A stretch of 30,125 nucleotides of DNA from Chlamydiota bacterium (lineage in GTDB: Bacteria > Chlamydiota > Chlamydiia > Chlamydiales > SM23-39): contig JBEHXF010000022.1 of the NCBI GenBank assembly GCA_048498835.1, forward strand, positions 1 to 30,125, given 5' to 3'. The notes beneath the pieces were generated by a model. That model did no database searches and was not told the origin of the DNA. It saw only the letters and a program-made list of their open reading frames with translations. Of the stretch, positions 1 to 30,125 are shown piece after piece; position 1 is the first letter of the stretch, and each line of letters begins with the position of its first letter. The position numbers were made by a program, and so were the translations under genes.

Positions 1-16
1 TCTTCCGAAATATTAA

Positions 17-1795
17 GAGGATTTCTACCTCGAAGCGCAATATGATGCCTTAGGTCGATTAGATTGGGCTACTAATAGTCTACAAGGCGAAACTCAATAT
101 TCATACGATGGACTCTCTCAACTCTCAAAAGAAAATACTAAAGAATATTCCTTCGATTCGATCGGTAACCCTATCGGAGAAGGCTATGAAGTCAATGATC
201 TGAATCAACTCCAAAGCACTCCAACCAGCCACCTTCTATTCGACCTTAATGGGAATCCCATACAAAAGCTCCCCGAAGACGATCTAGATACCCAATATCA
301 ATTCGATGCTTTAGATCGACTCATCGAAATCAAACAATCCACTAAACTAGTCCGCTACCGCTACGACGGTTTATCTAGGCTTATATCCAAACAAGTCCTT
401 TCTCTCGTAAATAACGATTGGTCTCAAGACGGCCTTCTCTTCTTCATTTTTGAGGGCGAAAGCGAGATCGGCGCATATGATCAAACTGGTAAAATCGTCC
501 AGCTTAAAGTACTCGGCCTTGGGGTGCAAGGAGACATTGGAGCAGCGATAGCTATTGAACTCGATGGAATTCCTTACGCTCCCCTTCAAGACTTCCGCGG
601 CAATATTCTAGCGCTGCAAACTTCTTCCCACCAAATTCTAGAGCAATACAACTATACAGCCTTTGGAGAAGAAGAAAATGCCGATTACCTCAATCCCTGG
701 AGATTTTCGTCCAAACGCTCCGATGAGAACCTCATTTGTTTTGGTAAACGTTTCTACGATCCATCCCTCCAACGCTGGCTTACACCCGATCCTCTCGGAT
801 CTTTAGACGGGCCCAATCTATACGCCTACGTCTGGAATAACCCCACAAACCGCCTCGATGAACTCGGTCTTTTTTCAGACAACGCATATGATCCTAAACC
901 ATATGGAAGAGGTTCATTATCAGAATTAAATGGCTTTAAGATAATTTCTTGCGATGGATGGGTCCATCCCTACCATCCTGACATCTATGTAGGCCAGCAA
1001 GTAACAATATCAGCAACATTAATCGGAAATGCAAATATTACTCTCCAATTTTCCCCCGAAGATATGTCGAGTTTTAATTCCCATTTACGTTCCATGTTCT
1101 CAAATATAGATTGGAATAGTTCATTGCAAGGAAAGGACCAGTCCTCTATTGTGACCCTCGCAATTTTAGTTAATGGCATTAATGTACAACAAAATGAACT
1201 TTTTGACTCAGCCGCTAACTTGCACAAAGAACTAGGGGGACAATGTCCAGTAATTGGTTTTTATAATCGCACTGTAAGTGTTGCAAGTGACATGGCCAGA
1301 ATCGTTATAGAATCTAATGGATTCGACACAACTTCAATTGTGGGTCTTAGACAAGTGCTTTGTTGTGTTATGGATTTTTTTTCTACCACCTGCCCTAATT
1401 ACATAGTATTCTTGGCTGGGCACAGCGAAGGAGGATTAATTATCTACCGCGCAATAGAAGGAATGGATCCAGCGCATAGGCTAATGGCTTCAAGTCATTT
1501 ACACATAAGAACGTTTGGTAGTGTAATGGAAATACCCAAAGTTTTTGGAGTGGATACATTAGATATTTGTTCAACTGCAGATACGGCAGCTATAAGAGCA
1601 AAAAAACTCCTTACTGGAAGCTCCCCACATGGATGTAACGTACAAATGATTCGTTGCATCTCAAGATTTAGGCACAGAACATGGTGGGGTGGACCAGATC
1701 ACAATTTCACTGGACCAACCTATAGTAAGGCCCTAAAAAATAACATTGAAAACCTTAGGACTACATATGAATTCGTATATCAGGGCAATCGTTAG
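17..1795 (+). CDS. rhs: Rhs/YD-repeat protein, 3' part (Rhs core plus C-terminal alpha/beta-hydrolase, DUF687-like, putative lipase/esterase toxin); 5'-incomplete
   Basis: Frame +2 is open from 17 to the TAG at 1793-1795, well upstream of the GTG at 524 in the ORF track. It encodes YD-type repeats (QYDALGRL, YSYDGLSQL, YQFDALDRL, YRYDGLSRL) and the Rhs-associated core (YNYTAFGE...NPWRFSSKR...RFYDPSLQRWLTPDPLG...NLYAYVWNNPTNRLDELGL; DxxGL at 857-871). The tip has GHSEG (1418-1432), STAD and DHNF. There is an in-frame TAA at 14-16. Confidence 0.9.
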   Translation, partial: EDFYLEAQYDALGRLDWATNSLQGETQYSYDGLSQLSKENTKEYSFDSIGNPIGEGYEVNDLNQLQSTPTSHLLFDLNGNPIQKLPEDDLDTQYQFDALDRLIEIKQSTKLVRYRYDGLSRLISKQVLSLVNNDWSQDGLLFFIFEGESEIGAYDQTGKIVQLKVLGLGVQGDIGAAIAIELDGIPYAPLQDFRGNILALQTSSHQILEQYNYTAFGEEENADYLNPWRFSSKRSDENLICFGKRFYDPSLQRWLTPDPLGSLDGPNLYAYVWNNPTNRLDELGLFSDNAYDPKPYGRGSLSELNGFKIISCDGWVHPYHPDIYVGQQVTISATLIGNANITLQFSPEDMSSFNSHLRSMFSNIDWNSSLQGKDQSSIVTLAILVNGINVQQNELFDSAANLHKELGGQCPVIGFYNRTVSVASDMARIVIESNGFDTTSIVGLRQVLCCVMDFFSTTCPNYIVFLAGHSEGGLIIYRAIEGMDPAHRLMASSHLHIRTFGSVMEIPKVFGVDTLDICSTADTAAIRAKKLLTGSSPHGCNVQMIRCISRFRHRTWWGGPDHNFTGPTYSKALKNNIENLRTTYEFVYQGNR

Positions 1796-2333
1796 AACGT
1801 TTTTATTTTTTTTAGGAATGAACACTTATGAACTATATTCAGATCAATATAAATACGTTAAATCTGAAAGAGAAATTTATGCAGATAAGGTAAGTTATGA
1901 GTTTATAGATGAAGTGAGAAAAGAATACTCCCTATCATTAGAAGGATATGGCGGGAGTATGCCTGAAAAAATCGAATCAATTGAAATAATGTTTGAATCG
2001 AAAAACAAGGCAACAATTAACGATGCAAGATGGTTGTTAATTTCTTTAAAAGAAAAGTTCGCGAATAAAATAAATAACAATCAAAAAATCAGACCTTTTT
2101 TAGCTGAATATCCCTTTTCTCTCGCTAGAGCAAAAATATGCATCTCATTTCAAGAAGGAAATGAATCAAATACCGTAGATTATGTCCATGTGGGTAAAAA
2201 CAAAGTATTTTATTGCAAGCTTAATCAAACGGACGGGTCATATGAGCATATGCTTGTGGAATCATTTGACGACGCTCTAAAAGAGTTTGATTCTTCGAAA
2301 ACGCCGTTAATTTTCAATAAATCAATCAAATAG
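1767..2333 (+). CDS. Putative Rhs immunity protein, copy 1 (signal-peptide protein, uncharacterised family)
   Basis: ATG at 1767 with AGGA (1757-1760) 6 nt upstream, preferred over the TTG at 1746; overlaps the Rhs stop by 29 nt. Shares GxSMPxKIE, ARWLLI, KIRxFLxxYPF and NKxxY motifs with copies 2-5. Immunity role is inferred from position. Confidence 0.8.
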   Translation: MNSYIRAIVRTFLFFLGMNTYELYSDQYKYVKSEREIYADKVSYEFIDEVRKEYSLSLEGYGGSMPEKIESIEIMFESKNKATINDARWLLISLKEKFANKINNNQKIRPFLAEYPFSLARAKICISFQEGNESNTVDYVHVGKNKVFYCKLNQTDGSYEHMLVESFDDALKEFDSSKTPLIFNKSIK

Positions 2334-2339
2334 AAATTA

Positions 2340-2910
2340 ATGAAAAAATTAAATCAAACGAAAAAAATTTGGAAAATTATTCCTTTTATTGTGCTGATCA
2401 AAAGCGGGCTTCATGCTAAACCCTACAACTACTTATCTACAGAACGCGAAATTTACGCTGAAAAAGTAAGCAATGAGTTCATCAAGGAAGTCAGCGATGA
2501 ATTTGGGCTTTTGGTAGAAGCATACGGCGGAAGTATGCCTGAAAAAATCGAAAAAATAAATCTAAGATTCCAATTTAACAAGCCAGTTACTGTTGAAGAA
2601 GCGCGATGGCTCTTAATAAATTTAAGAAAAAAATTAGCATATAAAGTAAATGAAAATGAAAAAAATACGTCCGTTTTTAGCTCAATATCCTTTTACTCCA
2701 ATTAGAGCTGATATCGATCTTTCTTTTCCAAAAACAAATAATGCAGATGAAGTAGATTATGTATTTGTAGACAGAAATAAGATTTTCTACAGTAAATACA
2801 ATCAGACAGAAAAAATATACAAAGACATATTAATCGAATCCCTTGATGATACATTAAATCAATACGACGAATCTAAAATACATTTAATTTTTCAAAAAGA
2901 TAAAGTTTAA
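2340..2910 (+). pseudogene. Putative immunity protein, copy 2, split by a +1 frameshift in an A-tract
   Basis: ORFs 2340..2705 and 2650..2910 are the N- and C-halves of one paralogue. The run at 2659-2665 is A7, where copies 1, 4 and 5 have A6. Deleting one A gives a 189-aa full-length protein (...VNENEKIRPFLAQYPF...). Could be a sequencing error. Confidence 0.8.
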
Positions 2911-3629
2911 GATGAAGACATTCAATAAAAAGAAACTAATTACTTGTTTTCTATTTCTTCTTATCGACCAAATCAAAAGTGTGCTTTATGCTAAACCATA
3001 TGAATATGTTCAAAGGCAGGATGAAATATATTTAGACGAGATAAGCGCAAATTTCATAAATGAAGTTGAAAAAGAATTTGGATTATCCCTTCATGCATTT
3101 GGTGCAAGCATGCCCGATAAGATCGAGATGATTAATTTAAGATTTGAATTAGAGAAAGCGGTTACTGTAGAAGAAGCTCGTTGGCTGTTAATCAATTTAA
3201 GAAAAAAACTATCATCCAAAGTAAATGAAAATGGGAAAATACGTAAATTTTTAGCTGAATATCCATTCACACCTGAAAGAGCTAATATCACTCTTTATTT
3301 TCCTGCAAAAAATGGAATAAACAATATAGATTTTGTTCACGTCGGAAAAAATAAAATATATTACTGTAAATACAACGAAAAAGAAGAAAATTACGAGGAT
3401 TTTTTAATCGAACCATTTGATAAAGCGCTAAGTGAATATGACGCTACTCAAATTCCATTAATTTTTCAAAAAAAATAAAGTTTAAGATGAAGACATTCAA
3501 TAAAAAGAAACTAATTACTTGTTTTCTCTTTCTTCTTATCGGCCAAATCAAAAGTGAGCTTTATGCTAAACCATATGAATATGTTCAAAGGCAGGATGAA
3601 ATATATTTAAACGAGATAAGCGCAAATTT
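2900..3629 (+). repeat. 155-bp direct repeat (2900-3054 and 3475-3629) covering the intergenic junction and 5' ends of copies 3 and 4
   Basis: Manual alignment: offset 575 nt, 4 mismatches in 155 bp. Confidence 0.9.
2912..3478 (+). CDS. Putative immunity protein, copy 3
   Basis: 188 aa; Lys-rich N-terminus, hydrophobic stretch and LYA|KPY cleavage-like site; family motifs conserved. Confidence 0.85.
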   Translation: MKTFNKKKLITCFLFLLIDQIKSVLYAKPYEYVQRQDEIYLDEISANFINEVEKEFGLSLHAFGASMPDKIEMINLRFELEKAVTVEEARWLLINLRKKLSSKVNENGKIRKFLAEYPFTPERANITLYFPAKNGINNIDFVHVGKNKIYYCKYNEKEENYEDFLIEPFDKALSEYDATQIPLIFQKK

Positions 3630-4059
3630 TATCCGAGAAGTTGAAAAGGAATTCGGATTATCACTTAATGCTTTTGGCGCAAGCATGCCAGATAAAATTG
3701 AAGCAATAAATTTAAGATTTGAATATGACAAAGCAGTTACCATCCAAGAAGCGCGATGGCTGTTAATTAACTTAAGAAAAAAATTAGTATCCAGAGTAAA
3801 TGAAAACGAAAAAATACGTCCTTTTTTAGCTGAATACCCTTTTACTCCTGCAAGAGCAAATATCTCTCTTTGTTTTCCAAAAGTAAGCAAAATTGAAAAG
3901 GTTGATTTTGTGCACGTAGGCAAAAACAAAATCTTTTATTGTAAATACAATCAGAAAAAACAATCATATGACCATCTCTTAGTCGAGTCACTTGATGACG
4001 CAATAAAAGAATATAATCTATTAAAAATGCCATCAATTTTTAAGACCTCAGCCATATAG
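3487..4059 (+). CDS. Putative immunity protein, copy 4
   Basis: 190 aa; 5' end nearly identical to copy 3; family motifs conserved. Confidence 0.85.
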   Translation: MKTFNKKKLITCFLFLLIGQIKSELYAKPYEYVQRQDEIYLNEISANFIREVEKEFGLSLNAFGASMPDKIEAINLRFEYDKAVTIQEARWLLINLRKKLVSRVNENEKIRPFLAEYPFTPARANISLCFPKVSKIEKVDFVHVGKNKIFYCKYNQKKQSYDHLLVESLDDAIKEYNLLKMPSIFKTSAI

Positions 4060-4065
4060 AAAAAA

Positions 4066-4611
4066 ATGAAAAAATCAAGGTGGCTATTTATATTAGTAAT
4101 ATTTATTGGGCTAATAGAAGCTCGGCTTCATGCTAAACCGTATGAACATATTCCAAGACAGGATGAAATATATTTAGATGAGATAAGCGCTAATTTTATC
4201 CAAGAAGTCAGCGATGAATTTGGGCTTTTGGTAGAAGCATACGGCGGAAGTATGCCTGAAAAAATCGAAAAGATAAACTTAAGATTTCGTTCAAATAAGA
4301 AGACCTCTATCGATGAAGCTCGATGGCTGTTAATTAGTCTCATGCAGAGACTAGCCGAACAAATTAATCAGGATGAAAAAATACGCCCTTTTCTAGTGGA
4401 ATATCCTTTTCCTGCTACAAGGGCAAACATATCGATAAATTTTCTAAAAACATCTTTGGATGAATTAAACACCGTTGACTTTGTTCTTACGGGCAGAAAT
4501 AAGGTATTTTATTGCAAATTCGATCAAGAAGAAGAGTACGAAGACTTACTCGTCGAATCTTTTGATGATGCTTTAAAAGCCCATAAAGAAATAAATTTGA
4601 AGCGCGAATAA
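4066..4611 (+). CDS. Putative immunity protein, copy 5
   Basis: 181 aa; clear Sec-type signal peptide (MKKSRWLFILVIFIGLIEARLHA|KPY); family motifs conserved. Confidence 0.85.
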   Translation: MKKSRWLFILVIFIGLIEARLHAKPYEHIPRQDEIYLDEISANFIQEVSDEFGLLVEAYGGSMPEKIEKINLRFRSNKKTSIDEARWLLISLMQRLAEQINQDEKIRPFLVEYPFPATRANISINFLKTSLDELNTVDFVLTGRNKVFYCKFDQEEEYEDLLVESFDDALKAHKEINLKRE

Positions 4612-4623
4612 ATTTGGAGAAAT

Positions 4624-6108
4624 ATGGATCGACTCATTGGATTATGTGAAAAGTACTGGATGGCAATCGCGGGAAGCGCCCTTATTTTATTCTCGTTAGG
4701 TTATTTCTTATGGTATGCATTCAATATGCCCTGGCTGAGCATAGGCTCAAAAGTCGTATGCTCTTATGCTTTAGCTGGGGGAACATTTGTTGGCGGCATT
4801 CTATTGCATTCCAGATCCAGGACGGGAAGCAATGTTCTATTGGCCATCGGAGGAATCGCTTCGTTCCTTATATCGTATTTAGCGCATGTTTATCTCGGGT
4901 TATTTGACCTGAAAACTACGTTGGTATTTGTCTGCGCTACGATTGTTCCGATAGCCTTAGTTTCTATCCGGTTCAATTCTCAACCACTGATCAGTTTGGC
5001 TACCTTTGGCGGCTTCATTATTCCAGCCTTTATACCCTTGTCTCCAAACGCTTTTCCCGATCTCACTTTTTACATTTTAGCGCTTCAAATTATATTCTTA
5101 GCCTTGGCTGTTAGTTACCAGTGGCCTGTAGTTCTTATGTTAGCTTCTTGCGGCCCTGTGTTATCATTTTTTACGTTTGTCATTGACACTCCTGAATGGT
5201 TTTTCATCCTCGAGTCCGTCTTCTTACTGAGTGCTGTTACACTCGCTATCTTGAAGCGAAATTGGTATCAAAGCGCAATCGTTCCTCTCGCTCTGTGGAT
5301 GCCGGCTACATGGTTGGCGTGCCATGGTGAATATTCATATTGCTGGCCTCTTTTCTCTGTTGGGTTCATTACTTTCTCTTATTTGAGTTACAAGATCAAT
5401 GAAGAAAACCCTTCCAGAGCCACGCGGAGATTTTTATTTGTTTCTGCAGTATTAATCGGCATTTGGATGCCCTGGGCCTTCCCTCCAAAAATGAGTTATT
5501 TATGGAGTGTCGTTTGTGGTAGCGGCCTCATTATGGGAGTCATTTATGCCATTACGAAATATGTAAAAAGACCCACTCTTACTCGGGTGATTCCCCTTCT
5601 TTACATCCACGTTTTTGCTTTTTGCTTTCTTGAAATCTTTCTTTCAGACGAAATTACAAAAAAAATATTTTCTTTTGAGCTATTACTACTAGCTCTAATC
5701 CTTGGAATTTCACAGTTCTTGATTGCAAAAGGTGAGTTTTTTAATCCAAGGAAAACTTGGCAATGGACTCCAGGGATGCTTTCGGCTATTTGCTTACTGA
5801 CCCAATTTTATATGTTAGGGCAACACTATTTCGAATTGCTAGCCTGCCGAAGTTTAGTCCTATTAATTGCTTCTTTTGTTGCAGTTTCCTCATTCTATCT
5901 AAGCAAGAAATATATGAATCAAAACCTGAAGATATTTAGCTATATTCTTTCTGTTATTATTTTCGTTCGTCTATTTCTTTATGAGCTCTGGGAAATGCCG
6001 ATCTTGGCAAAGATGATTACGTTTTTCTTCATCGGAATTATGTTCATTGCAACAGCTTTCATACAGAATAAAGCGAAGACACCCCCTCCAATACCCAACC
6101 AAGAATAG
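4624..6108 (+). CDS. DUF2339-like multi-pass membrane protein
   Basis: 494 aa with many TM segments. N-terminal pattern W..IAG..L...GYFL.YAF...WL...SIRFNSQ...LATFGGF and C-terminal LFLYEL...KMI.FF.IG resemble DUF2339. SD GGAGA at 4616-4620. Confidence 0.7.
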   Translation: MDRLIGLCEKYWMAIAGSALILFSLGYFLWYAFNMPWLSIGSKVVCSYALAGGTFVGGILLHSRSRTGSNVLLAIGGIASFLISYLAHVYLGLFDLKTTLVFVCATIVPIALVSIRFNSQPLISLATFGGFIIPAFIPLSPNAFPDLTFYILALQIIFLALAVSYQWPVVLMLASCGPVLSFFTFVIDTPEWFFILESVFLLSAVTLAILKRNWYQSAIVPLALWMPATWLACHGEYSYCWPLFSVGFITFSYLSYKINEENPSRATRRFLFVSAVLIGIWMPWAFPPKMSYLWSVVCGSGLIMGVIYAITKYVKRPTLTRVIPLLYIHVFAFCFLEIFLSDEITKKIFSFELLLLALILGISQFLIAKGEFFNPRKTWQWTPGMLSAICLLTQFYMLGQHYFELLACRSLVLLIASFVAVSSFYLSKKYMNQNLKIFSYILSVIIFVRLFLYELWEMPILAKMITFFFIGIMFIATAFIQNKAKTPPPIPNQE

Positions 6109-6129
6109 AGCAAGTGGAGTGGAAAAAAC

Positions 6130-6600
6130 ATGAACACATTTGAATGGTTTGTATTCAATTTCTTAATGACCAAGCTGTTTATGGTCAGCTTGGTATTTGG
6201 TTGCGCTTACGGGTGTCTTGTTCCAGCAACTTACAAAAGTTATCTAAATTGGAAGAGTGATCCGTTACCAGCGAAGTTTTCAAGCCTGGTGGTTTTGGGT
6301 TTTACATCCGTTTTCATAATTTTTTCTGCATTCCCTATTTTCTTCACGGAAACAGAGAGACTTCAAGAGATGCTTCCCGAAGAATATAATTCCCTGATTG
6401 TTTTTTTAATTTTAGGTGTTCTAACTTCAAGTTTTTTCCTTCCAAAAGCCTACGAACTCTATCTCAAGCTGAAGGTATCTAAGAAAGCGAAAGATTTCAC
6501 AGCGATGGTCTTTTTAGGGACCATCGCTCTGTTCTTTATGAGCTATCTTGGTGTTTCGATACTGAAATCAGCCGTTGGATTATCTAGAGTTGGACTTTAA
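6130..6600 (+). CDS. Hypothetical ~4-TM membrane protein with internal duplication
   Basis: 156 aa; hydrophobic segments; aa 32-57 and 105-130 align without gaps. Confidence 0.7.
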   Translation: MNTFEWFVFNFLMTKLFMVSLVFGCAYGCLVPATYKSYLNWKSDPLPAKFSSLVVLGFTSVFIIFSAFPIFFTETERLQEMLPEEYNSLIVFLILGVLTSSFFLPKAYELYLKLKVSKKAKDFTAMVFLGTIALFFMSYLGVSILKSAVGLSRVGL

Positions 6601-7449
6601 AAGGTCTAAGGCGGGAGCCATACTATCCAGAGCAGCCGAAAAATCAGGATGAACTTCGATTTTTTTGCTTTCTTCTTCAATTGTATTCCAAAGTTGACCG
6701 GTTTTTTCATCGAGCATCATTGGATACTGAGGAATAATTCGAGAAAAGAGTTCCACTTTTTGTTGTGTAGTCAGGTCTCTGTAAGAATTAATTAGCGTTT
6801 GTTGACCTTCAAGATAAACAGGAAGTTTAGAAATGACAAGAGTCTCTCGCTGTGTAGTTGAATAAATGAGAAAAAACACTAAAAGTATATTTGCAAAAGA
6901 GTGCTTATACACGACTTCATCGCTTTTTAGACTCTGAATAAAATCAGCCCAATTAGCTTTTGGATAAAGTATCTTTAACGTTTTTATTGAATGGAAAATA
7001 AAGCCATCTGTTTGAGCAGGAGAAAAATTTTCCATCCAATCTAGGTTATTTAAGAGCTTATCCCATGTTTGTAGGCCGGCGCCCTCTTCTAGAGAAGGAA
7101 ATTCGGCTATTCGTTCGCTCTCGGCTTCGGTAGGTCGAGAACTAATCTGGCTGCTTCTAACTTCTTCTGTCGTAGCAGCGGTTCGTCTTGGTCGTGGAGA
7201 GAGATCGTCAATCAGACATAAGTTAGCCACTTTGTCAAATCCACAGGCGTTCAATCCAGCTCGGACTAGATCGACTACGAGAGCTGGAATCACTGAGAAA
7301 AATGCTCCAGCGATCAGGACTACCTTAAGGGCCGTTTCAAAACAGTCAGTTGGCTGGTCTTCATAAATCTCAGAGCTAAATGTCAGTACGTTCTGAGTAT
7401 AGAGAAAGGACTTAGGAACGTAATTCGAAAAAATTGCGATGCATGTCAT
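6580..7449 (-). CDS. Hypothetical protein
   Basis: Long ORF; ATG at 7449 preceded by GAGG is preferred over TTG 7500. One long hydrophobic stretch (ALKVVLIAGAFFSVIPALVVDLV) followed by a low-complexity R/T/S/E linker. Overlaps the convergent gene by 21 nt. Confidence 0.7.
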   Translation of the reverse strand: MTCIAIFSNYVPKSFLYTQNVLTFSSEIYEDQPTDCFETALKVVLIAGAFFSVIPALVVDLVRAGLNACGFDKVANLCLIDDLSPRPRRTAATTEEVRSSQISSRPTEAESERIAEFPSLEEGAGLQTWDKLLNNLDWMENFSPAQTDGFIFHSIKTLKILYPKANWADFIQSLKSDEVVYKHSFANILLVFFLIYSTTQRETLVISKLPVYLEGQQTLINSYRDLTTQQKVELFSRIIPQYPMMLDEKTGQLWNTIEEESKKIEVHPDFSAALDSMAPALDLLKSNSR

Positions 7450-7521
7450 AAAAACCTCGTTGAAGGGGCGAGAGTATAAAGTTGACTCCAAAAAACTCAA
7501 AGGAATTTGTTTAAGCGCTTA

Positions 7522-8064
7522 TCATGTTCTTATGAAATAAGAACAACATGCAAATATACAATTAGCCGTCTTAGCAGCTTTCATTGCAGCAAGATTTCTA
7601 GAGTCTACCCAAACTTTTTCTCCTTTTGCTATTTCCACAAGCCGAAAACCATGCAGGCTATAATTGTATCGCTCGGTTGATTCATAAACTTGTTGCGTGC
7701 CTTCAAGTTGTCGATAAAGGTTGATTGGTTTGAAAAACTCGTAGGCAGTTTTACCTACTTTTTGTGCAACGACCATGCCGTCACAATCCGATTCTGCTAA
7801 CCCAGGCGTAACAGGCACGGTGGAACCATCGGGCGCTCTTACAAGAAGAACGGGGTATTTTTCGAATTTATGTCCAAGCTTAGGTAGAAAATGAATCTCG
7901 CCAACTTGCCACTCCCCTTCTGCGTTGCGAATGGGTGAAATAAGACTATCTGGATGATCTTGTACGGGTCCGAATTTTCCTTTGTAAGTGGCTTCGCGCT
8001 CGGATAGGGTTTTTTGAATGCTTACTTGATCAGCAGGATTTAACGCTGTCGCTTGGATACTCAT
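7522..8064 (-). CDS. Hypothetical protein
   Basis: 180 aa ORF with strong SD (AGAGGAG) upstream of the ATG; Cys-rich C-terminus (NCIFACCSYFIRT). Confidence 0.75.
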   Translation of the reverse strand: MSIQATALNPADQVSIQKTLSEREATYKGKFGPVQDHPDSLISPIRNAEGEWQVGEIHFLPKLGHKFEKYPVLLVRAPDGSTVPVTPGLAESDCDGMVVAQKVGKTAYEFFKPINLYRQLEGTQQVYESTERYNYSLHGFRLVEIAKGEKVWVDSRNLAAMKAAKTANCIFACCSYFIRT

Positions 8065-8136
8065 AGTGTCTCCTCTGTAGGGGAATTTTTAAGAAATGAC
8101 AAAACTTTTATCAATGCAGGATGAAAAAGTCAATTC

Positions 8137-12235
<4,099 letters not shown>

Positions 12236-12258
12236 CTCTTTACGTTACTGCAAACAAA

Positions 12259-13233
12259 CTATTTTTGGAAACGATCCAAATGAATTGATTTTCCTGCTTG
12301 AATGCCAATGAGCGAACCGTTCTCGACCGATTTTCCATTGCATCGAAAGCTGACGATCGGTTTTGCGAAAACGAGCTTGGCTTCTGCATCATGGCTGGGA
12401 CGGATGACGACACGCCGAATGAGTCCTTTGGTCCACTCTAAATCGATCTCGCCCAAACCACTTACGCACAGATCGGTCGATCGTCCGCAATCCCACTCTT
12501 TGGGGAGGTGAGGCAAAATACGGATGATTGGATTATTTTCTTCGATCAGAAAGCTTCGGATCGTCTGATAACTCTTTGTGAGCAGAGAAAGCGGATCGCC
12601 GCTCGTCTCCCCTTCTGGTGAAATCCCGCGGTGTTTTTCATCTTTGAGGTGTGGAATCAACAGATCAGTGAAACCTGCCCGCACAAAGAGATCGAGATTT
12701 GATGCGAGAAGAGAAGCGACTCCCCCTTTTGCTACAGCAACAGGAGGAACTTTTTGTCCGAGCAAAAAAAGAGCCGGTACAATTTCGGCCAAATCCATTC
12801 TGCGCGAGACGAGATCCCAATCCTGCGCCTTCAAATTGCCCAATGAGATTTTTTCTCCATTCGATGGAGATTTAAAGAGGCCGCCGCTTGCGAGGAGGAT
12901 TTTTTCTTTTGCCATCAGGGTTTTGCCGCCCATGATTAAGCCCCCTTTCGGCACTCGATCGATGGCGAGAGTCAACCCCTCTTCCATCGCTTCGAGGCGA
13001 TATTTATAAAGCCCCTCTTTCGCCTGCCCCCATACCCAGACGCAATTTTTTTCGAGATCCAATTGAACCGTAAATTCTTTGATGGGACCGGTGATTTCAA
13101 GAGGTAAATCTAGTCCAGGAAGACGAAGAAGCGCAGGAAAAGGTTGAACAATCCAATTGCTACCGGGAACGATACATTTCATTCCTGGAGTGTGAGAAAA
13201 AGGTCTAATTTTTTCACCGATCACAATGTTCAT
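12259..13233 (-). CDS. Conserved chlamydial protein (CT865-like) with glycoside-hydrolase-like C-terminal beta domain
   Basis: RPFSHTPG N-terminus and position directly upstream of glgB, as in Chlamydia. ILPHLPKEWDCG...IDLEW resembles the LLPALP..W..G C-terminal segment of GH95-type hydrolases. Confidence 0.7.
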   Translation of the reverse strand: MNIVIGEKIRPFSHTPGMKCIVPGSNWIVQPFPALLRLPGLDLPLEITGPIKEFTVQLDLEKNCVWVWGQAKEGLYKYRLEAMEEGLTLAIDRVPKGGLIMGGKTLMAKEKILLASGGLFKSPSNGEKISLGNLKAQDWDLVSRRMDLAEIVPALFLLGQKVPPVAVAKGGVASLLASNLDLFVRAGFTDLLIPHLKDEKHRGISPEGETSGDPLSLLTKSYQTIRSFLIEENNPIIRILPHLPKEWDCGRSTDLCVSGLGEIDLEWTKGLIRRVVIRPSHDAEAKLVFAKPIVSFRCNGKSVENGSLIGIQAGKSIHLDRFQK

Positions 13234-14474
13234 ACTACCGTACCTATCAATCCTTCGGGGGTATTCTCTACTAATTTGCAGTCGATTAAATCGTTGGGTT
13301 TATGCCCTTTCGCAGCGACTAAAACGCGTAAGAAATTTTCTGTATGCCCTGACAAATATCCGGGACTTTCTTCGCTGCTTTCCAAGAGCACTTTCATGGT
13401 TCGACCCACAAATTGTTCCCGCAGTTGAAAGGCGGTCTGCTCAGCCAGACGCATCAATTCCGCTTTACGCCGTTTGATCACATCGGGGGCCACTTTATTT
13501 GGATAGAGCGCAGCCCGAGTTCGCTTGCGCGGGCTGTAGGGAAACATATGCACTTTTGCAAATTTTACCCGCTGCATCACATCGAGCGTTTCAGCAAAGT
13601 CGGCCTCTGTTTCGCCAGGAAATCCGACGATGATGTCCGTTGTCACGGTGAAGTCGGGATTGCGCTGAACCATTTTCTCAACCGTCTCTAAAAAAACTTG
13701 CCGCGTATACTTTCGGTTCATCCGTTTAAGCGTGACGTTTGAGCCCGCCTGCAAAACGATGTGCATGCTCGGGCATGTTTTCTGGCCGTTGAGAACTGCA
13801 TCGGCTAGATCTTCGTCCACTTCATCTGGATCGATCGAGGAGATCCTCAGCCTTTCAAGTCCTTCGATTGCACCTACTGCGCGAATCAGATCGGCCAGTT
13901 TTCCGCCGCCATCGAAGTCGCCGACGTTGATCCCTGTGATCACCACTTCTTTATAACCACCCGCAACCAATCCCTTTACTTCAGAGAGAATTTCAGGGAT
14001 TTGTCTCGATCGTGAGCGGCCTCGCACATAGGGAATGATGCAATACGTGCAAAACGAATTGCACCCATCTTGCACCTTCACGAAGGCTCGGGTATGTCCG
14101 TCAAAAGCTTGAATCTGGAACTCGGGCAAATTTTCTTCATCCGGGAACAAATCAGCAATCAGATCTTCTTTCTGTCCGTTTGGAACGACCTGGATCCCCT
14201 CTCCGAGCCCGATGATCGCATCTGGCGCGCTTTCAGCCATACAGCCAGTGACGGCGATTTTCGCTCCGGGGTGCTCGCGTAAAAGTTGGCGGATCTGATG
14301 ACGGGATGAGCTATCCGCCGATTCGGTGACCGTACAGGTATTGACGATGCAAACATCGGCCTGTTCCCCGTCGCCCGCCTGAGCATAGCCAAGAGCTTTC
14401 AGCTGATCGGTATAGGCCTGCGATTCGTACTGGTTGGTGCGGCATCCAAGAGTGACGACTTTAAACTTTTTCAT
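13230..14474 (-). CDS. mtaB: tRNA t6A37 methylthiotransferase MtaB (radical SAM)
   Basis: Start at ATG 14474 (MKKFKVVTLGCRTNQYES); NTCTVT; KVQDGCNSFCTYCIIP (CxxxCxxC); DIIVGFPGET; HMFPYSPR. Confidence 0.92.
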   Translation of the reverse strand: MKKFKVVTLGCRTNQYESQAYTDQLKALGYAQAGDGEQADVCIVNTCTVTESADSSSRHQIRQLLREHPGAKIAVTGCMAESAPDAIIGLGEGIQVVPNGQKEDLIADLFPDEENLPEFQIQAFDGHTRAFVKVQDGCNSFCTYCIIPYVRGRSRSRQIPEILSEVKGLVAGGYKEVVITGINVGDFDGGGKLADLIRAVGAIEGLERLRISSIDPDEVDEDLADAVLNGQKTCPSMHIVLQAGSNVTLKRMNRKYTRQVFLETVEKMVQRNPDFTVTTDIIVGFPGETEADFAETLDVMQRVKFAKVHMFPYSPRKRTRAALYPNKVAPDVIKRRKAELMRLAEQTAFQLREQFVGRTMKVLLESSEESPGYLSGHTENFLRVLVAAKGHKPNDLIDCKLVENTPEGLIGTVV

Positions 14475-14583
14475 CCTAAGTATAATGCCATAAGAGGGGG
14501 CTTTGCCGCTAGCTTCCAGCTCGGCTCTTTTCAAAAACCTCTCTTTACACTACTATCTTAATCTTTTACCTTGAGGTAACCGA

Positions 14584-15210
14584 ATGCCAACTCCCCTTGA
14601 TGATTATAGTTTTGTTTCCATTGCTTTTGCCATTTTCTTTGTCCTAAATGCCACAGGACAAATCCCCCTCTTCCTCGCCATGCTCGGCCGCTATGACCAA
14701 AAGCGACAAATGCGGATCATTACCCGCGAGCTCGTTGTCGCCCTGATCATTCTCCTTCTCTTCACTTTCTTTGGTGAATGGATTCTTGAAATACTCGGCA
14801 TCTCCCAAGCAGTCATCGCTGCAGCAGGCGGGATTCTCCTCTTCCTCATCTCGCTCACGATGATCTTCCCCAAGCCGCAAGCCGGTCCAGAGCACATGAC
14901 CCACGAGCCGATGATCATCCCACTCGCAATCCCCGTCATCACCGGCCCTGGCGCCATCACCACCGTCATGTCCTTTGCCCACCAAACAGACCGCCCCATG
15001 ATGGTCGCAGCCGCCGCTTTCTGCGCCTGGGTTCCCTCCCTCATCATTCTCCTCATGGGCTCCTACATCAAAAAAATCCTTGGCGATCGAGGCCTCATGG
15101 CAGTTGAACGACTCGGCGGGATGCTGGTCTGCCTCATCGGTATCAACATGGCGACATCGGGAATCTTGACCCTCGTCCAAGAATTCTTTAAAATCCCCGT
15201 CCCGGGCTAA
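14584..15210 (+). CDS. marC: MarC family integral membrane protein
   Basis: About six TM segments; AGGILLF, PLAIPVITGPGAIT and ERLGG motifs; SD GAGGT upstream. Confidence 0.92.
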   Translation: MPTPLDDYSFVSIAFAIFFVLNATGQIPLFLAMLGRYDQKRQMRIITRELVVALIILLLFTFFGEWILEILGISQAVIAAAGGILLFLISLTMIFPKPQAGPEHMTHEPMIIPLAIPVITGPGAITTVMSFAHQTDRPMMVAAAAFCAWVPSLIILLMGSYIKKILGDRGLMAVERLGGMLVCLIGINMATSGILTLVQEFFKIPVPG

Positions 15211-15229
15211 ACAATTTCTCTGAAGTGTG

Positions 15230-15253
15230 GAGAGGTGTAAAAAAGCACCTCTC
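15230..15253 (+). terminator. Hairpin downstream of marC (possible terminator, no U-tract)
   Basis: GAGAGGTG (15230-15237) / CACCTCTC (15246-15253) 8-bp stem with TAAAAAAG loop. Confidence 0.5.
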
Positions 15254-16626
15254 TGCCGCTTATAAGTCAAACCCGCGTCACTCTTATTTCTTTAACTCTT
15301 ATGGAACGGATTTTTCTCGACAACGGCTTGATCAACTATCTAAGTAAAGATACTATTGGTCAGCTCTGGGATAATTTTTTAGATATTACCGCCTCAAAAG
15401 GACTCTATTTACAAGATCGCAAAAGTTTCTTTATTACTGATGAAATGCAATTTTTAGAATTCATTGGATTGGGAAAAATTCTTGAAGATGTGCCTCCATC
15501 ATTGCTGCCAGCAATTAAAAACCAGATCACAAATCTGTTTAACCGAAGAGACTATATTGAATTAAAAGAGTTAAACAAAATTATAGACAGCATATTTAGC
15601 CAGTGCCTAATTCAATGCGAAGCCCTTTCTAAGATAAAACCACAAGCCATACTAGATCAACACAAGAAACATCTTGGGCATCTATCAAGTAAATCAGCTA
15701 AATTTTTAGATCAAGCCATTTCGAACCAATGCTTAGTAAGTCTTAATACCAATCCGGAAAATTTATACAAACACATTTGCCGCAATCTAACTTGGCAGCT
15801 AGTTACAACAATTCTTCGGACTATATTTAATGAAGTTTCAACAAAAATTCATCAAGACTTGGTTTTAAGGCTTTTTGAACCATTTATGTCCACTATACAT
15901 CACGCTGCCTTAACACATGGCTCTCCACCAAATTTCTTTCGGCTTGCTGAAACTACGTATTTAACTAGTATAAAGCGATATGAAAAAAAGCTCAGCAAGG
16001 AAGAGCAAACGTGGATAATGGAATATAGACAGAAATATCAAACTGGAAGCAAAAAAGATCTCATGGATTGTGCCTATCTTGATAAAGCTCTTCTCGGATA
16101 TCTAGATATGACAGATGGAGAACTAAAGCAACTTCCTGTAACGGTTTTGACAATGGACACCCCGCTCCAAGTTCTTAACCGCTTGAAATTGCTACGAAAT
16201 GTGCTAGAAAAGCTAAAATCAGAAGTAAATGATTGGCGTCTTAACCCAGTTTACTCTTGTAAGGTTCTGTGTCTTGAACGAATCGACGGATGTCTTAAGT
16301 ATAAGGATACCGTAGAGCATGCTATCCAGCCCATTTACATATAATTACCTATCTTTTTTCCTATAATCTTACACAAAACTTGTTGAAAGCATCTCTCGGT
16401 ATTACGCAAATTTTATGCTGTAGGGTAGGAATCAAAAACACAAAACACCAAAGCTGTATATAGAAATAAAGAAAATCGAACTCTTGTCCTTAGCAAGCTC
16501 GATTAATAAACTAGACTATTTATATGTAAATCATCTGATATTCGCCACGTTCGAGAGAAAATACATTATAAATCCAAATATCTTTGCATTATGAAATTCG
16601 TTTGATCTAACCGACAAAGCACCTCT
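15242..16626 (+). repeat. 11-bp direct repeat AAAGCACCTCT (15242-15252 and 16616-16626) flanking the PIN-like gene
   Basis: Exact match in the two intergenic regions on either side of ORF 15301..16344. Confidence 0.6.
15301..16344 (+). CDS. Hypothetical protein, possibly a divergent PIN-like nuclease
   Basis: 347 aa, AT-rich. N-terminal RIFLDN, then QFLE, KKDLMD and VLTMD occur in the order expected for PIN acidic catalytic motifs (fold assignment is inference). Confidence 0.65.
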   Translation: MERIFLDNGLINYLSKDTIGQLWDNFLDITASKGLYLQDRKSFFITDEMQFLEFIGLGKILEDVPPSLLPAIKNQITNLFNRRDYIELKELNKIIDSIFSQCLIQCEALSKIKPQAILDQHKKHLGHLSSKSAKFLDQAISNQCLVSLNTNPENLYKHICRNLTWQLVTTILRTIFNEVSTKIHQDLVLRLFEPFMSTIHHAALTHGSPPNFFRLAETTYLTSIKRYEKKLSKEEQTWIMEYRQKYQTGSKKDLMDCAYLDKALLGYLDMTDGELKQLPVTVLTMDTPLQVLNRLKLLRNVLEKLKSEVNDWRLNPVYSCKVLCLERIDGCLKYKDTVEHAIQPIYI

Positions 16627-16695
16627 TTTCTCCTGTTATTTTTTCTTTGAAATCTATACGCTTTTCTTCAGAAATTTCAATTCGGGCAAATCCGA

Positions 16696-17457
16696 TTGCA
16701 GAATAGCGAGTATATTGTTTTTGTAGACGAGAGCGGAGACCACAGCCTAGACACAATTAATCCGCGGTATCCGATTTTCGTTCTTTCCTTCTGCGTGTTC
16801 CACAAACAAAGTTATATTTCTGAAATTTCACCAGCTGTTGGAAGACTTAAACTGGAGCTTTTTGGGCACGATACTGTCGTCTTTCATGAGCACGAAATTC
16901 GCAAAAAAGAAGGCGCTTTTAGCAAACTTTCAAAAGAAAAAAGGGAAGAACTTCTCGAAAAATTAAATGATCTTATGTCAGAGGCTGATTTCACTCTTAT
17001 ACCGGTTGTAATTAACAAGGAAGCTCTTAAGAAATCAGGAGCCGATACTCCAAATGTGTATCATTTAGCGATGCGATATGGACTAGAACAGCTTTACGGA
17101 TTTCTGGCTGATTTAGACCAGCAAAACAGAAAAACGCACGTCATTTTTGAAGCCAGGGGAAAACCTGAAGATTTGGCTTTAGAAATAGAATTCAGGCGTG
17201 TTTGCGACCGCCAAAATTCGTCTCAAATTGTCTTGCCTTTTGAAGTTGTCATTGCAGACAAGAAAACAAACTCATGCGGCCTTCAGTTTGCCGATATGGC
17301 GGCTCGGCCAATAGGATTGTCAATACTTAAGCCTGATCAATCTAACCGAGCTTTCGGAATCCTTAGAAAAAAGCTATATAGAGAGCTAGAAAAATTTAAC
17401 AGACCTTTTGCTTTTTCGATTAAAGCGAAAGGCCCCGAGGTAGTCCTCGAGGCCTAG
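16696..17457 (+). CDS. DUF3800 domain protein
   Basis: YIVFVDESGD, YPIFVL, FHEHEIRK, VIFEARG and GLQFAD motifs typical of DUF3800; TTG start uncertain. Confidence 0.88.
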   Translation: MQNSEYIVFVDESGDHSLDTINPRYPIFVLSFCVFHKQSYISEISPAVGRLKLELFGHDTVVFHEHEIRKKEGAFSKLSKEKREELLEKLNDLMSEADFTLIPVVINKEALKKSGADTPNVYHLAMRYGLEQLYGFLADLDQQNRKTHVIFEARGKPEDLALEIEFRRVCDRQNSSQIVLPFEVVIADKKTNSCGLQFADMAARPIGLSILKPDQSNRAFGILRKKLYRELEKFNRPFAFSIKAKGPEVVLEA

Positions 17458-17480
17458 CGCCGGTAGGGTAGTCCCGACCC
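17425..17480 (+). ncRNA. Candidate DUF3800-associated structured RNA (two hairpins, both with UAGU loops)
   Basis: Hairpin 1: AGGCC-C-CGAGG[TAGT]CCTCG-A-GGCCT (17430-17455), extendable by GCG/CGC (17425-27/17458-60). Hairpin 2: GGT-A-GGG[TAGT]CCC-G-ACC (17462-17479). Followed by a long T-rich tract. Confidence 0.6.
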
Positions 17481-17578
17481 ATTTATACTTTTATTCTAGT
17501 CGTTTTTTTATTTTTTTCCACTTTTTCCTATTTTTTTCACTACGTTGCGACAGACTCGAGCGTTCCTTTTTGATTGAC

Positions 17579-17926
17579 TCAGGCTAAAAAGAAAACTCCT
17601 ACGAGAATCAAGGCAATACCCACCCATTGCATCAGCTGAAGCGATTCTTGGAAAAAGAAGGTTGAGAAAACAGCCAATAAAACAAATGCCAGGCCAGAAA
17701 AGACCGGATAGGCCGTAGAAACGGGCAATCGATCTAATGACTTGGTATAAGCCAAAAAGTTAATCGCATACAAGGCCATGCTGGCGAAGAAAAAGGGAGA
17801 AAGGAAGCCTTTTCCATCCAGCCGAGACTGCTTTAAGCATAAGCTGCCTGAACTTGTTAAAAAAGCAGCTAAAATCAGCCACAACCAATCGAAAGGAAAC
17901 TTTCCTAATAATAGTTTTTGATCCAC
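17579..17926 (-). CDS. SMR/DMT-family small multidrug-type transporter
   Basis: 115 aa, 4 TM segments; LPVSTAYPVFSG and FFQESL...QWVGIALILVGV; SD AAGGAG upstream of the GTG. Confidence 0.85.
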   Translation of the reverse strand: MDQKLLLGKFPFDWLWLILAAFLTSSGSLCLKQSRLDGKGFLSPFFFASMALYAINFLAYTKSLDRLPVSTAYPVFSGLAFVLLAVFSTFFFQESLQLMQWVGIALILVGVFFLA

Positions 17927-17966
17927 TGGGGCAACTCCTTTTCTAGTTATATCGCAAAATTCAGCT

Positions 17967-18974
17967 TTATAAAGTAGAAAATCGATCAGTTGCTCGAATC
18001 AAAGCATCTAAAATTCCCGGTTCGGTAGCTGCATGACCGGCATCTGGGATAATCTCCAATTGCGCTTCTGGCCAGGCGCGATGCAGTTCCCAAGCACTTT
18101 TGATAGGACAAGGAATATCGTATCGCCCCTGAACAATGATGCAGGGAATATTCCGAATAGCGTCAATATTCTCGATGATCCAATTATCCGTCTCAAAAAA
18201 CGTATGATGAATAAAGTAATGGCATTCGATTCTGGCAATGGAGTCGGCCGATTTATCAGCCGTAAAATCAGCGAAGAGTGCAGGATCGAAGAGAAGTTTT
18301 GAAGTGCTCCCTTCCCAACCAGACCAAGCTTGCGTTGCAATTTTTCGCTCTTCTTCATCTTCAGAAGTGAGCCTTTTGTAATAGGCTCGTACAAAATCGT
18401 CCCTTTCAGAAGGAGGGATAGGTGCGATGTATTTTTCCCATTCATCCGGATAGATTTGATCTGCGCCAGTTTGATAATACCACTGGATCTCCTTGGGCCG
18501 GCACAGGAAAATTCCCCTGAGGATCAAGCCTTTGACAGATTGAGGATGTTCAATGGCATAAGTCAATCCGAGCGTACTTCCCCAAGATCCGCCAAATACG
18601 ACCCAACAATCGATGTTCAAGTGCTTTCTTAAAAGCTCGATATCAGAAACTAAATCCCAGGTTGTGTTCGACTCAAGTTCCGAGAAGGGAAGACTCTTCC
18701 CACATCCTCTTTGATCGAACAGAACAATTCGATACAGATCTGGATTGAAAAAGCTACGGTGATAAGCGCTCGTGCCAATGCCGGGTCCTCCATGCAGAAA
18801 AAGAATGGGCTTTCCATTCGGGTTTCCACTCTCTTCCCAGTAGATTTGATGCCCTCCACCAACAGACAAATATCCCGTTTGGTAAGGTTCTATGGAAGGG
18901 TATAAGGTCCGTTTATCCTCTCCACTCAAACAAAGTGTCCAAAAAAGACAAAGAACGAATACTCCCAACTTCAT
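17967..18974 (-). CDS. pip: Proline iminopeptidase (S33) with N-terminal signal peptide
   Basis: LHGGPG, FDQRGCG, FGGSWGSTL, LILRGIF, QGRYD and DAGH; leader MKLGVFVLCLFWTLCLSG. Confidence 0.95.
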   Translation of the reverse strand: MKLGVFVLCLFWTLCLSGEDKRTLYPSIEPYQTGYLSVGGGHQIYWEESGNPNGKPILFLHGGPGIGTSAYHRSFFNPDLYRIVLFDQRGCGKSLPFSELESNTTWDLVSDIELLRKHLNIDCWVVFGGSWGSTLGLTYAIEHPQSVKGLILRGIFLCRPKEIQWYYQTGADQIYPDEWEKYIAPIPPSERDDFVRAYYKRLTSEDEEERKIATQAWSGWEGSTSKLLFDPALFADFTADKSADSIARIECHYFIHHTFFETDNWIIENIDAIRNIPCIIVQGRYDIPCPIKSAWELHRAWPEAQLEIIPDAGHAATEPGILDALIRATDRFSTL

Positions 18975-19146
18975 CCGCCACCTTCAAAATTTTTCGAGAA
19001 AGAGTAGCCGCTAAGAAGATTTTTCCCCAACCACAAAACCCTCCACTTTGATCACTTTCCGATTTTTTCTCTGTGTCTCAGCGCCTCTGCTTTTCCTCTG
19101 CGCTGATATCTTTCTCCTATTCTCTCAGTCTGATCTGTTATATTTT

Positions 19147-19833
19147 TTAATAAGCTGTGTCGGACTCGAGCATCCGTTTTTGATGGAAGGAAAAGAAGGT
19201 GTTTTTCCCGATGATGAGATGGTCGGAGAGCGCAATGCCAATTACTTTGCTCGCCAGGATGAGCCGATGGGTCATCTCGATGTCGCTGGTGGAGGGAGTG
19301 GGATCGCCTGATGGATGGTTGTGGGCGACGATGAGACTGTGAGCGCGGTGGCGAATGGCGGAGCAAAAGATTTCCCGTGGATGGACAATCACTTGATTGA
19401 GGATGCCGCGCCCGATTTCCTCTTTATGGAGGAGGTTGCGACGCGCGTCGCGTAGGAGAATGTAGAGTACCTCCGTCTTCTCCTCTTTTAAGATGGGATG
19501 GAGGAGGCGGAAAGCTGCTTCAGGTGTATCAATGGTGGTTTTATCTGGCTGTGATTTTATCCGCTTACAGAGCGAAAAAGAGGCTTGCAGTTGAATCGCT
19601 TTTGCCTGGCCGATTCCCTTGATTTGGGAAAGTTCCGATAGATTTGCGTCTGCCAAAGCTTCTAGAGTGCCAAAGTGGGAGAGGAGGTCAGTAGCTAACT
19701 GCAGTACGGAGCGATGTTTCATGCCGCTATTGAGGAGGATGGCGAGAAGTTCGACGGTGGAAAGAGCTGCAGCGCCATGCTCGACGAGTCGTTCGCGAGG
19801 CCGAGATTCTGGCGGCAGACTAAGTAGCGTCAT
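19147..19833 (-). CDS. radC: RadC family JAB-domain protein
   Basis: RPRERL...ELLAILL N-terminus, HhH (IKGIGQAKA), VHPREIF and AHNHPSGDPTPS..D, DHLIIG. Confidence 0.95.
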   Translation of the reverse strand: MTLLSLPPESRPRERLVEHGAAALSTVELLAILLNSGMKHRSVLQLATDLLSHFGTLEALADANLSELSQIKGIGQAKAIQLQASFSLCKRIKSQPDKTTIDTPEAAFRLLHPILKEEKTEVLYILLRDARRNLLHKEEIGRGILNQVIVHPREIFCSAIRHRAHSLIVAHNHPSGDPTPSTSDIEMTHRLILASKVIGIALSDHLIIGKNTFFSFHQKRMLESDTAY

Positions 19834-21158
19834 GTCACGAGGAAGTTAGCCACTTTTCGCTCGAGTTGTTGCGGGATTTCCGCCTCGAGAACGACATCGT
19901 TATCTTCGTAATCGACCGTAATCACTTTGCCGTCGCGCATCACTTCACTGACGAGCGCATAATGGCTTTGAGGAATTCGCAGACGAACAGTTTTGCGAAG
20001 GAGCGAAATCTCTCGGATCATCATTTCAAGAAGGCGATCAAATCCCTCTTTTTTAAGGGCCGAAATCTCCACCGTTTTCGGATAAGTGATTCGCATCCTC
20101 TCAGCGATCACGCGGCTTTCGCATTGATCGATTTTGTTGAGGACGTTGATGATCGGCTTTTTATCGGCTTTGAGCTCTTTTAATACTTCTTGGGTTGTCT
20201 GCGCCTGATGGCCCGCATGTGGATTGCTGACGTCGATTAAATGGAGCAATATATCGGCCTGAACTGCCTCTTCCAGCGTACTTTTAAAAGCGGCGACGAG
20301 AAGGTGGGGCAGCTTACGGATAAAACCGACTGTATCAATAAGAAGTACGTCTTGCTTATTGGGCAGAGTGAATTTTCGAGTCGTTGTATCGAGGGTGGCA
20401 AAGAGCTTATCTTCAACTAGTACTTCTGCGTCCGTGAGGGCTTTGAGTAAAGTCGATTTTCCGACGTTGGTATAACCGATGATGGCAAACGTGGGAATAC
20501 CGGTGCGCAGGCGGGCTCTACGCTGAATGTCTCGGTGTTTTTTTACCTCTTTGAGCTCTTCTTGCAAGACCGTGAGCTTCCGCTTGAGAAGCCGACGATC
20601 GATCTCAATCTGCTTCTCCCCTTCGCCTTTTAAGAAGCCACCGCCCGCTTTTCCGCTACCGCCCGTACGCTGTCGTCCGAGGTGGGTCCACATTTTCACT
20701 AAGCGAGGCATTTGATAGCGACAAGCAGCCAGTTCAACTTGAATGCGAGCTTCGCGCGTTTGAGCTCTTTGAGCAAATACGCCGAGAATTAGCTCAGCTC
20801 GATCGATCACCGGCTTTTGAATCGCCTTTTCCAAATTTCTCTGCTGCTGAGGAGAAATCTCATCATCAAATACAACGACATCGATTTTATGTTCGATCGC
20901 GAGCAGTCGAAGCTCTTCTACTTTTCCACTTCCAACAAAAGTCGAAGCTTCAATTCCACGAATGGGAGTGGGCAATTTAAGAACTGTCTCAAGGCCATAC
21001 GTATCGCCCAAGCTCTCTAGCTCCGCTAGTTGCTCTTCACAAAGAGGCTTTGTAATGGCCGATTCGTAGGTGCCAACCAAGAGCGCTCGTCGATTCTCTG
21101 GGCTCAAATCAAAAAGGCGCCCTTGATTGGGCTTGGAAGGAAGGGGGATGTCATGCAT
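19830..21158 (-). CDS. hflX: Ribosome rescue GTPase HflX
   Basis: GSGKVEE, QQRNLE, GEGEKQIEIDRR, GYTNVGKST, LFATLDTT, DTVGFI and NKID. Confidence 0.97.
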   Translation of the reverse strand: MHDIPLPSKPNQGRLFDLSPENRRALLVGTYESAITKPLCEEQLAELESLGDTYGLETVLKLPTPIRGIEASTFVGSGKVEELRLLAIEHKIDVVVFDDEISPQQQRNLEKAIQKPVIDRAELILGVFAQRAQTREARIQVELAACRYQMPRLVKMWTHLGRQRTGGSGKAGGGFLKGEGEKQIEIDRRLLKRKLTVLQEELKEVKKHRDIQRRARLRTGIPTFAIIGYTNVGKSTLLKALTDAEVLVEDKLFATLDTTTRKFTLPNKQDVLLIDTVGFIRKLPHLLVAAFKSTLEEAVQADILLHLIDVSNPHAGHQAQTTQEVLKELKADKKPIINVLNKIDQCESRVIAERMRITYPKTVEISALKKEGFDRLLEMMIREISLLRKTVRLRIPQSHYALVSEVMRDGKVITVDYEDNDVVLEAEIPQQLERKVANFLVT

Positions 21159-21945
21159 GAGGAGCCGCCTGGAAAGAGAATTCTAAACCGTCATAACCGA
21201 GTTGTACGTGAGAGGGAAGCAATTGGCAAGCCTTCTCATGATCGAGAGCGTGAGAAAGATGGGTGAGCCAGGTGTGTTTTGCCCCAACCCGCTCAGCAAA
21301 AGCGACCGCCTCATCCAAAGTCAAATGGACACGCGACGGTTCTGCTCGAAGAGCGCTCAATACCAGCGTCCGTACGCCTCTCAAAGAGTCGAAAATTTTT
21401 TCATTGTATTCGCGAATATCGGAAATGTAAGCAAAATCGCCGATTCGAAAACCGTTCACTTGCATGTCGGCTTGCGTGTAACTGATGTAACCGATCTTCA
21501 ATCCTAAAAATTCGATTTCTCCCTGGTCGTCTGGCAAGACGTGGCAATCAAGACGGGCTGCCTTGTATTCGGGAGCCGCTTCTTCTTCAAAAAGATAATA
21601 ATAGCGAGTTTTTAAATCCCGATAAGAGGCTGCCGATAAGAGACAAGGAAACGATTTTTTCATCCGAAAATTTAAAACCCGCAGCTCGTCAATGCCTGCG
21701 ATGTGATCATAGTGTGTATGAGTGAGTAGCAGGCCATCGAGATGTGAGATGCGGTGTCGAAGTGCTTGCTGGCGAAAATCGGGCCCTACATCGATCAGCA
21801 ATGTGCGATCTCCCATCCGAATCAGACCAGAAGGGCGAAGCCTTTGGTTTCGGGGATCTTGAGACGAGCAAACCGCGCAGGTGCACCCGATGATTGGCAC
21901 CCCAGCTGAAGCCCCCGTTCCTAAAAATAAAAATGTCCCTTTCAT
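21151..21945 (-). CDS. MBL-fold metallo-hydrolase (PhnP-like)
   Basis: Start at ATG 21945 (MKGTFLFLGTGASAGVP); GCTCAVC; LLIDVGPDFRQQ; THTHYDH (HxHxDH); adjacent to hflX as in Chlamydia. Confidence 0.92.
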   Translation of the reverse strand: MKGTFLFLGTGASAGVPIIGCTCAVCSSQDPRNQRLRPSGLIRMGDRTLLIDVGPDFRQQALRHRISHLDGLLLTHTHYDHIAGIDELRVLNFRMKKSFPCLLSAASYRDLKTRYYYLFEEEAAPEYKAARLDCHVLPDDQGEIEFLGLKIGYISYTQADMQVNGFRIGDFAYISDIREYNEKIFDSLRGVRTLVLSALRAEPSRVHLTLDEAVAFAERVGAKHTWLTHLSHALDHEKACQLLPSHVQLGYDGLEFSFQAAPHA

Positions 21946-21954
21946 GAGCTCAAA

Positions 21955-21983
21955 ATAATACTCTTTTGAAACCGATTTGACTA
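21955..21983 (-). promoter_or_regulatory. Putative sigma70/sigma66 promoter for the MBL-hflX-radC genes
   Basis: Minus strand TAGTCA-17 nt-TATTAT, ending 9 nt before the ATG at 21945. Confidence 0.4.
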
Positions 21984-22946
21984 GCTGATTTTTATCAAAG
22001 TCTTGGCCAGTCTCTCCCCAAGTAAAGCATGGTAGAGCATTCCTCTTGAACCAAGCCCAGTAAATACCCAAAGTCGCGGACCTAGCTGTTCGATGATGGG
22101 GCGATACCCCTCTTTGGGTGAAATCCGTACGCCGGCTCTGAGTTCAACCACTTCAAAATCGCGCGCAGGGGGATAGAATACGGCCGCCTTCTCTAACAAT
22201 TCTCTCACTGCCCTTGAATCAGGCTCGAGTCCATTAAAATTGTGTTCGTAGGTTGAACCAATTTGGCACAGTTCAGGATTCTCGGTCGGCGTAATATGTC
22301 CCATTGAAACCAGACTGAAAGGCAATCTTTCGCCTGGCCATTTGCATAAAAGAGTATGTCCTTTTGTCGGTTCAAGCGGCAAGTGGGCACATTCTGGAAA
22401 ATGAAGCGTCTCTGAGCCAGTTGCTAAAACGACTTGGTCATAGCTTTTAAGCTCATCAAGAGACCCAATCGCTTGTCGTTCGATCCGAATCCCTTGAGAA
22501 AGGCCTTTTAAATAAAGGTGTGAATAGACGGTAATCCCACTGGGAACCCAAAGCCCCGGCCCCGCCGTCGCCTCAGACACTTTTGCAAGCACTTGATCGA
22601 CCTCCCACCAGATCGCCTCTTCATCTTCTGCCGCCCTCTTTTTGAAATCGCGCACTTGACGCTCATTCACAGCAATCCGCAAAATCCCGGTTCGCTCTGC
22701 GACGGGGCTGCCGAGGGATCGCTCGGCATGCTCAATCAAAGCCAATGAGGCTTCCATCCCCTCTTTCGATTGCCAAGAACGGAGAGCAATTCTTCCTGGA
22801 AAAGGGTGAAGAAGTCCGGTGGAGACGCCCGAAGCGCCACCACCTGCTCCTTTTGAGTCAAAGACAGTGACCTCTTGTCCGTATTTCTGTAGAAAATGGG
22901 CGAGGGCAAGACCTGCGACTCCAGCCCCAACGACGGCAATGTTCAT
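21981..22946 (-). CDS. FAD-dependent oxidoreductase (DAO / MnmC-C-terminal-like family)
   Basis: IAVVGAGVAG Rossmann motif, GASGVSTGLLHP, VVLATG, IGSTYE, AGVR and TGLGSRG. Confidence 0.9.
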   Translation of the reverse strand: MNIAVVGAGVAGLALAHFLQKYGQEVTVFDSKGAGGGASGVSTGLLHPFPGRIALRSWQSKEGMEASLALIEHAERSLGSPVAERTGILRIAVNERQVRDFKKRAAEDEEAIWWEVDQVLAKVSEATAGPGLWVPSGITVYSHLYLKGLSQGIRIERQAIGSLDELKSYDQVVLATGSETLHFPECAHLPLEPTKGHTLLCKWPGERLPFSLVSMGHITPTENPELCQIGSTYEHNFNGLEPDSRAVRELLEKAAVFYPPARDFEVVELRAGVRISPKEGYRPIIEQLGPRLWVFTGLGSRGMLYHALLGERLAKTLIKIS

Positions 22947-23758
22947 CTTTTTTGCAATAGTTGGTAGCTCTCAGCCGCGAAGTGGAAGAAAAAAACGACT
23001 GCTGGAGCGAGAAGAGCGCAGAAAGGGAGCATGACAAAAAACCATTCGAGCGCAATCGCTAAAGTTGGGCCTTGAATGGAGAAACTGACATTGGTGAGCA
23101 TCGCTGATACAGAGAGGAGCCCCCCGATGATGATGGAAGGGATTAGAGCGACCAAAAAGAGAGCTGTCGCCGACAGAGGATTTGCCCCAATGGTGAGGCC
23201 AACCCGTTTTGCCAGATCGAGCCTCTTTACCGATTGATGCGCGGCGGCGGGCGCAATAAAAAATAAGAGAGAGAGATTTAATAGGCAGAGGAGAATAGAA
23301 CAAAAAATGATTAGAAAGGGGCCGAATGCCAAAACGACATTCATAAAAGGACCAATCAAAGGAATTTCTCGCAAGAGAAAGAAAAATCCGAGAACAATCC
23401 AGAGAACGAGGTAGGCCAAAACGGGAGGCATCGATAAGTAAGAAGTGCCGATCATCACATCCATTGAGCCGGTGAATAGACGGCCCATCGACAAGGTCAA
23501 TCCCTTCATCTCGTGCATGTACATCCGAATTAAGAGCACTCCCAACGAGAGAAGCAATGCTGACGATAGAAGGATGGGCAAAAAGAGAAGGCTAAGAGAG
23601 ATCCAAGGAGTTGTTTCGAGAGCGAGAGCGCGGCAAAAAACGATGAAAATTCCACATAAAGACAGAGCGGCAAACGTCAAAAAGAGTTTACGTCTTGTGA
23701 GCGAAGTGACCGCTGCGCGCGAGAAGGCTTTTTCAAAATCATTCCATGTCAGTGTCAT
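22943..23758 (-). CDS. Conserved hypothetical multi-pass membrane protein
   Basis: About 6 TM segments; ATG 23758 (TTG 23764 alternative); ATGA overlap with the downstream oxidoreductase. Confidence 0.8.
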   Translation of the reverse strand: MTLTWNDFEKAFSRAAVTSLTRRKLFLTFAALSLCGIFIVFCRALALETTPWISLSLLFLPILLSSALLLSLGVLLIRMYMHEMKGLTLSMGRLFTGSMDVMIGTSYLSMPPVLAYLVLWIVLGFFFLLREIPLIGPFMNVVLAFGPFLIIFCSILLCLLNLSLLFFIAPAAAHQSVKRLDLAKRVGLTIGANPLSATALFLVALIPSIIIGGLLSVSAMLTNVSFSIQGPTLAIALEWFFVMLPFCALLAPAVVFFFHFAAESYQLLQKR

Positions 23759-23766
23759 AGTCAATC

Positions 23767-23794
23767 ATTATAAAGGACCCGATTGAAAATACAA
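23767..23794 (-). promoter_or_regulatory. Putative sigma70/sigma66 promoter
   Basis: Minus strand TTGTAT (23794-23789)-16 nt-TATAAT (23772-23767), 8 nt before ATG 23758. Confidence 0.5.
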
Positions 23795-23833
23795 ATGGAA
23801 AAAAATGTTCGATCGTTTATTCTTTTCGTCCTT

Positions 23834-24793
23834 ATGATGATTACACAACTACCCGAGATCCTTCCTTCTTGGCTCTATACTTCCGTCTTGCAGCCCTATT
23901 TGGAAGGTGCAGAGCGAATCAACCGGTTTGTGCAAGGGGTTGATCTACACCAAATCGACTACCCTCAACTCGATTGGTGCGATCGGACGATCCATTTGAT
24001 CACAGGCATTGCCCTGATGCTCCCCTTCGTTAATAGCATCGTCTGGATCGCTCTACAAACCTTTGGATCTCCCGAGCAGCTTTCCGATCCCTATTACACG
24101 AGGCAAGAGCCTTCCCTCTTTAAAGAGATATCGGATTCAGACAGCGAAGTAGAAGCTGTATCAGAGGCATCGCAAAGACCGATCGAAACAGAGCAGCTCA
24201 ACTATAAAGACGTAAAAGGCGATCAGATTATTCCCTCTACCTGGACGATTGAGACCTATCCCAATCGGATTGTGGTTAAAAAAGTGGACGCGGTCGATAC
24301 GGCCGAGGCTATCTATCAAGGTGACTGGAAACTGAAACGGTTTCATGGCAAAAGAGGAGAGGAAGATTTACTCATTGAAAGACACCACAATCGGTTAGTT
24401 TTAAAAGGAAGGAATGGAACGGAGGAAAAACAATATTCCCTGCGTCACGGCGTACCCTGGATCCAGCAGCCTACGCTCGGGTTTAAGCCGTTTGCCCTTT
24501 CCGATAAACAGCAATTGGCTTACTACGCCATCCATCCAAAAGATTTCTCCCTCTGCGAGTTGATCGCAACAAAACAAGGACTTGAGAATTTGCCAATCCA
24601 TGGGCAAGTCCTAAAAATTCAAACCACTTTCAATGATTATAGACGCCTTTTCTGGGACGCTAAAATGTGGTTTGATCCAATCAGCGGCAAACTACTCCGC
24701 TTAGAGAGCACAGAACAAGCGAAGGACGCCTATATTCCGCGTGTTCCAATTGTGTCCGAATTCACAATGCCAGTGCATCCGTCGCTCGAATGA
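23834..24793 (+). CDS. Hypothetical protein
   Basis: Long ORF on the opposite strand to its neighbours; start probably ATG 23834/23837 (ORF track gives TTG 23783). Hydrophobic segment (IHLITGIALMLPFVNSIVWIAL), acidic linker and beta-rich C-terminal part. Overlaps the pip 3' end by 32 nt. Confidence 0.7.
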   Translation: MMITQLPEILPSWLYTSVLQPYLEGAERINRFVQGVDLHQIDYPQLDWCDRTIHLITGIALMLPFVNSIVWIALQTFGSPEQLSDPYYTRQEPSLFKEISDSDSEVEAVSEASQRPIETEQLNYKDVKGDQIIPSTWTIETYPNRIVVKKVDAVDTAEAIYQGDWKLKRFHGKRGEEDLLIERHHNRLVLKGRNGTEEKQYSLRHGVPWIQQPTLGFKPFALSDKQQLAYYAIHPKDFSLCELIATKQGLENLPIHGQVLKIQTTFNDYRRLFWDAKMWFDPISGKLLRLESTEQAKDAYIPRVPIVSEFTMPVHPSLE

Positions 24794-25706
24794 GCGCGTC
24801 TGTAATTCCAGCTTCGCTTGCGGCATGCCCTGCATCTTTAATGATCTCAAGCTTTGCCTCGGGCCATGCTTTATGTAAATCCCACGCATTTTCAAATGGA
24901 CAGACGATATCGTAGCGGCCGTGAATAATTACAGCCGGAATCGAGCGAACTTGATCGATCTGTTCAATCAGCCAATTGTCCGTTTTAAAAAAGCACTGAT
25001 TCACAAAATAATGACATTCGATTCGGGCAATCGCATCGGCCTTCTTGTCTTCGGTAAAAAGAGAAAATAGTTCGGGATCGAAAATCAAGCGGAGTGCAGC
25101 GGCCTCCCAAGTTGACCAAGCTTTTGCAGCTTCTTTCCGGACAGCCGGATCATCAGAGGTAAGCCTGCGATAATAAGCCTGCATTAAATCACCCCGCTCT
25201 TCTGGAGGAATGGGCTTTAAATACTTTTCGAATTCGTCGGGAAAAATATGGTGCGCGCCAAACTGATAAAACCAGTGGAGCTCTTTCTTGCGCCCGAGAA
25301 AGATCCCGCGCAAAATCAGTGCACGCGTCCGTTCAGGATGCGTTTCGCCGTAAGCGAGAGCTAGAGTACTTCCCCAAGAACCACCGAACACAACCCATTG
25401 ATCAATCTTCAAATGCTCTCGAATCTTCTCTATATCGCTGACTAGGTGCCAGGTCGTGTTTTCGTGCAAGCTCGAGTGAGGACGGCTCTGGCCTGTTCCT
25501 CGCTGATCAAACAGCACAATGCGGTACTTTTCCGGATTAAAGAAACAGCGATGACTGGGATCGGTTCCTGAACCAGGACCGCCATGCAAAAAGACAACTG
25601 GTAGCCCGTTTGGATTGCCGCTCTCTTCAAAATAGAGTGTATGCTCTTTGCTCACCGGCAAAAAGCCGGTGTTATACGGTTCGATCGGAGGATATCGTTT
25701 TTTCAT
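24762..25706 (-). CDS. pip: Proline iminopeptidase (S33), cytoplasmic paralogue
   Basis: LHGGPG, FDQRG, FGGSWGSTL, HGRYD and DAGH; no signal peptide; ATGA overlap with gltA. Confidence 0.95.
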   Translation of the reverse strand: MKKRYPPIEPYNTGFLPVSKEHTLYFEESGNPNGLPVVFLHGGPGSGTDPSHRCFFNPEKYRIVLFDQRGTGQSRPHSSLHENTTWHLVSDIEKIREHLKIDQWVVFGGSWGSTLALAYGETHPERTRALILRGIFLGRKKELHWFYQFGAHHIFPDEFEKYLKPIPPEERGDLMQAYYRRLTSDDPAVRKEAAKAWSTWEAAALRLIFDPELFSLFTEDKKADAIARIECHYFVNQCFFKTDNWLIEQIDQVRSIPAVIIHGRYDIVCPFENAWDLHKAWPEAKLEIIKDAGHAASEAGITDALIRATDALAL

Positions 25707-26863
25707 TTTCGCGATTGATAGAGATAAAGAGGCCGAATGATCGGAGTTCCTTTGCCGCCGCGCGCTTCTAATCGCTCATAGGCGATTTGAATAGCGATGC
25801 CGACACAGCGAGAAAGGCCGAATAAAACGGTAAAATAGTCAGGATAAGGGAATCCTGCAGCCATCAAAATCGAACCGGTGATGGCATCGATATTTGGATA
25901 GGGATCGGAAACTTTGGGGTTCTCTTTCAAAACCTTTGTTCCCTCTGTCCGTAGCAACAAAGCAATTTTGATCAGAGGATGGCTGGGGAAGTGTTTCTTT
26001 GCATAGTTATAAAAAACGGTTGCACGGGGATCTTCTACGCGAAGTACTGCATGGCCAAAACCAAAAACCAGCTGCTTATTCTCTAATCGATCTCGAATCA
26101 ACTTCTCAATTTGCTCAGCAGTCGCCGATTCGCCCACCTGTTCGAGCACTTCTTGTACGAACTCGAGGCAGTCTTGATTGGCCCGTCCATGCAATGGACC
26201 TGCAAGTGCTGTCATAGCCGCAGCTAAAGAGCCCCACATGTGCTCTAAACCCGACGCAACTGCTTTGCCAACAAACGTAGATAAATTGCCCCCGCAATGA
26301 TCGAAGTGGACCACCTCAAAAAGACGCATGATTTGAGTCAGCTCAGGCTTTCTTTCGCCTGGAAACTTCAACATATGGACGAAATTTTCCATATAGCCGA
26401 GATCGGGATGCGCAGGAGGAGTAGGTCCCCATCCGGCATGACTATTGATGACTGTCGCTGCGATTTGAGGAAGTTTTGCAATCACATTGAGACAATCTTC
26501 TCGATAATCTTCCACCCCTTCATACATTCCAGCAATCAAAAGAGCGGCCGCAAAAACATCCATCGGATGGCCATCGCGAGGCAAGGCTTCTATGTGGCGA
26601 AGTGTCTCCGGTTTGCAAAGAGCTCGTTTAGCCAGCTCCTTTTCAAATTCAGCAATCTGCTGTTTAGACCCCATCTCACCATAGTAAAGAAGATAGATCA
26701 CTTCCATAGGATCTCGCTGTGCAATCTCGCCGATCGGACGGCCCACATACGTCAGTCCTTTCATCGGATCGACATAGGAAGTTACACAATAGCCAACCGG
26801 AACTCCGCGAAGTCCAGTCTCCAGTTGATCTTTCGTGATCTCAAAAAGAACGCCGTCTCTCAT
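25703..26863 (-). CDS. gltA: Citrate synthase
   Basis: GLRGV, HPM, DHxGGNLS, LAGPLHGRANQ, FGFGHAVLRVEDPR, PNID and LFGLSR. Confidence 0.93.
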   Translation of the reverse strand: MRDGVLFEITKDQLETGLRGVPVGYCVTSYVDPMKGLTYVGRPIGEIAQRDPMEVIYLLYYGEMGSKQQIAEFEKELAKRALCKPETLRHIEALPRDGHPMDVFAAALLIAGMYEGVEDYREDCLNVIAKLPQIAATVINSHAGWGPTPPAHPDLGYMENFVHMLKFPGERKPELTQIMRLFEVVHFDHCGGNLSTFVGKAVASGLEHMWGSLAAAMTALAGPLHGRANQDCLEFVQEVLEQVGESATAEQIEKLIRDRLENKQLVFGFGHAVLRVEDPRATVFYNYAKKHFPSHPLIKIALLLRTEGTKVLKENPKVSDPYPNIDAITGSILMAAGFPYPDYFTVLFGLSRCVGIAIQIAYERLEARGGKGTPIIRPLYLYQSRK

Positions 26864-26864
26864 A

Positions 26865-27857
26865 TTACCTCAATAAAGGAGCGACCATTTCCCGCTCCTC
26901 TAACAGTTCTTTTTGCGTTAAAGCGATTTTTTCTTTCAAGAAAGGAGTGAGTTTTACGCCAGAAACAATTTCGATATTCCCTTTCCCATTTGTTCGACAA
27001 GGAAAGGAAAAGATGAGCCGCTCGTCAATTCCGTACGGATTTCCTTTAGCGCTTAGCGCCATGGAAAACCAGTCTCCTTCGCGAGTCGGCTGGATGATCG
27101 AGCGCATCGCATCGAGCGCTGCATTAGCAGCTGAAGCTGCTGAAGATTTACCCCGGGCCGCAATCACTTCGGCGCCACGTTTTTGGATCTTCGAGACAAA
27201 CTCTCCTTCTAGCCACTTTCGATCACCAATGACCTCCGCCGCAGGTTTTCCCCGAATTAAAGCATTCTCAAAGTCGGGTACTTGAGTCGAAGAATGATTG
27301 CCCCAAATGGCCACGCGAGTCACCTCTTCAACCGTAGCACCTGCGCGATGAGCCAATTGATAGACAGCTCGATTTTGGTCGAGGCGTGTCATAGCGAAAA
27401 ATTGCTCGGGTCGAAGATCAGGTGCATGGTGCTGGGCAATCGCACAATTCGTATTGCAGGGATTACCAACGACTAGCACTTTTACATCGCGCGAAGCAGA
27501 GCGATTCAGAGCCTGTCCTTGCTTCACGAAAATATTCCCGTTCTCTGATAGAAGATCTTTCCGCTCCATCCCGGGCCCCCGCGGCTTAGCACCGACGAGG
27601 AAAGCATAATGGACATCTTGAAACATCTCATCGGGATCAGAACCGACGCGCACTTCTTTTAGCAAAGGAAAAGCGCAATCATCGAGCTCCATTGCGAGTC
27701 CCTTCAGGCTATTTACGCCCTCTGGCAACTCAAGTAAATGGAGCGCGATCGGCTGATTGGGTCCCAACAATTCCCCATTCGCAATCCGAAAGATCAAACT
27801 ATAGGCGATTTGACCGCCTGCTCCTGTGATGACTATCTTTTTGATCGAATGGGACAT
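26865..27857 (-). CDS. mdh: Malate dehydrogenase (MDH type 2)
   Basis: [55 protein letters not shown] and WGNHS. Confidence 0.97.
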
Positions 27858-27868
27858 CAGTTACCTCA

Positions 27869-28681
27869 TTATCGGCCGAATTTTTCGATTAACGAACCTT
27901 TGCAAAACGTGAGAAAGCAATTCTCAGCCACGTCATGTGCTTCGTTGAGCCAAGCATCGAAACCTCCCTTGTCTTGAGGAACTGTTTCGCCAAGCGACTG
28001 AACAACCGTCTGCAAAATATAAGCGGGCTTATTATCCATATGGCCTAAGTTAAAGCTAAACGCCAGATTGCCCACAGGGCGATTTAACTGATAAGCTAAA
28101 TTCAGAGCCACTCCCTGTGGTTTGGAACCCACTTCATTATTCGAGAAGAGTTCAGGATCCAAGCCGATCTTTGTATGGAGTTTTTCCGCTAAAAAGTCGA
28201 GCGCGTCTTCGCTTTGCATGTCGAATTGGAATCCATTCACATAGCGCACTTCGCACTTCACTAAGTTCAGAGGGAAAGCGCCCACAGGATACAATTCAGC
28301 AATCGCTTCAATGAGGCGAGCAATCAATCCCTTAAATTGTTTCCAGCTATAGCCTTTTGCATCATTCACCGTGACAATGCCAGGACCTACTTGAACTAAT
28401 GGCCAGCCATTTTTGTCTTTTCTCAAACGGTGGCGAACCACATAAGGGCTACCCTCTGGATGAACCTGTACAGAAGGGAGATCTTCAATAATCGGAAATT
28501 CTTTTTTAAACCGCTCATAGATTCGCCCATACATCATGGGATAAGCGGGATCTCTCAAACGCCCCGTTTGTGGGTCGGTCTGCAGTTCCCACCGCAACTC
28601 AAAAATCGCCTCAGCTAGAGGCGGAGACAAGAGGGGTGGAATCTCGGTTTTCTTTGCTTTCTCGGGCTTAAAAATCGCCAT
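27869..28681 (-). CDS. TIGR04255 family protein
   Basis: PPLAEAIFELRW N-terminus, LVQVGPG..TVN...Y.W..F and RYVN motifs; SD GGAGG at 28688-28692. Confidence 0.8.
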   Translation of the reverse strand: MAIFKPEKAKKTEIPPLLSPPLAEAIFELRWELQTDPQTGRLRDPAYPMMYGRIYERFKKEFPIIEDLPSVQVHPEGSPYVVRHRLRKDKNGWPLVQVGPGIVTVNDAKGYSWKQFKGLIARLIEAIAELYPVGAFPLNLVKCEVRYVNGFQFDMQSEDALDFLAEKLHTKIGLDPELFSNNEVGSKPQGVALNLAYQLNRPVGNLAFSFNLGHMDNKPAYILQTVVQSLGETVPQDKGGFDAWLNEAHDVAENCFLTFCKGSLIEKFGR

Positions 28682-28700
28682 GGGAATCCTCCAAAAAAGA

Positions 28701-28706
28701 ATTATA
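28701..28706 (-). promoter_or_regulatory. Putative -10 box upstream of the TIGR04255-mdh-gltA-pip genes
   Basis: Perfect TATAAT on the minus strand just upstream of the GGAGG SD; -35 poorly defined. Confidence 0.4.
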
Positions 28707-28738
28707 CCCTACAGCGATTGCCGCAAAAAATCAAGCCT

Positions 28739-29869
28739 TTAAATCTCGTCTCTTAAGATCTTCTCACGCACGTTGCGCATGAGATCCACCATGAAATGGA
28801 GATTGTGAATGGTTGCCAGCGCATAAGCAGTCAGCTCATTCGCTTTAAACAAATGGTGGAGATAACCCAATGTGAATTGTTGGCACGTCCAACACGTACA
28901 ACCATGTTCAATCGGAGCAAAATGATTTGCGTTCGACGCCTTTTCGACTTTGAGATTTCCCTCTTTTGTCAGCAACATTCCATGACGTGCCGCCCGTGTT
29001 GGATAAGAGCTGTCAAATGTATCGACGCCGAGAGGAATGCACTGCTCCAGAGATTCTAGATCGCCAATTCCCAATAAATGATTGGGCTTCTCTTCCGGCA
29101 ATCGAGGAAAAACAGACTTGAGCATTTCGACCATTTCGGGCTTTGTTTTTCCCAGTGAACCGCCTACGGCAAAACCGTCAAAGGGCAGATTGGTCAAAAT
29201 ATCGCAACTCTCTTTCCTCAAATCGTAGTCAACACCACCGTGGATCACTGCGTACATCGCCTGATTTTGCCGATTCTTTAAATGCTCATCTAGCGACCGC
29301 TTTTCCCAACGATGTGTCCGATCCAAAGACTTCTTCAACTGATCTCGGTCGATGTGATAAGGAGGCAATTCATCAAATGGGATAATGATGTCCGCGCCGA
29401 GCCCTTTCTGCGCTTGAATGGAAGTCTCTGGAGTCAGTAAGAATTTCGAGCCATCTCGATACGAGCGGAACACAACCCCCTCTTCGTCGATTTTCAATAC
29501 ATGCCCATCGCGCTTTTTTGTTCCGCGACTCTTCAGCTCATCGGCTACCGACCCGTAGGCTAGAGAAAAGACCTGAAATCCCCCCGAATCGGTGATGATC
29601 GGCTGCGTGCGTCGAATAAATTTGTGTAGCCCCCCAGCCCGTCTCACCGTCTCCACACCCGGTTGCAACATCAAATGATAGGTATTGCAAAACATGAGCT
29701 GCAGACCAATAGAGTCCACCATTTGATTGTCGAGCGCCTTCAACGTCCCGTTGGTTCCCACAGCGACAAAATTCGGCGTATCAATCACGCCATGCGGTGT
29801 ATGGATTCGACCGACTCTCGCCCGCGATTTCTTCGAACGATGAAGTACTTCAAAACGAAACTCACTCAT
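28739..29869 (-). CDS. tgt: tRNA-guanine transglycosylase (chlamydial type, probably queuine-inserting)
   Basis: Start at ATG 29869 (MSEFRFEV); TPHG..TP, NTYHL, TDSGGFQVFSL, DTFDS and zinc site CTCWTC...HNL; PFDELP and GGSLG substrate-pocket variants. Confidence 0.95.
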   Translation of the reverse strand: MSEFRFEVLHRSKKSRARVGRIHTPHGVIDTPNFVAVGTNGTLKALDNQMVDSIGLQLMFCNTYHLMLQPGVETVRRAGGLHKFIRRTQPIITDSGGFQVFSLAYGSVADELKSRGTKKRDGHVLKIDEEGVVFRSYRDGSKFLLTPETSIQAQKGLGADIIIPFDELPPYHIDRDQLKKSLDRTHRWEKRSLDEHLKNRQNQAMYAVIHGGVDYDLRKESCDILTNLPFDGFAVGGSLGKTKPEMVEMLKSVFPRLPEEKPNHLLGIGDLESLEQCIPLGVDTFDSSYPTRAARHGMLLTKEGNLKVEKASNANHFAPIEHGCTCWTCQQFTLGYLHHLFKANELTAYALATIHNLHFMVDLMRNVREKILRDEI

Positions 29870-30027
29870 CCGATCCTCGCAAAACGACGAGCGAAGACGG
29901 CCAATGGCGCGCTGCATCCGATTGCCAGCCACTTCACCGCTAAACTCACTAAAATGATATTGAGCATCGACGAGACGATCCCATAAAGACCGAGGTAACT
30001 AAACAATACCGTGTCAATCGCCTGGGA
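29866..30027 (-). CDS. yhhQ: Queuosine precursor transporter YhhQ/VUT family, C-terminal fragment
   Basis: SQAIDTVLFSYLGLYG motif followed by a TM helix; ATGA overlap with tgt. Sequence upstream of ~30028 does not look like YhhQ. Confidence 0.7.
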   Translation of the reverse strand, partial: SQAIDTVLFSYLGLYGIVSSMLNIILVSLAVKWLAIGCSAPLAVFARRFARIG

Positions 30028-30125
30028 TGGACCCAGGGCAACATGGGAGACGAACCGGGTCTGCTCGTGGGCAAAATCGAGCGCCCGGGCGAAGATATCG
30101 CTCAAGTGCTTTCCGACGTCGGCGG

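Follow-up and report, generated by a model that had tools for sequence, protein, structure and literature searches.

Tox-ABhydrolase2, a toxin domain described by Zhang et al. (2012, PMC3482391), is listed there with the motif NG, [DE], [KR], HSxG, D and H, on RHS proteins, with export routes that include type II secretion (T2SS) and a range of phyla that includes the chlamydiae. Its immunity is listed as Imm-SUKH, the chlamydial copy being said to have no immunity gene and perhaps to act on the host, and most intracellular pathogens are held in that paper not to compete with conspecifics, this immunity-less copy being read as host-directed. A 200-kDa signal-peptide Rhs of Waddlia has been listed in a host-cytosol fraction (PMC7143554). 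For the Tle effectors, a preprint reports that the Tli of Enterobacter activates Tle as well as neutralising it (bioRxiv 10.1101/2023.03.28.534661), and a report on Rhs/bacterial teneurin-like Sec toxins makes no mention of chlamydiae (PMC13018210). How chlamydial symbionts hold down a co-infecting bacterium inside amoebae is, according to Koenig et al. (2019), not known; they mention polymorphic toxins as one possibility. Here we analyse a window of 30,125 nt, the start of contig JBEHXF010000022.1 (C22) of a Chlamydiota bacterium (assembly GCA_048498835.1, genome G000), in which an Rhs gene with a hydrolase tip runs into an array of partner paralogues (Table 1).

Table 1. Coordinates of the features in the window, with the evidence for each.
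Feature	Position	Strand	Evidence or remark
Divergent bases	1..19	+	differ from contig C3; in-frame stop at 14-16
Contig overlap	20..117	+	98 nt identical to last 98 bases of contig C3
Rhs/YD shell C-terminal 285 aa and Rhs-associated core	17..871	+	PF05593 E 2e-8; TIGR03696 68.9 bits, cut-off 32.5
DPLG	788-799	+	within Rhs-associated core region
Core-end motif ending DELGL	857-871	+	predicted self-cleavage site
Alpha/beta-hydrolase tip, 307 aa	872..1795	+	fold, conservation; 39% G+C
NG motif	tip residues 101-102	+	conserved
Nucleophile Ser185	1424-1426 (GHSEG 1418-1432)	+	conserved triad
Triad Asp237	1580-1582 (STAD 1571-1582)	+	conserved triad
Triad His277	1700-1702 (DHNF from 1697)	+	conserved triad
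Partner paralogue 1, 188 aa	1767..2333	+	overlaps tip by 29 nt; model pLDDT 94.8
Partner paralogue 2, frameshifted	2340..2910	+	frames 2340-2705 and 2650-2910
Partner paralogue 3, 188 aa	2912..3478	+	open frame, paralogue comparison
Partner paralogue 4, 190 aa	3487..4059	+	76% identical to paralogue 3
Partner paralogue 5, 181 aa	4066..4611	+	open frame, paralogue comparison

The Rhs scaffold and its hydrolase tip

The Rhs core, tip, triad motifs and gene spacing all lie where the initial annotation had placed them, in a frame that is open from 17 to 1795 and truncated by the contig start. The last ~3.8 kb of contig C3 carry the N-terminal part of an Rhs, in frame and about 1,270 aa long, which opens with a signal-peptide-like segment and includes a weak DUF6531 match and RHS repeats. 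If joined, the C3 and C22 pieces would form one Rhs of about 1,830 aa. P0006, the closest relative, is a single 1806-aa protein colinear with both pieces, sharing 54% identity with the C3 part, 62% with the core and 54% with the tip. The divergent bases at the very start of C22 could stem either from a branch in the assembly or from the tail of a cassette lying upstream.

Both YD/RHS repeats and the Rhs-associated core are present (PF05593 and TIGR03696 over cut-off, the N-terminal part being on C3), and the core ends in NPTNRLDELGL, which fits PxxxxDxxGL ahead of a variable tip; a DLFGL version of this motif was found in 33/66 related Rhs proteins. Self-cleavage at the core-end motif is known Rhs biology. 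Because Rhs scaffolds of the same genus also carry RNase and barstar as well as Ntox24-like and Imm53 pairs, we regard the scaffold as a real toxin-immunity platform. Hydrophobic N-termini, judged solely by a hydrophobicity heuristic for signal peptides, were found in 41 of the 46 full-length Rhs relatives, 28 of the 32 downstream ORFs and 1 of the 58 tips, and T2SS F was found.

All top rows of the fold search with the tip were alpha/beta hydrolases, including Obc1 (Z 14.4, 222 aligned, rmsd 4.0) and hornet phospholipase A1 (Z 13.5, 211 aligned, rmsd 3.6). The apparent Ser-Asp-His triad was borne out by its conservation, being near-invariant across 149 aligned rows (Ser 145, Asp 147, His 144). 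Fold search and conservation thus support an Rhs toxin with a serine-hydrolase tip, as first proposed; the tip is a Ser-Asp-His serine hydrolase by motif and modelled fold, with a putative activity and substrate. Since esterases, cutinases, a phospholipase A1 and Obc1 resemble the fold about equally, we treat the original terms 'lipase' and 'membrane-attacking' as conjectural. The GxSxG lipase motif named at the outset is present as GHSEG in the window's tip but does not describe the family, in which Ala is commonest at the first position (49/149), Gly is outside the top six residues and the motif is xHSxG. By sequence, the tip gave only sub-threshold cutinase matches against the PDB and only sub-threshold Cutinase and DUF900 matches against Pfam, with no Tox-ABhydrolase2 model among the latter. 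Word-indexed protein searches, of too low a sensitivity, returned 2, 2 and 2 matches; the absence from such a search of filamentous-haemagglutinin fusions of the tip, which might have connected it with Tox-ABhydrolase2, is weak evidence, and single-protein locus scans found no relative.

A link to DUF687 (PF05095), found in predicted Inc (inclusion-membrane) proteins of Chlamydia, had also been suggested, and DUF687 is a remote relative of the tip by profile comparison. Over 130 columns the tip can be aligned with the N-terminal domain of DUF687 (hhalign probability 48%; E 1.9e-4, one comparison), 16% of the members of the nearest ESM Atlas cluster carry DUF687, and protein G157:C7 matches both profiles. 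The tip gave no match to PF05095 itself over cut-off, with matches in 5/5 genomes of the small-genome family f4 (read as Chlamydiaceae, the vertebrate-pathogen family) as positive control, and membership of DUF687 was rejected: the tip has the full triad and no transmembrane bundle, whereas DUF687 comes without Rhs or partner. As DUF687 has no catalytic residues, and carries a C-terminal transmembrane bundle (PMC11878206), the link gives it no hydrolase function, although the tip suggests a possible origin for these Chlamydia-specific proteins.

The partner family and its linkage to the tip

After the 29-nt overlap of the Rhs frame with paralogue 1, the array continues with gaps of 6, 1, 8 and 6 nt and has as a whole 31% G+C, versus 47% in the rest of the window. 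Pairwise identities of 48-76%, far above chance, uphold the homology of the five genes, initially described as encoding ~180-190 aa each; four copies are intact, but paralogue 2 breaks into 121- and 86-aa frames at a run of seven A (2659-2665), where paralogue 4 has six, reflecting either a pseudogene or an assembly error. The signal-peptide-like N-termini attributed to the paralogues stand as far as all five starts pass the hydrophobicity heuristic, the sole criterion used. Paralogue 1 is likely the cognate immunity protein, judging from its position and from an N-terminus similar to that of the single partner in the closest relative, L181. The DUF2339 neighbour was not counted as a component of the system, 0/4 same-genus genomes having a match (one query, no positive control).

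No credible Pfam family was found among 41 members of the partner family, with no SUKH or Imm match at E 0.01, and the 4 partners tested had no NCBIfam match. The ESM Atlas clusters matching the partner are all unnamed, and Foldseek gave no match at E 0.001. The best structural Z was 7.0 over 83 residues, for an arrangement that is a common one; homology to ring-building/KH-like domains was not accepted, the similarity being too weak. It is this partner family, unmatched in Pfam and NCBIfam and without a clear counterpart in the PDB, that is the new part of the system. No published description of it or of a chlamydial Rhs-hydrolase/immunity system was found in a search that covered subscription journals only in small part, and the supplement of Zhang et al. 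may list these genes.

Among the top-scoring tip loci with enough flank, 26/28 have a partner directly behind the tip, counted with a profile built solely from proteins of the genome under study. Family members might have lain mostly away from toxin genes, but in 23 near-complete genomes 44 of the 74 partner matches lie no more than 350 nt from a tip and another 14 are ≤5 kb downstream, giving 58/74 downstream of a tip. Conversely, loci found by the partner pattern have a tip upstream in 61/73 cases and at least two partner domains in 35/73, and none of seven non-hydrolase Rhs tips of the same genus has the partner family behind it. A second, divergent tip-partner pair on contig C31 of the same genome has the identical 29-nt overlap, and orphan cassettes of a tip fragment plus partner occur in L205 and L206. 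This linkage and the lack of a family match support the earlier view of an unassigned, predicted exported family behaving as immunity in Chlamydiae. The partner family was detected in 290/401 Chlamydiota genomes and the tip in 317/400, with Rhs cores, tips and partners nearly absent from f4; most environmental chlamydiae carry the pair. Some partner loci bear Verrucomicrobia or Acidobacteriota labels, and the family may extend beyond Chlamydiota.

Over 58 triplets, mean identity was 25% for tips, 30% for partners and 48% for cores, so that the first two diverge more quickly than the cores, in line with a toxin-immunity pair. Tip-partner co-variation was weak (partial rho 0.35, versus 0.29 for core-partner), with nearest-neighbour agreement in 26/58 versus 18/58 triplets. 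No partner is directly behind 26 of 70 tip matches, including 9/36 in long frames, and six of these tips form a well-supported clade in a quick tree. When tip-less partner matches were inspected, 9/14 were free-standing genes, several of them beside housekeeping genes. The free-standing members away from tips look lipoprotein-like.

Candidate roles of the locus

The locus probably encodes a polymorphic toxin of the Rhs type and, for immunity to it, a family of exported proteins of its own; the targets would be mainly other bacteria, most plausibly related chlamydiae in the same host cell. The ~1,830-aa signal-peptide Rhs, with its anatomy visible on two presumably adjoining contigs, would enter the periplasm via Sec and could leave the cell by type II secretion or vesicles. 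Its core would self-cleave after DELGL, as in other Rhs proteins with such a motif, releasing the 307-aa tip, whose fold and conserved residues suggest that it may hydrolyse an envelope ester, most likely a membrane lipid. A target on the periplasmic side is proposed because the partner appears to be exported. The translationally coupled partner would bind and block the tip, and extra paralogues would cover variant tips from relatives. This mechanism leaves unexplained how, with no T6SS, a secreted Rhs would gain access to the periplasm of a second cell, and we count against it partner-less tips, free-standing partners, weak co-variation, the host-cytosol Rhs of Waddlia and a fold that points to lipases no more than to other hydrolases.

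Some of these observations could instead reflect a host-directed effector, the tip remodelling host or inclusion lipids while the partner guards the producer's envelope during periplasmic transit of the Rhs. The host targeting proposed by Zhang et al. for the chlamydial copy and the Waddlia fraction would fit such an effector, as would a partner-less Rhs-hydrolase clade in conserved synteny, the presence of the remote relative DUF687 in predicted inclusion-membrane proteins, and a hydrolase tip unusually persistent (317/400) for an interchangeable warhead. We nevertheless consider it unlikely: one partner would be enough for self-protection, yet 2-5 diverged copies and orphan cassettes are found, the same scaffold bears the barstar and Imm53 pairs, and cores, tips and partners are nearly missing in f4, a family rich in host effectors. 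The partner might also, instead of or besides inhibiting the hydrolase, activate it or serve as its chaperone in folding, export or loading; the dual role of Tli is a precedent, and the lipoprotein-like free-standing members fit as well. As partner-less tips retain the nucleophile motif and orphan partners found after short fragments of a tip make sense for defence but not for folding, this reading strikes us as very improbable.

Another question is whether the window holds a working gene or a silent orphan cassette, namely a core and tip fragment behind a second, unassembled tip, with only the immunity array useful. The stop at 14-16, the 19 bases unlike C3 and the contig break exactly there are compatible with a silent cassette, as are the frameshifted paralogue and the truncated core-tip frames also found in relatives. 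Against this stand the colinearity of P0006 with both pieces, the single Rhs-associated core of G000 and the intact catalytic triad, and we think a silent cassette quite unlikely here.

The partner lies behind most tips, in arrays and in orphan cassettes, and is present in about three quarters of the Chlamydiota genomes sampled, a pattern that points to bacteria being routinely in conflict within host cells by a route that needs no T6SS. The tip-partner pair, under the preferred antibacterial reading, is a concrete candidate for the suppression of co-infecting bacteria by symbionts in amoebae. A wider proposal, possible though on balance doubtful, is that a Sec/T2SS-exported Rhs hydrolase with exported immunity of a new fold was an ancestral, phylum-wide weapon of environmental Chlamydiae against co-infecting bacteria, lost in the vertebrate-pathogen family but leaving its hydrolase domain there as the inactive, membrane-anchored DUF687 inclusion proteins. 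If true, chlamydiae living inside cells could no longer be seen as keeping toxins but not the matching immunity, and a candidate explanation would be at hand for the protection that symbionts give to amoebae.

Comparison with described toxins

All six elements of the Tox-ABhydrolase2 motif occur in the tip in order, as N101-G102, D140, R143, H184-S185-x-G187, D237 and H277. Because of this fit to the domain of Zhang et al., the tip is probably Tox-ABhydrolase2, assigned from motif and range, and the toxin domain, initially thought new, has probably already been named. The two also agree in that no specific lipase relationship is given in that paper or found for the tip here. They differ in immunity, since most chlamydial tips in our set have a non-SUKH, predicted exported partner family behind them.

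The Tle/Tli systems resemble the locus in placing a Ser-Asp-His alpha/beta hydrolase beside exported, often duplicated immunity genes. Tle1-4 models are of the DUF2235, Lipase_3, DUF3274 or PGAP1 type, and the tip matches none of these. It is moreover borne on an Rhs with a signal peptide, and in place of GxSxG its family shows xHSxG. Searches of G000, a genome 96.9% complete, detected neither VipB nor PAAR, while the controls gave matches. With no Tle Pfam family and no T6SS markers, the tip was rejected as a Tle-family lipase effector, a class invoked at the outset. Although the Rhs has only a sub-threshold TEN_YD-shell match, it shares with the Rhs/bacterial teneurin-like Sec toxins, as portrayed in that report (PMC13018210), the YD shell, a variable C-terminal toxin, an adjacent downstream candidate immunity gene and predicted export by Sec.

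Architecture of the Rhs locus

The first open frame of the window consists of RHS repeats matching PF05593 (Pfam), an Rhs-associated core (TIGR03696 from NCBIfam, 68.9 bits) ending in NPTNRLDELGL, and a 307-aa tip. The GHSEG, STAD, and DHNF motifs were found in the tip frame where the initial annotation had placed them, and the 29-nt overlap with the downstream array and the following gaps of 6, 1, 8, and 6 nt also agreed with it. The five downstream units it described are homologous (48–76% identity), but only four are intact, as a frameshift at a run of A splits paralogue 2. The G+C content is 45% in the core, 39% in the tip, 31% in the array, and 47% in the remaining window. A DUF2339 membrane protein is encoded 12 nt behind the array on the same strand; a single query found no such neighbor in four same-genus genomes. 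Separately, a 324-aa ORF with a C-terminal match to glycoside hydrolase family 95 lies between miaB-like and glgB-like genes.

Coordinates of features in the window (contig C22 of genome G000) and at other loci
Feature	Genome:contig (locus)	Coordinates
Bases unlike contig C3, stop included	G000:C22	1-19
Exact copy of the final 98 bases of contig C3	G000:C22	20-117
Rhs frame with tip	G000:C22	17-1795
DELGL at core end	G000:C22	857-871
Partner array	G000:C22	1767-4611
Run of A, frameshift in paralogue 2	G000:C22	2659-2665
DUF2339 membrane protein	G000:C22	4624-6108
ORF matching glycoside hydrolase family 95	G000:C22	12259-13233
Second, divergent tip	G000:C31 (L002)	50-928
Partner of second tip	G000:C31 (L002)	900-1448
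Rhs core fused to partner domain	G055:C1 (L112)	1188-5885
Group II intron reverse transcriptase	G147:C1 (L204)	4822-6291
Protein matched by tip profile and DUF687	G157:C7 (L037)	307-2049

The hydrolase tip

A phmmer search of 1.84 billion representatives resulted in 149 tip relatives, 51 of which are at least 1,300 aa long; the tip was aligned with 148 of them (149 rows), leaving out a 2,550-aa repeat protein. The triad is kept nearly throughout (Ser185 in 145, Asp237 in 147, and His277 in 144 of 149 rows), as are Asn101 and Gly102 (123 and 125 of 149, with 23 gaps there). The structural model (pLDDT 84) predicts an alpha/beta hydrolase with Obc1 (Z 14.4) and hornet phospholipase A1 (Z 13.5) as top fold matches and carboxylesterases and cutinases also among the best; because no match stands out, the predicted structure singles out no substrate. 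The conserved pattern equals the motif listed for Tox-ABhydrolase2 (NG, [DE], [KR], HSxG, D, H; Zhang et al. 2012, PMC3482391); by this motif comparison, the domain is probably already known under that name rather than new, as initially proposed. In that paper, RHS proteins are listed as carriers, T2SS is listed for export, chlamydiae are among the phyla, and a specific link to lipases was not found. Assignment to the Tle lipases was abandoned, as no Tle-type Pfam family matches the tip.

The partner family and its linkage to the tip

No credible Pfam match was found among 41 partner members and no NCBIfam match for four partners; the closest Atlas clusters are without names and for the most part from Chlamydiota. 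The predicted partner structure is confident (pLDDT 95), and a structure search with it returned no clear solved relative. By a hydrophobicity heuristic, N-termini are signal-like at 5/5 window starts, in 28/32 downstream ORFs, and in 41/46 full-length Rhs relatives versus 1/58 tips. Exported partners accompany intact-triad hydrolase folds carried behind a core-end motif on a signal-peptide Rhs scaffold. Locus L181, which encodes the closest Rhs relative, has a single partner with 44–50% overall identity to the window paralogues, no one set apart; as its N-terminus resembles that of paralogue 1, the comparison supports paralogue 1 as the putative cognate partner.

Across the phylum, 317 of 400 genomes have a match to the tip profile (one further genome unscored), and 290 of 401 have one to the partner profile. 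In family f4, which we infer to be Chlamydiaceae from its 1.0–1.2-Mb genomes and DUF687 matches, the tip was found in 1/29, the partner in 1/30, and the Rhs core in 0/27. Judged by record titles (labels only), 73 partner loci are mostly from Chlamydiae, with some from Verrucomicrobia, Acidobacteriota, or 'bacterium'.

Linkage was counted in three samples that are not independent, since they partly overlap and contain kin. Among the best 30 tip loci, a partner lies directly behind the tip in 26 of the 28 with enough flank. A pattern derived from paired partners identified 73 loci, with a tip upstream in 61, the contig ending first in 11, and none in 1; 35 of the 73 have at least two partner domains. 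In 23 genomes chosen as near-complete (22 with 1–4 contigs, plus G157), a partner follows 44 of 70 tip hits and 27 of 36 in long frames. A tip is no more than 350 nt away from 44 of the 74 partner hits and no more than 5 kb away from a further 14, but not from the remaining 16. Partners are therefore not mostly apart from toxins in these genomes, in agreement with the initial annotation. Fourteen of the 16 distant hits were inspected: 2 are behind more divergent tips, 1 is fused to an Rhs core, 2 are fragments, and 9 are free-standing genes. No partner of this family was found behind other Rhs tips at seven loci of same-genus genomes (two flanks short); the exported partner is coupled to and specific for the hydrolase tip class. 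It also occurs in arrays and orphan cassettes: L205 and L206 contain repeating units in which a partner accompanies a tip fragment of 135 or 71 aa. G000 itself has a second pair on contig C31, again with a 29-nt overlap, in which an HSQG-type tip at the contig start precedes a lipoprotein-like partner; no Rhs part was seen there.

Several variants were also encountered. Partners are two-domain tandems of about 355 aa at L012, L013, L019, and L030. A 1,565-aa Rhs protein (L112) has its core fused in frame to a partner domain without a tip, as if a deletion had removed the tip. Tip-less, free-standing partners, mostly lipoprotein-like (L100, L101, L103, L106; also L102, L104, L105, L109, L111), possibly have a domesticated or ancestral function; four sit one or two genes after a TGAAGFIG-motif gene that we take to be epimerase-like. 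By sequence match, the hydrolase domain has carriers other than Rhs, namely 460–540-aa proteins without Rhs repeats (L115-L118, L202, L203), two with a DUF3892 match and two with a partner behind. At two of the seven other-tip loci of the genus, the same Rhs scaffold carries an Ntox24-like tip with Imm53 (L192, G183:C81) and an RNase with barstar (L197, G281:C16), five more tips of the genus have no Pfam match, and at L204 a reverse transcriptase separates two Rhs-hydrolase/partner modules.

Membership of the tip in DUF687 was rejected, as PF05095 matched neither the tip nor anything in G000, with a working positive control. The DUF687 N-terminal domain and the tip profile align remotely, with a probability of 48% and E 1.9e-4. 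Of the members of the tip's nearest Atlas cluster, 16% carry DUF687, and a 581-aa protein of G157, the one f4 genome still with tip-partner pairs, matches both profiles and is a possible intermediate. A common origin, with no direction implied, is plausible; DUF687 proteins have been classed as alpha/beta hydrolases without catalytic residues (PMC11878206) and listed as predicted Inc proteins (PMC3048545).

Proposed function and relation to known systems

Rhs proteins self-cleave at the core end. By this known biology the tip would be freed. Export would run through the T2SS or vesicles, the putative target bond is an ester of the cell envelope reached from the periplasm, and the partner would act as inhibitor; a toxin-immunity system aimed at bacteria is, as the whole explanation, what we moderately favor. 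T2SS F was found in G000 (96.9% complete), and VipB and PAAR were not. Counting against this explanation, partner-less tips (17 of 115 rows) cluster in a quick tree (7 changes versus 16.1 shuffled). Six form one clade (SH-aLRT 99; L078, L080, L081, L095, L098, L113), YAHS[LIM]GG-like and mostly on Rhs, and at least three adjoin the same two housekeeping-type genes, presumably an MBL-fold hydrolase and a peroxiredoxin; this clade is a candidate host-directed branch. Zhang et al. 2012 suggested that the chlamydial copy is without immunity and may target the host (PMC3482391), and a 200-kDa signal-peptide Rhs protein of Waddlia, whatever its tip, is on the list of proteins from a host-cytosol fraction (PMC7143554). 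That the window tip is itself a host-directed effector, its partner serving self-protection, we consider unlikely. Co-variation between tip and partner barely exceeds that between core and partner (partial rho 0.35 and 0.29; nearest neighbors agreeing in 26/58 versus 18/58), which also counts against the favored explanation. There is a case of an immunity protein that can activate its lipase as well (bioRxiv 10.1101/2023.03.28.534661); a chaperone or activator role for this partner seems very unlikely.

The contig begins at the window start in a 1.97-Mb genome, and contig C3, whose end it copies, terminates in an in-frame Rhs stretch of ~1,270 aa with a signal-peptide-like beginning. Both pieces line up in order along P0006, a protein of 1806 aa and the closest relative (identity 54% for the C3 part, 62% core, 54% tip), and G000 has only one Rhs-associated core; a single gene encoding about 1,830 aa is accordingly the more probable reading. 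A silent orphan cassette behind an unassembled tip appears improbable by comparison, and is compatible with the other alternatives, so these likelihoods are not exclusive.

In the open-access literature, no description was found of the partner family or of phylum-wide tip-partner pairing. The terms 'rhs' and 'toxin' are absent from the main texts of two chlamydial genomics papers (PMC8242063, PMC9723776), as is 'chlamyd' from the available part of a teneurin-like toxin paper (PMC13018210). Chlamydial Rhs genes are included in tables of PMC2811131 and PMC4989314, and polymorphic toxin domains are mentioned in Protochlamydia (Koenig 2019, PMC6520448). Rhs toxin-immunity systems are already known, and probably so is this toxin domain; Zhang et al. 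2012 also describe a Simkania URI toxin with immunity as a rare intracellular case (PMC3482391).
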